The position numbers and the translations under genes were made by a program. The notes beneath the pieces were generated by a model that was not told where the DNA came from, made no database searches, and saw nothing but the letters and a program-made list of their open reading frames with translations. Positions 1-64,000 of a stretch of DNA of 64,000 nucleotides are shown here, in pieces. The stretch comes from Thermoproteota archaeon. Its GTDB lineage: Archaea > Thermoproteota > Thermoprotei > Gearchaeales > Gearchaeaceae. Within the stretch, counting starts at the first letter, position 1. The number at the start of each line of letters is the position of its first letter. The stretch covers positions 1-64,000 of the forward strand of contig JAVVGF010000002.1 in NCBI GenBank assembly GCA_032249235.1. Direction: 5' to 3'.

Positions 1-893
1 TTTGATAAATAATTCAAAATGCCACTCACAGTTACATAAACACTTTGAATAGCAGAGCTCGGAAGATTTTCTATTTTAGCTTCATTCTTAACTTTCTTCA
101 ACATGGTTTGCAATATTTCTTCTTTTTTAAAATTCGCTTTAACTAGCTTCTTAATTTCTTCCATCCATTCATTTATCTTCAATTTTGTCAATTCAAAGAT
201 ATTCTGAGGATCATTTCTAACACCGAAATGAGGAACTAAAAGCATTCTAGGTTCATAAGAAGATAAATTATCTACAGTTTTCATAGCTTGAATTGGGTCG
301 AAGCTAGGAGGTGGAGTAGTAGGTATCATGATATTAAGCTTAGGTTGAACAATTCCTACAGCATCTGCAGTGAATAATGCTTTTTTCTCGATTAGCAATA
401 TGGAGATTTGATGAGGGGCATGGCCTGGAGCATATATGCATCGCAATGTTAAATCTCCTAATTTTAATTCAAGTTCATCCTTAACGATGTTAATTCTTTC
501 AGCATTTACAGGCAAAGGCAATCCAAAGCTTTTAAGCTTTTCTTCGCCGAATATTTCTTTAGCGCTTTCTATTAACTTTGAAGGATCTACGAGATGTCTT
601 TGCGCTCTTTCATGAGCAATTATCGTAGCTTTCTTAGCTATATTAGCAATATGCCCTGTTGCTCCTGCATGATCTAAATGAACATGCGTTGGTATTATAT
701 AAGTTAAATTACTAGGTTCAATTCCAACACTCAATAAAGCATTAATGACATTCATGTAAGTTGAGGCATATCCTAAATCAATCAATGCAAACTTATCGCC
801 AGATTTGACCAAATAGCACGCAACTGCTTTCTCCTCGTTATATGCTAAAGTATCAATTAGATAAATGTTCTCAGTTATTCTTTCTATTTTCAC
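1..893 (-). CDS. MBL-fold metallo-hydrolase (3' end runs off window; not in ORF track)
   Basis: Manual translation from GTG at 893 gives MKIERITENIYLIDTLAY...LIDLG...THVHLDHAG...PGHAPH...FTADA, the HxHxDH metallo-beta-lactamase motifs. Confidence 0.85.
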   Translation of the reverse strand, partial: MKIERITENIYLIDTLAYNEEKAVACYLVKSGDKFALIDLGYASTYMNVINALLSVGIEPSNLTYIIPTHVHLDHAGATGHIANIAKKATIIAHERAQRHLVDPSKLIESAKEIFGEEKLKSFGLPLPVNAERINIVKDELELKLGDLTLRCIYAPGHAPHQISILLIEKKALFTADAVGIVQPKLNIMIPTTPPPSFDPIQAMKTVDNLSSYEPRMLLVPHFGVRNDPQNIFELTKLKINEWMEEIKKLVKANFKKEEILQTMLKKVKNEAKIENLPSSAIQSVYVTVSGILNYLS

Positions 894-943
894 ATAGCAT
901 ATTATGCATGCTCTTTTTATATCTTTTGAATGTTAGAGTATTG

Positions 944-2359
944 ATGATTAAGGTAATACGAGAATCAAAGATTTTGAATATGATCGAGAATATTTCACAA
1001 AAGACTTTAATTGCTGAAGCTGTATCTACATGGAGCAAAAAAATTCCTCAGGAAATTGAAAGAGAAATGGATGATGCAGAATTTGAGAACAAAATGAAAG
1101 TTATAAAAGAAGCAGTAAGAGATGGCTATTCTTCCATATTAGAGATGCCAAACATACATGTTCAAGCAATAATGCCTAGACTTGATACTTTAACTCTGGT
1201 ATCCTTCTCAACTGGAGCAAATTTTCTTCAACAATCCTTAAGATATACAGTTCCTTTAATAAAAGAAGAAAAAGAAAAGTTTTCTTATGTATTCATACCT
1301 AATTCTTTGAAATCGAAAGAAAATGCAATAATTAAACATGTCGAAAAAGGATTCGAGCTATATAATGAATTAGTTCAAAATTTAAATGTCTTAGAAACTA
1401 GAAAGCCAGAGGAAGATGCAAGATATCATTTACCGATTTGTATAGGAACTTTCATTTCAGCAAGCTTGAATTTGAGCCATATTGTTCATATGCTTAGCTT
1501 AATTAAAGTGCATGAAGAAAACAATATTCCAATACCTTCTACTTGGAAATGTTTTGTTGAAGAATTAGTTAATAAAATAAGTTACAAAGAATTTGTTTAT
1601 AATATAGCTAAAGAAATAAAAATTGGAAAATTTTATCCGAATTCATATCCATTAATTACAAATAATATTATGAAAAAAATAGAAAAAGATTTTGAAATAA
1701 ATGGAAAAAACGAAATAAAATTATTAAATTATAACTTGAAAATTCTTGAATACTTTACAAAAGATGAAATAAGAAACATAATAATAAAAGGAATAAATAA
1801 CGGTGAGTTTAATGATTTCAGCGATATAGTATTCGAGTTCGCAGTAAAGGAAAGCGGAATAGCAAGGCACCAAATTATAAGACATCGAACAATTCAGCAA
1901 CAAAGCATAAGTATTTATGATGTAGCAAAAAGATCTGAAATTTTAATTCCGGCATCGATTAAGCAAAGCAAGCTAATAAATCACTATGTCGACTATTTGA
2001 ATAATTCAATTTCCTTGTACGAAGATTTGAGAAATGAAAGTCAGAATGATGCAGTGTTAATTTTACCTTCTAATTTAGCTTTTGTTAGTAAATTAAGGAT
2101 TGATGGATATAATATATTCAATTTTAGAGGATTTTTGGGTAATAGATGTTGCGAATTAGCACAAGCTGAAACTCAACTCATAGCTAGCTTAATAAACAAT
2201 AAAATAAAAGAAGTCTTCGAAAAAGAAGGATACAAAGAATTGACTTATATCTTACATGCTAATTGCTTTAAGCTTAGAAAATGTCCTGAATTAATTGAAA
2301 GAGCAATGTATTGTAGCATATTTAAGAATAAAAGTTTCGAGAAACCATTATTTAGCTAG
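944..2359 (+). CDS. thyX: Tandem-domain flavin-dependent thymidylate synthase ThyX-like protein
   Basis: Motifs GYSSILE, QQSLRY and DARYHLP in the N-half, and RHQIIRHRT, RCCELAQAET and a C-terminal CxxxxxC in the C-half. Start moved to ATG 944 because a TATA-like tttatat lies at about 916 and the track start overlaps the divergent gene. Confidence 0.7.
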   Translation: MIKVIRESKILNMIENISQKTLIAEAVSTWSKKIPQEIEREMDDAEFENKMKVIKEAVRDGYSSILEMPNIHVQAIMPRLDTLTLVSFSTGANFLQQSLRYTVPLIKEEKEKFSYVFIPNSLKSKENAIIKHVEKGFELYNELVQNLNVLETRKPEEDARYHLPICIGTFISASLNLSHIVHMLSLIKVHEENNIPIPSTWKCFVEELVNKISYKEFVYNIAKEIKIGKFYPNSYPLITNNIMKKIEKDFEINGKNEIKLLNYNLKILEYFTKDEIRNIIIKGINNGEFNDFSDIVFEFAVKESGIARHQIIRHRTIQQQSISIYDVAKRSEILIPASIKQSKLINHYVDYLNNSISLYEDLRNESQNDAVLILPSNLAFVSKLRIDGYNIFNFRGFLGNRCCELAQAETQLIASLINNKIKEVFEKEGYKELTYILHANCFKLRKCPELIERAMYCSIFKNKSFEKPLFS

Positions 2360-2439
2360 ATTACTCAAAATCCTTGAATAGTTTATTGAATTTCAAAAAA
2401 CATTCATATAATTTATTTCAGTTCTTAATAAGGGCAAAT

Positions 2440-2811
2440 ATGAATAAGATATTAGCTTTAATTGCAAGTCTCATAGAAGATTTCATATTTATAATAGTTT
2501 TGCTCATAATCTTACCTTTATTGGGTATTTATTTACCAAGTTGGTTCATAGCTTTGATTTTAGCTATATTGATCATAATTAGCGCAATAACTTATAGAGC
2601 GCTTAGCGTTCTGAAGAAACCTGCAATTTTAGGCAAAGAAGTTTTAATAGGAAAAACAGGCGAAGCAATTTCTGATTTCAATCATGAAGGTTTAGTTTAT
2701 TTAGAAAACGAAGTATGGACAGCAATATCGAGAAATGGAAAAATAAAGAAAGGAGATAAAGTCATAGTTAGAAATATTCAAGGAACCAAATTGATTGTTG
2801 AAAAGATTTAA
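2440..2811 (+). CDS. NfeD-like membrane protein (short form, C-terminal OB domain)
   Basis: Two hydrophobic helices, then LIGKTGEA...GLVYLENEVWTAIS...IKKGDKVIV...LIVE. ATG 2440 is preferred. Confidence 0.8.
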   Translation: MNKILALIASLIEDFIFIIVLLIILPLLGIYLPSWFIALILAILIIISAITYRALSVLKKPAILGKEVLIGKTGEAISDFNHEGLVYLENEVWTAISRNGKIKKGDKVIVRNIQGTKLIVEKI

Positions 2812-4880
2812 ATTTTGTATTTCAACAAAAGGCTAGAATTGCTCACCACGCTTATTGAACTAAATGCCATAGCTATTGCAGCAAAAATAGGATTTAGCAA
2901 TATTCCTGCTATTGGATAAAGCAAACCTGCAGCGATTGGAATTAGAATAATATTATAAAAGAAAGCCCAAAATAGATTTTGCTTTATTTTACTATAAGTT
3001 TTCTTGCTCAATTTGATAGCCTTGACAACATCCAATATAGAATTCTTAAGCAATATTATTCCACCTGTTTCTTTAGCGATATCAGTACCGCTTCCTATAG
3101 CTATGCCAACGTCTGCAACAGCTAATGCTGGAGCATCATTTATTCCATCACCTACCATGATTACGACTTTTCCTTCATTCTTTAAGCTTTTCACTATATC
3201 AGCTTTCTGAACGGGCATTACGTTTGCGAAGAACTTGTCTATGCCTAATTCTTTTGCTACTGCATTAGCTACTCTTTCATTATCTCCTGTAATCATAGCC
3301 ACTTCAATATTCATCTTTTTAAGCTCTTCAATCGCACTTCTTGCTTCTTCTCTTATTGTATCTGAAAAAGCAAATATCGCAATTATTTGGTTGTTTAAAA
3401 CTAAATAAGATAATGTCTTTCCTTGATTTTCTAGATCTTCAATTATCTTCTTTTTTCTTTCATCCAATTCAATTCCTAACCTTTTAATTATTCTTTCATT
3501 TCCGAAATAGATTTCCATATCTTTTATTCTTCCCTTCACGCCTTCTCCAGCGATTTCTTCAAAGTGATCTAGTTCAGATAGTTCAAGCTTCCTTTTGATT
3601 GCTTCATCAACTATTACTTGAGCTAAAGGATGGTTAGACAATCTTTCCAATGAAGCTACAAGGCTTAAAATGCTGCTTTCATCATTTTTAGAAAATATGA
3701 TTATATCAGAAATTTTTGGTTTCCCATAGGTCAATGTTCCTGTTTTATCAAAGATTACGACATTTGCTTTATGGATTTTCTCTAAATACTCTCCTCCTTT
3801 AATTAGTATACCTTGCTTAGCTCCTTTTGAAGTTGCGATCAACAATGCTGCAGGTGTTGCAATTCCTAAAGCACATGGACATGCAATTATTAAAACTGAT
3901 ATTAATATTGAAAGAGAAATTGCTAATGGTAAATTCCAAGCCAAATACCAAAATGCAAAAGAAAGTATCGCTATTAAAACAACTATAGGAACAAAAAATG
4001 AAGCTATCCTATCTGCAAGTCTTTGAATGGGTGTTCTAGATAATATTGCATCTTCTACAGTTTTAATTACTTGAGATATAAGCGTTTCAGCTCCTACTTT
4101 CGTTACCTTAATTTTTAGGAAGCCTGTTTTGTTCATAGTACCACCTATGACTTCATCGCCTGCTTTTTTCTCGACAGGTATACTTTCACCAGTTATCGCT
4201 GATTGATCTACATATGAATAACCATCAATAACTATTCCATCACTTGGAATTTTCTCACCAGGCTTAACTAATATTATATCTCCTGCGTTCAATTCATCTA
4301 CATTAACTTCCAATTCTTTCCCCTCTTTCAATAACCTTGCTCTTGAAGGTTGAAGTTCTAAAAGACTTTCAAGAGCTTCTGCTGCTCTATGTTTCATTAT
4401 TCTCTCTAGCGTCCTTCCTAATAAGACAAAACCAATTATTAATGTAGATTCAAGAAAATAACCCATGTTTGCTTCAATTATTTTAGGAATTAAATTAGAA
4501 CTCTGAAGAACAAAAATTAAACTATATATCCATGCTGCTGAAGTTCCTATTGCAATTAAAGTATCCATGTTTGCTTGCCTAGCTTTAATAGCATCAATCA
4601 TGCCCTTGTAAAAAACTAAGCCTGGATAGAATTGAACAACCGTAGCTAAAATTAAAAGGATCCAATTCGAAAAATTAATGATCTCTAAAAATAAAATTAT
4701 TATGCCAAATGAGATAGCAAGAAAAGTAAGAATTTTTAGATTTCTTATTTCCTTCAAAGGAGCTATAAAAGATTCAAGGCAACCTGAGCTGCAAAAATAA
4801 TAAGTAGTCCCCCTTCGTGTTATCTTAAAGGGAGTTTTGTTCTCATCGACATACATTCCGCAAACTAAGTCTTTAGCCAC
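2808..4880 (-). CDS. copA: Cu(I)-translocating P1B-type ATPase with N-terminal YHS/TRASH domain
   Basis: DLVCGM...YYFCSSGC, TGES, CPC, DKTGT, HP, GDGIND, YN and MAFSS motifs. The likely start is GTG 4880 (MAKDLVCGM). Confidence 0.93.
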   Translation of the reverse strand: MAKDLVCGMYVDENKTPFKITRRGTTYYFCSSGCLESFIAPLKEIRNLKILTFLAISFGIIILFLEIINFSNWILLILATVVQFYPGLVFYKGMIDAIKARQANMDTLIAIGTSAAWIYSLIFVLQSSNLIPKIIEANMGYFLESTLIIGFVLLGRTLERIMKHRAAEALESLLELQPSRARLLKEGKELEVNVDELNAGDIILVKPGEKIPSDGIVIDGYSYVDQSAITGESIPVEKKAGDEVIGGTMNKTGFLKIKVTKVGAETLISQVIKTVEDAILSRTPIQRLADRIASFFVPIVVLIAILSFAFWYLAWNLPLAISLSILISVLIIACPCALGIATPAALLIATSKGAKQGILIKGGEYLEKIHKANVVIFDKTGTLTYGKPKISDIIIFSKNDESSILSLVASLERLSNHPLAQVIVDEAIKRKLELSELDHFEEIAGEGVKGRIKDMEIYFGNERIIKRLGIELDERKKKIIEDLENQGKTLSYLVLNNQIIAIFAFSDTIREEARSAIEELKKMNIEVAMITGDNERVANAVAKELGIDKFFANVMPVQKADIVKSLKNEGKVVIMVGDGINDAPALAVADVGIAIGSGTDIAKETGGIILLKNSILDVVKAIKLSKKTYSKIKQNLFWAFFYNIILIPIAAGLLYPIAGILLNPIFAAIAMAFSSISVVSNSSLLLKYKI

Positions 4881-4898
4881 GGAATTACATGCGGTAAA

Positions 4899-4910
4899 CT
4901 TTATATAAAG
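4899..4910. promoter_or_regulatory. Palindromic TATA element shared by divergent copA and chaperone genes
   Basis: Perfect palindrome CTTTATATAAAG lying roughly 20-30 nt from both start codons (4880 and 4936). Confidence 0.55.
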
Positions 4911-4935
4911 CTTTAAAATTAAAACTAAAAAAGAT

Positions 4936-5085
4936 ATGGCTAAAGCTATAGATCCTGTTTGCAAAATGGAGGTAGATACCTCAAAAGCAAAATTCAAGAG
5001 CGATTATAAAGGCAAGACATACTATTTCTGCTCTGAAAACTGTAAAAAGAAATTCGATAGTTCACCAGCTACATACGTTAAGTAA
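4936..5085 (+). CDS. YHS/TRASH-domain copper metallochaperone (49 aa; not in ORF track)
   Basis: MAKAIDPVCKMEVDTSKAKFKSDYKGKTYYFCSENCKKKFDSSPATYVK* matches the DPVCxM...YYFCSxxC TRASH signature. It is divergent from copA. Confidence 0.9.
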   Translation: MAKAIDPVCKMEVDTSKAKFKSDYKGKTYYFCSENCKKKFDSSPATYVK

Positions 5086-5122
5086 AACAAAAATTAAAAA
5101 ATAAAAATATTATTTTAATTTT

Positions 5123-5623
5123 TTAATCTTCTTCTTGATCTTCTTCTCCTGCTGGATGTATAATTAATAAAGGCTCGTTTTTAACATCTTCTGACTTAGG
5201 GTGTTGACTTACTACATAGTTTATTACAATATTTACAGTATATGTACCGTTCATTAAAAATAGAGTATACTTAGTATTATCTAAGTTTAATTTTATTATG
5301 TTATTTGCAATTGTTATTGTAATATTAAATTCTGAAAATACTTTCTTTAATTTCTCAACATGCTTTAATGCAATAGTATAATTACCTGAATCTTTTATTA
5401 TTATCGTAGCGTTATCTTGAATAGTTCCTTTTCCTCCTGGAGAAAGTTTTCCTAGATCGAAATGAGCAGGAATTATTTGAGCTTCTTCCTCTCCTTGTAC
5501 TTTATAACTTATAAAAGCAAATGGACCGTAACCGTGGGATGCCATAACTCCTACAGAAACACTTATTGTTGCAAGCAACGCTATTGCTATTATCGCTATT
5601 TTATTGCTAAGTATGGACATCAT
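5123..5623 (-). CDS. Hypothetical secreted/membrane-anchored protein
   Basis: N-terminal hydrophobic signal, beta-rich body and an acidic tail. Confidence 0.6.
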   Translation of the reverse strand: MMSILSNKIAIIAIALLATISVSVGVMASHGYGPFAFISYKVQGEEEAQIIPAHFDLGKLSPGGKGTIQDNATIIIKDSGNYTIALKHVEKLKKVFSEFNITITIANNIIKLNLDNTKYTLFLMNGTYTVNIVINYVVSQHPKSEDVKNEPLLIIHPAGEEDQEED

Positions 5624-5696
5624 AGGAAATTGGATGCAGAAAATCGATATAACAAAATGCTTTTAGACACTTTACTAATTTTGTAGAACGCAATGT

Positions 5697-6233
5697 TCAA
5701 CGTTTTTTAGAATTTATAAGCTCTCTAGATATGAGATAATCGATAATTTGTTCAACACATTCATTAGGATTTAATTTATTAGTCTCGAGCACCAATTCAG
5801 CATTGTTAGATTCTTCATAAGGATCTTGGAGACCAGGAACCGTCGATGCTAAGCCTTTTTTAGCAGCTTCATATATTCCTTTCTTGTCTCTTTTCATGCA
5901 AGTTTCAATATCACACTTCAAATAAACTTCAATGAAATTTTTAATTTGAGATCGGGCTTCATCTCTATAGCGCTTTTTATTACCTGTAGCAGCAATTATA
6001 ACATTAACTCCATTATCAACAAGCAATTTTGCAATATAAACAAGAACACTATAAAACCAGTCTCTTTCTTCTAATGAATAGGTAGGTTTAGGAGTTAATA
6101 TTTTCCTCAGCTCATCCGAATCAAGAATTTGAACTGAAATTCCCATGTTTTGCAACGCATTCTTAAGTAGAGAAGCAATTGTAGATTTACCTGAAGCAGG
6201 TAAGCCAGTAAGCCAAATACAAAAAGATTTCAT
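5697..6233 (-). CDS. cysC: Adenylyl-sulfate kinase-like P-loop kinase
   Basis: IWLTGLPASGKST, LDSDELR, FIEVYLKC, RDKKGIY and QDPYE motifs. Confidence 0.75.
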   Translation of the reverse strand: MKSFCIWLTGLPASGKSTIASLLKNALQNMGISVQILDSDELRKILTPKPTYSLEERDWFYSVLVYIAKLLVDNGVNVIIAATGNKKRYRDEARSQIKNFIEVYLKCDIETCMKRDKKGIYEAAKKGLASTVPGLQDPYEESNNAELVLETNKLNPNECVEQIIDYLISRELINSKKR

Positions 6234-7306
6234 GAAAAGAGTGAATTCACAGACTTATAGTCGAAATGCTCACTCTCTAGAACATTGTTTATGAAATTGA
6301 AGAGAGCCTTTCTTGTTTCATATTTCAAATTAGGATACCAAATAGGACTCGCTATGACAAGAGCACGCCATGCATAAAACGGCTGCAGTACTCTTAATAT
6401 TTCTTCATCATTTGTTAACTTTAAATAATTTTCAAAAAATTTTTGATAAAGAAATTCAAAAGGACCTTCTAGTCTATTCCATCTTTGTAAAGAGAAGAAA
6501 ATATAATTTATCGTAAGAGCAGTTAAATCATCTGCAGGTTCTCCAAATTCTCCTCTGCTCCTATCATTTAAAACAAAATCAGCTTCATCAACAAAGAATA
6601 TGTTCCAAGGATGGAAGTCTCCATGAATTTGACTAGCTCTATGAATGAGCTTCTTCAATTTCCATCTCCATTCAATTAATCTTTTTTCTATTTTTATGAA
6701 AAAGTTTTCATCATAAAATTCACTCTTTGTAGGATAACTATCGATTAAGCCCATAATACATTCTCCATGACCTAGAAGTTCTCTTATTCTGCGAACGTAT
6801 ATTTCTTTATCCTCTGACTTGACTGAATGAATTTCAGCAAGATAATTAGATAGCGAAATACAACGCTTTATATCAAGCTCATTTAAAGAAGCTGTATCCC
6901 TTATTCTTTCTAAATCTAAATAATATAAATTACCTTTAATGAATTCAACTAAAATGAAGGGTTCGCTGAATTTCAAAAGAGGAAAGAGTTTGCCTTCTTC
7001 ATTAAAATAACCTAAAGCTAAAGCTCTTGCATGCTTAGGCAACTTATTATAAGATTCATAAGCCAAAATAAGAGAATGAAATCTATCAGCTCTATATTCA
7101 TGACCAAATCTATCAGCCCGCATAGTTTCAAGAACTGCTTTATTCAATTCTTTTTCAACTTGAAAAGTTATGATTATGGGCATGCCATAGCCGTAGCCTT
7201 TTAAAGATCCTTCTTTTATTTCTATTCCTTCTACGCTAACTAACTTAACGTCTTTATGAAATATTTCTTTTAAGAATTCTTCGATAAATTCTAATTTTAC
7301 ATTCAT
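6230..7306 (-). CDS. APH/choline-kinase-family phosphotransferase
   Basis: Brenner motif HGDFHPWN followed by DRSRGEFGEPADD. Overlaps the cysC start by 4 nt. Confidence 0.8.
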   Translation of the reverse strand: MNVKLEFIEEFLKEIFHKDVKLVSVEGIEIKEGSLKGYGYGMPIIITFQVEKELNKAVLETMRADRFGHEYRADRFHSLILAYESYNKLPKHARALALGYFNEEGKLFPLLKFSEPFILVEFIKGNLYYLDLERIRDTASLNELDIKRCISLSNYLAEIHSVKSEDKEIYVRRIRELLGHGECIMGLIDSYPTKSEFYDENFFIKIEKRLIEWRWKLKKLIHRASQIHGDFHPWNIFFVDEADFVLNDRSRGEFGEPADDLTALTINYIFFSLQRWNRLEGPFEFLYQKFFENYLKLTNDEEILRVLQPFYAWRALVIASPIWYPNLKYETRKALFNFINNVLESEHFDYKSVNSLFS

Positions 7307-7320
7307 AACTAAATCATTTA

Positions 7321-7941
7321 TTATAAATTAAAAAGCCAATATTCAAGACCTATTCTTGTTTCACTTCCATGCCCAGGATAAACAATTGTTTCTCTTGGCA
7401 ATTTAGCAAGCTTTCTTAAGCTATTAAGCATATCTTGTTCATTGCTATAAGGAAAATCTACTCTCCCATATGTGCCTAGGAAAAGCGTATCGCCTGAGAA
7501 CAAAACTTTTTCCTCATCATTATAAAGACATATTGAACCTGGTGTGTGACCTGGAGTATGAATGACTTTTAATTCAAAAGAACCAATATCTAAAGTTTCT
7601 TCACCTTTCAAAGTTATATCTGGTTCTTGATATTCTAAATCTTCAGTAATATAAGGATATTTTTGATTAAAGAATTCTTTCATCAAATCTTTGTCTTTTT
7701 CATGAATTGCAAGAATAGAACTACTTAGTAAAGATTTCAATTTTTTATTATGTGCTGTATGATCGATATGAGCATGCGTATTTATTATGTATCTAACGTT
7801 CAGTCCTTTATTCTTGACAAATTTATATATTTCTTCTGCACCAAGCGCTACATCAATAATACATGCTTGCTTTTTTTCTTCATCATATACGATATATACA
7901 TTATTGTCTAAAGGAGGAAGCATCAGAGTCTTTATTTTCAT
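7321..7941 (-). CDS. MBL-fold hydrolase (glyoxalase II-like)
   Basis: THAHIDH, HTPGHTPG, SGDTLF and YPGHG motifs. Confidence 0.88.
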   Translation of the reverse strand: MKIKTLMLPPLDNNVYIVYDEEKKQACIIDVALGAEEIYKFVKNKGLNVRYIINTHAHIDHTAHNKKLKSLLSSSILAIHEKDKDLMKEFFNQKYPYITEDLEYQEPDITLKGEETLDIGSFELKVIHTPGHTPGSICLYNDEEKVLFSGDTLFLGTYGRVDFPYSNEQDMLNSLRKLAKLPRETIVYPGHGSETRIGLEYWLFNL

Positions 7942-8596
7942 ATCTAGATTTTATTGTATTAGCTAATATATGAGCACGCTCTAATGGAACAGATACACAG
8001 CCTTCGATGGTTCTTTTAAATATATTGAACGCACCTTTCAAAGTAACTCTTTGACCTACGCTGACAAAATATTTTCTGTTACAGACTTTAATTATAAAGG
8101 CGATTTCTTCATCACCGTCTTTTAAAACTCCTTCATCATTAAACCATTCAATCTTTCCAAATAATCTGCTTTTTGCTACTCCTATTGTAGGCCAATCGAG
8201 CATGAATCCTACAAAACATGCGAGGCCAGCTCTATAAGGATGTGCTTCTCCATGTCCATCCACTAAGTAAACATCAGCCCTCATGCTTGCTTTCTTTGCT
8301 AAATTTACCATTTGAGGCCCTTCTCTCAGGAATAACAGTGTAGGTATATAAGGGAATTTGACTTCATCTATGCTATATTCTTCATGCAGGACTTTTCTCT
8401 CATTTATATCATAAAAAGAAATAGCAGTGATAATTTTATTACCTAAGTATGCAGAATCTAAACCTGCTACGACTTGAACATTTTCAGGATCCTTCTTAAT
8501 CAAATTCTTAGCTATGAATCTTTGAATTGTTCTAGCTTCGTTAACGTTTATTTTCCCTTCTTTTAATTTTCTTAATAATTCATCAATTGATTCCAC
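7901..8596 (-). CDS. nfi: Endonuclease V
   Basis: GLDSAY, FPYIPTLLFLRE, LVDGHGEAHP, PTIGVAKS and a terminal AH. Confidence 0.88.
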   Translation of the reverse strand: MESIDELLRKLKEGKINVNEARTIQRFIAKNLIKKDPENVQVVAGLDSAYLGNKIITAISFYDINERKVLHEEYSIDEVKFPYIPTLLFLREGPQMVNLAKKASMRADVYLVDGHGEAHPYRAGLACFVGFMLDWPTIGVAKSRLFGKIEWFNDEGVLKDGDEEIAFIIKVCNRKYFVSVGQRVTLKGAFNIFKRTIEGCVSVPLERAHILANTIKSRYENKDSDASSFRQ

Positions 8597-8619
8597 TAAG
8601 ATATAAAACTAAAAAGAAA

Positions 8620-9651
8620 TTAAGGAATTGTTGCTCTCCTTATTGCTTCAACAATTTCTTCTTCATCTATTCCATAAAGTTCAACTTTTCCTACTTTTAT
8701 GTATCTCTTAACATATTCTTCGATATATGATTCATCAGCAGGTGCAAACTTAAGACCAGCTTCGAGAGCTTCCAAGGCTTCTGGAGGATAAATGTAGAAA
8801 TCACCTGATATGTGTATATTCATTATCAAGCCACGATCGGTTGAAGCTAAAACAGTTATGAAACCTGTCTTTGTATCGATAGTTACAGCTTTAACATCAG
8901 AGGAAGCATTGATATTCTTATTTCTATATTCATAAATCCATTCGCTCATGGTATGTTTTTCTATATGAGATTTTAATAACATGGCTTCATAATCTGTGAG
9001 TCTTTGATTTGTAAAGCTAATTCCAAGTTCTCTCTTCATCACAGACTTTATAGTCTCTATGAAAGTTGAGGGAGAGTATTCTTGACCTAATTCATATTTT
9101 AAACTTGTGAAATAAGAAGGGGTAGCATAAGGTAAAGAATTAATCGTTAAAACTCGCTTTCTATATTCTTCATCATTATCAACGTTAAAATAGAATGTTA
9201 TGCCTAAAGCATGATTTATTCTAAATACATCTACATATGCAAGCATTCTCTTATTGACATAAAGACTGTATGGTTCTTCATAAGAAGCATTAATATTGAG
9301 CTCTCTTAAAGCATTTATCATGATATCTATTATTTTTCTCTTCATACTATCAGAAGTAGGTCTATTATCTTTTAAGAAAAATTGCACTGCCATTTGCTTA
9401 TCTGTGAAGAATAGAATAGGGCCGCTTGTAGGTCTTCTACCTATATTGAATTTCAGAGCCCTTATTTCTTGGATGTTTATTACTTTCTGAGGTATATGCT
9501 GAATACCTAATATCACAGAACTAGGATTACAATAAGCGATCCTCAAAGTATTGCTTGCTCTTTCATTTCCTACACTTCTTAAAAGAACTTCACTTACAGC
9601 TAAATTATATGCTACATCACCTATTTCATTCATAAAACGCCAATAACTCAT
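8620..9651 (-). CDS. Lipoate-protein ligase A family protein (degenerate motifs) with C-terminal LplA domain
   Basis: NLAVSEVLL, RRPTSG and a C-terminal HISGDFYIYP. The GGGAV.HD and GRKISG motifs are degenerate. Confidence 0.75.
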   Translation of the reverse strand: MSYWRFMNEIGDVAYNLAVSEVLLRSVGNERASNTLRIAYCNPSSVILGIQHIPQKVINIQEIRALKFNIGRRPTSGPILFFTDKQMAVQFFLKDNRPTSDSMKRKIIDIMINALRELNINASYEEPYSLYVNKRMLAYVDVFRINHALGITFYFNVDNDEEYRKRVLTINSLPYATPSYFTSLKYELGQEYSPSTFIETIKSVMKRELGISFTNQRLTDYEAMLLKSHIEKHTMSEWIYEYRNKNINASSDVKAVTIDTKTGFITVLASTDRGLIMNIHISGDFYIYPPEALEALEAGLKFAPADESYIEEYVKRYIKVGKVELYGIDEEEIVEAIRRATIP

Positions 9652-9690
9652 CGCTAACTCTTTGAAATTTTGTTTAAAAGACTTTCTATT

Positions 9691-10509
9691 TCATGAATTT
9701 ATGAAATTTTTTGTTACTTTATCATAAACTCTCATTATATCGTTGAAATCGTAATCTAAGTAAATCTCTGTAGTTCTTATACTGCTATGTCCTAATATTC
9801 TTTGTAACGTTCTCAAATCTCCACCTTTTGTTATCCAATAGATAGCCATTGTATGCCTTAACTTATGAGGCGTTATTTGATATGCATAAGAAAGACCTGC
9901 TTTAAGAGCACGTTTTTTGATCATTTTCTGAATTGCTCTTACGCTTAAATCGAAAATTCTTCCATGTTTTTTGCTTCCTAAATACTCTTTTAGCATAGCT
10001 AATGTTTGTTCATCTACAGGTATTAGTCTAGGTCTTTTTATTTCGTAATGACCATGATCAACGATTTTAATTATCCTTCTAGAAAAATCTATATCCTCAA
10101 CATGTAAATTTGCGATCTCGCCTACTCTACAACCCGTAAACAAAAGTAATCTAACTATTATTTTATCGCGTAAATTATCGAAGGATGAAAGAAACTTTTG
10201 TAAGTCTTCTTCTTTTATATAAATTTGTTTTGGTTCATTTTTTAAAGAAGGAATAGGTATTTTTGAAGCATTTTTATTCAAGAATTTTAAATATTTTTTC
10301 AGAATTATTGCATATAATCTTAATGTTGATGGTTTCATACCTTTAAATTCCAATTCTGTTAAATAGCGCAATACGTCTGATTCATTGAAATCCTCTTTGT
10401 TTATGTAACTATGAAATTTCTTTATAGCTATCAAATAAGTCTTCTTCGTATTTTTACTCTTACCGATTAGGCTTGCTAGGAACTCAAGAGCGGGTTCAGG
10501 TAAATCCAC
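9691..10509 (-). CDS. xerA: Tyrosine recombinase XerA-like
   Basis: TGCRVGE, TPHKLRHT and LGHSSIRTTEIY give the full R-H-R-H-Y set. It sits in housekeeping context. Confidence 0.8.
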   Translation of the reverse strand: MDLPEPALEFLASLIGKSKNTKKTYLIAIKKFHSYINKEDFNESDVLRYLTELEFKGMKPSTLRLYAIILKKYLKFLNKNASKIPIPSLKNEPKQIYIKEEDLQKFLSSFDNLRDKIIVRLLLFTGCRVGEIANLHVEDIDFSRRIIKIVDHGHYEIKRPRLIPVDEQTLAMLKEYLGSKKHGRIFDLSVRAIQKMIKKRALKAGLSYAYQITPHKLRHTMAIYWITKGGDLRTLQRILGHSSIRTTEIYLDYDFNDIMRVYDKVTKNFINS

Positions 10510-10579
10510 GAGAAAAATAACAGAATTATTTAAAGGCTTTTCTCATCTTTTTCATTTAGATATCTGATTTTATTATAGA

Positions 10580-11521
10580 ATGATAAGAAAAGTTCAAAAA
10601 ATAGGTAATTCATATTACATAGCATTACCTTCGAAATGGATTAAGGAATATAGCATAAACAAAGGAACTGAACTTAAGCTAGAAATGAAAGAAGATGGGA
10701 AGCTAGTTGTATCACCTATTATAGAAGAAAGTTTAGAAGAAAAAGAAGTAACGTTGAATTACGATAAAAACACAATAGAAAAGAAAATACTGAGCTATTA
10801 TCTCATAGGATATAACATAATTAAAATCGTAAATGAAGAAGGATTCAAAACTGAAGAAAGGGATGATATAATTAAAATATCAAGGAAGTTAAGCGGATTG
10901 GAAATTGTGGATGAAAGAAGAGATCTGATAACTTTACAAAACTTAATAGATGAATCTTCGATAAATCCTATCAAGTTATTATTTAGAATGAGCGCAATAA
11001 CTTCTACAATGTATGTTGATGCGATAAAAGAAGCCTTTAACAAAGGAGAAATTTTAGAAATTGTTTATAAGAGAGATGAAGAAGTCGATAGGTTATATTT
11101 TCTACTAGTCAGACAACTTAGGACATTGATATTGAGGCCACATTTGCTAAGTAAGCTTGAATTGACATTGTTAGATTGTTTAGATTTGAGAATAGCTGCG
11201 CATTTCATAGAGAAGATAGGAGACGAAGCTGCGAGATTAGCAGAAATTCTAGGTTTAAATAACGAAAAAATTAAAGCTCAATTTTTAAAGAATTTACTTG
11301 ATGTAGCGTCTAATTTACAAATTCTTCAAGAAAAAAGCCTAGTATATTTCGTTAGGAAAAAAGGAAATGTTGAAGAAATAAAATCAGAACTTCTTAAATT
11401 AAAAGATGAATTAACTCAGCTTAGCGAAAATTCGAGTTATCACGAAATAATTATATTGAATATATTAAAAGAAATAATTGATTTCAACGTAGATATTTGT
11501 GATTTAATAATGTATCCTTAA
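10580..11521 (+). CDS. AbrB-PhoU family phosphate uptake regulator
   Basis: RKVQKIGNSYYIALPSKW AbrB domain, plus RDEEVDRLY and EKIGD PhoU motifs. Confidence 0.85.
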   Translation: MIRKVQKIGNSYYIALPSKWIKEYSINKGTELKLEMKEDGKLVVSPIIEESLEEKEVTLNYDKNTIEKKILSYYLIGYNIIKIVNEEGFKTEERDDIIKISRKLSGLEIVDERRDLITLQNLIDESSINPIKLLFRMSAITSTMYVDAIKEAFNKGEILEIVYKRDEEVDRLYFLLVRQLRTLILRPHLLSKLELTLLDCLDLRIAAHFIEKIGDEAARLAEILGLNNEKIKAQFLKNLLDVASNLQILQEKSLVYFVRKKGNVEEIKSELLKLKDELTQLSENSSYHEIIILNILKEIIDFNVDICDLIMYP

Positions 11522-12957
11522 AAAAGGATTTTCTGATAATAGAAGTATGAAGGAAAGAAAGTCAATAACAATAGTGCAATTATAGATATTATCATAATAA
11601 TATCAGTCTCTAAAGTTTTATTAGTTTTAAGCGAAGAATTTGTTTCAGAAATAACTTCAAGCCTTATTAAATATGCATAATAATACACAGAGATGCCGCT
11701 CATTATCAATGCTACCAAGGCTAGATAAACACCTAGTATGCTACTAAAAGCCACATTCAGGAATAGTAAAAATTTAGCCATGAATCCAGCAAAAGGAGGT
11801 ATTCCTGCTAAAGATAATAGTGCTACGGTAAAGGTTGTTGCAGCTAAGGGATCTATTCTGAAGAGTGATAACAACTTATCGTAAGGACTTTCACTACCTT
11901 CACCAGTAATACGATTTGCGACTAAGAAACTTATAGCTTTTGCAATGCTATAAGTCAGAACATAGAATCCTAAAAGAGGTAGGGTTTCTGAAGGAAATAC
12001 AAAGACTAATGCCATATATCCTGCATGTGCTACAGAAGAATAAGCTAAAAGCCGCTTAATATTCCTTTGAACTAATGCTATGATGTTAGGCACTACCATT
12101 GTAATTAAGGCAAGAAATGCCAAGATGTACCTAAACCAAGGTTCTAGGTAGAATATTGGTTTAAAAGCTGTGCTTAATAACAAAGCAATAGCTATTATCC
12201 CTGTTAATTTTGCAGTCGATGACAAGTATGCTGCTATGCTTGTAGGAGAACCTTGATATGCATCGATTGCCCAAACATGCAATGGGACCAATGTTGATTT
12301 TATTCCTAGAGAAGCGATTATTAATAAAATACCTAGTATTACAAAAGATTTTTCAGAACCTAACAAGCCGTTTTCAAAAAAGCTATATAAAGAAATGAAT
12401 GAAGTGCCTCCAGCGATTCCATAAATTATTGCTAATCCATATGCAAAGAACAAAGTAGATAATACTCCGAATATGAAAAATTTCACAGTTGCTTCAAGCG
12501 AAAAATAATCTCTCTTGAATTGTGCTACTAAAACATATGCAGGAAAAACGCTGGCCTCTACAGCTAAGAAAAGTAAAATGAGATCTCTTGTCGATACTGC
12601 GATAAGCGAAGCAGCCAACGATAATAAAAGCAGTGGCTGGGCTTCTCTTTTGAGAAGTTCCTCACTCAATGCTGAAAGCGATATGATAGCGCCAACGATT
12701 AAAGCTATCCATGAAACTATAGAGAAATTATCTACGCTTATTAAATTATTGAAGAATAAAACTTCAACATTTCTAGATAAGAAATAGAAAGATAAAGAAA
12801 GTGAAAATAGCATGAAAATATAGGATAATGTTTTCGCAAGCATAATTTTCTTGACAAGTGTTATAAGAGCTACGACTATTGCTCCAAATAGAAGAATGAT
12901 AATGGGAGAAAAATAATAAGCGAAGCTATAAAGATCTTGATCTATGATTAGCGGCAT
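11518..12957 (-). CDS. nuoN: Complex I-like subunit N
   Basis: EATVKFF, KSTLVPLHVWAIDAYQG, KRLLAYSS and SLAGIPP motifs. Confidence 0.92.
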   Translation of the reverse strand: MPLIIDQDLYSFAYYFSPIIILLFGAIVVALITLVKKIMLAKTLSYIFMLFSLSLSFYFLSRNVEVLFFNNLISVDNFSIVSWIALIVGAIISLSALSEELLKREAQPLLLLSLAASLIAVSTRDLILLFLAVEASVFPAYVLVAQFKRDYFSLEATVKFFIFGVLSTLFFAYGLAIIYGIAGGTSFISLYSFFENGLLGSEKSFVILGILLIIASLGIKSTLVPLHVWAIDAYQGSPTSIAAYLSSTAKLTGIIAIALLLSTAFKPIFYLEPWFRYILAFLALITMVVPNIIALVQRNIKRLLAYSSVAHAGYMALVFVFPSETLPLLGFYVLTYSIAKAISFLVANRITGEGSESPYDKLLSLFRIDPLAATTFTVALLSLAGIPPFAGFMAKFLLFLNVAFSSILGVYLALVALIMSGISVYYYAYLIRLEVISETNSSLKTNKTLETDIIMIISIIALLLLTFFPSYFYYQKILF

Positions 12958-12958
12958 G

Positions 12959-13267
12959 TTATTTTGCTTCTTCCTCTTTTAGTTTTCTAATCTCAAGAAT
13001 ATCAACACTTCCATATGTTCTATCCATTTCTATAGCGATTGCTAAGCCTAATGCAGCTTCTAAAGCGATAATTATAATAACTAATACGCCCAAAACTTCA
13101 CCTAAAGAACCTTTTACAGTTGCCAATGTACCAATGCTTAATATCACTGCACTCATTGCAATTTCTATAGATATTATTATTCTTATAAGATGTCTTCTTG
13201 CAAGAATACCGTATATTCCTATAAGTAATAAAGGAAGTACTGCAATTAAAGCTATTATCGCATTCAT
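12959..13267 (-). CDS. nuoK: Complex I-like subunit K
   Basis: IGIYG, ISIE and ALEAALGLAI motifs. Confidence 0.9.
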   Translation of the reverse strand: MNAIIALIAVLPLLLIGIYGILARRHLIRIIISIEIAMSAVILSIGTLATVKGSLGEVLGVLVIIIIALEAALGLAIAIEMDRTYGSVDILEIRKLKEEEAK

Positions 13268-13758
13268 TTTTCTTCGCTAGCAACGTAAATTGCTCCTAAA
13301 TAAATTGCTAATGCAGCCAATGATAGAATGAATAAAGCAATACCATAGTCATTGAATAACAATTTTATTATTAGAGAAAGATTCGATGAAAAAGATGTAT
13401 AAAAATCGCTTTTGGAGATTAATATCAACGAAGCGATTAGTACTACTATTAACAAAGCGTTTATGAAAGCTACTCTAGATAGTTCTTTAGTAGGAGGAAT
13501 ATCTATAGTAGGTCTTGTTAGCATCGCTGCGAATATTATTAATACTAATACACCTCCTGCATTCACAAAAAGATAGATTAAAGCTAAAAACCATGCACCT
13601 ATTTGAATTAGAGCCCATGCACTTGCAACATACATTCCAACTAAAAATACAGCTGAATATAGTATGTCTCTTGTTTTTATTGCAAGATATGAAAAGAACG
13701 TAGCCCATGCAATCGCTACAAGATAAAGCAAAGCATTGTTATCGATCATTAAATCCAT
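13264..13758 (-). CDS. nuoJ: Complex I-like subunit J
   Basis: YLFVNAGGVLVLIIFAAML and five TM helices. The start is probably ATG 13758. Confidence 0.88.
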   Translation of the reverse strand: MDLMIDNNALLYLVAIAWATFFSYLAIKTRDILYSAVFLVGMYVASAWALIQIGAWFLALIYLFVNAGGVLVLIIFAAMLTRPTIDIPPTKELSRVAFINALLIVVLIASLILISKSDFYTSFSSNLSLIIKLLFNDYGIALFILSLAALAIYLGAIYVASEEK

Positions 13759-13844
13759 TGTCGCATATATCACAATTCGCCGATTTATATTTTTATTGCC
13801 AAAGCTTAACAAATTTTATATTCAACTTATAACACTGTTATATT

Positions 13845-14708
13845 ATGTCAGAGGAAAAGTTTAAAGAATATGCACATCCTGATGTTCTAGTAAGCACAGA
13901 ATGGGTAAATACACACCTTAATGATCCAAGCATAAGAATTGTTGAAGTAGACTATGATCCAATAGCAAACTATTATGAAGGACACATTCCTGGTGCAGTT
14001 CTATTTGATTGGAAAAAAGACATGAATCATCCTGTTATAAGAGATATTTTAACTAAAGAACAACTTGAAGACTTGTTATCGAGAAATGGAATATCCAATG
14101 AAACTACAATAATACTTTATGGTGACTATAATAATTGGTTTGCTGCTTTTGCATTCTGGATACTAAAATACTATGGTGTTGAAAAGGTAAAATTGATGGA
14201 TGGAGGTAGAAAGAAATGGATCTTAGAAGGAAGACCGCTCACAAAAGAAATACCTAAATATCCTAGAGCAGTGTTTAAAGCTAAAGAACCTGATGAAACG
14301 ATAAGGGTATACATGGATTATGTTAGAGCAATATTGAAGATGAAAGATCATGTACTTGTAGATGTTAGAAGCCCTAAGGAATATACAGGTGAAATCCTTG
14401 CACCTCCTGAATATCCTGAAGAAAAAGCACAAAGAGGAGGCCATATTCCTGGTGCTATTAATATACCTTGGTCTTTAGCTGTTAGAGAAGAAGACGGTAC
14501 ATTTAAACCGAGAAAAGAATTAGAAGAAATATACAGAAGTAGAGGAATAACACCTGATAAGGAAATTGTCACTTATTGCAGAATAGGTGAAAGAGCATCT
14601 GTTACATGGTTTGTATTGAAATATCTCCTAGGTTATCCGCATGTAAAGAATTACGATGGATCTTGGACTGAATGGGGAAGTATAATTAAAAATCCAATCG
14701 AAAAATAA
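13845..14708 (+). CDS. Tandem-domain rhodanese / thiosulfate sulfurtransferase (CysA/SseA type)
   Basis: GHIPGA twice, active-site loop YCRIGERAS and YDGSWTEWG. Confidence 0.93.
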   Translation: MSEEKFKEYAHPDVLVSTEWVNTHLNDPSIRIVEVDYDPIANYYEGHIPGAVLFDWKKDMNHPVIRDILTKEQLEDLLSRNGISNETTIILYGDYNNWFAAFAFWILKYYGVEKVKLMDGGRKKWILEGRPLTKEIPKYPRAVFKAKEPDETIRVYMDYVRAILKMKDHVLVDVRSPKEYTGEILAPPEYPEEKAQRGGHIPGAINIPWSLAVREEDGTFKPRKELEEIYRSRGITPDKEIVTYCRIGERASVTWFVLKYLLGYPHVKNYDGSWTEWGSIIKNPIEK

Positions 14709-15365
14709 TCACTTTATTTTTTTAGCTATTAAATGATATAAATTTCCTTCTTTTTTGTACTCAACAAATTTTTGTCCAGTTTGTTCTTGCCATCTCATCA
14801 TTTCTATGGGTGCAGTAGGATCATCTGAAACAATATGAACAACTGTTCCTATTTCTGAATTAGAGAAGAGCTCGTTTAATTTAGCCAATACCAAAGAGCA
14901 TTCAACGCCTATTTCAAAAAACTCATAATCTGGATATTCAGAAAAACACTTGATTTTATAATCGCTTATTTTCCTCCATATTTCTTCTTTCAATTCATTA
15001 ATATTTTTATAAGAGATTCGAATTGTTGATTCAAGAGGTTTTAGTTTAGCGATCCATCCTTTGCCATAAGGATCTTTATTTAACAGTATTGGTTTAGTTA
15101 ACAAATCTTTATTCACTTCTAACAATTCACATTTAAAAGGTGCACGAATAACATCGAATCTCCTAACGGCTTCCAAAGAACAAATTATAGAATTAAATTC
15201 AAGTATCTTGCTTTCGAAAAAACGAACATTAATAAATTTTCCAGAAAACCAAGCTAGAAAAGAATTTATTCCTATTAGGAAGCCCCCATTATCATTTCTT
15301 AGCCAAGTATTATTATCTAAATTATACAGTAAGTCTTCAGGAAATATGCATCCCTCAATATTCAT
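14709..15365 (-). CDS. GcvH/LbpA-like domain fused to TusA/SirA sulfur-carrier domain
   Basis: The N-part has GCIFPEDLLY...W...IGI...E...RAP...EVN...LLNKDPYGKGWIAKL (H-protein fold). The C-part has GVECS...VSDDPTAPIEMMRW (TusA fold). Confidence 0.8.
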   Translation of the reverse strand: MNIEGCIFPEDLLYNLDNNTWLRNDNGGFLIGINSFLAWFSGKFINVRFFESKILEFNSIICSLEAVRRFDVIRAPFKCELLEVNKDLLTKPILLNKDPYGKGWIAKLKPLESTIRISYKNINELKEEIWRKISDYKIKCFSEYPDYEFFEIGVECSLVLAKLNELFSNSEIGTVVHIVSDDPTAPIEMMRWQEQTGQKFVEYKKEGNLYHLIAKKIK

Positions 15366-15802
15366 CTGTATTCTAATTCTTGAACACGTGTTACTTTCTT
15401 TTGATCTAGATACAAGTCTTCCCTCTTAAAGCCAACTATGCTCACTACGTGCGTATGATAAATTGCTTGTGGAGGACAATAATCTACACACAAACCGCAA
15501 TACATGCAATGTTGTAGATCAATTTCAGGTATCATTGCAGGCTTTCCCTTTTCATATGGAACCATGAAGATACACGTATTAGGACATACTTTTGCACATA
15601 TACCACAACCTATACATAACTCATCGTCAACTTCTAAGGCTCCTCTAAATCTTTCTGGGAATATTATCGTTTTAGTAGGATATTCAATCGTCGGACGTTT
15701 GAAGAATACATACTTTGATACGGTGAAAAACGCTATTAAAGGTCCTAGAATTGTTTTCTTTAATTTTTCTTTGAATGTTTGTTTAGGATACACCTCAATC
15801 AT
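15362..15802 (-). CDS. nuoI: Complex I-like subunit I (2x[4Fe-4S])
   Basis: TIEYP...RFRG, CIGCGICAKVCP and CMYCGLCVDYCP motifs. Confidence 0.93.
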   Translation of the reverse strand: MIEVYPKQTFKEKLKKTILGPLIAFFTVSKYVFFKRPTIEYPTKTIIFPERFRGALEVDDELCIGCGICAKVCPNTCIFMVPYEKGKPAMIPEIDLQHCMYCGLCVDYCPPQAIYHTHVVSIVGFKREDLYLDQKKVTRVQELEYR

Positions 15803-15829
15803 TCTTCTATCAACGTCGATATAAACTTA

Positions 15830-16939
15830 TTAGCTCATGAATCCAATGCTAACAAGATAATACTTAAGAACAATTACTATTAATAAGTTGGCAATCGATA
15901 AAGGTAGAAGTTTCGTCCAGCTAAGATTTAATAACTGATCTATTCTATAACGTGGAAAAGCTGCTCTTATCAGTATGTACAGAACCATGAAGAAATAGGT
16001 TTTTATCATTAGCCATAAAGGCCCGCTCATCGGCGCCAATATACCTGGAAGTGTTGGGCCTAACCAGCCTCCAAAAAAGAAAATAGCTAGTAAGGTTGCG
16101 CTTACGAATGCTCTCACATACATGCCCATAATTAAAAGTAAGAATGGAGAAGCACTATATTCTGTATTCCAACCAGCAATTATTTCGGATTCTGCATCAG
16201 GTATATCAAAAGGAGTCCTTTCTGCTTCAGCAATAGCTGTAATTAAAAATAATATGAAAGTAAGAGGTGCTAGGAATATTAACCACATATTCTTTTGCCT
16301 TTCTACTATTTCATAAAGATTAAGCGTTCCTGTTAGCACTACAACAGCAGCTACAGATAGTAAGAAAGGAATTTCAAAGCTCAAAAGCTGTGCAGCAGCT
16401 CTAAAGCCTCCGATTACGCTGTATTTATTATTACTAATCCAACCAGTAAGCAAAATGAAAATGGGATTAAAGCTAAGTATTACGAATATTAATAGAACAC
16501 CTACTTGAAAATATTGAGATACAATTGCATATTTAAACAATCCAAACCAACTTATGAATGGTTCGAAAATAAGCAAAGTATTCGCAACTACATAATCATA
16601 AGGCATTATAATTATTAAGAGCAAAGAAACACCAGTAATAAAAACAGGCATCGAGAGAAAAGCTATTCTGTTCGCTTTTGCAGGTACAATTATTTCTTTA
16701 TTCAATACTTTCACGAAATCTGCTATGAGCTGCAAAATTCCCCATTTTCCAACATATGTGGGCCCCATGCGTTGCATAGTTCTTGCCCAGACCTTTCTTT
16801 CAACATAAATGAAAATTAAAGCGTTTATTAGAATGAATATTATAGCAAGTATCATAGCTACGATAACTCTTAAAGCGTCGATGAGCAAAGGATAAGATTT
16901 TAAAAAAGTTATTATGCTATCTATCATTTTATCGATCAA
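15830..16939 (-). CDS. nuoH: Complex I-like subunit H
   Basis: ERKVWA.MQR.GP, SNNKYS, RTPFDIPDAESE and PRYRIDQ motifs. Confidence 0.95.
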   Translation of the reverse strand: MIDKMIDSIITFLKSYPLLIDALRVIVAMILAIIFILINALIFIYVERKVWARTMQRMGPTYVGKWGILQLIADFVKVLNKEIIVPAKANRIAFLSMPVFITGVSLLLIIIMPYDYVVANTLLIFEPFISWFGLFKYAIVSQYFQVGVLLIFVILSFNPIFILLTGWISNNKYSVIGGFRAAAQLLSFEIPFLLSVAAVVVLTGTLNLYEIVERQKNMWLIFLAPLTFILFLITAIAEAERTPFDIPDAESEIIAGWNTEYSASPFLLLIMGMYVRAFVSATLLAIFFFGGWLGPTLPGILAPMSGPLWLMIKTYFFMVLYILIRAAFPRYRIDQLLNLSWTKLLPLSIANLLIVIVLKYYLVSIGFMS

Positions 16940-18047
16940 TTTCTCCTAAACATGGATCGAAAGAACCAAGAATTGCATATAGATCGGCTATTTTTGAGCC
17001 TTTCATTACATTAGGTAAACTCATTACATGAACATATGCAGGGCTTCTTATTTTAACTCTATATGGCTTAGGCGATCCATCGCTTACAATCATGTAACCA
17101 CATTCTCCTCTTGAATCTTCAACATATCCATAGCCTATACCTGGTGGAGGATAAAGAAGAGCTCTATGTTGGTAAGGACCAGATGGCAATCTTTTCAATG
17201 CTTGTCTAACAATATTGATGCTTTGCTTTATTTCTTCTAATCTTACATATACCCTATCAAAAGTATCACCTTTCTTACCTACAGGTATTTCGAAATCAAT
17301 AGCTTCATATGCAGCATAAGGTTCATCTCTCCTTAAATCTCTTTTTACACCACTCGCTCTTAGCATTGGTCCTGTCCAACCCAGCTCGATTGCTTTCGAT
17401 GCAGGTACAGGGCAAATATCAACAGTTCTTGCAAGAAAAACAGGATTTTCATAAATTAATTTCTCATAATCTTTCAGATTTCTTTCAACATAATTAAGAG
17501 CTTTTTCTGCATAATCATTGAAGCCAGTAGGCAAATCATACCTCACACCGCCAACTCTAAAATAACCGAAAGTCATTCTTTGACCGCTCATCATTTCCAA
17601 TAGATCTAGAATTCTGTCTCTATCTCTTAAACCCCATGGAAATGCGGTAAATAAACCTACATCTGCAACGAATGCAGAGAACCAAACTAAATGGCTTGCA
17701 ATCCTTGTAAGTTCGCATGCTATTACTCTTAACCATTCAGCTCTTTCAGGTACTTTCGCATCCATTATTTCTTCAACAGCTTTGACGAAACCATATTCCC
17801 AAAACATTCCGCTTACATAACAAAGTCTATTCAGATAAATCGGTATCTGGAAGTAATTTCTGAGCTCGCATAGTTTCTCTATTCCTCTATGAATATAACC
17901 TAGTTTTACATCTACATCGATGATTGTTTCTCCTTCAACAGTTATTATTAAATCCATTGGACCATGCGTTGAAGGATGTTGAGGGCCTACGTTAATGACT
18001 AATTTCCTTACTTCTCTGCCTACAGTTTTTTCTTGCATACTCACCAT
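16929..18047 (-). CDS. nuoD: Complex I-like subunit D
   Basis: GPQHPSTHG, GYIHRGIEK, RLCY and a terminal GEIDR. No NiFe CxxC pairs. The start is probably 18047 or 18038. Confidence 0.95.
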   Translation of the reverse strand: MVSMQEKTVGREVRKLVINVGPQHPSTHGPMDLIITVEGETIIDVDVKLGYIHRGIEKLCELRNYFQIPIYLNRLCYVSGMFWEYGFVKAVEEIMDAKVPERAEWLRVIACELTRIASHLVWFSAFVADVGLFTAFPWGLRDRDRILDLLEMMSGQRMTFGYFRVGGVRYDLPTGFNDYAEKALNYVERNLKDYEKLIYENPVFLARTVDICPVPASKAIELGWTGPMLRASGVKRDLRRDEPYAAYEAIDFEIPVGKKGDTFDRVYVRLEEIKQSINIVRQALKRLPSGPYQHRALLYPPPGIGYGYVEDSRGECGYMIVSDGSPKPYRVKIRSPAYVHVMSLPNVMKGSKIADLYAILGSFDPCLGEIDR

Positions 18048-18475
18048 TTGTAATCTTTTCTCAAAGGATATCCAATCCAATGATCAGGTAATAAAATCCT
18101 TCTTAGATCAGGATTACCTTCAAAATAAACTCCCATAAGATCGAAGGTTTCTCTTTCATGGAAATGAGCTCCTTCCCAAACTGGAACGAGTGAAGGTATT
18201 CTTGGATCATTTCTATCGATAAGCGTGCCTACTATTACAAGACCGTTAGCTTCTAACTTTCTGCAAATGAACATTACTTCAATTGAATTCAACCTATCTA
18301 CAGCTGTTACAGCAGAAAGTAAGACAAAACCTGCTTCTTTCAATTTCTTCGCAGATTCCAACCATTTATCTTTAGGTATCTTAGCATAGTATTTGTTCTT
18401 GTATATTTTGTATAGCTCAGCATATGGTAAAATCTCTTTCAATTTTTTCTCTAAATCTTGACTCATACTCTCCAA
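18041..18475 (-). CDS. nuoC: Complex I-like subunit C
   Basis: ERETFDLMGVYFEGNPDLRRILLP...GYPLRKDY. Confidence 0.95.
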   Translation of the reverse strand: MESMSQDLEKKLKEILPYAELYKIYKNKYYAKIPKDKWLESAKKLKEAGFVLLSAVTAVDRLNSIEVMFICRKLEANGLVIVGTLIDRNDPRIPSLVPVWEGAHFHERETFDLMGVYFEGNPDLRRILLPDHWIGYPLRKDYKW

Positions 18476-19011
18476 TCTTCCTTTACTATAGGATAACCTT
18501 CCTTAGGCAAAAATTTCCTTCTTATTTCTCCTTTCATTATTTTCTCCTCTAATTTTATAATTGCTTCGATCAAAGCTTCTGGTCTTGGAGGACATCCTGG
18601 AACATAAACATCTACAGGTATCACTTGGTCAACACCATCGACGATGCTATACATTCCTTTCCAAGGTCCTCCGCATATAGAGCATTCTCCATATGATATC
18701 ACATATCTTGGCTCAGCCATTTGCTCATATAAAGTCTTAACTACTGGTGCAAGCTTATGAGATATAGGACCTGTAATTATTAATAAATCACATTGTCTTG
18801 GGCTATTTCTTGGTAAAACACCAAATCTTTCAAAATCATAATTAGAAGCGCCTGCAACCATTAAACCTTCAATTGTACAGCATTTTATTCCAAATACCAA
18901 AAGCCAAAGTGAATTCCTTCTTCCCCATATGAGCAATTTATCTACAAAAGGTAGCTTTTTAGGATCTACAATCCATATCTTGAAATCTTGCCAAATATCG
19001 AGTAATCTCAT
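18463..19011 (-). CDS. nuoB: Complex I-like subunit B
   Basis: KCCTIE, SPRQCD, GECSICGG and PGCPPRPE motifs. The start is probably ATG 19011. Confidence 0.95.
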   Translation of the reverse strand: MRLLDIWQDFKIWIVDPKKLPFVDKLLIWGRRNSLWLLVFGIKCCTIEGLMVAGASNYDFERFGVLPRNSPRQCDLLIITGPISHKLAPVVKTLYEQMAEPRYVISYGECSICGGPWKGMYSIVDGVDQVIPVDVYVPGCPPRPEALIEAIIKLEEKIMKGEIRRKFLPKEGYPIVKEDWRV

Positions 19012-19048
19012 GAGCTTAATAGAATAGTGCAACTTCTGTTATTTATAC

Positions 19049-19408
19049 TTAGACCCATTTTAGCATTTTCTTCTTCAAAGTATAAATAACGCTAAAGATG
19101 GTTACTAATAGGAGCGATATCATGCCTATTAAACCTATCAAGCTCAATTGTATCGATTCAATAGCCCAAATTAGTGTTAAAATAGCAATTATGTCAGCTA
19201 CAAGATATGCTATACCATAAATGTAATATTGAACATTCATTCTTACCTGAGCTTCTCCTAATAGTTCTTCTCCACATTCATATGTTGAAAGCTTGATCTC
19301 CGATTTGCTCGGCTTATGGGTTAATTTATAGTTTAGATATATTACTAGAATTGCAAATGTTAAAGATATTATCAGAGCAATAGCAAGGGCAATGAAATCT
19401 AGCATCAT
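19049..19408 (-). CDS. nuoA: Complex I-like subunit A
   Basis: KLSTYECGE, three TM helices and a terminal LKWV. The start is ATG 19408, because the track extension overlaps frdA. Confidence 0.9.
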   Translation of the reverse strand: MMLDFIALAIALIISLTFAILVIYLNYKLTHKPSKSEIKLSTYECGEELLGEAQVRMNVQYYIYGIAYLVADIIAILTLIWAIESIQLSLIGLIGMISLLLVTIFSVIYTLKKKMLKWV

Positions 19409-19461
19409 GATTTCTTCAATTATCAGGTTAATATTCTTTAACCTCTGCGTTATATTAGTTT

Positions 19462-21162
19462 GTGGATAAGATAAGAGCTGACGTAATAGTGATAGGAGCT
19501 GGAGCTGCAGGATTGAGAGCCGCAATAGAAGCTGCAAGCATTGATTCTAAATTGAGAATAGCACTGATTTCAAAGGTATATCCTATGAGAAGTCATACAG
19601 TTTCTGCAGAAGGAGGTGCCGCTGCTGTAATAAAAGAATATGATAATTTTGATTCGCATGCTTATGATACAATTAAAGGTAGTGATTTCCTAGCAGATCA
19701 AGATGCTGTTGAGTTATTCGTCAGACTAGCTCCTCAAGAACTTTTGAATTTAGAGAAATGGGGTCTTCCATGGGCAAGAGATGAAAATGGAAGGATGGCT
19801 GCAAGGGCATTTGGAGGTATGTCTGTTAAAAGAACATTCTTTGCTGCAGACAAAACAGGATTTTACATTCTTCACACTCTATTTCAAAGATCTCTGATGT
19901 ATGATAATATTGAAAGATATGATGAATGGTTCGTTACTTCTTTAATTGTTGAAAAAGGAAGATTTAAAGGATTGACTGCAATAGATATAAAAAACGGCAC
20001 ACTACATTACTTTGAAGGTAAGGCTGCAATAATATGCACAGGAGGTATTGGACAACTTTATAAGACGACATCTAACGGTGCAATAAATACTGGTGATGGT
20101 ATGGCTCTTGCTTATAGAGTAGGCGCGCCGCTAAAAGATATGGAATTTGTTCAATTCCATCCAACAGGTCTTCCTGGAAAAGGTTTTTTAATAACTGAAG
20201 CTGCAAGAGGTGAAGGAGGATATCTTTTGAACAACAAATATGAAAGATTCATGAAAAAATATGCACCTGAAAAACTGGAACTTGCAGCAAGAGATGTGGT
20301 TTCAAGGGCTATATATTACGAGATAAAAGAAGGAAGAGGTTTTGAAGGAAAATATGGAGCTTATGTCGGACTTGATATTAGACATTTAGGAAAAGAAGTC
20401 ATAGAGAAGAAATTACCTACAGTTAAGGAGATGGCTGAAAAATATGCAGGAGTTGATCCATACAATGAATTGATACCTGTAAGACCTACAATGCATTACA
20501 TGATGGGAGGAGTTCATACAAATAAGAATGCAGAAACTCCAATAGCAGGATTGTATGCTGCAGGTGAAGCTGCATGTGTTAGCATAAATGGAGCAAATAG
20601 ATTGGGATCAAATTCCTTAACAGAATGTCTTGTTTTCGGGGCAATAGCTGGAAGAAACGCAGCTAACTTTGCATTAAGACACGATTATGTCGAAGTAAAT
20701 AAAGAGGAAGTATTGAATGAAGAAAAAAGAATATTTGAAGGATTGCTTAAAAAAGAAAACGGTATACCTGCTTCAGAGATAATTTTTGAATTGAAAGACA
20801 CAATGGAGGAAAAAGTAGGAATAATTAGAAATGGAAAAGAACTTGAAGAAGCTTTCGCAAACATAATGAAGCTAAAGGAAAAGTTCAAGCAAGTAAGCGT
20901 TTTGGACAAAAGCAAAATCTACAATACTGATTTTATACAAGTTTTGGAATTAGATTTCATGCTAGATGTTGCAGAAGCCATAACTTATTCAGCTTTGAAA
21001 AGAAAGGAATCTAGAGGAGCGCATTATAGAATTGATTATCCTAAAAGAGATGATGAACATTTCTTAGCACATCAATTGATCTATAAGACAGAATATGAAC
21101 CGAGAATAGAACTTTTACCTGTTGTAATAACTAGATGGCAACCTATAGAAAGGAAGTATTGA
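19462..21162 (+). CDS. frdA: Fumarate reductase/succinate dehydrogenase flavoprotein
   Basis: GAGAAG, RSHTVSAEGG (covalent FAD His), QFHPT, TEAARGEGG, HYMMGG and GANRLGSNSL motifs. Confidence 0.93.
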   Translation: MDKIRADVIVIGAGAAGLRAAIEAASIDSKLRIALISKVYPMRSHTVSAEGGAAAVIKEYDNFDSHAYDTIKGSDFLADQDAVELFVRLAPQELLNLEKWGLPWARDENGRMAARAFGGMSVKRTFFAADKTGFYILHTLFQRSLMYDNIERYDEWFVTSLIVEKGRFKGLTAIDIKNGTLHYFEGKAAIICTGGIGQLYKTTSNGAINTGDGMALAYRVGAPLKDMEFVQFHPTGLPGKGFLITEAARGEGGYLLNNKYERFMKKYAPEKLELAARDVVSRAIYYEIKEGRGFEGKYGAYVGLDIRHLGKEVIEKKLPTVKEMAEKYAGVDPYNELIPVRPTMHYMMGGVHTNKNAETPIAGLYAAGEAACVSINGANRLGSNSLTECLVFGAIAGRNAANFALRHDYVEVNKEEVLNEEKRIFEGLLKKENGIPASEIIFELKDTMEEKVGIIRNGKELEEAFANIMKLKEKFKQVSVLDKSKIYNTDFIQVLELDFMLDVAEAITYSALKRKESRGAHYRIDYPKRDDEHFLAHQLIYKTEYEPRIELLPVVITRWQPIERKY

Positions 21163-21163
21163 G

Positions 21164-21859
21164 ATGAGCGAAGTAAAAATATTAGTCAAACGTTTTGATC
21201 CTGATTCTAAAAAAACATATATTAGCGAATATAAGGTCTTAGCTGAAGATGACACAATGGTTCTAGATGCTTTAATTCATATAAAGAATAAAATAGATAG
21301 GACCTTAACATTTAGATATTCATGCAGAATGGGAATATGCGGTAGTTGTGGAATGGTGATAAATGGAAAACCTTTGCTAGCATGCCAAACAAGAATAAAG
21401 GAATTAAAAGAACCAATTGTTGTAGAGCCGCTTTATAACTTCGATATTATCAAAGACTTGGTTGTAGACTTTGAAATTTTCATGGACTATCTTAAGGAAA
21501 TGAAACCGTATATAATAAGGAAAGAGGAATTGAAGGAAGTAATAATAAAACCAGAAGAACAAGAGGTGATAGCTAATCCTAGCGCATGTATAAATTGCAT
21601 GTTATGCTATGCAGCATGCCCAGTATTTGGTTATGATCAAACGTTCAAAGGACCTGCCGCTCTTTCATTGTTATATAGATACCTGATGGATCCTATAGAC
21701 CAAGCTGAAGAAGAAAGACTTAAAATTGCGAATAATAAAGATGCTGTATGGAAATGCAGTTTTTGGGGCGAATGTTCAAATGCATGTCCTAAAGGTGTTG
21801 ATCCTGCTTTTTCAATTCAAAGATTAAAATTAATGCTTGCTATTAAATCATTGAGATGA
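21164..21859 (+). CDS. frdB: Fumarate reductase/SDH iron-sulfur subunit
   Basis: SCRMGICGSC, CINCMLCYAACP and CSFWGECSNACP motifs. Confidence 0.92.
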   Translation: MSEVKILVKRFDPDSKKTYISEYKVLAEDDTMVLDALIHIKNKIDRTLTFRYSCRMGICGSCGMVINGKPLLACQTRIKELKEPIVVEPLYNFDIIKDLVVDFEIFMDYLKEMKPYIIRKEELKEVIIKPEEQEVIANPSACINCMLCYAACPVFGYDQTFKGPAALSLLYRYLMDPIDQAEEERLKIANNKDAVWKCSFWGECSNACPKGVDPAFSIQRLKLMLAIKSLR

Positions 21860-22200
21860 AGACAAAAGTTGGATATTTTAGGAATGCTAGATATACATTC
21901 AAATTTTTAAGAGAAATCTCAAGCTTCGTAATTGCACTTTATGGCATATATTTGTTGCTTAAACTCTTATCTTACAACAATAAATCATATATGATTCTAT
22001 TTTCAAGCCCTCTGCAAATTGCTATAGCTATCATAGTAATGATTTTTGCATTGATCCATTCTATATCTTGGTTTTATTTAATGCCTAAAATAATTAGAAT
22101 TAAAATAAATAAAAAATATATAAATAGCGAAATAATATTTGCTTCATCTTTGTTGATTTTCATATTAATTTCAATAATTTTAATAATTGCATTAATATGA
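21856..22200 (+). CDS. frdC: Fumarate reductase membrane anchor C
   Basis: FLREISS, HSISWF...PK and three TM helices, which is FrdC-like. Confidence 0.75.
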   Translation: MKTKVGYFRNARYTFKFLREISSFVIALYGIYLLLKLLSYNNKSYMILFSSPLQIAIAIIVMIFALIHSISWFYLMPKIIRIKINKKYINSEIIFASSLLIFILISIILIIALI

Positions 22201-22526
22201 GTAGATCTCATGCAATCACTTGGGCATTATTTGCTGCAACAGCAACAATAGCTGCTTTACTATTTCCTGCATTATTATTTTATTTAGAAATAATGCAATA
22301 TTTTGGTTATGATATAACAAGACTAATCAATCAAATCATAAATAATATAATCTTTAGAGTAATATTTTTTATAATAATTGCATCTGGAATATATCATGGA
22401 TTCTATCGTTTTAAAGCGATATTACAAGAACAAGTACCTAAATTTGAAAATCAAATTGAAATATTAATGCTAGGAATTGCTATTATTTTTATAATTATAG
22501 CATTATACGTTACTATAATAATCTAA
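22197..22526 (+). CDS. frdD: Fumarate reductase membrane anchor D
   Basis: WALFAA...AALLFP and YHGFYR, which is FrdD-like. Confidence 0.75.
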   Translation: MSRSHAITWALFAATATIAALLFPALLFYLEIMQYFGYDITRLINQIINNIIFRVIFFIIIASGIYHGFYRFKAILQEQVPKFENQIEILMLGIAIIFIIIALYVTIII

Positions 22527-23414
22527 TAAATGATTTTTTTCTTGTAGTTCTGATACTACTATTTTGCCATTCAGATTTTTTGATAATTCTTTTATAACAC
22601 GCTCTAGATGATCCTTGTCTATTAAGCCATGAACAGCCTTTCCAATCATATTTTGAGCAACTCCTTTGAAACCAATTTTAAGCATGAAGTTCATCAAGTA
22701 TTGAAGATAGTTATCTGCAAAGCCTGCTTTAATTGCAAATATTCTTGCTTTATCGAGCAATGAATAGGCATCATCTATATGTTTCATTAAATCTTCAGCT
22801 AAAGCATTAACAATTTTTTTCTTCTCTTCAGATTGCAAAATAGTTGCTTTATCTATATTAGAAATTACAATCGATACCAAAACATCATTTTGATCAACTT
22901 TGAGTTCTTTAGTTTTACAAATACAAGGTCCTCCTGCTTCAATGATTAATCCGCAAGAACCTTTGAATGAAGATAAGCCGGCTACGGTACCTAAACCTGT
23001 TAAGGACAAAATCTCTGCTTCATGAGCTATATTAGCAAGTTCACAATAAGGAGCTTTAATATCGAATAAATCGGCAATTGCAAAAACAGCACCTAAAGCA
23101 CCAGAGCCGCTTGTTCCAAAGCCGCATCCTATAGGTACTTCTATTTTATGAACTAAACGAACATTTTCATTAATTTGAAATTTCTTTTTGAATAATTCAA
23201 TGACTTTTAAGCTAGTCTTTCCCTCTTCCTTAATTCCGTTTATGAAAACCTCATCAACTTCACTTATCTCAGCATAAGTATAAGTTCCTAATTTAAGCCT
23301 AAAACCGCCACCTTTAGCACCTTCTAATTCTAAATCTCTGTTTCCTTCATAACAAATTTGAAAAATGCTTGAAAGACCTGCTGGAACATAAACTGTTCTA
23401 GATCTTTCTTTCAT
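22503..23414 (-). CDS. Pantoate kinase (GHMP family)
   Basis: VPIGCGFGTSG, AHEAEI...TGLGTV and AQNMIG motifs. Confidence 0.82.
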   Translation of the reverse strand: MKERSRTVYVPAGLSSIFQICYEGNRDLELEGAKGGGFRLKLGTYTYAEISEVDEVFINGIKEEGKTSLKVIELFKKKFQINENVRLVHKIEVPIGCGFGTSGSGALGAVFAIADLFDIKAPYCELANIAHEAEILSLTGLGTVAGLSSFKGSCGLIIEAGGPCICKTKELKVDQNDVLVSIVISNIDKATILQSEEKKKIVNALAEDLMKHIDDAYSLLDKARIFAIKAGFADNYLQYLMNFMLKIGFKGVAQNMIGKAVHGLIDKDHLERVIKELSKNLNGKIVVSELQEKNHLLDYYSNV

Positions 23415-24177
23415 AAACTCTAGGACTTATAGCACCTAGCACTATAGATAATATTCCTGCAATAAAGCTAAATATAGCAGCTTCTCCAACGTTAAAATAA
23501 GAGACGAAGAAATCCTTCAATGGAAAACCTACCAAATAAGAGAAAACTATTAGTATTATACCAATAAAAATTGCCAACATGCTTACAATTGGAACGTTTC
23601 CAGATTGCATTTTTATAGCCATGGGCATGATTGGTGAAAGATATCTTACCAATAAAGGCACGATCACATACATGAAAGGTAGCATGGTAACAACCCAGTA
23701 AAGCATCAAACCAATTGCTAATATTAGCCTACCTGTCAAAGATAAATCTCCTATAGCTTGAATAAGTATTCCTAAAGAAAAAGCTACTCCTATACCTGCA
23801 ATGAAATTCCCTACAATTAAAGTAACTAAAGTAACCCATACAAAATCTTGCAAAGTATTATATCTCTTTATAAGATAACCAAACAATAAGAATCCTATAA
23901 AGTTTGCTGGAACTCCAGCAGCTAAGGAAAGCAAAGGATTGCTAAGATGCATAGGCCATAAACCTGCAACATCGCCTAGAAAAGTGCCTATTGCTGCACC
24001 TATTGCAGCCACCCACGGGCCGCCTATGAATGCAAAGAAAGCTGGTATCACTACGGTTGGTCTGAAGTGTCCAATGCCCCATGGAGTTGGTATCATGGAA
24101 AATGCAACGATTGAAACAGCATATAATGCAGCACACATCGCAGTTAATGCTATAAATCTTGTTCTTCTTAATTGCAT
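23398..24177 (-). CDS. ECF transporter substrate-binding S component (extended)
   Basis: IALTAMCAALY, FRP.VVIPA and GAAIGTFLGD motifs in a polytopic protein. Confidence 0.72.
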   Translation of the reverse strand: MQLRRTRFIALTAMCAALYAVSIVAFSMIPTPWGIGHFRPTVVIPAFFAFIGGPWVAAIGAAIGTFLGDVAGLWPMHLSNPLLSLAAGVPANFIGFLLFGYLIKRYNTLQDFVWVTLVTLIVGNFIAGIGVAFSLGILIQAIGDLSLTGRLILAIGLMLYWVVTMLPFMYVIVPLLVRYLSPIMPMAIKMQSGNVPIVSMLAIFIGIILIVFSYLVGFPLKDFFVSYFNVGEAAIFSFIAGILSIVLGAISPRVYERKI

Positions 24178-24236
24178 AAGATAAAAAATTTCAAAAGACT
24201 TTTTTATACTTAGTTATAGATGTTTAAACAATTTAA

Positions 24237-25787
24237 TCAAAAAAGATCTGAATCTTGAACATAACTTTTGCCCAATTTCAATGCAATATAAGCTTTCTGA
24301 AGTTCAGAACCCAAATATGCAGCATGATCTATTTTTGAAATTAGGCCCATTTCAGAAATTTTTCTATAAATCGCTGAAGGATTCTTACCTCTTATTATAA
24401 GCGTAGTCCTAGCATCTCTGTACGATGCCTTATAATGAACAATTATTTCTTGTTTATTTCTATCTATGTATATTTTAAACCAACCTTTAGGATCATGTAT
24501 ATAATAGCCTTCATTTCCTTCGACATAAATAACTTCAGCATTCTCTTCTTCTGGAATTTCGTCTTTCAATTTTTTGTCTCTTAATATTAATAAGTCATAA
24601 CCAATTCCTTTAGGATAAGTATTCTTTAATCTTGATATGAAGCCCATTTTGGTTGCTATGCCTAATTCTTTGATAACGCCTCGGCATTTATCGCTAACCT
24701 CTGTACTCAAAATAAAAGAAGCTCTTAGCTCATATGCCATCATAGTTAATAAAGCATTCATTCCTGGAGTATCTGCATCGATTAATTCTGTTATATTACC
24801 CGTACCTATGAGTATGGGTAAACTTGGATTTCTTTGCCTTAAAATTCTATACGCAACTAAAGAATCTATAAAGGATTTAGAAAAAGGAGGATCGAGGATC
24901 ACATCAGCTATGAGATTTTTATAACCTTTATTTCTCGCATTGAGAATAATTTTCTCCAATAATTCTACTCTCTCTTCATGAAACTTAGGAAAATATGATG
25001 TTGATAAGTCAATAGGAACTACTACATAATGAACATTGTCTTTTACAATTACTTTATCTAATAAACTTAAATCTAAACTTATAACCATATCTATACCTGC
25101 CTTGATCGCTTCGTTTATCTCTTCAGCTTCCATGGAATCAATGCTTAGAGGTAAATTTGTTACTTCCCTTAAAGCTTCTATAATTTTTTTAATTTTATCA
25201 GCATTGTTTTCGCTCGCAATCATTCCAATATCGATTATATTCGCTCCTGAATTTGCATAATACAAAGCTTTAGCCTTTAGTTCATTTAAAGATAACTCAG
25301 GAGCGTCGACAATTTCTGCTATAATTCTAACAGGGAAATCTATTCCATATTTTAATCCTCTTATTTCATAATTTCCTTCCTTATTAGCTATTTTTGAATC
25401 ATGTTCTATCTTAGATATTTCATCTTCAACAAACTTCTTTAATCGTTCTTTTATTAGTTCGTCAGCAGGTATTTCCTTAGAAAGTTCGCTAATATTAAAG
25501 TTGTTGATGACAAGAGGAATGTCATATGCATGCTTAGGTCCTTTAACAACTTTTATTCCGAGTTCTTTTTCAATAATACTTAGATCTCCTCTTACTAAGC
25601 CCGGTACCATTATACATTCAATATCTCGGGTTATATGCGACTTTATTTCTCTAAGAATATAAGCAGGTCTCATAAGAGAAGCGACAGGAAAGTTGAGAAC
25701 TACGACCTTAACTGGTTTATTGCATTTTCTAGCCTGTTCTTCAACTATTTTACTGGCTAATTGACCTGTTACTAGCAAAATAACCAT
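24237..25787 (-). CDS. Dihydropteroate synthase-related protein (methanopterin pathway; C-terminal DUF4346-like)
   Basis: LLVTGQLA, IAEIVDAP, IIDIG, SIDS, GNITELIDADTPG, DPKG.F and HAAYLGSEL.KA...YVQD motifs. Confidence 0.85.
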   Translation of the reverse strand: MVILLVTGQLASKIVEEQARKCNKPVKVVVLNFPVASLMRPAYILREIKSHITRDIECIMVPGLVRGDLSIIEKELGIKVVKGPKHAYDIPLVINNFNISELSKEIPADELIKERLKKFVEDEISKIEHDSKIANKEGNYEIRGLKYGIDFPVRIIAEIVDAPELSLNELKAKALYYANSGANIIDIGMIASENNADKIKKIIEALREVTNLPLSIDSMEAEEINEAIKAGIDMVISLDLSLLDKVIVKDNVHYVVVPIDLSTSYFPKFHEERVELLEKIILNARNKGYKNLIADVILDPPFSKSFIDSLVAYRILRQRNPSLPILIGTGNITELIDADTPGMNALLTMMAYELRASFILSTEVSDKCRGVIKELGIATKMGFISRLKNTYPKGIGYDLLILRDKKLKDEIPEEENAEVIYVEGNEGYYIHDPKGWFKIYIDRNKQEIIVHYKASYRDARTTLIIRGKNPSAIYRKISEMGLISKIDHAAYLGSELQKAYIALKLGKSYVQDSDLF

Positions 25788-25831
25788 ATAACGCCGTTTA
25801 AAATAAGATATACAATTTAGATAATATACTT

Positions 25832-26473
25832 ATGCCTATTAAAGAGAAACTGAAACTCATATTTCAGCCTAACATTATTTATGAAGGTATAATAACTTTT
25901 GAAAAAGAAAACGGATTGCCTCATATGGCATCGATGGGATTTTTATTCAACAATGAATTTGATATGATTGTAAGACCGTTTAAAGATACGCAAAGTTACA
26001 AATACATTAAGGAGAAGAAGAAGGCGGTGATGAATATTGTAAATGATGTAGAATTATTTTTTAAAGCTACATACGGAGAATTTTCTCCAGACGAATTTCA
26101 ACCTTCATACAAACTCAAAATTCCTAGACTTAAGGTTTCTAATCTTTACATAGAAACACAGTTAAAAGAAATAAAAGAAGATGATGTTAGAGCTAGTTTC
26201 ATATTAGAACCAGTATATGTTTATGCAAAGAAGGTTTATGAAAGACCTTTTACTCGTGTTGAATTTGCGGTTATTGAAACTCTTATACATTCTACAAGAA
26301 TCAGAGTATTTTTAAATATGAAGGTATACGACGAAGTTGAGAGGATGATTTCTTTGATAGATCATTATGAAAAATTAGTTCGCAGAATTGCTCCTAATAC
26401 AAAATATCAAGAAATAATGGAAAAAATAAGCAAAATAGTAGAAGATTTATTAAAATTCAAAAGTGATAATTGA
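25832..26473 (+). CDS. DUF447 family split-barrel protein
   Basis: YEGIIT...PHMASMG...PFKDTQSY and AVIETLIHSTRI. Typical neighbour of RFAP synthase. Confidence 0.78.
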   Translation: MPIKEKLKLIFQPNIIYEGIITFEKENGLPHMASMGFLFNNEFDMIVRPFKDTQSYKYIKEKKKAVMNIVNDVELFFKATYGEFSPDEFQPSYKLKIPRLKVSNLYIETQLKEIKEDDVRASFILEPVYVYAKKVYERPFTRVEFAVIETLIHSTRIRVFLNMKVYDEVERMISLIDHYEKLVRRIAPNTKYQEIMEKISKIVEDLLKFKSDN

Positions 26474-27383
26474 AACACCCTCGAGGCTTCATTTTGGAAT
26501 TGTCAACATAAATAACATAAATTATCCACTCTATAAGTGTGCTGGCTGTGCTATCCAAGAACCTAGACTTGTAGCTTCGTTTGAAGAAAATGATGAATTG
26601 ATAATCGAAGGAATCAACAGAAGAGAATTAATTGAAAGATTTATTGAATATGCGAAGGAATTCAATAAGAAAGTAAAATTCAGAATTTTAAGCGAAATCC
26701 CAAGCCATGCAGGATTAGGTTCTACTACACAAATTTGCTTAAGCTTTTCCTATTCCTTGCATAATGTTAACAAGAAATATTTTGATCCATACAAAGAAGC
26801 TAAAAAGTTAAAGCTAGGAAATATTTCTGGAATAGGAATTGCGGCATTCATTAACGGTGGCTTCATTATAGATTCTGGTAAAAATAAAGATGACGATATT
26901 GCAAATGTTGAATTCAGATGCAATTTTCCAGAAGATTGGGTATTCCTTTTAATTTTGGATAAAAGATTGAAAAAAGGGTTATCAGAAGAAGTAGAGTATG
27001 AAATCATCAAGAGACTTCCTGCTACAAGAAAAGAGAATATCGAGGAAATGTATGATCTATTGCAGAGCATGAAAGATGCGATGAAAGAAAAAGATATTGA
27101 AAAGTTTGGTAAATCGTTAACTAGATTCCAATATTTAGTTGGTTTTAATTTTAAAGAAGCACAAGGAGGAATCTTTTCTTCACCTATTATTCAGGAATAT
27201 GTTGACTTTTTACTTAAAAATGGAGCTTATGGAGCTGGCCAAAGCTCTTGGGGTCCTTTGGTTTATGCTCTTTATCAAAAAGATAATCTAAAAATAAACA
27301 TACTAAAAGAGAAATTATCAAAAGATGTAGAAATTAAAATTGCTATAGCAGATAATTATGGATACAGGATTAAGAAGATATGA
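26463..27383 (+). CDS. Beta-ribofuranosylaminobenzene 5'-phosphate (RFAP) synthase
   Basis: TPSRLHFG, HAGLGSTTQ, SGIGIAAF..GGFIIDSG and GQSSWGP motifs. Confidence 0.9.
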   Translation: MIIETPSRLHFGIVNINNINYPLYKCAGCAIQEPRLVASFEENDELIIEGINRRELIERFIEYAKEFNKKVKFRILSEIPSHAGLGSTTQICLSFSYSLHNVNKKYFDPYKEAKKLKLGNISGIGIAAFINGGFIIDSGKNKDDDIANVEFRCNFPEDWVFLLILDKRLKKGLSEEVEYEIIKRLPATRKENIEEMYDLLQSMKDAMKEKDIEKFGKSLTRFQYLVGFNFKEAQGGIFSSPIIQEYVDFLLKNGAYGAGQSSWGPLVYALYQKDNLKINILKEKLSKDVEIKIAIADNYGYRIKKI

Positions 27384-27415
27384 ATTAATAGATAATTTTC
27401 ATAATATATTGTGTA

Positions 27416-28198
27416 ATGTTAACTCTTGATGAATGGTTAAAGATATATGAGGACATTGCAAAACGCTTAAGATTATCACCTGTGGAAGATGAAAGAGCAG
27501 CAGAAATGCTAAATGTTTTAATAAGAAATAGGGGATTAGAACCTTCTCAAATAAAGCCTCTAATTGTGGGAAAACATGCAATCGTTGTTGGTGCTGGTCC
27601 TTCTGTGCTTGAAGATCTTGAAAGCTTAAAAAGAATTAAAAGAGAAAATCTCGTATTCATAACTTGTGATGGTGCTACAAAAGCGTTTATGGAAGTTTTT
27701 GAAACCCATCCTGATATCATAGTTACAGATTTAGATGGATATCCGAAAGAGCAAGTTCTTTGTTCAAAATCTGGCAGTATAGCAATAGTACATGCACATG
27801 GAGATAATAAAATGGAAATTGCTACGTATGTTCCAAAATTAGAAAAAGTAATGGGTACAACGCAAGTGAAACCAAAAGAAAAGGTATACAACTTTGGAGG
27901 GTTTACAGATGGAGACAGAGCAGTATACATTGCAGGTTATTTTAAACCTAAAAGCATTACTTTAGTAGGGATGAACTTAGAAGAAGAAGTCGGTAAATTT
28001 TCAAAGCCAATAATTTTCGATAGAACTAAAAAGATTCAAAAATTAAAGATAGCGAAGGAATTATTGGAGCTATTTGCAAAGAAAAACATAGAAAAGGGCA
28101 ACGAAATACAATTATTTAATCTCACAAATGGAGGTGTCGAAATTGAAGGATTTAAGAGAATAAATATTAAAGAATTTATAAAAATAGTTTATTCTTAA
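27416..28198 (+). CDS. mptE: 6-hydroxymethyl-7,8-dihydropterin pyrophosphokinase
   Basis: GAGPS, DGAT, VTDLDG, HAHGDN and NFGGFTDGDRA motifs. Confidence 0.88.
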   Translation: MLTLDEWLKIYEDIAKRLRLSPVEDERAAEMLNVLIRNRGLEPSQIKPLIVGKHAIVVGAGPSVLEDLESLKRIKRENLVFITCDGATKAFMEVFETHPDIIVTDLDGYPKEQVLCSKSGSIAIVHAHGDNKMEIATYVPKLEKVMGTTQVKPKEKVYNFGGFTDGDRAVYIAGYFKPKSITLVGMNLEEEVGKFSKPIIFDRTKKIQKLKIAKELLELFAKKNIEKGNEIQLFNLTNGGVEIEGFKRINIKEFIKIVYS

Positions 28199-28566
28199 TC
28201 CTCAATTTTTTCAATATACATTAAAGGGTAGTTTAATTCTTTTATGAATTTTAAACGACCTGTTGCAATTATTTTACCATATTTAACTTTTATAACCACA
28301 TCGATGTTATCTTTTGATATTTCGTTGTAATAATATGTATTTTCTTTTTTAACCTTACTCTTAAGTTTAACATTTGCATAAATTCTGAATGGCTGAGAAA
28401 GGATTGCTTCCTCAATAGCCTTTTCTATGTATTTCTTATTTTTTCTTCTAAAAGGAATACCTAGAAATTGGTGATATACGAAGCCTAATGCTATACCTAG
28501 CTCGAATATGGCTCTTTCTTTTTCATTAATGGATTTATCGAAGAAATCTTTAGCAATATCTTCCAT
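28195..28566 (-). CDS. mptD: Archaeal dihydroneopterin aldolase
   Basis: ERAIFELGIALG..YHQF.G.P and ELNYPLMY motifs. Start at ATG 28566. Confidence 0.85.
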   Translation of the reverse strand: MEDIAKDFFDKSINEKERAIFELGIALGFVYHQFLGIPFRRKNKKYIEKAIEEAILSQPFRIYANVKLKSKVKKENTYYYNEISKDNIDVVIKVKYGKIIATGRLKFIKELNYPLMYIEKIED

Positions 28567-28596
28567 ATTTAAGTAATAGTATATAAATAATTTTTG

Positions 28597-29925
28597 ATGT
28601 TCCTCAGATGTACAAATTGTAAATTTCAAAGCTCAGATTTATCATTGAAAAGATGCCCAAATTGTAATGGCTTCCTAATCCTCGAACTAGATAAAATTCC
28701 ATCTGAATTGGTTGTAGAAGATAAAGAAGTTGGAATTTGGAGGTATAAACGTTTCTTCCCTAAAATAAGTTCTAGAATAAGCTTAGGTGAAGGAAAAACG
28801 CCGATTCTTAAGGCTATAAAGCTGAGTAAAGAGTTAGGATTAGAAGTTTACTTAAAAAATGAAGGATTGAACCCCACGGGAACATTTATGGACAGAGGCT
28901 CTGCAATATATATTTCTTTTTTAAAAGACATAGGAGTAAAAGAAGTTAAATGTTTTACTACTGGAAACTTCGGGTGTTCGATAGCTGCATATTCATCAAA
29001 AGCTGGTCTAGAATGTGAAATTTTCGTACATGAAAAAGCGAATCATTTTAAATTATTGCAAATGGTTTGGTTCGGTGCAAAAATCAAGATGGGATACGAT
29101 AAGTTAATTATGAATGAAAAGAATTTGATAACCCAAGCTGATCCTTTATTCATCGAAGGTCTTAAAACGCAAATGTATGAGGTTTTCGAATATTTTAAAG
29201 AAGAAATACCAGATTATATCATTTTGCCTATAGGTTCTGGTGCCAACATATATTCTTATTTCAAAGCTTATAAGGAGTTGAGCAAAATCGGACAAATTAA
29301 GAAAAAACCATTATTCGTTGGTGCAAAGCCAAATTCAGAAGCTGCAAAAACTTTCATTGATTTAGATCCTTCTTTTTTATACTGTGAATCTTTAATTAAA
29401 GAAATCAAAAGAGAAGACATGTTTATCGAAGAGGTTGCGAGCAAAGAAGAAATGATAAACTCGATGTCGATTTTTGCAAGAGAAGAAGGCCTCTTAGTTG
29501 AACCTATTAGTTCAATAGCATTATCTGTTTTATACAAATTAAGAAAGAAACAACTAATAAAGGATAACTCAAGAGTTCTCATTGTTTTAACAGGTTCAGG
29601 ATTGAAAGAAATAGGAAGCATGGTCCTTTTAAATAAACGTCCTATTAAGAAAATAAAAGTAGGTCATGAACTTGGCTTTACCAAATTGAAAATCTTAGAA
29701 TTGCTTAAGGAAAAAAGCATGAGCGGTTATGAATTGTGGAAAAAACTAAAAGAATTTAATATTAACATCAAATTATCTACTTTATATGAACATTTAAAAG
29801 AATTAGAAGAATTAAATTTAATATCTTCAAACATACAAATCATTAAAAATAGAAAAACAAACATTAGATCTTTAACTAGCTTTGGAGAGAAATATTTAGA
29901 GACGTTTAAGAGAATTGAACAATAA
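28597..29925 (+). CDS. Threonine synthase-like protein (PLP Lys absent) fused to a C-terminal winged-HTH
   Basis: CxxC..CxxC Zn ribbon, LGEGKTP, NPTGTFMDRG, EGLKT and LTGSGLK. The C-terminal KILELL...SGYELWK...TLYEHLKELEE...LT..G is a PadR/ArsR-like wHTH. Confidence 0.8.
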   Translation: MFLRCTNCKFQSSDLSLKRCPNCNGFLILELDKIPSELVVEDKEVGIWRYKRFFPKISSRISLGEGKTPILKAIKLSKELGLEVYLKNEGLNPTGTFMDRGSAIYISFLKDIGVKEVKCFTTGNFGCSIAAYSSKAGLECEIFVHEKANHFKLLQMVWFGAKIKMGYDKLIMNEKNLITQADPLFIEGLKTQMYEVFEYFKEEIPDYIILPIGSGANIYSYFKAYKELSKIGQIKKKPLFVGAKPNSEAAKTFIDLDPSFLYCESLIKEIKREDMFIEEVASKEEMINSMSIFAREEGLLVEPISSIALSVLYKLRKKQLIKDNSRVLIVLTGSGLKEIGSMVLLNKRPIKKIKVGHELGFTKLKILELLKEKSMSGYELWKKLKEFNINIKLSTLYEHLKELEELNLISSNIQIIKNRKTNIRSLTSFGEKYLETFKRIEQ

Positions 29926-29970
29926 GTACAAAAAGGTTATTTTTTATAGAGGAGTAAAGATGAATAGCAT

Positions 29971-30381
29971 ATGAACAAAAAGATACTTGTAGCAGTAATA
30001 GCGATTGTAGCGATTGCTATAACAGTAGGTTATGCTCTAATAGTGCCTGCAATGCAATCTGCCTTAGCTCAACAACAACAAACTAAACAAATAACTTTAA
30101 CTATTGAACATAGAAGATTTGCTTTTGTAAAGGAAAACTTCATGAACGTAACGGCTGGAGGTTGGACGATTACTATAACAAATGTTAGCGGAAATGTGAA
30201 GGCGATTGGAATTTTGCTGTTCGATCATAATAAACCTAGAGAAGGATTTAGCTGGTTTAAATTGAATCCTAAGGTAGGAGATACCATTTCAGTAAATCTT
30301 AGTGCAGGGAATTACACATTAAGAGCTTTTATATTTGGAAGTATAAACTCAACATTAACTCTAACAATAGCCTATCCTTAA
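29971..30381 (+). CDS. Hypothetical secreted protein
   Basis: Signal peptide MNKKILVAVIAIVAIA followed by a beta-rich domain. Confidence 0.65.
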   Translation: MNKKILVAVIAIVAIAITVGYALIVPAMQSALAQQQQTKQITLTIEHRRFAFVKENFMNVTAGGWTITITNVSGNVKAIGILLFDHNKPREGFSWFKLNPKVGDTISVNLSAGNYTLRAFIFGSINSTLTLTIAYP

Positions 30382-30390
30382 ATAAATTTT

Positions 30391-30711
30391 TCATAATTTT
30401 TTTAGAAATTCAATTGCAAATTTATCAGCAAGCTTTTCATTACCTCTATGTTTTTTCATAGAATATCTTATTACATGATAAAATTCATGTAAAACAATAA
30501 AGGGATTATAAATATATTCGCCTTTCTTAAAATAAATTGTATTGTTTTTAGGAACATAACAAGCAAGTACATAAGCTTTGCCTTTAGGCAATCCTACTTT
30601 AATTTTTGGTTTTTCAACTCTATAATGTTGCGAAAGAATCTCTAATGCTTGCTCAGTCTTTCCATCTAATATCAATTGTATTATTTTAGTTCTTTCTAGT
30701 TCTGCTCCCAT
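30391..30711 (-). CDS. Small HExxH zincin-like protein
   Basis: VLHEFYH...NEKLADKFA. Overlaps the upstream S-component gene. Confidence 0.65.
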   Translation of the reverse strand: MGAELERTKIIQLILDGKTEQALEILSQHYRVEKPKIKVGLPKGKAYVLACYVPKNNTIYFKKGEYIYNPFIVLHEFYHVIRYSMKKHRGNEKLADKFAIEFLKKL

Positions 30712-31345
30712 TATCGCTAATTAAAGAATATAGCCAGTGTTTATTAATTGGTGCAACTAATTGCGGCATGCTGGGAATTGTAGATAACCAAAATGCTGGA
30801 AGTAAAGTTATGAAGACATGAAGAGTATTATAAACAGATGTAAACAAAAGTATTAACAACAATTTACCTTCAAAAGTTGCAGCACTTAATCCTGTTATTT
30901 GAGGAATTGTATTGTAGAGATAATTTATGAAACCAGAGAAGATGGTGGTCAGAACTACATAATTAGCGAAAGTCATCACTGCATTTCTGATAATTATAGC
31001 GAGAATTATTGCATAAATCAATCTAATATTCAAATTATTACTCTTAATAAATTTGAAAGCAAAATAAGCAGAAAATACTGTTGTTAATTCTGCTAATAAC
31101 TTTAGCCCAGGTCCAATTATTGGGTATTCAGTATATGGAAAATGAAGTAAAATAAAGTGAAGTATCGATAAGATAATTGCTACGAAAGGCCCGAACAGAA
31201 ATAAAGATAGTAATACAATAATTTCTGCAGGATCAAACTTCAAGTAAGGTAAAATAGGAAAAGAAATAAATTTAGAAACTGTTGTAGAAAGAATATAAAC
31301 TATTGCCGCTAATAAAGCAATGATCGCTATTTTTACGCTACGCAT
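30686..31345 (-). CDS. ECF S component, RibU-like (riboflavin)
   Basis: FPILPYLKFDPAEI and RNAVMTFANY motifs. Divergent from the riboflavin kinase/regulator. Confidence 0.75.
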   Translation of the reverse strand: MRSVKIAIIALLAAIVYILSTTVSKFISFPILPYLKFDPAEIIVLLSLFLFGPFVAIILSILHFILLHFPYTEYPIIGPGLKLLAELTTVFSAYFAFKFIKSNNLNIRLIYAIILAIIIRNAVMTFANYVVLTTIFSGFINYLYNTIPQITGLSAATFEGKLLLILLFTSVYNTLHVFITLLPAFWLSTIPSMPQLVAPINKHWLYSLISDNGSRTRKN

Positions 31346-31396
31346 AAGCTCAGATAGAATTTAAAATATTTATATGTAGCTACAAAAAAATAAGTA

Positions 31397-32068
31397 ATGA
31401 AAATATATTATTTGACTTTGATTAAACTAGTAGAGTTTGGAATACTGAAGGGATCTATAAGGATTTCAACTAGTAAACTTGCTAAAGCTTTGGGAACAAC
31501 TCAACAAACTGCATCGAGACACTTGATAGAATTAGAAAAAGAAGGGATGATTAGAAGAGAAATAGATGGAAGAGGAGAAACTATCTTTCTTACTAAGGAA
31601 GGCAGGAAATTTCTAGAGGAGATTTATTTACTTTTAAAAAGAAACTTAGAAGAAGGAAAGAGTATGATCATCAAAGGCATAGTATTCACAGGTATAGGTG
31701 AAGGCGCATATTATGTCACAAGAAAATATTATGAAACACAATTTCTCTCAAAACTTGGATTTAAACCTTATCCTGGTACATTGAACCTAAGACTCATCGA
31801 ACCAAAGACAAGAGTAGCTCTTGAATCTCAACCATATATATTTATACCTGGAACTAAAACAAAATACAGAACATACGGATGGGTTAAATGTTATCCTGCA
31901 ATAATTAATGGTAAATATAAAGCTTGCGTCATAACTCTAGAAAGAACTCATTATGATGAAACAGTGATCGAGGTAATAAGTCCTCATAATTTAAGAAAAG
32001 AATTAGGCTTAAAAGATGGAGATATTCTTGAATTAGAATTAATTCCCATTCAGCAATCCAGTTTTTAA
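31397..32068 (+). CDS. ribK: HTH-containing CTP-dependent riboflavin kinase / regulator RbkR
   Basis: N-terminal HTH (TQQTASRHL), GIGEGAYY, PYPGTLN and EVISPHNLR motifs. Confidence 0.9.
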   Translation: MKIYYLTLIKLVEFGILKGSIRISTSKLAKALGTTQQTASRHLIELEKEGMIRREIDGRGETIFLTKEGRKFLEEIYLLLKRNLEEGKSMIIKGIVFTGIGEGAYYVTRKYYETQFLSKLGFKPYPGTLNLRLIEPKTRVALESQPYIFIPGTKTKYRTYGWVKCYPAIINGKYKACVITLERTHYDETVIEVISPHNLRKELGLKDGDILELELIPIQQSSF

Positions 32069-32091
32069 TTAATTAGATTTCATATTAATAC

Positions 32092-33000
32092 ATGAATAGA
32101 ATAGAGTTGATAGAGAAAGAAATAAGAGAACAAGCTCATTCACTCAGGGAATTTTATGAGAAAATAAAAGAATTGTATTTTTCAATGTTGAATGCTTCAG
32201 AAGTCATAGTTACTGGATGTGGAGATTCATATGCGGCTTCACTAATGTTAAACGAATTAGTTGGCGTAAGAGCCGAAGATCCATATGAACTGAGTCTTAA
32301 AGAAATACATAATCCATTAGTTATAGTCTCGGTTTCAGGTAAAACTATAGCAAACATTAATTTAGCAGAAAAAGCCAAGAAGAAAGGTTTGAAGATTTAT
32401 GTTATAACCGGCAATCCTGAAAGTAAACTAGCTAAGCTCGCAGATTATTTAATAGACATAGAATATAAGGAACCGATAGTTCTTCCTGGTACATTGAGTT
32501 TTACAAAATCACTAATCGCTTTATATGTTACTTTCGGATTGAATGTCGATTTTTCAAAAATAAATGAAAAATTAATAGAAAAAGCTTTTGAAGAATTTGA
32601 AGAAGCAAAAGGTGAAAGTTTCTTTATCATATCTTCACCATCGTATTTTCCTCTTTCAATTTATTGGAAAGCTAAGCTTATAGAAATGATAGGCTCAAAA
32701 GTAATAGTTGAAAGATGCGAACAGTTCATGCATATGGATTTATTTGCATTAAGCGAAAACGATTCTGTTCTAATATTAGGAATCGAGGATAGAAGATGTA
32801 GGTTATTATACGATAAAATAAAAAATTACATAACATATTGCAAGTATGAAGTATTTGGAGAAAAGAATCCTACGAACTTTTTGATAGGCTCGATATACGG
32901 ACAAGTTTTAGCTTATAGTTTATTGAAAAAGAGAAATTTAAAGGATGTTCATTTCTCGATTTCGAGATTATTGAAAGTAAGCGACGAATTGATATACTAA
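32092..33000 (+). CDS. SIS-domain sugar isomerase/aminotransferase-like protein
   Basis: GCGDSYAA, VSVSGKT, ITGNPESKLA and EQFMH motifs. Confidence 0.78.
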   Translation: MNRIELIEKEIREQAHSLREFYEKIKELYFSMLNASEVIVTGCGDSYAASLMLNELVGVRAEDPYELSLKEIHNPLVIVSVSGKTIANINLAEKAKKKGLKIYVITGNPESKLAKLADYLIDIEYKEPIVLPGTLSFTKSLIALYVTFGLNVDFSKINEKLIEKAFEEFEEAKGESFFIISSPSYFPLSIYWKAKLIEMIGSKVIVERCEQFMHMDLFALSENDSVLILGIEDRRCRLLYDKIKNYITYCKYEVFGEKNPTNFLIGSIYGQVLAYSLLKKRNLKDVHFSISRLLKVSDELIY

Positions 33001-33818
33001 TGGGCAGTAGTAATATCTATTAATCCTTTTCTTCTCGCAATTGTTTCGCAAGTTCTCAAAAGTAATAATGATACAATCAAGTATGCTATGCTCATTTCCA
33101 ACAAAATAATGAGTTCATTTGAAACACTTTCAAAGTAAAAACCTTGTAAAGCATACCTATTAATATCCATCCAATAACTAATAGGCAAGTATTTCGCTAC
33201 CTCATTTAAAGGATAGGGCAATAAATTAGCTGGAAATATTACGTTACCGAATAATAATAATGAACTAACTATCGATTCAACTGCTACCCAACCATAGTCT
33301 GTAGTGAAGATCAGGAAAGAAGCTACCATTAAACCGAGGACTATTATCCATACCATTCCTAGTAAATAGTTAGTTATTAAGAGTAACCAGTTAGGAACTA
33401 AACTGAATATAGGATAGTTTATTATTAGAGCACCAACAAAAAACGCTATCGATAAAGGTATTAAACCTTCGATGAACTTGTATAGACCACGACCTATAAG
33501 ATAAAATGCAAGATTGTTAGGGGTCAAATATACATATTTCAGCGATCTATAATGCTCTCTATCATCCCATAATGTATAAGCTACACCCATTATTCCGCTT
33601 CCTACAATGTTATAAAAAGCTTGTCCTACCAGTATAAAAAATCCAAGTTGAGGATTCGGTCTCACAGCAATAACTATGAAAAGCATTAGTAAGAGTGTAA
33701 AAGTTGGCCTTATGCTAATGTATAATAAGTAAACTGGAAGTCTTGTCCAGTTCGCTTCTATTTCGAAAGCTAACCAAATTAATACTCTTATTTTTCTGAT
33801 GGAATCGATTACTCCCAT
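32997..33818 (-). CDS. ABC-2 type exporter permease
   Basis: Six-TM protein with the FP..LLP...LP.SY motif, in an ABC operon. Confidence 0.85.
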   Translation of the reverse strand: MGVIDSIRKIRVLIWLAFEIEANWTRLPVYLLYISIRPTFTLLLMLFIVIAVRPNPQLGFFILVGQAFYNIVGSGIMGVAYTLWDDREHYRSLKYVYLTPNNLAFYLIGRGLYKFIEGLIPLSIAFFVGALIINYPIFSLVPNWLLLITNYLLGMVWIIVLGLMVASFLIFTTDYGWVAVESIVSSLLLFGNVIFPANLLPYPLNEVAKYLPISYWMDINRYALQGFYFESVSNELIILLEMSIAYLIVSLLLLRTCETIARRKGLIDITTAH

Positions 33819-34609
33819 TTCAAAGTTAGTGTACCTGTTATCTTTCCTTTTTCTTCCATTAATTTAATCATTTTGGTAGCAATGTAGAAGAATACTATTC
33901 CTAACATTAATAAAGAAAGATATATCCAAAGTATAGTTATAGGAGGATTGCCAAAGACCAACAATTGTCTCATGCCTTCTATGCCAAGTGCTAGAGGTAT
34001 AATCGAAACTAAAATTTGGATAGTAAACGGAAAGACTCTAATCGGAAAATAAACTCCTGAAAAGAAAAGTATAGGTTCTCCTAAAAGCTCATTCACTTTG
34101 CTTATTGATCTACCGAATCTCAAAAAAGATGAGGCAAATACCATGCCCAAAGAATATAGAGCGAAGAGTGTCAAGACAAATATAATAAAAGCTGGCAACG
34201 CTTGATTTACGTATATTTTAATGTTAAATAAATATACTGTAGCAAATAAAACGCCGAGAGCTCTTAAGGTCATATTAAAAGCTCCTCCAAGAGCCATACC
34301 TAGCAATATTCCAGTCATCGGTGCGCCACTTGCTATGTATAAGGGTAAGTTTCCTGTTTCCCTTTCCCAATACAGTTGAGAAGCCATACTCCACAATACG
34401 TTATACCAGAAAGCTATCATAGCACCGCCGATAGCTGCAATTGCCAAAAACTCATTCGGTGCATTTAAAGCTTTATAAGCAAACAAGATAGCAGAAATAC
34501 CCAACAAAGGTAAGATTATGTCTATAATTAAATGTGTAACGTCTCTATTCACACCTTTTATTCTTACATAAGCTCTAGCATATGCTGTTTTGAATATTTC
34601 TTTTATCAT
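33809..34609 (-). CDS. ABC-2 type exporter permease
   Basis: WERETGNL and FSGVYFP motifs. Confidence 0.85.
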   Translation of the reverse strand: MIKEIFKTAYARAYVRIKGVNRDVTHLIIDIILPLLGISAILFAYKALNAPNEFLAIAAIGGAMIAFWYNVLWSMASQLYWERETGNLPLYIASGAPMTGILLGMALGGAFNMTLRALGVLFATVYLFNIKIYVNQALPAFIIFVLTLFALYSLGMVFASSFLRFGRSISKVNELLGEPILFFSGVYFPIRVFPFTIQILVSIIPLALGIEGMRQLLVFGNPPITILWIYLSLLMLGIVFFYIATKMIKLMEEKGKITGTLTLKWE

Positions 34610-35565
34610 CTCAATCTGCTACCAACTAAATATAAAAAGACATCTTCAAGATTAGGTTCCTCCTTACTTAGCGCTATAACTTTTATTCCTTTTTCCTTTA
34701 AAACGCTTAAAATATCAGCTATCGGTGATTCTTCTTCTACAACTATTCTTATTTTTGTAATGCCACTCGCAGGGTCATTATCTGAATATAACGATTTGAT
34801 TCCTTGAATCTTCTTTATTTCAGAGATTGATAAATCATCTATATAAAAGGTTTTGATCTCAAAGACATGCTCATTAGATACTAATTTTAGCAAGTTTTCA
34901 ACTGTATCAACTTTTATGATTTTACCTTTATGAATTATAGCTATTCTATCGCATAGTTCTTGTGCTTCGATCATGTAATGCGTTGTCAAAAGAATTGTTC
35001 TATCAGGATCTTTTCTTATCCAAGATTTAACATAATTTCTTATTTCTCTTGAGATCTCAACGTCTAGACCGACAGTAGGTTCGTCTAAAAACAATAACCT
35101 AGGATTGTTCAAAATACCTCTAACGAAATTATACTTCTGGAACATTCCTGAAGAAACCCTATTCAACTTTTTATCTGCAAAATCTTGCATTCCAAATTCC
35201 TCTATTAGTTCATTTACTATTTTCCATCCTTCTCTAACTCCATAACCATATAGCTGCGAAAAGAACCAAAGATTTTCTTTAACTTTCAAAATCCCATATC
35301 CTGGCCTTTCATCGCCTGCAACTATATTAATATGTTTCCTTATTTGCATGTAATCCTTCTTGACATCATAACCAAGAACATATGCATCGCCTGCTGAAGG
35401 AAGTAAGAGTGTTGCTAATATTTTAATCAATGTTGATTTCCCTGAACCATTTGGTCCTAGTAAACCAAATATCTCGTTTCTCCTTATAGTTATATTTACA
35501 TTATCTAGAGCAACAGTATTTCCAAAAACCCTTGTTAGATTGATTGTTCTTACTACTTCGTCCAC
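34606..35565 (-). CDS. ABC exporter ATP-binding protein (DrrA-like)
   Basis: GPNGSGKST, LDEPTVGLD, LTTHY and LEDVFL motifs. Confidence 0.92.
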   Translation of the reverse strand: MDEVVRTINLTRVFGNTVALDNVNITIRRNEIFGLLGPNGSGKSTLIKILATLLLPSAGDAYVLGYDVKKDYMQIRKHINIVAGDERPGYGILKVKENLWFFSQLYGYGVREGWKIVNELIEEFGMQDFADKKLNRVSSGMFQKYNFVRGILNNPRLLFLDEPTVGLDVEISREIRNYVKSWIRKDPDRTILLTTHYMIEAQELCDRIAIIHKGKIIKVDTVENLLKLVSNEHVFEIKTFYIDDLSISEIKKIQGIKSLYSDNDPASGITKIRIVVEEESPIADILSVLKEKGIKVIALSKEEPNLEDVFLYLVGSRLR

Positions 35566-35598
35566 GCTTTATTCTTAAAATCCAAACAAGATATAAAG

Positions 35599-36819
35599 TT
35601 ATGCTAATTCGAAAATGCTTTTCGGATTCGGCTTATTTGCTAAGAAATCTCCGTTAACATAAACGAGATTACCTCTTAAAATTGTCATTACAGGCTTACA
35701 ACATACTTCCCAACCTGAAAAAGGTGAGAACTTAGACATACTTATGAATTTTGTTGGATCGATTTTAAAGAAGTTATTCGTATTTACTACAGTTATATCT
35801 GCATAGTAGCCTTCTTTTATAACTCCTTTGTTTATTTTTAAGTATTTCGCTGGGTTTGAAGTAAAACAAGAAATCACCTTTCTTATATCTAATATTCCCT
35901 TTAAAGCGAAAGTTAAAAAAATGGGAATAACTATTTCAAGCGAAGGATATCCAGGTGGAGGATTTTCAGAAAGTTTTTCTTCAATACTATGGGGTGCATG
36001 ATCTGTAGCGATGAAATCAACTGAACCATTATTTATTGACTGAATAATAGCAATATTATCCTCTCTTGTCGATAATGGAGGTCTAACAGATAGTATAGCT
36101 TTATCATTTCTCGCATCTTCTCTTGATAAAAAAGTATGATGTGGAGTCACCTCAATATATATTCTTCTATTTTGTTTTCTTGCGTTATTTATTAAGCATA
36201 TTGATTCTTTTCTAGAAACATGAGCTATTCTAACATTCTCGCAATTGTTTGTATATTTCAAAACGAATTCTACAGCGCTTACTTCATCTTGACCGAATTG
36301 AGCATGAAATACAAGTCTATCTTTTTTTAAAAAATCGACATAATTAGGAAGAGAATATAAATCTTCTTCATAGAATTTAAAGCCAAAAGCAAAATTCCTA
36401 GCTTCTTCTATTTCTTTAGGATCTAAAGGCTTAGAATGCAAGCCGAAATCTACGAAAGATTTTTTCTTAAAATCCTCAAAACGCTTCTTTAGTAATTCAA
36501 GCTTATTTATTGGAGGATTAGTATTCGGCATATCCAAAACTGTAGTTATTCCACCTGCAATAGCTGCTTTAGATCCAGTTTCTATTGTTTCTTTATATGA
36601 TTGAAACCAATCTCTGAAATGAACATGCAAATCAATTCCAGCAGGTAATATTAGATGACCGCTACCGAATCTTATTGGTTTAGCATCATTAAATTCAATC
36701 CTTGATATCTTTTTTATTCGTTCATCCTCTATAAGTATTGCACATTCTAGAAAATCATTTTCTAGAAATGCTTTTCCTATTATTTGATAACGATTATTTT
36801 CCTTCGACAAGTTGTTCAA
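35599..36819 (-). CDS. pyrC: Dihydroorotase (start uncertain)
   Basis: DLHVHFRD, DMPNT, EVTPHH and ATDHAPH motifs, in the pyr cluster. Confidence 0.88.
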   Translation of the reverse strand: MNNLSKENNRYQIIGKAFLENDFLECAILIEDERIKKISRIEFNDAKPIRFGSGHLILPAGIDLHVHFRDWFQSYKETIETGSKAAIAGGITTVLDMPNTNPPINKLELLKKRFEDFKKKSFVDFGLHSKPLDPKEIEEARNFAFGFKFYEEDLYSLPNYVDFLKKDRLVFHAQFGQDEVSAVEFVLKYTNNCENVRIAHVSRKESICLINNARKQNRRIYIEVTPHHTFLSREDARNDKAILSVRPPLSTREDNIAIIQSINNGSVDFIATDHAPHSIEEKLSENPPPGYPSLEIVIPIFLTFALKGILDIRKVISCFTSNPAKYLKINKGVIKEGYYADITVVNTNNFFKIDPTKFISMSKFSPFSGWEVCCKPVMTILRGNLVYVNGDFLANKPNPKSIFELA

Positions 36820-37282
36820 TTACTTCATTCTCATAAACATACCTATAGCAATACATGCATTGAAGCTTCAAAGGACTTTTCTCTATAACTTTAAACTTAG
36901 ATACAATAGGTTCATTTTGCTGCCTAGTAATGCATGTTGGATTTGGACATTTTAATATGCCCTCAACATATTCAGGTAAAACTACTTTGCTTTTTTCATA
37001 AACTTTATAATCTCTTATTACATTGATCGTAGCCATTGGAGCAATAAGAGCAAGTATACTAACTAAAGAAGGATCAAGCTCAAGGTTTTCTACTTTAATG
37101 ATATCTTTCACTCCTAATTTTTTACTTTTAACATTCATTGCAATCGTTAGAGTGTTCTCGACTTTTTTAGTAAGACCAAGTAACCTTAATACAACTAAAG
37201 CTTTACCGCTTGGAATATGATCGATTACCGTTCCGTTTCTTATCTTCGCTACTTTCATTTCAACCTCTTCCATGTTACTCAC
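36794..37282 (-). CDS. pyrI: Aspartate carbamoyltransferase regulatory chain
   Basis: GTVIDHI, CPNPTCIT and CMYC motifs. Confidence 0.95.
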   Translation of the reverse strand: MSNMEEVEMKVAKIRNGTVIDHIPSGKALVVLRLLGLTKKVENTLTIAMNVKSKKLGVKDIIKVENLELDPSLVSILALIAPMATINVIRDYKVYEKSKVVLPEYVEGILKCPNPTCITRQQNEPIVSKFKVIEKSPLKLQCMYCYRYVYENEVIEQLVEGK

Positions 37283-38186
37283 CTCTAAGTATCAAACTCA
37301 ATATAGCCATTCGAACATAAATTCCATATTCTGCTTGTTTAAAATATGCTTGCATAGGCGTATTGTCTATTTCATAGCTCAATTCATCGACGCGCGGTAA
37401 GGGATGCATTACAATAAGATCTTTCTTAGAATTCTGTAAAACTTTCAAATCTACTTTGTATGATCCCTTAATTTTTTCATATTCAGCGATATCAGGAAAT
37501 CTTTCTTTCTGTATTCTTGTAACATAAAGTACATCGAGCTCGTGTATAACCTTTTCTAGACTACTCAGTTCTTCAAAATCTACTTTGGCTTCAATTAATT
37601 TATTTCTAACATCTTCTCTCATTGAAAGTTGAGGTGGTGAAATCGCATATATTTTGTTAGAATATTTAGCGATACCAAACATAAAGGAAACAGCAGCCCT
37701 ACCATATCTTAAATCTCCTAGTATGCCGATTTTTAGATCATCAAGCCTGCCTTTAAGTTTTCTTATCGTATAAAGGTCTATCATTGCTTGTGTTGGATGA
37801 TTAAGATAACCATCTCCTGCATTTATAACAGGATGCTTGCAAACATCTGCAGCAAACTTTGCAGTCCCTTCAATCGGACTCCTAATAACTAATAAATCAC
37901 TATATACATCCATCATATGAAGAGTATCATAGAGACTTTCTCCTTTTTTTATTGAAGAATATTCTGCAACTAAATTTATCACTTCAGCTCCTAATTTTTT
38001 AGCTGCTACTTCGAAGCTAATCCTTGTTCTTGTGCTGTATTCTAAAAAAATATTTCCTATTATCACTCCTTTTAACAAATTTGAAGGAATATTCTTTTCA
38101 AATTCCTCAGTTTTTTTAAATAATATTTCTAGATCTTCAATTGTAAAATCATCTATAGAGATTACATCCCTACCTTTCCAACCCAT
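37275..38186 (-). CDS. pyrB: Aspartate carbamoyltransferase catalytic chain
   Basis: STRTRISF, NAGDG..HPTQ, RIQKER and HPLPR motifs. Confidence 0.95.
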   Translation of the reverse strand: MGWKGRDVISIDDFTIEDLEILFKKTEEFEKNIPSNLLKGVIIGNIFLEYSTRTRISFEVAAKKLGAEVINLVAEYSSIKKGESLYDTLHMMDVYSDLLVIRSPIEGTAKFAADVCKHPVINAGDGYLNHPTQAMIDLYTIRKLKGRLDDLKIGILGDLRYGRAAVSFMFGIAKYSNKIYAISPPQLSMREDVRNKLIEAKVDFEELSSLEKVIHELDVLYVTRIQKERFPDIAEYEKIKGSYKVDLKVLQNSKKDLIVMHPLPRVDELSYEIDNTPMQAYFKQAEYGIYVRMAILSLILRGE

Positions 38187-38209
38187 CGCTAAAATTATGT
38201 TTGTTAAAA

Positions 38210-38743
38210 TTAAAAACTTCTTGATAATAGATCTCTAAGTTTTAAGAGAGAATGCAAAGCAATGCCTTTGCTTTCTAAAGAATTACGAGCACCTTCTTCA
38301 CGATCAACGATAACAAAGGCGTCTTTTACAACAAATCCGTTTTCAATAAGTTTCTCTGCAGCATATAGAATACTTGAACCTGTGGTTGCTACATCATCTA
38401 TTATGATGATTTTACTCTCTTTGTTCAAATCTCCTTCAACGATTTTTGAAGTTCCATGACCTTTCTCTTCTTTTCTAACATAACATAAAGGTTTAGACAA
38501 TTCATATGCAATAAGCGATGCCCAAATAAGACCCCCTGTAGGAATGCCTGCTATAGCATCGAAATTCAAATTCTTGATTATAGATATTGATTCTTTGACT
38601 ATTTCTTTATAGACCTGAGGATGAGATATAACATTTCTCAAATCGATGTAAATGCTACTTCTTTTACCCGAAGATAAAATGAAATCGCCGTATTTTACTG
38701 CACCAAATTTAATTAATAGATCAGCTATTTTGCTCATGCTCAA
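38210..38743 (-). CDS. pyrE: Orotate phosphoribosyltransferase
   Basis: LSSGKRS.IYID, RKEEKGHG and IIDDVATTGSS motifs. Confidence 0.95.
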   Translation of the reverse strand: MSMSKIADLLIKFGAVKYGDFILSSGKRSSIYIDLRNVISHPQVYKEIVKESISIIKNLNFDAIAGIPTGGLIWASLIAYELSKPLCYVRKEEKGHGTSKIVEGDLNKESKIIIIDDVATTGSSILYAAEKLIENGFVVKDAFVIVDREEGARNSLESKGIALHSLLKLRDLLSRSF

Positions 38744-39407
38744 TCATTTTGATTGCTTTCTTAATTTCTAATAAAGGATCAGATGATTTAAGTATAGCTC
38801 TTCCTATTATTTCAAAGTCTGCACCATTTTTTATAGCTGAACCATATGGCATACCTTGAGCACCTATTCCTGGAGAAAAAATCAACAAGCTAGTCATTTT
38901 CCTGACCTCTCTTAGTATATCAGGCTTTGTAGCTGGCGCTACTATCCCTGCTAAATTTAACTTATTAGAGATTTGAGTAAGCAATCTGAAATTTTCATTT
39001 AATAGATATGAACCTTCATTAGTCATGCATACAACAGCTATTGTTGGGATTTCATCATTCAATTCTTTAAGGACGTCTTCTCCTACAAAAGCATGCGCTA
39101 TTATAGCATCGAAACCAAAATCTTTCATCATCTTACCTATTTTCCTAGAAATATACGGAATGTCTGCAATTTTCAAATCTGCTATTAAAACTAGTTTATC
39201 GGAGAATTTTCTGCATAACTCTTTCGTTTCAATAGAAGAAGATATAATCGGTACGGCACCTATTTTTAAGCCTACCAAATAAGGTTCTAGCTGAGATAAT
39301 AAATTAAAATTTATCTCAGATTCATCAATAGCTAGTATAATTTTACTCTTTTTTGTTTTACTTATTTCACTAATTTTCTTAACAAAATAATTATTCATGT
39401 TTTCCAA
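38721..39407 (-). CDS. pyrF: Orotidine-5'-phosphate decarboxylase
   Basis: ILAID, DLKIADIP, SPGIGAQG and IIGRAI motifs. Confidence 0.93.
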   Translation of the reverse strand: MENMNNYFVKKISEISKTKKSKIILAIDESEINFNLLSQLEPYLVGLKIGAVPIISSSIETKELCRKFSDKLVLIADLKIADIPYISRKIGKMMKDFGFDAIIAHAFVGEDVLKELNDEIPTIAVVCMTNEGSYLLNENFRLLTQISNKLNLAGIVAPATKPDILREVRKMTSLLIFSPGIGAQGMPYGSAIKNGADFEIIGRAILKSSDPLLEIKKAIKMIEHEQNS

Positions 39408-40644
39408 TTAAGAACTGAACAGGTATATATAACAAAAAGGCATCTCTTAATAAAACAATTAAATAAAATAAAATAATAACAATGTTTAATGAAAGAATAT
39501 TTAAAAAGTATAAAATAAGTATAATAGGATATTCTAATAATGATAAGATTTGCAATAAAATGATAAAAATTACATAATTATAGCTTGGTTTGAAAACAAC
39601 AAATAGCAATATCAATATATAAATTAAATACTGAGGAGAAAATCCAAATGAAAATACAAAAAATAGTGATAAAACGCTTATTAGAATTTCTTCAAAAGAT
39701 AAATTTTTTCTTCTTGCAAAATAAGAAAATATTAATATTGATGATAAAATTGTTATAAATGATAAAATTTTTATATATGATAACTGAAGAGGTACATAAT
39801 TTTGAAGTAAAGTTGGGTCTGGAGTTATTCCTATTATACCATATTTAATTAATTCAAGAGTTAAACTACTGCTGAAGAACTCATTAAATAAAGTTCCTAA
39901 GCTTATATCATTACCTATCAAGAATATACTTAGAAAGCCAAATACAGAACCCCATGCAGGTCTGCTCAATTGCCAATAATAACTCGAAAGAAAAAGTTCA
40001 GGATTTAGCAATAATATTATATTTAAAGAAAGTAAAAGCATTAATGAGTAAAATAAGAATTTCTTTTCCTTTTTATTTGGCATAAGAAAATATGATAAAA
40101 TAGCAAATATTGGAAATAATTTCAAAGATGTTCCTATAGATGTTAATAAACTAGATGAAAATATTTTTTTAATTTTAATGAAATAAATTGAAAAAAGAAG
40201 AATCATTACTATATAAGGATCGAAGATGAATTGGAGAGATATATACATGACTGGAATAGGAGAATATGCATATAACCATCTCATTATAGGTGTAAATTTA
40301 TATTTAGATTTTTTTAATAGAGTCCAAATAATAATTCCATTTATAATATCAGATAAAGAATTAAATAAAAAGAATAAAAATGAAAATGAAACATAGTCGT
40401 TGAATGTTATTGAATACATAAAATAAATTAAAAAATTGGTCAAGAACGGATAAGGAGTCCATATGCCATCCACTCTTGTATAGTTCATTAGTAAGGCTAT
40501 ATTGTACAACCAAGCAGTGAATACTGTAGCTAGTTCAAAAAATAAAAGGGGTATTAAAACCCTTGATATGAACAGCACTAATACATAAAACTTGAATTCA
40601 TGTTTTTGTAAATAATCAGGTAAGAGAGATTTTCCTATGAACAC
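39391..40644 (-). CDS. Polytopic GT-C fold glycosyltransferase-like membrane protein (GT87/PIG-M-like)
   Basis: About 10 TM helices, with PYP, FD, LKLFP and SPQY motifs. Very AT-rich. Confidence 0.6.
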   Translation of the reverse strand: MFIGKSLLPDYLQKHEFKFYVLVLFISRVLIPLLFFELATVFTAWLYNIALLMNYTRVDGIWTPYPFLTNFLIYFMYSITFNDYVSFSFLFFLFNSLSDIINGIIIWTLLKKSKYKFTPIMRWLYAYSPIPVMYISLQFIFDPYIVMILLFSIYFIKIKKIFSSSLLTSIGTSLKLFPIFAILSYFLMPNKKEKKFLFYSLMLLLSLNIILLLNPELFLSSYYWQLSRPAWGSVFGFLSIFLIGNDISLGTLFNEFFSSSLTLELIKYGIIGITPDPTLLQNYVPLQLSYIKILSFITILSSILIFSYFARRKNLSFEEILISVLSLFFVFSFGFSPQYLIYILILLFVVFKPSYNYVIFIILLQILSLLEYPIILILYFLNILSLNIVIILFYLIVLLRDAFLLYIPVQFLIGKHE

Positions 40645-40727
40645 AATATGATGGATAAATTTATCTTTATAACTTTTTCTGTTACTCTTAAATGCTTTTT
40701 AAACCAATATGACTAATAACTCATGAA

Positions 40728-42593
40728 ATGCACATAATAGTTTGCACTAAACAAGTTCCAGATTCGACAGATATGAGAATAGATCCTAAAACAAATAATT
40801 TAATAAGAGAAGGTGTACCTTCAATAACCAACCCGCCTGATTTGCATGCTACAGAGGAAGCTTTGAGAATTAAAGAGAAATACGGAGCAATAGTTACTGC
40901 TTTAACGATGGGACCATTACAAGCAGAAAGCACATTAAGGGAATTATTAGCTATGGGAGTCGATTACGCTTATCACATTTCAGATAGAGCATTAGCTGGC
41001 TCTGATACACTAGCGACATCTTATACTTTATGGAAGGGAATAAAGAAAATATGTGAAATTCACGGTCCATTCACTTTAATATTTTTTGGAAGACAAGCAA
41101 TTGATGGAGAAACAGGGCAAGTTGGTCCTGGTGTTGCTGCAAGATTTGGTATACCGATTATTACATATACAATCAAAATTGAAGAGCTGAATTTAGAAAA
41201 AGGATACATTATCGGAGTGAGAAAAGTATACGATGGCTTAGAGAAAGTAAAAGCAACTTTACCAGCTGCGTTAAGCATAACTGAAGAAGCGAATACACCA
41301 AGAATACCTACTATCGACGATATTATAAGAGCATACAAAGCAAAGATAACTAAATGGAATAAAAATGATTTGAATCTTGAAGATGATAAAATAGGTCTTA
41401 AAGGTTCGCCTACATGGATTAAGAGAGTATTTCCTCCTCCTCCTAGAAAGAAAGGTCAAATATTTGATGGAAGGGGAAGAGAAAGAGAAGCTGTAAAGTG
41501 GTTAATAGACCAATTGTTAAAGCTAAATGCTTTTGGAGAAAAGATTGCTGAAACTTATGAAGAACCTAAACCATTACCTATAGCTTTTGATAAAACGAAG
41601 AGATTTGGCGAAGTTTGGAGTGTTGTAGAGCATAGATATGGAAAAGCAGATCCTGTTTCATGGGAATTGTTAGGTGAAGCAAGAAGATTATCAAGATTAT
41701 TAGGAGTGAAATGTGGTGCAGTAATAGTAGGTTATCAAGTAACTGATTTAATTGATGAAGCAGCAAGCTATGGAGCAGATAAGATATACTACGTAGATTC
41801 TCCAATATTAAAGGATTACAGAACAGAACCATATTCAATAGTTTTGACAGAACTTTGTTTAAAGTATAAGCCAGATATCCTTTTAATGTCAGGCACGCAA
41901 AATGGAAGAGATTGTGCAGGTTATGTTGCAACCCTTATTCCAACAGGATTGGTTGCAGATGTGACTCAAATGGATATAGATCCTGCAACAGGTATGTTAT
42001 TAGCAACTAGACCAGATTTTGGCGGTAATGAAATGTCTACTATAGTATGTCCTAATCATAAACCCCAAATGGCTACGATTAGACCAAAGGTTTTCAAAAT
42101 ACCTCCTAAAAGGCTAAATCCTGAAGTTGAAGTGATAAAGGAAGATATTCAAATCGATATTTCAAGAATACACACTGAACTCTTGGAGTTTAAACCTAGA
42201 GAAAAATTAAAATTAGAAGAAGCAAATATCATAGTTAGCTTTGGCAAAGGTCTTGGATCGCCAAAAAATATTCATTATATTGAAGAATTAGCTAAAGTAT
42301 TAAATGCAGAAATAGGCGCTACGAGGGCAGTTGTTTATTCAGGATGGATATCTAAAGATAGACAGATAGGTCAAACAGGATTAACAGTAAGACCTAGGCT
42401 ATATTTTGCTATTGGAATATCGGGTGCAATACAACACGTTGTAGGAATTCAAAATTCTGACATAATCGTAGCTATTAATATAGATCCAGAAGCACCTATA
42501 TTTAACGTTGCAGATTACGGAATAATAGGTGATTTGTTTAAAATTGTTCCTATTTTGACTGAAGAATTAAGCAAGGTGGTTAAGATTGCCTGA
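40728..42593 (+). CDS. Fused electron-transfer flavoprotein beta+alpha (FixAB)
   Basis: The N-part has KQVPD, GSDTLAT and DGETGQVG (ETF beta). The C-part has RPDFGG, QIGQTG and GISGAIQH (ETF alpha). Confidence 0.92.
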
Positions 42594-43875
42594 AAAATTT
42601 GACGTTGTAATTGTAGGCGCAGGTCCTGCAGGTATTTCTGCAGCAATAACTACTGCAAGAGCAAAACTAAATACTGTCGTAATAGAGAGAGGAGGCATTC
42701 CTGGAGAAAAGAACATGTTCGGAGGTGTGATTTTTAGACATGCCTTTGAAAAATTAATACCTGATTTCGTTAAAACAGCACCTTTAGAAAGAAAAGTAAT
42801 AGAATATCAGTATTGGATACTTACAGATACTGGGCATATAAAAATAGTGTATAGAGATGAAAGATTAGCTAAAAATCCTAGTGGTTACACAGCATTGAGA
42901 GCTAAATTCGATCCATGGTATGCCAAAAAAGCTGAAGAAGCAGGGGCAATGATAATAACTAGAACGCAAGCATTAAAGCCAATAGTGAAAGAAGGAAAAG
43001 TTATAGGGGTAGAAACAGATCGCGGCGAAGTTTATGGCAATATAGTAATCGCAGCAGACGGAGCAAACTCATTATTAGCTAAAGAACTAGGTTTACATGA
43101 AGAATGGAAACCATACGAAATGGTCTTAGGAGTTAAGGAAGTTATAGAAGTAGGTAGAGTAAAAATTGAAGAGACATTCAAACTGGGAATGGATGAGGGT
43201 ATTGCAGTAACCATAATTGGAGGACCTTTAAAGGGTATGACAGGAGGAGGATTCTTATATACCAATAGAGAAACTTTATCTGTAGGAGTTGGAGCATTAT
43301 TGAGCGATATAGTAAGAACGAAGAAAAGACCTAATGATTTGTTAGAGGAATTTAAGAGACATCCTTCTATTTATCCTTTCATAAAAGACAGCACATTGAA
43401 AGAATATGCTGCTCATTTAATACCTGAAGGAGGTTATCATTCAATTCCTAAACTATATACAAACGGATTCATGGTAGCTGGCGATGCGGCTATGCTTGTT
43501 AATGTCGTAGGATGGGAAGGAACAAACTTCGCAGTTGAATCAGGTATACATGCAGGTGAAACCGCAATCGAAGCCCATAAGCTTAAAGACTTCAGTATAA
43601 ATGTGTTAAGAAACTATGAAATGAAATTAAGAAACTGCTTTGTTTTGAGAGATTTGAGAAAGTTTAGAAGAGTACCATTATTATTAAGGAGTAACAAAGC
43701 CCTATTCAGTGTTTATCCTGATATTCTCAATGACTTACTTCATATTTGGCACACAGTAGATGGTATTCCTAAAGAAATCAAATTAAAACAAATGAGAAAC
43801 ACAGTTTTACAAAGAAGAAATATACTTCAATTGTTAAAGGATGTTATTGACATAACAAGAGCTTTATTTCTCTGA
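42586..43875 (+). CDS. fixC: FixC-like ETF:quinone oxidoreductase flavoprotein
   Basis: [27 protein letters not shown] and AGDAA motifs. Confidence 0.9.
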
Positions 43876-43908
43876 AAAGCTTAACATTAAATACTCCATA
43901 TTATAAAT

Positions 43909-44208
43909 TTGTTTGTGCAACAAGCAAAACCTAGCATGAAAGTAGAGGCTAAATTATTCCTTGCTAGATACAAAAGGGATGACGTCTCACATTTAGTAAT
44001 ATTGGATAATCAGAAATGCTTAAAATGTAAGGATAAACCCTGCATTATTGTTTGTCCTGCAGATGTATATCATTGGGAAGAAGATAGGTTAATAGTTTCA
44101 TACGACAATTGTGTTGAATGTGGTTCTTGCAGAATTGTATGTCCATATTCAAATATTTCATTCAGATATCCTAGATGGGGTAAAGGCATAGGATATAGAT
44201 ACGGATAG
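43909..44208 (+). CDS. fixX: Ferredoxin-like FixX (start may be 43915 or 43937)
   Basis: CPADVY, CVECGSCRIVCP and YPRWGKGI.YRYG motifs. Confidence 0.9.
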   Translation: MFVQQAKPSMKVEAKLFLARYKRDDVSHLVILDNQKCLKCKDKPCIIVCPADVYHWEEDRLIVSYDNCVECGSCRIVCPYSNISFRYPRWGKGIGYRYG

Positions 44209-44238
44209 GCTTATCTATATCGTAATGATTCATTATTT

Positions 44239-45171
44239 ATGAAAATATCAATTATAGGTTCTGGAAGATTAGGTAGCACAACAGCTTTTGAATTAATAAA
44301 TAGAGAATTAGCTAGCGAGATAGTATTAGTAGATATCATACCCAATCTTCCCCAAGGAGAAGCGATGGATTTAAATCAAATGAGTGCAGAAAAAGGTAAA
44401 AATACAATTGTATATGGCTCGAATGATTATAAAGATATCAAAGACTCATCGATTGTAATAATCACCGCAGGTGTTGCGAGGAAGCCTGGAATGACAAGAA
44501 TGGATTTATTGAAAACGAATGCACCTATAGTTAGAGATGTTACGAAAGAAATAGTAAAGTATGCAAAAGATTCCATAGTAATAGTGGTTACAAATCCTAT
44601 GGATGTAATGACTTATGTTGCACTCAAAACTAGCAACTTCGAAAGAAATAGAGTTATGGGTATGGGGGGCCAATTGGATTCAGCTAGATATAGAGAAATA
44701 CTCAGCCAAATGCTTAATGTTTCAAGATCTGTGGTAAAAGCATTAGTTATAGGAGAGCATGGCGAAACCATGTTTCCAATCCCTAGATTCTCATTCGTAG
44801 GTTACAAAAGAGTCTCGGAAATACTAGATTCAGAGAAAATAAAAGAAGCTGAAGAAAAGACGAGAAAAATAGCTGCAGAAGTGATCGCTCTAAAAGGAGC
44901 AACAGTATTTGCACCAATAAGTTGTATTGCTACATTGGTAGAGAATATAGTTAAAGACAAAAGAGAAATATTGCCTGTTTCTGCATATTTGCAAGGAGAA
45001 TATGGAGTGAAAGATGTATGTATAGGAGTACCAGCAATAATAGGAAGAAACGGAATTGAAAGAATTATTGAATTGGATCTAAATGAAGAAGAAAAATCAA
45101 GATTTAATACAAGCGTTAATACAATAAGGAAAGCAATCGATGAAATATTATCACTGAAGATTATCGAATAA
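44239..45171 (+). CDS. mdh: Malate dehydrogenase (LDH-like)
   Basis: GSGRLG, RKPGMTRMDL, TNPMD, LDSAR and GEHG motifs. Confidence 0.93.
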   Translation: MKISIIGSGRLGSTTAFELINRELASEIVLVDIIPNLPQGEAMDLNQMSAEKGKNTIVYGSNDYKDIKDSSIVIITAGVARKPGMTRMDLLKTNAPIVRDVTKEIVKYAKDSIVIVVTNPMDVMTYVALKTSNFERNRVMGMGGQLDSARYREILSQMLNVSRSVVKALVIGEHGETMFPIPRFSFVGYKRVSEILDSEKIKEAEEKTRKIAAEVIALKGATVFAPISCIATLVENIVKDKREILPVSAYLQGEYGVKDVCIGVPAIIGRNGIERIIELDLNEEEKSRFNTSVNTIRKAIDEILSLKIIE

Positions 45172-45203
45172 AGAATAAATTTTTCGTAATTATTTTTTTA
45201 ATC

Positions 45204-45869
45204 ATGCCTTTCGAATATAAAGGAATTAACATATCTTGGCTAGGACATGATAGTTTTAGGATAAAATTCCAAGGTAAAGTAATATATATAGATCCATACA
45301 ATTTAAAAAAGAGCTATGAGCCAGCTGATGTCATATGTGTTTCGCATAACCACTTCGATCACTTAAGCTACAATGACTTAAAAAAATTAGTTGTTGATAA
45401 GACAGTCTTAATAGGAGCACAGGAATGTAAGGATGAATTTGATAAGTTTAAGAAGAATAAAAAAATCTACTTGTTGCCTGGTCAGGAGATAGAAGTAGAA
45501 GGTATAAAAATAAAAGCAGTCCCTGCATACAACATTAATAAATTTAGAAGCCCTGGAGTGGTATTTCATCCTAAAAATGATAATAAAATAGGATTTGTTC
45601 TAAACTTAGGTGGTGTAACTATTTACCATGCAGGTGATACTGATAATATACCAGAAGTCAAAGGTCTCAAACCTGATATTGCCCTATTACCTGTTAGTGG
45701 AACATATGTTATGACCAAAGAAGAAGCAGTCCAAGCTGTTAAAGATATCATGCCTAAAATCGCTATTCCAATGCATTATGGAACAATTGTAGGAACAGAA
45801 CAAGATGCTGTTTATTTCAAAAATAATGCACCTAAAGAAGTAGAAGTTCACATCCTTCAACCCGAATAA
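45204..45869 (+). CDS. MBL-fold metal-dependent hydrolase (UPF0173/UlaG-like)
   Basis: WLGHDSF, SHNHFDH, YHAGDT and IPMHYG motifs. Confidence 0.88.
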   Translation: MPFEYKGINISWLGHDSFRIKFQGKVIYIDPYNLKKSYEPADVICVSHNHFDHLSYNDLKKLVVDKTVLIGAQECKDEFDKFKKNKKIYLLPGQEIEVEGIKIKAVPAYNINKFRSPGVVFHPKNDNKIGFVLNLGGVTIYHAGDTDNIPEVKGLKPDIALLPVSGTYVMTKEEAVQAVKDIMPKIAIPMHYGTIVGTEQDAVYFKNNAPKEVEVHILQPE

Positions 45870-46828
45870 GAAAATATTTTTTCTATATGTTCATTAGATA
45901 AATTTCTACCCGTCAATATTGCAACTACATTACTTCCTTTTTCTAATTTATGATTCAATAAATAGGATATTGCTGCACCTGCGCTCGGCTCGACTAATAT
46001 TCTTTCTTTTTCGAATAGTAATTTAGTAGCCTTGATTATTTCTTCATCACTCACCAGAGCTACTTCATCGATTTTATCTTTAACAATCTTGAATACTAAA
46101 TCTCCTATTCTTCTCACAGCCAAACCTTCAGCTACAGTATTAGTTCCTTTTGTTGTGATTATTTCTCCAGCTTTCAATGCGCTGTATAATGATGGATTTC
46201 CTTCAGGTTGAATACCAATAATCTTAGTTTTTTTACTCATTTCTTTAATTACGAAAGAAATACCAGCAATTAAGCCACCACCTCCTACAGGTATGAGAAG
46301 ATAATCTATATTCTTTAGTTGCTCTATCAATTCTAACCCAATTGTTGCCTGTCCTTCAATTATTCTTAAGTCATCAAAAGCATGAATGAAAAGCCCATTC
46401 CTTTCTTTTGCATACTCTTTCGCGAAAATTGCAGCTTGATCAGAATATTCTCCTTTATAAATGATTTCTCCGCCATAAGATTGTATTAAAGACAACTTAT
46501 ATGGTGTTGCTACTTTAGGTGCAAAAATGACAGCTTTTTTATTTAATTTCTTCGCTAAATAAGCCACTGCAATCCCATGATTTCCACTTGATGCTGTCAC
46601 TAAAAGATCTCCTTCAAAACCGTTTTCGATTTCATATAATGCTTTGTTTGAAGCACCCCTTATCTTAAAAGATCCTACTTCTTGGATGAATTCACATTTT
46701 AAATACAGGTTTATGTCAAACAATTGAGAAAGAATATTACTTTTAATTAAAGGCGTCTCGATAGCGAGTTTAGATATTCTTTTTTTCGCTTTAAAGATAT
46801 CCTCAAGCTTTAAAATAGATTCATTCAT
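45857..46828 (-). CDS. ilvA: Threonine/serine dehydratase (no ACT domain)
   Basis: GSFKIRGA, ASSGNHG, PVGGGGL and VEPSA motifs. Confidence 0.85.
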   Translation of the reverse strand: MNESILKLEDIFKAKKRISKLAIETPLIKSNILSQLFDINLYLKCEFIQEVGSFKIRGASNKALYEIENGFEGDLLVTASSGNHGIAVAYLAKKLNKKAVIFAPKVATPYKLSLIQSYGGEIIYKGEYSDQAAIFAKEYAKERNGLFIHAFDDLRIIEGQATIGLELIEQLKNIDYLLIPVGGGGLIAGISFVIKEMSKKTKIIGIQPEGNPSLYSALKAGEIITTKGTNTVAEGLAVRRIGDLVFKIVKDKIDEVALVSDEEIIKATKLLFEKERILVEPSAGAAISYLLNHKLEKGSNVVAILTGRNLSNEHIEKIFSYSG

Positions 46829-46844
46829 TAAGAATAATTAGGAT

Positions 46845-47135
46845 ATGCACATAGAAAAACGCTCAGATATAAGTGCGAGAAAAGTTAAGCTACCAGAAGA
46901 AGAAATACTTCCAGTAATAGAGAGATATTTAAAGAGAATAGAAATGATGCACGAAAAAGGAAGTTTTAGGAAATTAATCGTTCCTTTAGGAAAGCAAAAC
47001 ATTGAAATTCTGAGCAAATTAGCTAAGGAGAAGCTTGGAATCGAGATAGAATATATACCCGTCAATAGCGCTGAAAATCTTTACGCTATTTCCCCTAAGA
47101 AACAGATCGAATCAAAGAGGAAATTTCTTCTTTAA
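46845..47135 (+). CDS. Hypothetical protein
   Basis: 96-aa ORF filling the gap, with typical composition. No recognised motif. Confidence 0.5.
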   Translation: MHIEKRSDISARKVKLPEEEILPVIERYLKRIEMMHEKGSFRKLIVPLGKQNIEILSKLAKEKLGIEIEYIPVNSAENLYAISPKKQIESKRKFLL

Positions 47136-47631
47136 TCTTCAATATTAAAGTTCTGAGATTTTCATAACTTTCCTTGTATTTCCTCAATTCTTCTACTTCT
47201 TTTTTATAATTTTCTAAACGGTCTCTCATTGTATTAATTTCAGCTTCATAGTTTTTCCTTTGTTCTTCTATAATTTTATCTAATTTTTGAAGTTGTTCAC
47301 CAAGTCTTCTTATTTCCTCTTCATATTTCTTCTTAATTTGCTCTTCAGAAACATATCTTATGATTTTAAGATCGCTAAAGATTAGTTTATTATTATTTTT
47401 ATCATATTGGACTTTTACAGTTAATCTTATAGGATCTGCCTTATCAATCTTGAGCTCTTCTACTATTTTACCATAAAGGGATTTATTAAAATCCGCGACA
47501 TCTCGAATTATTACTTCTGAAGGTGCTATCTTTTTCAATATCGCTAATGCTGTCCTTCTAACCTTATCTGCAAATATAGCTGCAGGAATAACACCTGTGT
47601 TTATTTCATATACCTCACTTATCTCGCTCAC
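47095..47631 (-). CDS. ThermoDBP-related (DUF2258) ssDNA/nucleic-acid-binding protein with C-terminal coiled coil
   Basis: INTGVIPAAIFADKVRRT...ADFNKSLY..IVEELKIDK.D.IRL resembles DUF2258, followed by a long coiled coil. Confidence 0.72.
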   Translation of the reverse strand: MSEISEVYEINTGVIPAAIFADKVRRTALAILKKIAPSEVIIRDVADFNKSLYGKIVEELKIDKADPIRLTVKVQYDKNNNKLIFSDLKIIRYVSEEQIKKKYEEEIRRLGEQLQKLDKIIEEQRKNYEAEINTMRDRLENYKKEVEELRKYKESYENLRTLILKIKEEISSLIRSVS

Positions 47632-47645
47632 AATATATTATAAAA

Positions 47646-48476
47646 TTAAATTTTTAATAATTTTCTTGCATTTTGAAAAAATATTTTTTTAATTGTTTCC
47701 TCCTTTAAATTTATCTGTTTAAGTTCTTCAATTATCCTACTAGGATTTAACATTGGATAGTCACTACCGAATAATACTTTATCTTGAATTAGAGAGTCAG
47801 CATATTTAAAAACAATACTAGGTATATATTTCGGAGACCATCCGCTTATATCTATGTAAACATTTGCTTTATGATAAGCAACAGCTAGCGCTTCCTCATA
47901 CCAAGGCCATCCAAAATGGGCCATGATGAAATCAACGTTATCGAACTTTGAAGCAACGTTATCAATATATATAGGTCTTCCTAAATCTAGCATTATTCCT
48001 CCGCCTCCTCTATTTCCAGCTCCTATTCCTGTTATTCCAGTATGAATCACTATTGGCAATTCTTTTCTTGAAGCATATTCATATATTTTATTCAAAATTT
48101 CATCATCAGGTTTTATTCCTAACAACTGAGGATGAATCTTTATTCCTTTTAAGCCTAAAACTTCAATAGCATACTTTAAATCTTCAATCGGATTTTGCAA
48201 GCTAAAACCTGCGAAACCTATAAATAAGTCTTCGTCAGCCTTCATTATTTCCTTTATATGCTCGTTCGGAATTGAACCATAGCCTGGAAGTGTTGAAAAT
48301 AAAGGCAACAATACTGCTTTCGTTATTCCTTGCTTCTTCAAATCTTCTATAAATTCATTGATTGCTAGAATTTTTGATTTAGACCTGAAATAATTTACTG
48401 TTGTTTCATAATACTTACCTAAGGCATTTACAAATTCTTTAGTGGGAGGATGAACGTGGAAATCTATTATTTCCAT
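47646..48476 (-). CDS. Amidohydrolase family 2 protein
   Basis: IDFHVH, IKIHP, IHTG, AHFGWPW and LFGSDYP motifs. Confidence 0.88.
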   Translation of the reverse strand: MEIIDFHVHPPTKEFVNALGKYYETTVNYFRSKSKILAINEFIEDLKKQGITKAVLLPLFSTLPGYGSIPNEHIKEIMKADEDLFIGFAGFSLQNPIEDLKYAIEVLGLKGIKIHPQLLGIKPDDEILNKIYEYASRKELPIVIHTGITGIGAGNRGGGGIMLDLGRPIYIDNVASKFDNVDFIMAHFGWPWYEEALAVAYHKANVYIDISGWSPKYIPSIVFKYADSLIQDKVLFGSDYPMLNPSRIIEELKQINLKEETIKKIFFQNARKLLKI

Positions 48477-49069
48477 TAGATAAATTCAATATTTTCTGAT
48501 TTAGTCAATATACCTTTGTATAAGAAATCGATTTGCCTCAAAGCTAAATAATAATCGAAATCATTTAAAGCAGATATCGCATCGATAGGAACTATTACTT
48601 TATACCATCTCAAAGCTGCGCTACCTGCGGTGTGCAAAACACAGATATTCGCTACCGTTCCAGTTATAACAGTATTCTTTATGTTATGTATTCTTAGTAC
48701 ATGATCTAAAGATGTTCCATAAAAAGCATCATATCTTAACTTCTTAATTAGAATGTCTCCTTCTTTAGGTTTTAATTCATCCAATATTTCTGCACCCCAA
48801 GTATTTTGAACAGCATGTTCTCCCCAAATAGCGAATTCTGGATCATTTTTCATATGCCAATCTTGAGTATAAACTATTAAGACATTCTTCATCCTTGCTT
48901 TTTCTATTAGTTTTTTTATTACTGGGATTGTATTCAATGAGCTAGGTACAAATAGCTTACCTTTAGGATGTGAAAAGTCGTTTTGCATATCAACGATGAT
49001 CAAAGCAGTAGACTTGCTTTCTAAATCTACTTTCTCAGCTATTTTATAAGCAGGAACCTCTAAATTCAT
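48476..49069 (-). CDS. Isochorismatase/nicotinamidase-family cysteine hydrolase
   Basis: VDMQNDF, DWH, KLRYDAF and GTVANICV motifs. Confidence 0.88.
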   Translation of the reverse strand: MNLEVPAYKIAEKVDLESKSTALIIVDMQNDFSHPKGKLFVPSSLNTIPVIKKLIEKARMKNVLIVYTQDWHMKNDPEFAIWGEHAVQNTWGAEILDELKPKEGDILIKKLRYDAFYGTSLDHVLRIHNIKNTVITGTVANICVLHTAGSAALRWYKVIVPIDAISALNDFDYYLALRQIDFLYKGILTKSENIEFI

Positions 49070-49105
49070 GATTAACTATTAAATAAAGAATGATAAAAAA
49101 TTAAT

Positions 49106-50563
49106 TTAACAGTAAGTAGGATTGATGTTGCCTAGTTTACAATAATTTGAAAATGGTTCGACAGAAAATATTGTTGTTGGAACAGTGTAATTAGATCCTT
49201 GATACTGATATTGAACACCCGTTTCATCATACCTAATAACCATACTTTGAGGTGAAGATGAGCTTACATGAAGGTAGAAAATTGAATCCACATAAGATAG
49301 ATTTGATGTTTGCCAGATAAGATCTATGTTAGGTAATATGGGAGCTAAAGCGGAAGCCACTTCAGGAGCTACAGCAGCAATTAAGAGGGCGACAGGTATG
49401 CTGATTGTTAATGATGGTAACTCGCTTTGTTCAATTTGTGTCCCGTGAATATATATTAGTTGTCCTGGACTCAACGTTCCATAATATTTCGAATAAGCAT
49501 CATTAAAAGGTATGAAATTACCTGATGTAGCGTAAAGATTAGGAGCTTTTGAATTTCCAGATTGCAATACTTCTAAGCCTGTTTGGAAAAGTTGATATGA
49601 ATATCCAAAAGGGACTGCTCCCCACCAAGGCACCATAAGAAATTCAGTATAATTTGCAAGAGCTAATTGACCTTTTTCGTAAATCATGACTTTTGAAGGA
49701 TAATTACTAAGTGCAGTACCAAAACCTATATACGAATTTACGGAAACTGAACTGCTAGATATTGTCATTGACGGTCCTGGAATTGAGTAGGATGTGCTCC
49801 CGGATTCATCTTCAAAGGCTTCTGAAATATCTATTTGAAAAGTTGTTTGAGAAGACGAAATGATATAAACATTAATAGATCCATCAATGTAATTCTGATA
49901 ACCTTGACTATATACCGAACTTGCATCTGCTTCCATTAAAGGTATGATCCCAAATGAATTGCTAGAAGGATAATATGTAACTGAATTCAAATTGTAACAG
50001 GTATATACATATTTATATGTATCTTTACAGTAGTAGTTTGGTACGCTAGAGCTAGTAGTTGTTGTTATCGTTTGATCTGAACTCTTGAATTCTTTTTGAA
50101 TTCTTGTTAAATTAAAGACTTTAGGTTGATTGAAAACAATTGCTTTTGAAATGCTATATCCATTCAATATTTTAATAGGATCATATTCAACAGTGAAACT
50201 TTGGCTATATATAATCGTTGAGCCACTAACATTTTTTGAATAGCTTGCAAATCCAATCAAAGAAGGATGGATTAAGCTACCATATTCATTAGCCCATGCT
50301 TTAGCTGCTTCTTTAATCGAAGAAGCTGGAATTGATAAAAATTGGTTTAAAATTCCATGATAAATTTCCTTAAAAATTGTTCCATTTTCTGAAGGATAAA
50401 AAATATAAAGTTGAACAAAAACGTTTTTAATTAAATTAGCATTTTTATCAAAAAAAGCAAGTGTTATAGATTGATTATTTATGTTCACAGAATACATCCA
50501 TAACATAGGTGTTATTATTGAAACGAGCAAAATTGCTAGTAATTTTTTCTGCATAAGAAACAT
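49106..50563 (-). CDS. Hypothetical secreted Ser/Thr/Tyr-rich protein
   Basis: Signal peptide, TTTTSSS linker, S/T/Y/N-rich composition and Cys pairs. Confidence 0.7.
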   Translation of the reverse strand: MFLMQKKLLAILLVSIITPMLWMYSVNINNQSITLAFFDKNANLIKNVFVQLYIFYPSENGTIFKEIYHGILNQFLSIPASSIKEAAKAWANEYGSLIHPSLIGFASYSKNVSGSTIIYSQSFTVEYDPIKILNGYSISKAIVFNQPKVFNLTRIQKEFKSSDQTITTTTSSSVPNYYCKDTYKYVYTCYNLNSVTYYPSSNSFGIIPLMEADASSVYSQGYQNYIDGSINVYIISSSQTTFQIDISEAFEDESGSTSYSIPGPSMTISSSSVSVNSYIGFGTALSNYPSKVMIYEKGQLALANYTEFLMVPWWGAVPFGYSYQLFQTGLEVLQSGNSKAPNLYATSGNFIPFNDAYSKYYGTLSPGQLIYIHGTQIEQSELPSLTISIPVALLIAAVAPEVASALAPILPNIDLIWQTSNLSYVDSIFYLHVSSSSPQSMVIRYDETGVQYQYQGSNYTVPTTIFSVEPFSNYCKLGNINPTYC

Positions 50564-50599
50564 ATGATATACAAGTATATAAATTTTTCTCGCATGCTA

Positions 50600-51020
50600 C
50601 AAACAGTAGAATTATGGTTTTAAAAAGGCTTCTTTTCACCTAAAATCATTAATAAGAAAGTTTAGAAAAACCTATTGAGCACACAATTACAGAGATTAAA
50701 GACTGCCTTTAAGGACGGTATGAATAGCCTTAAATATTTATTATAAAAATTTTAGGAATTTCAGCGACGCTCCTCCTAGGCTCTAGAGAGCTTGATGGGA
50801 ATTAAGAAGAAGCGATCAGCGTTGCTCTTTAGTGAAGGATTCTTAATAGAATCAAGATTTTGGCTTGGCAATTTTCTTGTTAAAGGTTACTTTTAGGACT
50901 CGATGATATGCGGAAGCTCTGAGCTATAATTCCAGCAAATGGGATATGTAGCCACGAATCGATGCTTTGAATCAATGAATCTCTCTAAAAGGCGACCTCG
51001 CTTTTCTATGAAGGGGTCAG
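50600..51020 (+). mobile_element. Probable decayed IS200/IS605 (tnpB 3' / right-end) remnant
   Basis: ORF-free stretch, more GC-rich than neighbouring intergenics, ending CAATGAATCTCTCTAAAAGGCGACCTCGCTTTTCTATGAAGGGGTCAG. From memory this resembles crenarchaeal IS605 right ends (..CAATGAA..CCCTCGCCC..GGTCAG). The left boundary is uncertain. Confidence 0.45.
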
Positions 51021-51088
51021 AATAGATACCGAGGTAATACGATTTTGCGATAAAGTCACAATCAAAACTTACTTTTTAAAAGTTTGTC

Positions 51089-51346
51089 ATGCCTCTTATG
51101 AAAATTTACCAAGTAGAAGCTGGGATGATAAATGTATCGATAATAGCTACGGTAAAAGATCAGGAAACTGTTCAAAATGGAAAATATAAAACGATATTAG
51201 AAGATGGTACTGGCAAAATCACAATGCTGCTAAACGAGAAATTGACGATAGGAACTGTTCTGAAAGTCGAGAAAGCATATGCCTATAAGTATAGAGGACA
51301 ACTCTGTATTACGCTCATGAAAAAAGGAAAGATTAGAAAGTACTAA
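51089..51346 (+). CDS. Single OB-fold protein, crenarchaeal SSB-like
   Basis: KI..V..GM.NVSI...V...LEDGTGKI...GTVLKVEKAY...YRGQL.I...KKGKI matches the Sulfolobus-type SSB pattern. No acidic tail. Confidence 0.7.
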   Translation: MPLMKIYQVEAGMINVSIIATVKDQETVQNGKYKTILEDGTGKITMLLNEKLTIGTVLKVEKAYAYKYRGQLCITLMKKGKIRKY

Positions 51347-51375
51347 TGATATTGTAATTGATTAAAAAGATTCTT

Positions 51376-51412
51376 TAACTTTCTTTTTGCATGATCGTGC
51401 AAAAAAAGGTTA
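51376..51412. repeat. Imperfect 37-bp inverted repeat
   Basis: TAACTTTCTTTTTGCA-TGATCG-TGCAAAAAAAGGTTA. Confidence 0.7.
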
Positions 51413-51528
51413 GATACGCTAATTAGATGCTTTCAATCATGCATGCCTATAATTAATTAATCCATTGCAAAGGCTTTTTTTGAATAGAATGATCAAAAAT
51501 TGCTTTTAAATAAGGTGAGAGTTTCCCT

Positions 51529-51774
51529 ATGCCTTGCATAATAAAATGCTCAACATGTGGTTTCAAGTTTTTCAACGATAAAGAGGATATAACTTCACCT
51601 GCAGATATATTGAGAAGATATTCATTCAAATGCCCAAGTTGTCTGAGTAAACTAACGTTTGATTACAGGAAAATTAGCATATCCATAGCTACAGATATCC
51701 ACGCATATAGAAGACCTGGCATTTCAATGAGAACGCTAAGAATTAAGAGTATTCGAGAAAGGATTCTTGAATAA
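51529..51774 (+). CDS. Small Zn-ribbon protein
   Basis: CSTC...CPSC with a basic C-terminus. A TATA-like ttttaaat lies about 25 nt upstream. Confidence 0.65.
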   Translation: MPCIIKCSTCGFKFFNDKEDITSPADILRRYSFKCPSCLSKLTFDYRKISISIATDIHAYRRPGISMRTLRIKSIRERILE

Positions 51775-51812
51775 ATAAACTTTTAATAACCTTTGTATTT
51801 TAAACATTCTTA

Positions 51813-54800
51813 GTGCAATTCATTTACAAAGCGTTATGCCCCAATGATGGAAATGATATAATTTCGAGTAGACTTGAGAAGGGGCTTGTTTGTGAAAAAT
51901 GTCTTCCTGAATCTTATGCTCATTCTATTCAATCGCATGAAGAACTCATTAAATATTTAGAAGAAAGAAATCTGCTAGAAGGCAAACTTAAAGATTATGA
52001 AGAGTTAGAAGCTAAACTAAGAGAATTTGAAGAATTTTCAAAAGTAGTATATGAAAGCCTAACACCAGCACAAAGGAGCTGGTTCATGAAAGCTTCTAGA
52101 AGTGAAAGTTTTGCAATTACTTATCCTACAGGTTTAGGTAAGACTTCCTTTGGAGTTCTCCTAGCTCTTTACACAATTTATAAGGATAATGGAAAGAAAG
52201 TCTTCTTCATAGTACCGACTAAGTTATTGGTTTCAAGACTTTCAGAAAGACTTCAAGAAATTGCTGAGAAAAAAGATTTGAAACTAAAAATCCTAAAATC
52301 AGGAGAGAAAAAAGAGGATATAATCAACTCATTAAGAAATAGAGAATTTAATATAGCTGTTTTCACACCAAAATTCCTTATTTATAATAAAGACGTATTG
52401 AACAGTAAAGAATATACAGGAATCGCAGATCTGATATTCGTCGATGATGTTGATGCATTACTTAAAAGCTCTAAAGCTATCGATATAGTCCTAAATTTAT
52501 TAGGTTTCGAAGAATCAATTCAGGCTAAGCTTAGAAAGATAATTAAAAGAACCTCTAGAGAGGATACGGAAGCGAAAACTAAAGTGCTAGAGGAGATAGA
52601 AGCATATAAGAAACAAAGAAAGATTGGCCAATTGATTTTCTCAAGCGCAACTACACGGTATACTTCCTCTAGGCTAAGATTATTGAGATACTTATTAAAC
52701 TTTGAACCTGGCTCATCATTAGAAGTTTTCAGAAACATTAAAGAAGTTTATAAGTTCACTAAAAATGAAATTAATGACTGCATTAATATTGTAAAGAAGA
52801 TAGGAGAAGGCGGATTAATTTTCGTTTCAACAGATAAACCCTCTGATTATCTTGAAAAAATAGCTAGTAAACTTGAGGAAGAAGGTATTAAATGTGAAAT
52901 AGTTTCTGGAAAAACAAACGCTAAAAAAATCATAGAAAAATTCGAAAAAGGTGAAGTAAAAGTCTTGATTGGTAATGCAATTTTCTATGGACCTTTGGTT
53001 AGAGGAATAGATATGCCAGCAAAAGTAAAATATGCCTTATTTGTTGGTGTGCCTAAATTTAAATTCTCATTTAGAATATTTGAAAGAAATCCTCTAAGAA
53101 CTCTTTGGCTAGCAAGTTTAGTTGTTAACTTCGTAGAAGATTTCAATACAAGAAGAGCTATACTAGAGACGGCTAATAAATTGAAAAACGAAACACAAAA
53201 ATTCACACCAGAAGCCTTGAGAGCTTTAGCACATATCGAGAAAGTTGAAACTCAAATGCGCATATTTAAGTTGACTAAAGAACTATATGAGTTGCTTAAA
53301 GAAACATTAAAAGATGAAAACCTTGTAAGAAAGCTAGAAGAAAAAAATAGACTTAAAGTCCTTGAAGAAAAAGGAGAAAAATTCTTTTTAATTCCTGACT
53401 CCTTAACTTACATTCAAGCTTCAGGAAGGACGAGTAGGCTATACTATGGCGGAATAACAACAGGCTTATCGATAATACTTGTTGATGATAAAAATATATT
53501 CGAAGGATTGAAATTCCAATTGAATTTAAGAAGTGAACTTTTCAAATTTATAAATTATAAAGAATTTGAAAAAGAAAAAGAAAAAATCCTTGAATTAATA
53601 CGAATAGAAAGAGAAGCTATAGAGAAAAGAGATTTAAAGAAATTGAAAGAGCTCAAGAAGCTTGAACTAAAAACTGCTTTATTTGTTGTAGAATCTCCAA
53701 CAAAGGCAAGAACTATATCTTCATTTTTTGGTAAACCTGTGGTCAGACTTGTTAAAGGGTTGAGAGTTTACGAATGTGTTTCAGATAGATACATCCTTTA
53801 TATTACTGCAACAAGGGGCCATATATTTGATCTTGTTTACACACATGACCCCAATAATGGGTATTATTATGGTGTATTGAAAAAAGATGGTTACATACCT
53901 ATATACAATACAATAAAGAAATGCAACAATTGCGGTGCCCAATTTAATGAATATCTAAAAGAAAAAGGAAAATGCAATTATTGTGGAAGTGATAAAATAG
54001 ATGATCAAATTAAAACTGTAGAAGCTCTTCAAGAATTAGCACAGGAATGTGACTTGGTAATAATAGCTACAGATCCTGATTCTGAAGGAGAAAAAATAGC
54101 GAAAGATGTTTATTTGGCTGTTAAGCCTTTCGCTAAAGAAATTAAAAGAGCTGAAATGCATGAAATAACTTTAAGGGCTTTCTTAGATGCCTTAGATAAT
54201 TTAAGAGATGTAAATGATAAACTTGTTGAAGCTCAAGTACTAAGAAGAATAGGTGATAGATGGGTAGGATTTAGTTTAAGCAACGTAGTTCAACAAGAAT
54301 TTAAACGAAGAACTTTGGGTATAGGAAGAGTACAAGGACCTGTATTACATTGGATAGTAAAGAATTATGAAAAAAGTAAAAAAGAAAAGAAAAAAATTGC
54401 TGTATTTCATACTAAAATAAATGATATAAGATTAAGAATAATATCAAAAAGCATAGATATTAAGAAAAGGAACTTAAAAAATATACTTAAAAATATAAAA
54501 ATAAAAGTATCTAAAATTAAAAAGAAACAAGAACTAATAAGACCTCCAGTTCCCTTCTCTACTACTGAATTATTGACATATGCAATACCTCGAATAAAGG
54601 CTTCATCAGACAAAATCATGAAATTAGCTCAAGATCTATTTGAAGCAGGCTTGATAACATATCATAGAACTGATAGCCATTATATTAGTTATGTTGGATT
54701 CGAAATAGCAAAAAGGTATCTTGAAGAAAAGAACCTTATTGAATTACATAAACAGCGTCAATATGGTGAAAAAGCTACACATGAATGCATTAGACCAACT

Positions 54801-55502
54801 AGACCGTTAGATAGAACAGAATTAGAAAGCGCTATTGCTACAGGACAAATCAGGATACCTATACAATTAACTCCCCAGCATTATCAGCTATATGACTTAA
54901 TATTTAGGGTTTTTATAGCATCACAAATGGAAGAGGCAAAAACAATTACGTATGAAATTTCATTCGAATCATTAAAGGTGCCAATCAATGGTGAAATGAA
55001 AGAAATAAAGCTTAAGCCAATCAAGTTAAATATCAAAGCAGATGAGAATAGCTTCGCAAAGATTTATTCGATACCGACTTATCCTCAATTGGAAAACATC
55101 AAAAAAGGTGATGTATTTGAGGTTGAAGACGTTCAGCTAATTAAGAAGAAAAAAGCACTATTTACAGAAGAGGAAATCATAAGTAAAATGAAAAAAGAAG
55201 GTATAGGGAGGCCTTCTACATACGCTATAATTATTAAAAAATTAATAGAGCATGGTTATGTTTTTAAATCACCTAATAAACAAGCCTTGATTCCTACTAA
55301 AACAGGTATAGAACTAATAAAGAAACTTAATAAAGAATACAAATGGGTTACAGATGTAAAATTAACACGGGAATTTGAAGAAACTATGGATCGTATAGAA
55401 AAAGGAGAACTTAATAAAGTAGAGATAACAAAAAAACTTGATGAATTCTTTGAAAGATTTTATGAATTGAAAAGGCCGACACCAATAGTTATACCTTCTT
55501 AG
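51813..55502 (+). CDS. rgy: Reverse gyrase
   Basis: N-terminal Zn finger, PTGLGKT, DDVD, QASGRTSR, VESPTKA, second Zn finger, DPDSEGE, catalytic ITYHRTDS and GIGRPSTY. Confidence 0.97.
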   Translation: MQFIYKALCPNDGNDIISSRLEKGLVCEKCLPESYAHSIQSHEELIKYLEERNLLEGKLKDYEELEAKLREFEEFSKVVYESLTPAQRSWFMKASRSESFAITYPTGLGKTSFGVLLALYTIYKDNGKKVFFIVPTKLLVSRLSERLQEIAEKKDLKLKILKSGEKKEDIINSLRNREFNIAVFTPKFLIYNKDVLNSKEYTGIADLIFVDDVDALLKSSKAIDIVLNLLGFEESIQAKLRKIIKRTSREDTEAKTKVLEEIEAYKKQRKIGQLIFSSATTRYTSSRLRLLRYLLNFEPGSSLEVFRNIKEVYKFTKNEINDCINIVKKIGEGGLIFVSTDKPSDYLEKIASKLEEEGIKCEIVSGKTNAKKIIEKFEKGEVKVLIGNAIFYGPLVRGIDMPAKVKYALFVGVPKFKFSFRIFERNPLRTLWLASLVVNFVEDFNTRRAILETANKLKNETQKFTPEALRALAHIEKVETQMRIFKLTKELYELLKETLKDENLVRKLEEKNRLKVLEEKGEKFFLIPDSLTYIQASGRTSRLYYGGITTGLSIILVDDKNIFEGLKFQLNLRSELFKFINYKEFEKEKEKILELIRIEREAIEKRDLKKLKELKKLELKTALFVVESPTKARTISSFFGKPVVRLVKGLRVYECVSDRYILYITATRGHIFDLVYTHDPNNGYYYGVLKKDGYIPIYNTIKKCNNCGAQFNEYLKEKGKCNYCGSDKIDDQIKTVEALQELAQECDLVIIATDPDSEGEKIAKDVYLAVKPFAKEIKRAEMHEITLRAFLDALDNLRDVNDKLVEAQVLRRIGDRWVGFSLSNVVQQEFKRRTLGIGRVQGPVLHWIVKNYEKSKKEKKKIAVFHTKINDIRLRIISKSIDIKKRNLKNILKNIKIKVSKIKKKQELIRPPVPFSTTELLTYAIPRIKASSDKIMKLAQDLFEAGLITYHRTDSHYISYVGFEIAKRYLEEKNLIELHKQRQYGEKATHECIRPTRPLDRTELESAIATGQIRIPIQLTPQHYQLYDLIFRVFIASQMEEAKTITYEISFESLKVPINGEMKEIKLKPIKLNIKADENSFAKIYSIPTYPQLENIKKGDVFEVEDVQLIKKKKALFTEEEIISKMKKEGIGRPSTYAIIIKKLIEHGYVFKSPNKQALIPTKTGIELIKKLNKEYKWVTDVKLTREFEETMDRIEKGELNKVEITKKLDEFFERFYELKRPTPIVIPS

Positions 55503-55503
55503 C

Positions 55504-57903
55504 ATGACGCTTGCGGTATTCCTTGCTGGTGGAGAAGGTACAAGATTAAGACCTTTAACTGTTTCTAAGCCAAAGCCTTTAGTAAAAGTACTTAACATTC
55601 CTGTGCTTACTTATAATTTAATCAGAATAAAGAATATCGGAATTAAAGAAGTAAAAATCACACTACATTACCTTCCTCAACTAATTATATCTGAATATGG
55701 AGATGGTACAAGTTTAGGTTTAAACATCGAATATTCTGTAGAAGAAAGACCATTAGGTACTGCAGGAGGTGTAAGAGAAGCTGTAGGAAATACCAATGAT
55801 AAAATCATTGTAGTAAGCGGTGATTTGATAACAGATTTCAATCTAAAAGAAATGCTGGAATTTCACAATAAAAGAGGTAGCCTTATGACCATTGCTCTCG
55901 GCTATTCTGAAGAACCTTACCAGTTTGGCATTGCTAAGCTAAATGAAGAAGGTAGAATAGTTAGATATCTCGAAAAGCCATCGCCTACTGAAGTATTCAG
56001 CAACTATATAAATGCAGGTATGTATATTTTAGAACCTGAAGTTCTCAAATATATACCCAAGTCTAGCGAATTTGATTTCAGCAGAGATTTGATACCTATT
56101 CTATTATCCAAAGGCGAACCAATATATGGATTCTACTCAAAATGCTATTGGAGAGACATAGGAACAATTGAACAATATTTGCAATGCAATCATGAATTGC
56201 TTAAAAGAGGATCTCATGAATTATATGAAATTGCAATAAAAAATCAAAAAATAAGAAAAGATATACCAAATTTGATCGAACCTTCTTTAGTTAATGAGGG
56301 GGCTGTAATTAAGGAAGGAGCGAAAATAGGACCATTTACAATAATAGATGAAGAAGTAATAATAGGCAATAATTCGATTATTAGTGGAAGCGTTATAAGC
56401 AAAGGAGCATACATAGGTGAAAGATGTTCAATAATATCAAGTATAATAGATAAATATGCTAAGATTCATGATAAGACAACTATATTCGAGAATTGCGTGA
56501 TAGGAGAAAGAACGATAATCGGTAGAGGAACGGAAATCAGGCCTAACGTAAGAATATGGCCTGATAAATACGTTGATGAAAATATGATAATTACATCGAA
56601 TATTGTAACTGCAAGCAAAATATTTAGATCAATGTTCAATCAGGGACTTATTCGTTTAACATTAAATTCTGAAATAACGCCTGAATATGCTGCGAAGTTT
56701 GGTAAAACCATAGCTAATATTATTAAAAGCGGGGAATTGATTTCTATTGCTTCCAGTTCTAAAAAAATATTAGAGTTGATTGGCTTACCTATGATTTCTG
56801 GAGCAATTTCTGCAGGAAATAATGTTGCGAATTTGGGAATTTTACCAATGAGTGTGGCAAGACTAGCTAATCAATCCTCTAAATCAAAATTCGGCATATA
56901 TCTATTGTTAAATGAAAGGAATTCGGCTGAAGTTATTCTACACCTATTTGATGAAATGGGCTCGAACATTGATGAAAAAACAGAAAAGAAAATAGAAAAT
57001 TTATTTTATAGAGAAGAATTCAGATCAGTTGATATAAAAAATATTGGAAATTTTGTTAATATTGATATAAATTATATAGTAGAGTATTATGTTAGAGTTT
57101 TAAAAAAGTTATTTGGAAATGATCTCGATAATGAGGTATATTTCATTTTGGAAAGAGGAGAGGAACTATTAAATTTCCTTTCAATACTTAAAAAAACAAG
57201 TTTTAATATATCTTTTGTAAATGATTTCAAAAAAATTCATAAATTAAAAAAAGATAGTCTAATTGTGAAAAGCGATAATAGCTTCAGTAGTTTAAATTTA
57301 CTCAATCATGAGGGAGAAATTATCAATTCAGGAAAAAGAATTTTACTTGAACTTTATTCTATTAGAGAAAACCTTGACAAAAGAACCCTAATAGCACCGA
57401 AATTTTTATGTGATGAAGCAGTGAGATATCTTCAAGGTTTAGGATTTGAAATTGTTCAAAAAAATTTAATATTTAGAGATTATAGTAGAAATTTAACAAG
57501 TAAAGATGTTATCATCCTTGAACCTTTTCATGCTATAGGTATTTCTCCTATTCCTTATTTCGATGCAATAGCTTCTTCGATTTCAATTAGCAAATTGTTA
57601 ATAAAAAAGAATTATACGCTAAAAGATGCACTAGAAATGCTTCCTGAACATTTCATCGTTTATGAATTTGAGGAAGCACCACTTGAAAAGATATCAAAAA
57701 TTATCGCTGAATTAGGAAAAGAGGAAGATATTGAAAATGCAGGAAACTCTGCAATTATTAATGACGAAGCGAGATGTCTGATTCAACCCTCTATTTTCGC
57801 AGCAGGATTTGATATCATATCTTCTTCAACAAGTTATGAAAAAGCCTTAAAGTTTGCAACAATTGCGAAGAAGTATATAAATAAAATAAGGAATAAAATT
57901 TAG
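55504..57903 (+). CDS. NDP-sugar pyrophosphorylase (M1P guanylyltransferase-like) with left-handed beta-helix and degenerate phosphohexomutase-like C-terminal half
   Basis: LAGGEGTRLRPLT..PKPL, PLGTAG, EKP and YWRDIG motifs, hexapeptide repeats, then a PGM/PMM-like region beginning NSEITPEYAAKFG. Confidence 0.85.
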   Translation: MTLAVFLAGGEGTRLRPLTVSKPKPLVKVLNIPVLTYNLIRIKNIGIKEVKITLHYLPQLIISEYGDGTSLGLNIEYSVEERPLGTAGGVREAVGNTNDKIIVVSGDLITDFNLKEMLEFHNKRGSLMTIALGYSEEPYQFGIAKLNEEGRIVRYLEKPSPTEVFSNYINAGMYILEPEVLKYIPKSSEFDFSRDLIPILLSKGEPIYGFYSKCYWRDIGTIEQYLQCNHELLKRGSHELYEIAIKNQKIRKDIPNLIEPSLVNEGAVIKEGAKIGPFTIIDEEVIIGNNSIISGSVISKGAYIGERCSIISSIIDKYAKIHDKTTIFENCVIGERTIIGRGTEIRPNVRIWPDKYVDENMIITSNIVTASKIFRSMFNQGLIRLTLNSEITPEYAAKFGKTIANIIKSGELISIASSSKKILELIGLPMISGAISAGNNVANLGILPMSVARLANQSSKSKFGIYLLLNERNSAEVILHLFDEMGSNIDEKTEKKIENLFYREEFRSVDIKNIGNFVNIDINYIVEYYVRVLKKLFGNDLDNEVYFILERGEELLNFLSILKKTSFNISFVNDFKKIHKLKKDSLIVKSDNSFSSLNLLNHEGEIINSGKRILLELYSIRENLDKRTLIAPKFLCDEAVRYLQGLGFEIVQKNLIFRDYSRNLTSKDVIILEPFHAIGISPIPYFDAIASSISISKLLIKKNYTLKDALEMLPEHFIVYEFEEAPLEKISKIIAELGKEEDIENAGNSAIINDEARCLIQPSIFAAGFDIISSSTSYEKALKFATIAKKYINKIRNKI

Positions 57904-57904
57904 A

Positions 57905-57960
57905 GCCAATGATGAAAAGGTTTCCACATGACTTGTGATTATTCCAGGGGTAGCTGAGGA
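57905..57960 (+). ncRNA. Box C/D methylation-guide sRNA
   Basis: C box ATGATGA 57909-15, 12-nt guide, D' ATGA 57928-31, C' GTGATTA 57935-41, 12-nt guide and D box CTGA 57954-57. It has short cc/gg ends and is followed by a T7 tract. Confidence 0.85.
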
Positions 57961-57967
57961 TTTTTTA
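57961..57967 (+). terminator. Oligo-T terminator after the sRNA / rgy-NTase unit
   Basis: TTTTTTT immediately after the D box. Confidence 0.5.
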
Positions 57968-58014
57968 TAAGTAAATTTATAAGGCAATTTTTCATTTTTT
58001 ATTAAAGGTTATCA

Positions 58015-58503
58015 ATGCAAAAATTAAAAACCCTCAATAAGAGGGTAAACGTATACGTTGCGGATTCTCTTCTTTGTAAAGGCAAAGGGTTATTTTCGGC
58101 AAAGAGTTTTCAAAAAGAAGAGCTCGTTTATGAATTTGAAGGTGAATATATAAAAGGAGATCTTTCAAACATCTCAAATCCTTATGTATTACAGCTCGAT
58201 GTAGGTTTGTACTTTTTACCTTTTAATGAAGGAAAATATCTTAACCATTCCTGTGAACCGAATTGCAAAATTGTATGGGAAAATAATAGAGTTCTATTAA
58301 TTGCTATAAAAGATATTAAAAAAGATGAAGAACTGTCTTATAATTATAATACTACTGAATTTGACATGGGACCTGATTGGTTTATATGTTCTTGTGGATC
58401 AAATAGTTGTTATAAAGTTATAAAGGGCTTTAAATACTTAAGTAAAGAACAAAAATACAAAATTAAAGATTTAATTTTGCCTTATTTATATAGATTTTTA
58501 TAG
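58015..58503 (+). CDS. SET-domain protein-lysine methyltransferase with post-SET
   Basis: KGKGLFSA, YLNHSCEPN, IKDIKKDEELSYNY and post-SET CSCGSNSC. Confidence 0.9.
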   Translation: MQKLKTLNKRVNVYVADSLLCKGKGLFSAKSFQKEELVYEFEGEYIKGDLSNISNPYVLQLDVGLYFLPFNEGKYLNHSCEPNCKIVWENNRVLLIAIKDIKKDEELSYNYNTTEFDMGPDWFICSCGSNSCYKVIKGFKYLSKEQKYKIKDLILPYLYRFL

Positions 58504-58563
58504 CATATTTTTTTATACATTTTAATATTTAGATTTATAAATAGGATAACTTATTTTCACGAC

Positions 58564-59181
58564 GTGAATAAGAGGATTTACATTATTATTGGTGCAATTA
58601 TTATAGCTGCAATTGTGGTTCTGATGGTATATATTCAGTCTCAGCAAAGCCCTAAACTTGTTGGCACGACTGTTTTCAATCCACCTTTAAACACTTCAGA
58701 TTTTATCTTATATGATACAAACGGAAATAAAATAGAGCTGAATCAACTTTATGGAAAGGTAATAGCGATGTCTTTTGTATACAGAAATTGTCCAGATGTA
58801 TGCCCTATCATAATGAGGTATTTTAAACAAGTTGCAGATGAACTCAATAAAGAAGGATACAAAGGAAAATATATAATGCTACTTATATCAGTTGATCCTG
58901 ACAGAGATGCAATACAAGCTAAAAGTTTTATGGAAGAAATGGGTATGCCAGATGATGTACACTATCTAGTTTCACCAAAAGAAGAATTGCAAAATGTATG
59001 GAAGGCTTATGGCGTATTTGTAGAAATACCTACTAATAAGACAGGAAATTATACTGTTACTCATACAGCAATCACATATGTAATAGATAAACAATTAAGG
59101 ATAAGAGTAGCTTTTGGACACCCAGGATTTTGGTCGCCAAACGATTTATTACAAGATATGATAATATTAATCAAGGAATGA
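58564..59181 (+). CDS. SCO1/SenC copper chaperone
   Basis: N-terminal TM helix, CPDVCP, ISVDPDRD and HT (Cu ligand). Confidence 0.9.
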   Translation: MNKRIYIIIGAIIIAAIVVLMVYIQSQQSPKLVGTTVFNPPLNTSDFILYDTNGNKIELNQLYGKVIAMSFVYRNCPDVCPIIMRYFKQVADELNKEGYKGKYIMLLISVDPDRDAIQAKSFMEEMGMPDDVHYLVSPKEELQNVWKAYGVFVEIPTNKTGNYTVTHTAITYVIDKQLRIRVAFGHPGFWSPNDLLQDMIILIKE

Positions 59182-59804
59182 GAATTTCAAAACTTATTAA
59201 AAATAAAATTTTTGTTATAAGCTTCTTCATTACTATTATTTCCTATATAGTCTCATTAACAGTGATACAATGGATTTTAAGTCAACATCCACCTTCAAGT
59301 TTTGGCTTATTCAGCAGACCTGATTCGACTAAATTCATACCAAGCTATAATGATATTGTAATCATTTGGATAGCTTCGAAACAAACAGTAGCTGGCCAAT
59401 CTAATTTTGAATGGCTCACAACTATTACTTTAACATCTTTCCTCTTGCTTATTTTACTTGCCTTCATTTCTTCTATCAACATATCTCTTGCAGGTCAATT
59501 AAACATCGCAAAGAAAACCGCAACATGCGGAGCATTCACAAGCATAGCTGGCTTATCCTTAGCTACTTCTGCTATTTCTGCATGCCCAGCTTGCGGAACA
59601 GCTGCTACATTTACAATAGTACAAGCAATAATGGTTGGTTTAACAGGCTCTGCTATAGGAGCTTCAACTTTGTTTGTTAATATAAGTAATGCAATCCTAA
59701 TTTCAGCAATAATAATAAATTTGATACTCACATATGTATTGCTAAGGAAAATAAAGAAAGAAGAAATACTTAATATTAAATGGAAACCTATTATAAAGAA
59801 GTAA
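59178..59804 (+). CDS. Membrane protein with TCG and CPAC cysteine motifs
   Basis: About four TM helices. ATG 59178 overlaps the SCO stop codon. Confidence 0.65.
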   Translation: MRISKLIKNKIFVISFFITIISYIVSLTVIQWILSQHPPSSFGLFSRPDSTKFIPSYNDIVIIWIASKQTVAGQSNFEWLTTITLTSFLLLILLAFISSINISLAGQLNIAKKTATCGAFTSIAGLSLATSAISACPACGTAATFTIVQAIMVGLTGSAIGASTLFVNISNAILISAIIINLILTYVLLRKIKKEEILNIKWKPIIKK

Positions 59805-60307
59805 AAGTTGAAATTAAGATTGGCGATTTATTAGAAGAAAATGCTGAGGCAATAGTGAATCCTGCAAATTCATTAATGATAATGGGTGGAGGTGTAGCTG
59901 GAGCTATAAAAAATAAAGGTGGAAAAGAAATCGAAGAAGAAGCTTTGAAATATGCTCCAGTTCCAATAGGAAAAGCTATAGTAACTGGTGCAGGAAAGTT
60001 AAAAAGTAAATACGTTATTCATTCGCCTACAATGGAAAGACCTGCAATGCTGACTACCAAAGATAAAGTATATAATGCAACTAAAGCAGCATTAGAAGCA
60101 GCACATATAAAAAATATAAAAACCATAGCTTTTCCTGCAATGGGAACTGGAGTAGGAGGGTTATCTTTTAAAGAAGCTTCAGAAGCAATGATTAAAGCGA
60201 TTAAAGATGTGATAGATTCAGGTATAAAATTTGAAAGGATCAGCATAATTCTTAGAGAAAAAGAAGCCTATGACGAATTTAGTAAGGCTATTAAAATTTT
60301 GAAATGA
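59780..60307 (+). CDS. Macro domain protein (ADP-ribose binding/hydrolase, AF1521/YmdB-like)
   Basis: GDL, IVNPANS...GGGVAGAI and FPAMGTGVGG motifs. Confidence 0.92.
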   Translation: METYYKEVKVEIKIGDLLEENAEAIVNPANSLMIMGGGVAGAIKNKGGKEIEEEALKYAPVPIGKAIVTGAGKLKSKYVIHSPTMERPAMLTTKDKVYNATKAALEAAHIKNIKTIAFPAMGTGVGGLSFKEASEAMIKAIKDVIDSGIKFERISIILREKEAYDEFSKAIKILK

Positions 60308-61332
60308 AAGCAGTATTGATTTTTGGAAAGCTTGATGCTAGAGTTGTTGATGTAGATATACCTAAAATATCTGCTGATGAAATAAGGGTTAAATTACTTG
60401 AATGCGGAATTTGCGGGACTGATATAGAAAAATATGAAGGAGATTTTTTAACACCTCCTATTTTAGGGCATGAAACTGTTGGAATAATAGATGAAGTTGG
60501 AGAAGATATTAAAGAATTCAAAAAAGGACAGCGCGTATTTGTTCATCATCATGTACCCTGTAGAGTCTGTTATTATTGCCTTAAAGGGGATTTCACTTTA
60601 TGCGAACAGTTTATAAAATTTAATCTAGATCCTAGCGGCTTGGCAGAATATTTTAGAGTACCTAGCGAAATAGTAAGAAAGAAAGGAGTTTTCGCATTAA
60701 GCGATAAAATAAGCGATGATAGAGCTACATTTATCGAGCCATTGGCTTGCTGTATAAGGGCTCTTAATAAAATCAAGCCAGAAATAGGAGAAAACGTAGC
60801 AATTTTCGGTGGTGGGCCTGCAGGTTTACTTCATTTGTTATTATTAAATAAAGTATATGGAGCAAGAGTTGCAGTCGTTGAAATTAATGAAAAACGCTTA
60901 GAATTTGCTCAAAAAGTTGGTGCTGAAATATTAATTAACCCTTTAAAACATGACACGGTTGAAGAATTAAAAAAATGGTCTTATGGAAGAGGCGTCGATG
61001 TTGCAATCGTAGCTACAGGTAATGTTGAGGCAGTTAAACAAGCTTTGAAATCTTTAAGAAGAGGAGGAAAGCTATGTTTATTTGGAAGTCCTAAAAAAGG
61101 AACTGAAATAATCTTAGATTTAAGCTATGTTTTTATAAACGAGATCAAGATAATACCTTCCTATTCTACTACCGAATTCGAAATTATGCAATCTATATCT
61201 TTATTGGAAAGAAGCATAATCGAACCTGAGATACTAATATCACATAAATTCAAGCTAGAAGAAGCTGTAGAAGCATTGGAAAAAACAAGAAAAGGTGAAA
61301 CGATTAAGGCTGTGATTGTGAATACTAAATAA
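60304..61332 (+). CDS. Zn-dependent medium-chain alcohol/polyol dehydrogenase
   Basis: CGICGTD, GHE, CRVCYYC...C, EPLAC and GGGPAG motifs. Confidence 0.88.
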   Translation: MKAVLIFGKLDARVVDVDIPKISADEIRVKLLECGICGTDIEKYEGDFLTPPILGHETVGIIDEVGEDIKEFKKGQRVFVHHHVPCRVCYYCLKGDFTLCEQFIKFNLDPSGLAEYFRVPSEIVRKKGVFALSDKISDDRATFIEPLACCIRALNKIKPEIGENVAIFGGGPAGLLHLLLLNKVYGARVAVVEINEKRLEFAQKVGAEILINPLKHDTVEELKKWSYGRGVDVAIVATGNVEAVKQALKSLRRGGKLCLFGSPKKGTEIILDLSYVFINEIKIIPSYSTTEFEIMQSISLLERSIIEPEILISHKFKLEEAVEALEKTRKGETIKAVIVNTK

Positions 61333-62611
61333 GTACTGAATCTACGAGCTCTTCAAGATTTTCTTCTGAACTTGTTAAAACTTTATCAAAGCTTACGATA
61401 ACAAAATCTAAGCCTAATTCTTGAGCGTATCGATAGACTTCTAATAATTCTTGTTTTGTAGGATATCTAGCAATTTCTGCATATCTCTTATCATATTTTG
61501 AAGATAATGGATTGCAGAAATTATCAGGATGATATTGATACATAATATTGACTAAAACATCTGGCATGTTTTCGTTTATCCATTTCAAAACAGGTTTTGA
61601 GCAACATTCTACATGGTTTGGCATGATTAAATGTCTTATTACCATATTGTCTCCCCATTCATATACTAATTTATGATTTCTAGAAACAGTTTCGAAATAC
61701 CAAGGAGTTCGTGACAACTTTATAGCGCAATTATTATTACCGAATTTGAAATCAGGTAAGTAAATATCTACAATTTCTCTTAATAATTTCATAAGCTTAT
61801 CGCTCATGAAGAAATTTGAGTTCCACAAGATGGGGGCGTTGAATTCGTTGTTATAATAAGCATTTCGAGGATCCATTTTATAAATGAAGAAATCTGAATA
61901 TGCATTCAGAATATAATTTAGATCCCTTTGGGAAGGTTTCAATTCGCATAGTTCTCTTATTGCTTCAATTATTGTATGAAAATGAATAGTTGGTTCACCT
62001 CCTACAAGATTTATATTATGACATCCTTCCATTCTTAGTTGCCACATCATTAAAGCTAATTGCCTAGGTGTTATAGGAATTCCATTGAATCTATCTGTAC
62101 TAATATCGCCATTTTGACAAAAAGCACAGCGCATATTACAACTCGTGAAGAATATCGTGCCAGAGCCCATTGTGCCACGAAAAACTAATTCCTCTCCTCT
62201 ATGATGAAAATAGCTACTTACTCTGGAAATATCTTCTAATTGACATGTTCCCAGCTTTTCGCCTTTTGTTCTATCTACTCTACAATTCCATCTACAAAAT
62301 TCGCAATGCTTTAAAAGACGCTTGGCTAATTCAACTTTAAGATCAAGAAAGTTAGGACGGGCAACAGGTATATTTTCGATTTTAACTTCTTCATTCTTTA
62401 CCTTTTGAAATAAATCAAGGAATTCTTCAGAAAGTCTATCATGTTCTTTCCATAATTCATCTTCATCAGAATTTCTAAGAACTAAAGAACAAGGAATACG
62501 TCTGCAAATCAAATATTTTGCAGGCTTCTTATTTATAGAAACCTCATAATACCAATTTAATTTCCTTCTTATATTCTCATATGACCAAACCCAAAGTTTT
62601 TCAAAACTCAT
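61325..62611 (-). CDS. Radical SAM protein, PflX-like
   Basis: CEFCRWNCRVDR, HRGEE, SGTIFF.SCNMRCAFCQN, YLPDFKFG and RHLIMPNH motifs. Confidence 0.85.
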   Translation of the reverse strand: MSFEKLWVWSYENIRRKLNWYYEVSINKKPAKYLICRRIPCSLVLRNSDEDELWKEHDRLSEEFLDLFQKVKNEEVKIENIPVARPNFLDLKVELAKRLLKHCEFCRWNCRVDRTKGEKLGTCQLEDISRVSSYFHHRGEELVFRGTMGSGTIFFTSCNMRCAFCQNGDISTDRFNGIPITPRQLALMMWQLRMEGCHNINLVGGEPTIHFHTIIEAIRELCELKPSQRDLNYILNAYSDFFIYKMDPRNAYYNNEFNAPILWNSNFFMSDKLMKLLREIVDIYLPDFKFGNNNCAIKLSRTPWYFETVSRNHKLVYEWGDNMVIRHLIMPNHVECCSKPVLKWINENMPDVLVNIMYQYHPDNFCNPLSSKYDKRYAEIARYPTKQELLEVYRYAQELGLDFVIVSFDKVLTSSEENLEELVDSVLI

Positions 62612-62625
62612 CTAATAATACAATG

Positions 62626-62931
62626 TTACAAAAGACCTTTATTTCTTAATATTTCATCCAATTTTTTAGCATCTCTACAAATAATATGCAAAGTTGTGTT
62701 CTCTTTTATGTCCAAGTCTCTGATTCTTTTACTATCGTCTATTTCCCTGTTTTTATAGATTATTTTGAAAAGTTCTGGATGATCTGAAAGTTTATATTTT
62801 TCTAATATACGCTTTTTTAAATTAAAGATACTTTCGTTAGGATCGATTTCTAAATTTACAATTTTTTTATTAAAGATAGAAAAAGAAATTGTTTCTTTAA
62901 AAATAAAAGTCTCGTTTATTCTTATTTTCAC
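62626..62931 (-). CDS. Ubiquitin-like (eukaryote-type beta-grasp) protein without C-terminal GG
   Basis: KIVNLEIDPNESIFNLKKRILEK...KIIYKNREIDDSKRIRDLDIKENTTLHIICR aligns by eye with ubiquitin 11-72. The GTG start overlaps the htpX stop. Confidence 0.75.
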   Translation of the reverse strand: MKIRINETFIFKETISFSIFNKKIVNLEIDPNESIFNLKKRILEKYKLSDHPELFKIIYKNREIDDSKRIRDLDIKENTTLHIICRDAKKLDEILRNKGLL

Positions 62932-63806
62932 ATTATATAAATGCCCATTTCCTTAGCTATTTGTTTTAGTCTTTCTATTCTTTTCTTAGTTGAAGGATGT
63001 GTTGAGAACCATTCAATAACATCCTCAGCAGTGATGCCCTTTCTAAAAGGATTTGCTATCCATAGAGATGCCGTTGTTTGTGGAGCATCCAACCTTGCTC
63101 CAGACATTATGTAGTTTTCTATTTTAGTTAGAGCTGAAATTAAATCTTGAGGTTTGCCAGTCAATTTTGCAGAAGTATAATCAGCAAGATATTCTCTAGC
63201 TCTAGATATTGCTAATTGAATCAAAGATGCTGTAAACGGTGCAAGAATATAAGTTGCTAGCGCTAGCGCTACTTCACCTCCATTCCTACCTCTTGCTAAT
63301 ACTACTAAGAACAAGAAATATGCCAACCAGGTGATTGCTGAAGCAATAGCAGCAGCAATCGTAGCAACTAGCACGTCTCTATTAACAACATGTCCTATTT
63401 CATGACCGAATACAGCTTCCAATTCGTCATCATTCATTATTGTTAACAAACCCGTAGTAGCTGCTACAACAGCATGACCGGGACCTCTTCCTGTAGCAAA
63501 AGCATTGGGTTGAGGTGCATTAACGATAGCCACTTTTGGCTTCTTTATTCCTGCTTTCGCAGCAACTCTTTCAACGATTCTATGCAATCTAGGAGCTTCA
63601 GCTTCGCTTACTATTCTTGCTCCAGCACTGTAAAGTACAAGCTTATCTGATATAAAGTAGAAAATAATATTGAGTATTAAGGACATTATGAGGAAAGCAA
63701 AAGCTACTGCAATACCTCCAATCAGGTAACCTATACCTATTAATATCGCTCCTAATAATGCCATTAAAAGAACCGTTTTAACATAAATCTTCAATGCATA
63801 TGCCAT
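62928..63806 (-). CDS. htpX: Membrane zinc metalloprotease HtpX (M48)
   Basis: PNAFATG, HEIGH, SRAREYLAD and FSTHP motifs. Confidence 0.95.
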   Translation of the reverse strand: MAYALKIYVKTVLLMALLGAILIGIGYLIGGIAVAFAFLIMSLILNIIFYFISDKLVLYSAGARIVSEAEAPRLHRIVERVAAKAGIKKPKVAIVNAPQPNAFATGRGPGHAVVAATTGLLTIMNDDELEAVFGHEIGHVVNRDVLVATIAAAIASAITWLAYFLFLVVLARGRNGGEVALALATYILAPFTASLIQLAISRAREYLADYTSAKLTGKPQDLISALTKIENYIMSGARLDAPQTTASLWIANPFRKGITAEDVIEWFSTHPSTKKRIERLKQIAKEMGIYIM

Positions 63807-63880
63807 TTCGATTATTAATTTAAAGAAGCTTATTTTTAAACTTTTAGTCAGACTTAAATTTATTGAAGAAGTAATAAGTG

Positions 63881-64000
63881 ATGGTGGCTGTTCCTAAATT
63901 GATGCCTGATGAAATCATTTCAAGAGCAGTATATCCTATGATAAGAGCAATGATTGCTAAGCGCCTTGTTGAGAGATATCATTTTAATCAAAAAGAAGTC
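63881..64000 (+). CDS. HTH transcriptional regulator (COG2522-like; truncated by window end)
   Basis: MVAVPKLMPDEIISRAVYPMIRAMIAKRLVERYHFNQKEV fits the P.E....P.IRA.IA..L.....Q.E pattern that precedes an HTH. Confidence 0.65.
   Translation, partial: MVAVPKLMPDEIISRAVYPMIRAMIAKRLVERYHFNQKEV

Follow-up and report, generated by a model that had tools for sequence, protein, structure and literature searches.

An H-protein-fold/TusA fusion and its rhodanese partner in an archaeal complex I operon: a candidate cysteine-based sulfur relay

Results

The window, that is, the whole 64,000-nucleotide stretch of archaeal DNA that was analysed, contains a gene for a 218-aa protein joining an H-protein fold to a TusA fold (14709..15365, minus strand) and a gene for a 287-aa tandem-domain rhodanese (13845..14708, plus strand). 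The stop codons of these two genes, hereafter the cassette, are contiguous, with zero gap, at 14708/14709. Directly 5' of the fusion gene lies nuoI (15362-15802, minus strand), whose stop overlaps the fusion start by 4 nt (ATGA). nuoI belongs to the host operon nuoA-B-C-D-H-I (15362..19537, minus strand; the ends are ORF ends, and the true nuoA start is probably later than the listed ORF end), and nuoJ-K-N (11518..13758, minus strand) is separated from it by the cassette, giving the order nuoA-B-C-D-H-I, cassette, nuoJ-K-N. The junction overlap and the tail-to-tail rhodanese splitting nuoABCDHI from nuoJKN were thus as described in the original prediction. The nuoD, H, I and N genes are NCBIfam matches, several of them under the cut-offs, and nuoJ is a Pfam match; the putative labels of nuoA, B, C and K were read from gene order and motifs. 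As had also been predicted for the NuoEFG input module, NuoF (PF01512) was not found in this genome, which is 91% complete; nuoL/M-like genes lie on a different contig.

An AT-rich, TATA-like element (13783..13793, minus strand) precedes the probable start of nuoJ (13758) by 25-35 nt. It was invariant in 5/5 aligned intergenic regions and is possibly a separate nuoJKN promoter. A sigma-70 promoter scan, a model unsuited to archaea, remained at chance level. In one metatranscriptome, available as contigs only and containing 0.32 of the words, one contig over 15268-15784 spanned the nuoI-fusion junction and a second covered 14157-14682. Because these contigs show neither strand, single transcript nor level, nothing was concluded from them.

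The predicted composition of the fusion was borne out by domain searches and modelling. The Pfam GCV_H domain matched residues 14-112 (E 1.9e-16), and the Pfam TusA domain matched residues 153-216 (E 7.3e-6), slightly missing its cut-off (26.2 bits; cut-off 28.6). An AlphaFold model with a pLDDT of 90.9 resembled H-proteins (1DXM, Z 18.6) and, over residues 141-217, chain residues 4-80 of E. coli TusA (3LVJ_C, Z 12.8, rmsd 1.9). The layout is an LbpA-like H-fold at about residues 1-140 and a TusA fold at 141-218. By this superposition, Cys156 (GVECS; 14898..14900, minus strand) falls on TusA Cys19, the persulfide-site position at the start of helix 1. Since E65-A-V-R68 of the fusion aligned with E-S-V-K of solved H-proteins, the lipoyl lysine is replaced by Arg68 (15162..15164, minus strand). 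Cys6 (GCIFP; 15348..15350, minus strand) and Cys140 (KIKC; 14946..14948, minus strand) correspond to the N- and C-terminal cysteines of the LbpA-type pair, and Cys6 aligned with GCQIP of this genome's sHdr-linked LbpA. No flavin- or Fe-S-binding Pfam domain was found in the fusion. Unlike GcvH, the fusion has no lipoyl lysine and scored below the NCBIfam gcvH cut-off (46 bits versus 115.85); a true GcvH is encoded separately in this genome.

Conservation was counted in 134 full-length fusion homologues. Cys6 was cysteine in 132/134 (2 gaps), Cys140 in 133/134, as well as at 30/30 genome and 80/80 metagenome loci, and Cys156 in all 134. The lipoyl site was occupied by Arg in 83, Lys in 40, Thr in 6, Met in 2, Val and Ser in 1 each and a gap in 1; stand-alone H-proteins retain the lipoyl lysine in 64/72 cases. 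This comparison showed that the three cysteines are near-invariant and that the lipoyl lysine is dispensable for the family. The predicted loss of this lysine therefore holds for the present protein but not family-wide, while the predicted retention of the three cysteines extends to nearly all homologues. The CPxP motif of TusA is mostly replaced by C-S/A-A-V in fusion members (CSLV here); proline followed the TusA-site cysteine in 5/29 divergent representatives, and CPGP was present in P0142 and P0159. Two single-contig, 99%-complete genomes, G353 and G377, had the fusion as their sole H-fold match and no match to the LplA/B family (PF21948).

According to the available text of PMC6067878 (Cao et al. 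2018), the lipoyl lysine of LbpA, the lipoate-binding protein of the sHdr system for sulfur oxidation, is strictly conserved, and cysteines lie near the N- and C-terminus of the domain. The fusion shares with LbpA the H-protein fold and the cysteines at both domain ends, and is 29% identical to this genome's sHdr-linked LbpA. It differs in the predominance of Arg at the lipoyl site, in the attached TusA domain and in its location outside shdr clusters. Likewise, the C-terminal part resembles E. coli and sHdr-associated TusA in fold and in the cysteine, but differs in the attached H-fold, the loss of CPxP in most members and the slightly subthreshold Pfam score.

The fusion was found in 35/401 genomes, and its carriers occurred in records labelled Nitrososphaerota, Nitrosocaldus, Bathyarchaeia and Methanomassiliicoccales, with sHdr mostly missing. 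It was not found described in a literature search whose scope excluded most subscription journals and the bioRxiv supplements (HMSS2/sHdr tables).

The partner protein consists of two rhodanese domains with a C-terminal CRIGER motif of the CRxGxR type. The catalytic Cys245 (14577-14579) lies within this motif, which was invariant in 28/28 sequences. The protein matched 1UAR from T. thermophilus (E 3e-109) and 3HWI (3e-97) over the full length. We take 1UAR to be TtuD, and the type presumably bears the names TtuD and CysA/SseA. The rhodanese is an ordinary member of the 1UAR/mycobacterial thiosulfate sulfurtransferase type, and what is special about it is the partner gene and the upstream box described below.

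The rhodanese gene adjoined the fusion gene at 25/30 genome and 64/80 metagenome loci and stayed next to it in two distinct gene arrangements. Of the 35 fusion genomes, 33 had the rhodanese at E<=1e-80, and in the other two the copy adjoining the fusion was broken. The rhodanese was commoner than the fusion (102/401 versus 35/401 genomes). By this comparison, rhodanese and fusion travel together. In f29 genomes (G086 and G223), a same-type rhodanese with a small Cys protein adjoined genes for sulfite reductase and siroheme methylase; G223 additionally has PAPS reductase there. The small protein beside the rhodanese in f3, f4 and f29 was only weakly TusA-like (Pfam E 0.0019, 1/4), and comparison with the fusion TusA domain gave an hhalign probability of 0.7% (E 0.084) and an hmmsearch E of 0.0013 (1/4). 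The f29 sulfite reductase, siroheme methylase and PAPS-reductase fragment had no tblastn match in the 91%-complete genome studied here.

The association with complex I was weak. nuo genes flanked the fusion at 2/30 genome and 2/80 metagenome loci, all in close relatives. Within the genus, the insertion with its overlapping nuoI-fusion junction was kept in 4/4 genomes, and the fusion was 60-67% identical, versus 79-92% for nuoB, C, D, H and I. In sister genera this nuo cluster lacks the cassette, which stood instead beside tes; nuoI and nuoJ abut in one of these genera, and the present genome has an empty tes site. Contiguous nuoI and nuoJ were observed in G404, G274 and G382, and the fusion also occurred in genomes with this arrangement; the family does not require nuoI coupling. 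In G405 nuoI was inverted, so the junction is unstable. Comparison of filled and empty sites showed that, in the ancestor of the genus, the cassette moved from the tes side to between nuoI and nuoJ. It is best read as a mobile pair of sulfur-relay genes and not as part of complex I. Such filled and empty sites illustrate that translational coupling within an operon may have arisen recently and does not by itself make a protein a subunit.

A lysine-less ligase-like gene at 8620-9651 was considered as a partner and rejected: it occupies the same locus in sister genera with the cassette elsewhere, and its family is missing from G353 and G377.

Other sulfur systems were compared among the carriers. 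sHdrB was found in 4/35 fusion genomes, and Hdr, DsrE and Lpl_C4 had no match in 110 fusion flanks. An sHdr-type role is consequently unlikely and was rejected as the general function, although contig C4 of this genome carries an sHdr-LbpA cluster at a separate site. SufS exceeded its cut-off in 34/35 fusion genomes, so the pair was also rejected as a cysteine desulfurase replacement; SufU is present in this genome. Fe-S enzymes among the neighbours included Tes, an Elp3-like radical SAM/GNAT protein (18 loci) and NuoI, besides the sulfite reductase beside the f29 rhodanese. Many neighbours were tRNA or translation genes (EndA, TiaS, EF-2 and GatE), and the 30 annotated neighbour families included no thiouridylase or ubiquitin-like carrier.

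The palindrome TATAAC-N3-GTTATA (13828..13842, unstranded) is located 2 nt before the rhodanese ATG. A box of the consensus TATAAC-N3/4-GTTATA, with <=1 mismatch, preceded 24/80 rhodaneses, a box-bearing set that is partly close kin, versus 3/165 control ORFs and 5/1680 shuffles; the other 56/80 upstream regions had no such box. In this genome it occurred in 14/1386 upstream regions. Exact sites numbered 45 across the order, against 16 when the pattern was reversed, and the most frequent targets were sufC and the rhodanese: the box preceded sufC in 9/12 genomes, the rhodanese in 8/12 and FTR1-type permeases in 5/12. In distant families it was located before sufB (G353, G114, G285, G309 and G090), feoB (G090 and G387) and a NirA/Sir-family gene (G353). 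The box stands at operator position before rhodanese, sufC/sufB and iron-uptake genes more often than expected by chance, and the palindrome is a candidate operator common to these genes.

The exact box was absent from 18/40 more distant genomes, and the box with <=1 mismatch from four regions near sufS, just one of which included the sufB upstream region. It was found upstream of none of 103 fusions at <=1 mismatch; therefore, in convergent loci, including this one, regulation would reach the rhodanese only. Further sites lay before thiamine-type genes, namely two ECF S-components in this genome, an HTH gene with a ThiN domain (G403) and an NCS1 permease (G315), and also before numerous PhnD-like binding proteins and before OsmC and DsrE genes. 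Because of the thiamine-type, PhnD-like, OsmC and DsrE targets, several paralogous HTH regulators may share the box. A candidate HTH protein with a C-x2-H...C-x2-C motif is encoded divergently from sufC in G274 and G382, but its N-terminal domain is shared by a paralogue fused to ThiN. In the window, the HTH protein is encoded from 63878 onward. No comparison motif was found in the available text of PMC10746257 or in a search on SufR.

Discussion

The pair is best explained as a sulfur relay that works through cysteines alone and is regulated together with SUF Fe-S assembly, a reading that draws on comparative sequence data and whose chance is put somewhat below even. Its lipoate independence, already part of the original prediction, gained support from the fixed cysteines beside a drifting lysine, from the two genomes without LplA/B and from the constant rhodanese neighbour. 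The control site that the rhodanese gene has in common with Fe-S assembly genes suggests Fe-S sulfur supply, not respiratory electrons; of the uses originally proposed, Fe-S or cofactor sulfur supply was thus strengthened by the box shared with sufC and sufB. In this relay, rhodanese Cys245 would take sulfane sulfur from thiosulfate, polysulfide or SufS persulfide and hand it to Cys156 of the TusA domain. Cys6 and Cys140 would serve as a protein-borne dithiol replacing dihydrolipoamide, which would hold the sulfur or free sulfide. The sulfur would then enter SUF-dependent Fe-S cluster building or repair once the box is released by an HTH repressor that senses Fe-S or iron. Available parts of the literature describe uptake of sulfane sulfur from rhodanese by dihydrolipoate in vitro (PMC6067878) and an LbpA Cys pair modelled within disulfide distance and dispensable for lipoylation or ligase recognition (10.64898/2026.10.01.755906). 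Against the SUF-linked relay, SufS is encoded in most carriers and SufU in this genome, so that a second sulfur route would be unnecessary in principle. The lysine kept in 40/134 fusions, the wider spread of the rhodanese, the many tRNA or translation neighbours, the additional targets of the box and its lack before fusions and 56/80 rhodaneses also weigh against it.

Sulfur could also be relayed from SufS to tRNA thiolation or thio-cofactors (thiouridine, molybdopterin or thiamine), with the rhodanese in the part of Thermus TtuD and the TusA domain in that of its E. coli namesake. According to the available text of PMC6225789, TtuD and Tum1 stimulate cysteine desulfurases and channel sulfur towards s2U, and TusA accepts persulfide from IscS. 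The T. thermophilus origin of the closest solved rhodanese, the Elp3-like, EndA, TiaS and GatE neighbours, the near-universal SufS of the carriers and the box before thiamine-type genes agree with such a destination, but the neighbour families lack a thiouridylase or ubiquitin-like carrier and the box in the order most often precedes sufC and the rhodanese; this alternative is considered unlikely. Somewhat less likely still is sulfane-sulfur scavenging or thiosulfate use, in which the rhodanese strips sulfur from thiosulfate or polysulfide and its reduction by the dithiol yields sulfide, either for making cysteine or for detoxification. The sulfite reductase, siroheme methylase and PAPS reductase genes near the f29 rhodaneses and the box before the NirA/Sir-family, OsmC and DsrE genes would fit it; however, the present genome gave no match to those f29 genes, and the small f29/f3/f4 partner is only weakly TusA-like.

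Three near-invariant cysteines, a suf/iron box acting via the partner and Fe-S neighbours would also be expected of a carrier not of persulfide but of an Fe-S cluster or metal bound by these cysteines. Such a role is improbable, since Cys156 occupies the canonical TusA persulfide position (the available text of 10.1101/2023.12.18.572138 describes a CPxP motif with a persulfide-site cysteine) and Cys6 and Cys140 match the LbpA pair, modelled as a disulfide (available text of 10.64898/2026.10.01.755906). The least probable alternative, and a very doubtful one, is that the fusion is dedicated to the complex I lacking NuoEFG, which it would feed with sulfur-linked electrons or whose clusters it would load. 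The insertion and overlapping junction in all four genomes of the genus, the missing NuoF and the sHdr-LbpA cluster of this genome speak for it. The restriction of nuo flanks to a few loci of close relatives, the cassette-free nuo cluster of sister genera, the inverted nuoI of G405, the faster divergence of the fusion, its lack of a flavin- or Fe-S-binding domain and the absence of an sHdrB match from G310, which has the insertion, argue against it. A complex I without NuoEFG corresponds to an 11-subunit state described in the available text of PMC11238625. The present one is similar in having nuoABCDHIJKN here, nuoL/M-like genes elsewhere and no detected NuoF, and differs in its operon, which in one genus is interrupted by a translocated cassette; no finding marks the cassette as an input module. 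The original prediction tied the cassette to complex I and named placement unique to this genome as evidence to the contrary. Confinement to one genus, together with an origin by translocation, comes close to that case, and the tie is not supported.

Returning to the SUF-linked relay, translational coupling to nuoI would link fusion expression to the nuo transcript, and it may be tolerated or mildly useful because NuoI and NuoB need clusters. A more far-reaching version is speculative and rather unlikely: the fusion would be a built-in lipoate mimic that kept the Cys pair, dropped the lipoyl arm and added TusA, forming an archaeal rhodanese-to-SUF route that parallels SufS and is controlled by an undescribed HTH repressor sensing Fe-S, and the genus would have wired this carrier to NuoI translation for loading complex I clusters. 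If the lipoate-mimic reading were true, it would give the LbpA cysteines their first function. Because the lipoyl lysine drifts and the cysteines are fixed, their role is directly testable with one small soluble protein, and the fusion family may be regarded as a natural experiment on the two cysteines of LbpA. The box similarly allows assignment to a pathway, Fe-S supply, to be tested, and points to a candidate archaeal suf/iron regulator.

A single-protein scan of the genome collection, which returned no fusion contexts, was dominated by ordinary GcvH and sHdr-linked H-proteins. In a quick tree (107 rows, 143 columns, midpoint root), stand-alone Cys-pair proteins were placed next to the fusions.

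Gene layout and fold of the fusion protein

As originally predicted, the window contained open reading frames for a tandem rhodanese (13845-14708, + strand), for a protein joining an H-protein-fold domain to a TusA-fold domain (the fusion; 14709-15365, - strand) and for NuoI (15362-15802, - strand). The stop codons of the rhodanese and the fusion adjoined (gap of 0), and the nuoI stop and the fusion start overlapped by 4 nt. Pfam assigned a GCV_H domain to residues 14-112 of the fusion and, slightly below the cut-off, a TusA domain to residues 153-216. The AlphaFold model (pLDDT 90.9), which was built on a 34-row alignment, resembled H-proteins and E. coli TusA in structure comparison; its residues 141-217 matched residues 4-80 of the 3LVJ_C chain over 77 residues, and Cys156 fell on TusA Cys19. 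The lipoyl lysine position was occupied by Arg68, as expected for a site predicted to lack lysine. The rhodanese matched T. thermophilus 1UAR over its full length (E 3e-109).

Conservation of the cysteines and the lipoyl site

A homologue search returned 121 matches, and the first 111 listed were near full length. Their source-given names were Nitrososphaerales, Nitrosocaldus, Bathyarchaeia and one Methanomassiliicoccales record, and the Atlas clusters of the homologues were 96-100% archaeal. Conservation was counted in 134 full-length fusions. Cys6 was kept in 132 (two gaps), Cys140 in 133 and Cys156 in all of them, so that alignment with LbpA/GcvH bore out arginine at the lysine site together with three near-invariant cysteines. 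The lipoyl site held Arg in 83 sequences, Lys in 40, Thr in 6, Met in 2, and Val, Ser or a gap in one each. Thus, the proposed lysine loss held for the studied fusion and, as Arg, for 83 of the 134 sequences, but not for the 40 in which Lys persisted. Because the site varied in this way, whereas stand-alone H-proteins of the same search retained Lys in 64 of 72 cases, the usual constraint on this lysine is absent from the fusions. The members that still carry Lys (30%) could nevertheless be targets of modification.

In G353 and G377, two single-contig genomes that were 99% complete, the fusion was the sole GCV_H match and no LplA/B domain was found; the other three genomes searched alongside them had one such domain each. 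The studied genome encodes canonical LipA. A full-length lipoate-ligase-like protein was encoded at 8620-9651 (- strand), and this gene was kept in five genomes of the family next to an xerA-like gene, phoU and nuoN. The position of its catalytic lysine, which reads GKKI or GKKV in active lipoate ligases, was NKRM, or NGRM or NKKM; this protein is a probable pseudo-enzyme.

A quick tree was built from 107 H-domains, with few columns and no real root; a branch with SH-aLRT 96 set the 50 fusions apart from the other domains. Stand-alone proteins with the cysteine pair, including the sHdr-linked LbpA of the studied genome, adjoined this branch, and GcvH was furthest from it. PMC6067878 defines LbpA by a strict lysine and N- and C-terminal cysteines, and 10.64898/2026.10.01.755906 places the cysteine pair at disulfide distance in a model and describes it as not needed for lipoylation. 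The fusion is therefore LbpA-like, yet falls outside LbpA, since its lysine is not kept and its gene context differs. No paper on the fusion was found in the literature searched, which covered few subscription journals, and databases gave it domain names only. We conclude that the fusion is genuine and represents a so far unstudied variant among the known sulfur carriers.

Gene partners and the complex I setting

Of 401 genomes of the phylum, 59 matched the profile at E<=1e-30, and 35 of these did so over the full length; the 30 best genome loci were inspected with flanks of 1.5 kb, as were the 80 best among 457 metagenome loci. The expected co-occurrence with a rhodanese was found in 25 of these genome loci (same strand and upstream in 21, convergent in 4) and in 64 of the metagenome loci, all convergent and three more than 1 kb off; many of the 16 metagenome loci without it had short flanks. 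The parallel expectation for nuo genes failed: they lay beside the fusion in two of the best 30 genome loci (the studied genome and G310) and in two of the 80 best metagenome loci, from relatives 89% and 67% identical. Therefore, the partner of the fusion is the rhodanese, not nuo. In the loci L096, L113 and L236, G394 and G382 carried a broken or truncated rhodanese next to the fusion, and G404 had a second, more distant fusion copy.

The fusion lay directly behind nuoI in all four genomes of the genus, followed by the rhodanese and nuoJ wherever the contig extended. In the two sister genera (G394, G404, G405, G406), it lay beside a hyp-hyp-trmB block, and in G394, G404 and G406 the rhodanese and tes were on its other side. 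G404 had the same nuo cluster with nuoI abutting nuoJ directly, and nuoH-I-J-K-L was contiguous in G274 and G382, from the other family of the order. On contig C5 of the studied genome, tes directly adjoined hyp-hyp-trmB, leaving an empty site. The complex I setting of the rhodanese-fusion cassette is thus a genus-level rearrangement, a translocation that the filled and empty sites date to this genus, and the proposed tie to complex I was not supported by the comparison. The nuoI junction is unstable, because nuoI of sister-genus G405 (L244:8420-10625) had the opposite orientation to nuoH and nuoJ. Within the genus, copies of the fusion were 60-67% identical; the rhodanese reached 84-86%, and nuoB, C, D, H and I reached 79-92%. 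As the insertion has persisted and its junction still overlaps, the fusion is probably carried on the nuo transcript, and transcription of nuoJKN could start afresh at an invariant TATA-like element in front of nuoJ.

NuoF was not found in the studied genome (91% complete), and its nuoL/M-like genes were located on contig C1. Complex I enzymes that lack the NADH module have been described, and PMC11238625 proposes ferredoxin as their electron source. An APS-kinase-family gene overlapping a phosphotransferase-family gene was present at 5697-7306 (- strand); the sulfite reductase and PAPS-reductase queries used gave no match in this genome.

The predicted sulfur-oxidation context was recovered in part: the studied genome has a separate sHdr cluster on contig C4, which encodes TusA, two DsrE proteins, a ligase and an LbpA that retains its Lys, but sHdrB was found in only 4 of 35 fusion genomes. 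The C4 cluster (164658-173116; L090, L091) comprised radical SAM, TusA, ArsR, two DsrE, ligase, LbpA and HdrC/B/A-like genes, and occurred in some, not all, genomes of the family.

A palindrome shared with suf genes

A palindrome, TATAAC-N3/4-GTTATA (the box), stood directly before the rhodanese ATG in five of five aligned nuoJ-rhodanese gaps; G401 and G402 showed one mismatch as aligned, and a pattern search found an exact box at the same place in both. The studied genome had two exact TATAACA-N-TGTTATA sites, before the rhodanese and before sufC (none in 5 shuffles), and a one-mismatch TATAAC-N3-GTTATA before sufB in a sufC-B-D-Rieske-sufU cluster, where D, Rieske and U are putative labels. 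With up to one mismatch, the box was present in 24 of 80 distinct rhodanese upstream regions, usually no more than 20 nt from the start, as against 3 of 165 control ORFs and 5 of 1680 shuffles; it was absent at that threshold from 103 regions upstream of the fusion. Close kin among the sequences inflate these counts.

Across the 12 genomes of the order, 45 exact sites were found versus 16 for a reversed control. Targets were sufC (9 genomes), the rhodanese (8), FTR1-type permeases (5) and ZIP-like transporters (2), as well as genes for OsmC, DsrE and hemerythrin. Several of the sites lay within ORFs or before nothing nameable. The exact box also occurred in 22 of 40 more distant genomes, where it preceded sufB in five genomes, feoB in two, and an FTR1-like and a NirA/Sir-family gene in one each, with many sites before PhnD-like binding proteins; no such pattern was seen among the sites of f29 genomes and G377. 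Among the new findings, the suf-linked box offers the most useful lead. An HTH protein that bears a C-x2-H...C-x2-C motif, and is encoded divergently from sufC in G274 and G382, is a candidate for its regulator. However, a ThiN-fused paralogue shares its N-terminal domain and thiamine-type transporters also carry the box, which counts against a single iron regulon.

In the studied genome, the closest match of this HTH protein, which bears the motif too and is a candidate suf/iron regulator, began at window position 63878 (63878-64000, + strand, continuing to 64321 of contig C2), and a putative A-type Fe-S carrier-like gene lay 1.3 kb beyond it. In family f21 (L290, L294, L312, L314, L316, L318), a 245-aa HTH protein without a family match, putatively ferritin-like at its C-terminus, was divergent from PhnD-like/FTR1-like genes across the box.

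Possible role of the relay

Comparison of the sequences shows fixed cysteines, a free lysine, a constant rhodanese partner and a shared box, a combination consistent with a persulfide relay. In older in vitro work, Fe-S clusters were reportedly rebuilt by rhodanese, thiosulfate and dihydrolipoate. Persulfide transfer from rhodanese onto the CPxP cysteine of TusA is established in sulfur oxidisers (10.1101/2023.12.18.572138), and dihydrolipoate accepts rhodanese sulfane sulfur in vitro (PMC6067878). Because of these two reactions, Cys156 may be read as the persulfide site, joined to a Cys6/Cys140 protein dithiol that would do the former job of the lipoyl arm. SufS was present in 34 of 35 carriers, and the relay would therefore act beside or downstream of it.

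Supply or repair of Fe-S clusters is the role we tentatively favour, at slightly less than an even chance, since the box points to it, as do the Fe-S-rich neighbours (Tes, NuoI and an Elp3-like protein in 18 loci). Sulfur supply for thio-tRNA or cofactors would follow the analogy of TtuD and TusA, as presented in PMC6225789 and PMC6418473, and is unlikely, though the strongest competitor of Fe-S supply. Scavenging of sulfane sulfur is somewhat less likely again. It is improbable that the fusion carries a cluster or metal itself, and least probable that it is a dedicated complex I partner, a role suggested by the nuo junction of one genus and opposed by the hyp-hyp-trmB/tes setting of the sister genera.

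Rhodanese loci without the fusion

At E<=1e-80, the rhodanese was found in 33 of 35 fusion genomes and in 102 of all 401. Because it is so much more widespread than the fusion, it also works without the fusion.

Genomes of f12 and one of f59 (L210-L214, L225) have no fusion; in them, the same rhodanese type was followed by a 102-aa protein ending in TCPDD, with no Pfam family, and in L210-L214, less clearly in L225, also by a 316-aa ferredoxin-domain protein. In f3, f4 and f29 (L215-L217, L224), the rhodanese adjoined a weakly TusA-like protein of 82-92 aa with a conserved SC..G...P motif, and in f29 it lay beside sulfite reductase and siroheme genes.

Follow-up and report, generated by a model that had tools for sequence, protein, structure and literature searches.

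The window analysed here is a stretch of 64,000 nt from an archaeon of hot-spring origin, and all coordinates count from its first letter. Three adjacent genes on its reverse strand (Table 1) encode the protease HtpX, a small ubiquitin-family protein (hereafter Ubl) and a radical SAM protein. An earlier sequence-only reading had noted that the Ubl GTG overlaps the htpX stop and that 14 nt separate the Ubl stop from the start of the radical SAM gene; the ORF list bears out both. The ORF divergent from htpX matched HTH_3, Cro and ParB-HTH with E values of 2e-4 to 5e-4, all below cut-offs. A homologous ORF of 147-149 aa lies divergent to htpX in seven of the eight loci known from the archaeal family f1; it is absent from the listing for the eighth (L010, genome G007), where the sequence starts close upstream of htpX. 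This helix-turn-helix protein is possibly a regulator of the htpX-Ubl unit.

Table 1. Genes and sequence elements of the htpX-Ubl locus, in window coordinates.
Feature	Position	Strand	Basis or remark
htpX, 292 aa	62928..63806	-	M48 zinc metalloprotease; hydrophobic segments N-terminal and central
Ubl, ubiquitin-family protein, 101 aa, GTG start, without GG	62626..62931	-	PF00240 match
GTGA overlap, 4 nt, Ubl GTG over htpX TGA	62928..62931	-	translational coupling
ETFIF codons 7-11, where the expanded beta1-beta2 loop (residues 7-23) opens	62899..62913	-	alignment
Invariant Cys85 codon, at the position of ubiquitin L71	62677..62679	-	alignment A1 and HMMER alignment to ubiquitin
C-terminal helix, residues 88-97, replacing the flexible LRGG tail	62641..62670	-	DSSP on model
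14-nt spacer, Ubl stop to radical SAM start	62612..62625	-	ORF coordinates
Radical SAM protein, 428 aa, CNMRCAFC (CX3CX2C)	61325..62611	-	Pfam Radical_SAM, Fer4_12
Helix-turn-helix protein, 148 aa, divergent	63878..64000, leaving the window (contig 63878-64324)	+	weak HTH matches

The assignment of Ubl to the eukaryote-type ubiquitin family, and not to the ThiS/MoaD type, is supported by profile and fold comparisons. The match to Pfam PF00240 (E 5.4e-12, 45.7 bits, gathering score 25.4) spans Ubl residues 17-86 and profile positions 3-70 of 72, and the whole-genome scan agrees. Eukaryotic ubiquitin in the PDB was matched by phmmer with an E value of about 8e-8. HMMER aligned Ubl residues 21-86 with ubiquitin 9-72 and recovered these elements of the alignment claimed previously: 18 identities, one 2-residue gap, an Arg (R62) opposite K48 and an equivalent of I44 (I58). 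LHIICR stands opposite LHLVLR, and the window Ubl retains equivalents of ubiquitin K27, I30, I44, D52, L67, H68 and R72. ThiS, MoaD and Urm1 (PF02597, PF09138) were not among the eight Pfam matches listed for Ubl at E<=1. The genome's other PF00240 match (C2:209940-210050, 22 bits) was discarded as spurious, since it falls within a formyltransferase (PF00551, E 5e-53).

Structure comparison gave the same picture. With the AlphaFold model of Ubl (pLDDT 89.3), Foldseek placed ubiquitin on top of the PDB matches (TM by target 0.83-0.89, rmsd 1.7-2.1 Å). The best VIA-align wide match had a Z of 11.4 and an rmsd of 1.8 Å over 77 aligned residues. Chains of ubiquitin, UBLs or SUMO made up nearly all of the best 50 matches (Z 9.7-11.4), and no ThiS or MoaD was among them. 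Between the two types that the sequence-only reading had set out for comparison, then, the ubiquitin profile and fold matched and ThiS/MoaD did not.

Two elements set the protein apart from ubiquitin. In the model, strand beta1 is formed by residues 2-6 (KIRIN), and the ubiquitin sequence alignment therefore begins within an expanded beta1-beta2 loop, larger by about 12 residues than the corresponding L8 loop in ubiquitin. Residues 7-23 have no regular secondary structure in the model, with a mean pLDDT of 71 for residues 11-20, and the ETFIF motif is invariant in all nine aligned sequences. At the other end, the helix assigned by DSSP to residues 88-97 (pLDDT about 91; L95 and R96 invariant) is predicted to pack on the Ubl domain in place of the flexible tail. 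The I44-equivalent position stays hydrophobic across the family (I or V), and Cys85 is invariant in the family alignment. GG occurs nowhere in the protein, as had been noticed before, and its sole Gly, G99, is not conserved, being N in the g3 sequences, while the G004 protein ends KIGKI. Since G99 varies and the segment is a helix, we rejected the likeness of the C-terminal LRxKG to LRLRGG.

The machinery of conjugation was searched for beyond the window. E2 (PF00179) and JAB/MPN (PF01398) proteins were found in none of three family genomes (G000, G001 and G005, 91-95% complete); in both positive controls (G113 and G050) they were found beside the ubiquitin gene. Prok-JAB (PF14464) was not found in G000, a genome that is 91% complete, so that the absence of E2 and JAB is not proven. 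The only ThiF E1 (PF00899) in the genome lies on contig C3 in a PALP-ThiS-ThiF operon, next to a ThiS-type protein of 88 aa (ThiS E 4.9e-11, Urm1 E 3.3e-5). The earlier statement that the window has no conjugation genes is supported for E2 and JAB, which were not found in three genomes; the sole E1 is paired with ThiS. Of the features of a conjugated modifier, Ubl has neither GG nor a flexible C-terminus, and a cognate E2 or JAB was not found; with its ubiquitin fold and its lack of a conjugatable C-terminus, it agrees with the non-conjugated (type-2, Hub1-like) UBLs.

Eight of nine f1 genomes carry the Ubl gene, but none of the 32 relatives outside f1 does. The exception within f1 is a genome of 67% completeness, in which the only HtpX match was weak (33% identity, E 3.2e-20). 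In all eight family loci, which span three genera, htpX lies directly upstream of Ubl, and in all eight its stop overlaps the Ubl start (GTGA, TTGA or TGATG). The linkage recurs in three further metagenome loci, and among 30 htpX loci of the class only the eight f1 loci have a Ubl profile match near htpX. The orthologues share 42-88% identity with 21 invariant residues, and the frame is intact in all eight genomes. In G012, G015 and G018, close orthologues of HtpX (53-58% identity) work with no Ubl, so that Ubl is dispensable for HtpX activity itself.

The Ubl family amounts to 15 sequence clusters among 5.8 billion and is confined to one archaeal family. An exhaustive profile search returned 1058 matches at E<=0.001, swamped by polyubiquitins; the only full-profile matches were P0001, P0008 and the fragments P0052 and P0098, and no distant single-domain relatives were added at this threshold. 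An HtpX-Ubl fusion was not found in a search for longer homologues, which is weak evidence and which gave one polyubiquitin-like protein of 512 aa. Metagenome locus L110 (36% identity, 64 residues) was rejected as a chance match: it is AT-rich and of low complexity, lacks htpX and has stop codons in each of the frames read. A viral origin was also rejected, as none of 429 pattern matches in viral contigs encodes a Ubl relative. No title or abstract linking a ubiquitin-like gene to htpX or M48 appeared in a literature search whose coverage stops short of subscription journals.

The Ubl ORF is a real gene under purifying selection. Compared with the closest DNA relative (L107), dN/dS was 0.20 for Ubl, whereas htpX gave 0.03 and the radical SAM gene 0.04, a constraint on Ubl about six times weaker than that on HtpX. 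Contigs from one metatranscriptome run bridge both the htpX/Ubl and the Ubl/radical SAM junctions, and one of them (62487-62747) spans the 14-nt spacer; coming from a single run and carrying no strand, they do not prove that the genes share one transcript, and they may stem from DNA carry-over. The run (X10) leaves parts of the stretch uncovered, and no argument is built on these gaps.

HtpX matches Peptidase_M48 (PF01435) with an E value of 2.8e-42 and carries HEIGH at residues 135-139, of which H135, E136 and H139 are invariant. NCBIfam HtpX models scored 229-275 bits (best 274.7), below the equivalog cut-offs of 341-422, and the transmembrane segments were recognized by visual inspection of the sequence. 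HtpX is an ATP-independent protease. The M41 domain of FtsH was not found in the genome, which encodes two Cdc48 homologues. A review (PMC9263693) gives the function and partners of archaeal HtpX as unknown. Complex modelling of HtpX with Ubl, which had been suggested as a check, passed its controls, but with a score in the weak band: 0.46 (runs 0.47, 0.46 and 0.44) against 0.00 for the best of three controls, graded as weak support. The runs share at least 80% of their contacts, with a partner pLDDT of 81. Among solved complexes, 116 of 157 attain the mark used, as against 2 of 215 mismatched pairs; scores of 0.60 or lower comprise only 18 of the 157 solved complexes and both passing mismatches, and a prediction in this band is more often wrong than right unless the guess was already likely. 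The only PDB sequence match to HtpX is a fragment of 107 residues (3cqb), so the pass is unlikely to stem from a remembered complex.

The third gene is more loosely attached. Its product matches Radical_SAM (PF04055, E 1.2e-11) and Fer4_12 (E 2e-6), reached no NCBIfam equivalog at cut-off and has no PDB relative at E<=0.001; it may, as the sequence-only reading had it, be PflX-like (COG1313). In the htpX-Ubl-radical SAM neighbourhood, whose conservation had been suggested as a check, the htpX linkage was present at every locus, but the radical SAM gene follows Ubl in only six of the eight family genomes, and in two of the three metagenome loci. A search of G001 (95% complete) at E<=1e-20 did not detect it, though htpX-Ubl is kept there, and in G004 it lies on a different contig from Ubl. 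It occurs in 39 of 41 relatives, including all 32 outside the family, which have no Ubl, and no radical SAM locus outside the family adjoins htpX or Ubl. This distribution weakens the proposal that the enzyme belongs to the module or modifies Ubl; it is better regarded as a neighbour that probably has no functional share in the module.

We give a probability of about one in two to the reading that Ubl is a non-covalent accessory subunit or regulator of HtpX. A ubiquitin-family beta-grasp protein would have become a stand-alone, non-conjugated UBL with its core retained, and Ubl and HtpX would be synthesized together through translational coupling. Adjacency and start/stop coupling of the two genes imply co-expression, not contact; the complex prediction lends weak support to binding, which would be non-covalent and at the cytoplasmic face of HtpX. 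The ETFIF loop and the C-terminal helix are the candidate interface, and Ubl might regulate HtpX or deliver substrates or partners to the protease. In a more specific version, which we consider improbable, Ubl would stay attached to HtpX by its ETFIF loop and C-terminal helix, as a lasting non-covalent handle whose ubiquitin surface draws in Cdc48 or the PAN-proteasome. If so, an archaeon without FtsH would possess an ATP-driven machine for the extraction and degradation of membrane proteins built from separate parts, a prokaryotic forerunner or analogue of ERAD logic without ubiquitylation enzymes.

Other explanations place the function of Ubl elsewhere. It might be a free cytoplasmic UBL with a partner other than HtpX, for example docking to Cdc48, PAN, the proteasome or another receptor, the htpX adjacency then reflecting only shared stress regulation. 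Its nearest fold matches are ubiquitin and UBL domains of the shuttle type (parkin, Rad23 and Dsk2, Z 10-11.4), two Cdc48 homologues are at hand and the I44-equivalent is kept as I or V. However, stop/start overlaps in eight of eight loci over three genera exceed what co-regulation needs, and the HtpX-Ubl prediction passed its controls, if weakly; we regard a free UBL as unlikely. Quite improbable is a role as substrate or partner of the radical SAM enzyme, for instance through modification of Cys85. The invariance of that residue, the 14-nt spacing with its bridging RNA-library contig and the recurrence of the gene order in most loci speak for such a role, but the search of G001 did not recover the enzyme, which in G004 is separated from Ubl and in all 32 outside relatives occurs with neither Ubl nor htpX beside it.

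Persisting conjugation is very unlikely. A protease, perhaps HtpX, would have to trim the C-terminus so that the ThiF-type E1 could activate the new end. The terminal ILRNKGLL is loosely like LRLRGG, one ThiF E1 is encoded in the genome, and same-phylum archaeal ubiquitins bear cleavable tails after GG, with processing by Rpn11 described in one report (PMC6043591). Against this, G99 is not conserved and no GG is present, L95 and R96 lie in a confidently predicted helix, E2, JAB and Prok-JAB were not found, and the E1 adjoins a ThiS-type partner of its own. That the gene is a functionless remnant in decay, left over from an ancestral ubiquitin system of archaea, is scarcely credible. The constraint is below that of the neighbours and similarity of the family to ubiquitin is 5-36 bits, but frames are intact in eight of eight genomes from three genera, 21 residues including family-specific motifs are invariant, dN/dS is 0.20, the start/stop coupling is kept, the fold is confidently predicted and RNA-library contigs cover the gene.

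Archaeal PF00240 proteins have so far been discussed as members of complete E1/E2/RING/Rpn11 conjugation operons and for what they may tell about how the eukaryotic system arose. Of 401 genomes in the phylum, 69 have proteins matching PF00240; none was found in 56 genomes from nine other families of the window's class. Caldiarchaeum-type operons, from the same phylum as the Ubl host, comprise Ub, E1, E2, a small RING and Rpn11 according to published reports (PMC3082918, PMC5654768, PMC6043591). Their ubiquitins differ from Ubl in ending with TRTVGG, to which some add a short tail, and in having E2/JAB genes within about 1 kb; they score 11.5-20.2 bits against the window Ubl and 29-44 bits against eukaryotic ubiquitin. 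The window Ubl itself scores 33 bits against one ubiquitin repeat and the other family members only 5-22 bits. Set beside the values for the Caldiarchaeum-type ubiquitins and the other Ubls, the 33 bits of the window copy are no sign of eukaryotic origin, and recent transfer from a eukaryote was rejected on the same figures. The Ubl family would represent a second fate of the ubiquitin fold in archaea, in which conjugation features were lost, family-specific, putative binding elements gained and the gene tied to that of a membrane quality-control protease. Being small and limited to one archaeal family, it is a well-defined test case and not a general principle.

Compared with eukaryotic ubiquitin, Ubl has a C-terminal helix, no GG or tail, a loop longer by about 12 residues and Arg at K48. 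With SAMP, Urm1, ThiS and MoaD it shares the beta-grasp fold, but it has no GG, no adjoining E1 and no Pfam match to ThiS, MoaD or Urm1 at E<=1. Among eukaryotic UBLs, the parkin Ubl (Z 11.4), the Rad23 and Dsk2 UBLs (10.2 each) and Hub1 (9.9) are structurally close. Hub1/UBL5 and the UBL domains of parkin, Rad23, Dsk2 and BAG1 act by non-covalent binding, and to our knowledge none of them is a partner of an M48 protease. These eukaryotic UBLs are mostly domains of larger proteins, whereas the archaeal Ubl is stand-alone and would bind non-covalently as a separate chain. Should Ubl indeed bind HtpX, signalling through ubiquitin domains without covalent attachment would not have been invented by eukaryotes, and HtpX in archaea would have a first candidate for an accessory factor. 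The pair would then be analogous to FtsH and ERAD, as membrane-anchored metalloprotease quality control with a possible ubiquitin-fold handle.

The 101-residue product of the small ORF between htpX, which encodes an M48 metalloprotease, and a radical SAM gene (Ubl; see table) is a ubiquitin-family protein that is not conjugable by any known route. The ORF, with its GTG start, lies where the sequence-only reading had placed it, and the 18 identities with ubiquitin that had been counted by eye were recovered on the HMMER match line, which pairs Ubl residues 21-86 with ubiquitin 9-72 across one 2-residue gap; in this alignment R62 occupies the K48 position of ubiquitin and I58 the I44 position. 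Against Pfam, Ubl scored 45.7 bits for PF00240 (E 5.4e-12; gathering score 25.4), which places it within that family. The second-best family was Rad60-SLD (E 6.7e-7), and ThiS, MoaD and Urm1 were absent among the 8 Pfam matches at E<=1. Mono-ubiquitin was matched at about E 8e-8 when PDB sequences were searched with phmmer.

The predicted structure agrees. An AlphaFold2 model built from the family alignment of 9 sequences had a mean pLDDT of 89.3 and a pTM of 0.77, and the top Foldseek match in the PDB was ubiquitin itself (TM by target 0.83-0.89, rmsd 1.7-2.1 A). Using VIA-align on 48,161 representative chains, the best 50 rows (Z 9.7-11.4) were nearly all ubiquitin, UBL or SUMO chains and included no ThiS or MoaD chain. 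An ESM Atlas look-up was also consistent with a ubiquitin-type fold. The assignment was to fall if the best match proved to be a non-ubiquitin beta-grasp family, and no such match arose.

Genes of the htpX-Ubl locus, its surroundings and the E1 operon (contig C2 unless another contig is named)
Feature	Product (aa)	Position	Strand
Reverse gyrase	1229	51813-55502	+
Stand-alone SET-domain protein	162	58015-58503	+
Stand-alone Macro-domain protein	175	59780-60307	+
Radical SAM ORF	428	61325-62611	-
Ubl	101	62626-62931	-
htpX	292	62928-63806	-
Helix-turn-helix protein	148	63878-64000 in the window; 63878-64324 on the contig	divergent from htpX
L003: PALP enzyme, ThiS/Urm1-like protein, ThiF E1, then GHMP kinase	ThiS/Urm1-like 88; ThiF E1 352	C3:110797-114501	

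Ubl departs from ubiquitin in several respects. In the model, beta1 spans residues 2-6 (KIRIN) and beta2 residues 24-28, so that the connecting loop exceeds that of ubiquitin by about 12 residues. This loop opens with E7-T8-F9-I10-F11, invariant in 9 of the 9 aligned sequences. The last strand (80-85) ends with Cys85, which is invariant and corresponds to L71 of ubiquitin, and where ubiquitin carries its flexible LRGG tail, Ubl has a helix (88-97) in which L95 and R96 are invariant. As had been claimed, GG is absent; the single glycine, G99, is not conserved: one genus has Asn in its place, and in one sequence the C-terminus reads KIGKI.

Ubl is confined to one archaeal family, that of the window (f1). 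Counting the window's genome, it was present in 8 of 41 relatives, among them 7 of the 8 other f1 genomes, from three genera, and in 0 of 32 genomes that represent nine further families within the order and class; a profile search of the order's 12 genomes agreed with this distribution. G006, the one f1 genome lacking it, is 67% complete, and the sole HtpX match there was weak (33% identity, E 3.2e-20). Across the phylum PF00240 matched in 69 of 401 genomes, and within the class in f1 only (the nine other families gave 0 of 56 genomes). The remaining positives are ubiquitins of the Caldiarchaeum type (MKIK.VPAVGGG...TRTVGG, with the tail present or absent), most with a second Ubl match about 1.7 kb away in a frame of roughly 400 aa. 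These ubiquitins score 11.5-20.2 bits against the window Ubl and 29-44 bits against the eukaryotic ubiquitin repeat, whereas members of the Ubl family score 5-36 bits against that repeat. Judged from these scores, the Ubl family branches separately within the ubiquitin family and evolves fast. A eukaryotic origin of the window Ubl was considered and set aside, since Caldiarchaeum-type ubiquitins also score highly and a high ubiquitin score is no evidence for it.

The family profile recovered 15 proteins from a collection of 5.8 billion protein clusters, each of 101-105 aa or a fragment, one bearing the NCBI name 'ubiquitin-like protein'. The search for longer homologues found no fused forms, which is weak evidence, and no relatives were found in viral contigs. 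The record of orthologue P0003 (locus L102) reads 'ubiquitin-like protein [Geobacterales bacterium]', on a contig titled 'MAG: Crenarchaeota archaeon'; the bacterial label looks like a taxonomy error.

The sequence-only reading had described an htpX-Ubl-radical SAM unit, and the htpX half of this neighbourhood proved conserved. htpX lies immediately upstream in 8 of 8 family loci and in three metagenome loci (L107-L109), and Ubl is always translationally coupled to it: its start overlaps the htpX stop in all 8 loci as GTGA, TTGA or TGATG, the window showing GTGA, a 4-base overlap. A six-frame scan of 30 htpX loci with the family HMM gave matches in the 8 f1 loci only (E <= 6e-38; next best E 0.3). 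Outside f1, close HtpX orthologues (53-58% identity) were found only in G012, G015 and G018, with no Ubl behind them; compared with these Ubl-less orthologues, f1 HtpX has 4 additional residues after NPFR, at about 255-258 and reading K-G-I-T in the window's HtpX, and a loop between its central hydrophobic segments that is about 8 residues shorter (residues about 165-175). From the alignment, both are candidate co-adapted sites.

Divergent to htpX, 7 of the 8 family loci have a helix-turn-helix gene (147-149 aa), whose product is a candidate stress regulator of htpX and Ubl; in the eighth, L010 of G007, it is not listed, and the available sequence starts close upstream of htpX. In G012, G015 and G018 a same-strand ORF of 229-232 aa takes this place. 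SET-domain (E 9e-17) and Macro-domain (E 2e-32) genes lie within 5 kb of Ubl, and the macro gene and a zinc alcohol dehydrogenase keep synteny with the htpX-Ubl locus in relatives. The assembly comprises 1.43 Mb in 18 contigs (91% complete, GC 31.7%), and the DNA runs containing the stretch are labelled hot-springs metagenomes. The reverse gyrase has the reverse-gyrase zinc finger as well as helicase, Toprim and topoisomerase domains, and marks the organism as a hyperthermophile.

Our preferred reading, to which we give about even odds, is that Ubl binds HtpX non-covalently as an accessory subunit on the cytoplasmic side, where according to the review PMC9263693 the catalytic domain of HtpX lies. 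Predictions of the HtpX-Ubl complex, made from an HtpX alignment of 7 rows and the Ubl family alignment, scored 0.47, 0.46 and 0.44 (median 0.46) against 0.00 in each of 3 controls. At least 80% of contacts agreed between runs, with a partner pLDDT of 81. Of 157 solved complexes 116 reach the mark, as do 2 of 215 mismatched pairs; scores at 0.60 or under include only 18 of the 157 together with both passing mismatches, and the result is rated as weak support. A sequence search of the PDB turned up no more of HtpX than a 107-residue fragment, so the pass is unlikely to reflect a remembered complex. The ETFIF loop and the C-terminal helix, both family-specific, are the likely HtpX contact elements, and bound Ubl may regulate HtpX, or recruit substrates or partners.

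Other readings are less probable. Ubl might be a free UBL with a different receptor, which we think possible though unlikely given the coupling and the complex prediction. That the radical SAM enzyme, whose ORF starts after the 14-nt spacer noted earlier, has Ubl as its partner or substrate is improbable: this is the part of the neighbourhood that did not hold, with the gene following Ubl in only 6 of 8 genomes, two of them cut by contig ends. It was not found in G001 (95% complete) and lies on another contig in G004. All 32 relatives outside f1 carry the gene (39 of 41 overall), and there neither htpX nor Ubl was found near it; it therefore adjoins the pair in part of f1, as a class-wide gene and chance neighbour. 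Outside f1 the alignment of its protein falls into two blocks (residues about 5-220 and 256-408), so the f1 version has an insert of about 35 residues; several relatives have a stop codon between the blocks.

A processed, conjugated modifier is very improbable. Ubl lacks GG and a flexible tail, and profile searches for E2 (PF00179) and JAB (PF01398) found neither in G000 (the window's genome), G001 or G005; in the ubiquitin-bearing controls G113 and G050 both profiles hit genes no more than about 1 kb from the one for ubiquitin. A search of G000 for Prok-JAB was likewise negative. The genome does have a single ThiF-type E1, on another contig, in a PALP-ThiS-ThiF operon of sulfur-carrier type with its own beta-grasp partner (L003), probably a SAMP/Urm1-type system. 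A second weak PF00240 match in this genome falls within a formyltransferase and is spurious.

That Ubl is a relic is scarcely credible. It is less constrained than its neighbours, its dN/dS against L107, the closest DNA relative (88% protein identity), being 0.20 where htpX has 0.03 and the radical SAM gene 0.04, and it is under purifying selection. Logan contigs from metatranscriptome X10 lend support for expression, although they are strandless, do not prove a single transcript and may include DNA carry-over. One of 916 nt, on 62888-63773, covers nearly all of htpX and 44 nt of Ubl, and one of 261 nt, on 62487-62747, crosses the Ubl/radical SAM junction. Depth over Ubl was 4.3-6.2 in every bin; cover was absent in bins 61292-61787 and 63896-64000, where DNA run X5 is even. 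The 916-nt contig (depth 33) is permuted, running on the minus strand from 63069 to 62888 and then from 63773 to 63040, and so connects a site 44 nt inside the Ubl ORF with one 33 nt inside the htpX 5' end, with no shared letters. This joint (62888/63773) was not seen in three DNA runs; a circular RNA, a template switch or an assembly cycle could each explain it.

A role as a putative bridge to Cdc48 or the PAN-proteasome, as the sequence-only reading suggested, is improbable, and keeps some place because the FtsH M41 domain was not found in G000, which encodes two Cdc48 homologues (C5:25653, C1:311766). Our literature search returned no title or abstract that describes a link between htpX or M48 and a ubiquitin-like gene. 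Ubl is the first candidate partner of archaeal HtpX and, with a putative function and a small family, offers a clean, testable archaeal case of ubiquitin-fold signalling without ubiquitylation. Nearest to it in working logic are the non-conjugated eukaryotic UBLs, such as Hub1 and the UBL domains of Rad23, Dsk2 and parkin (Z 9.9-11.4), which act non-covalently.
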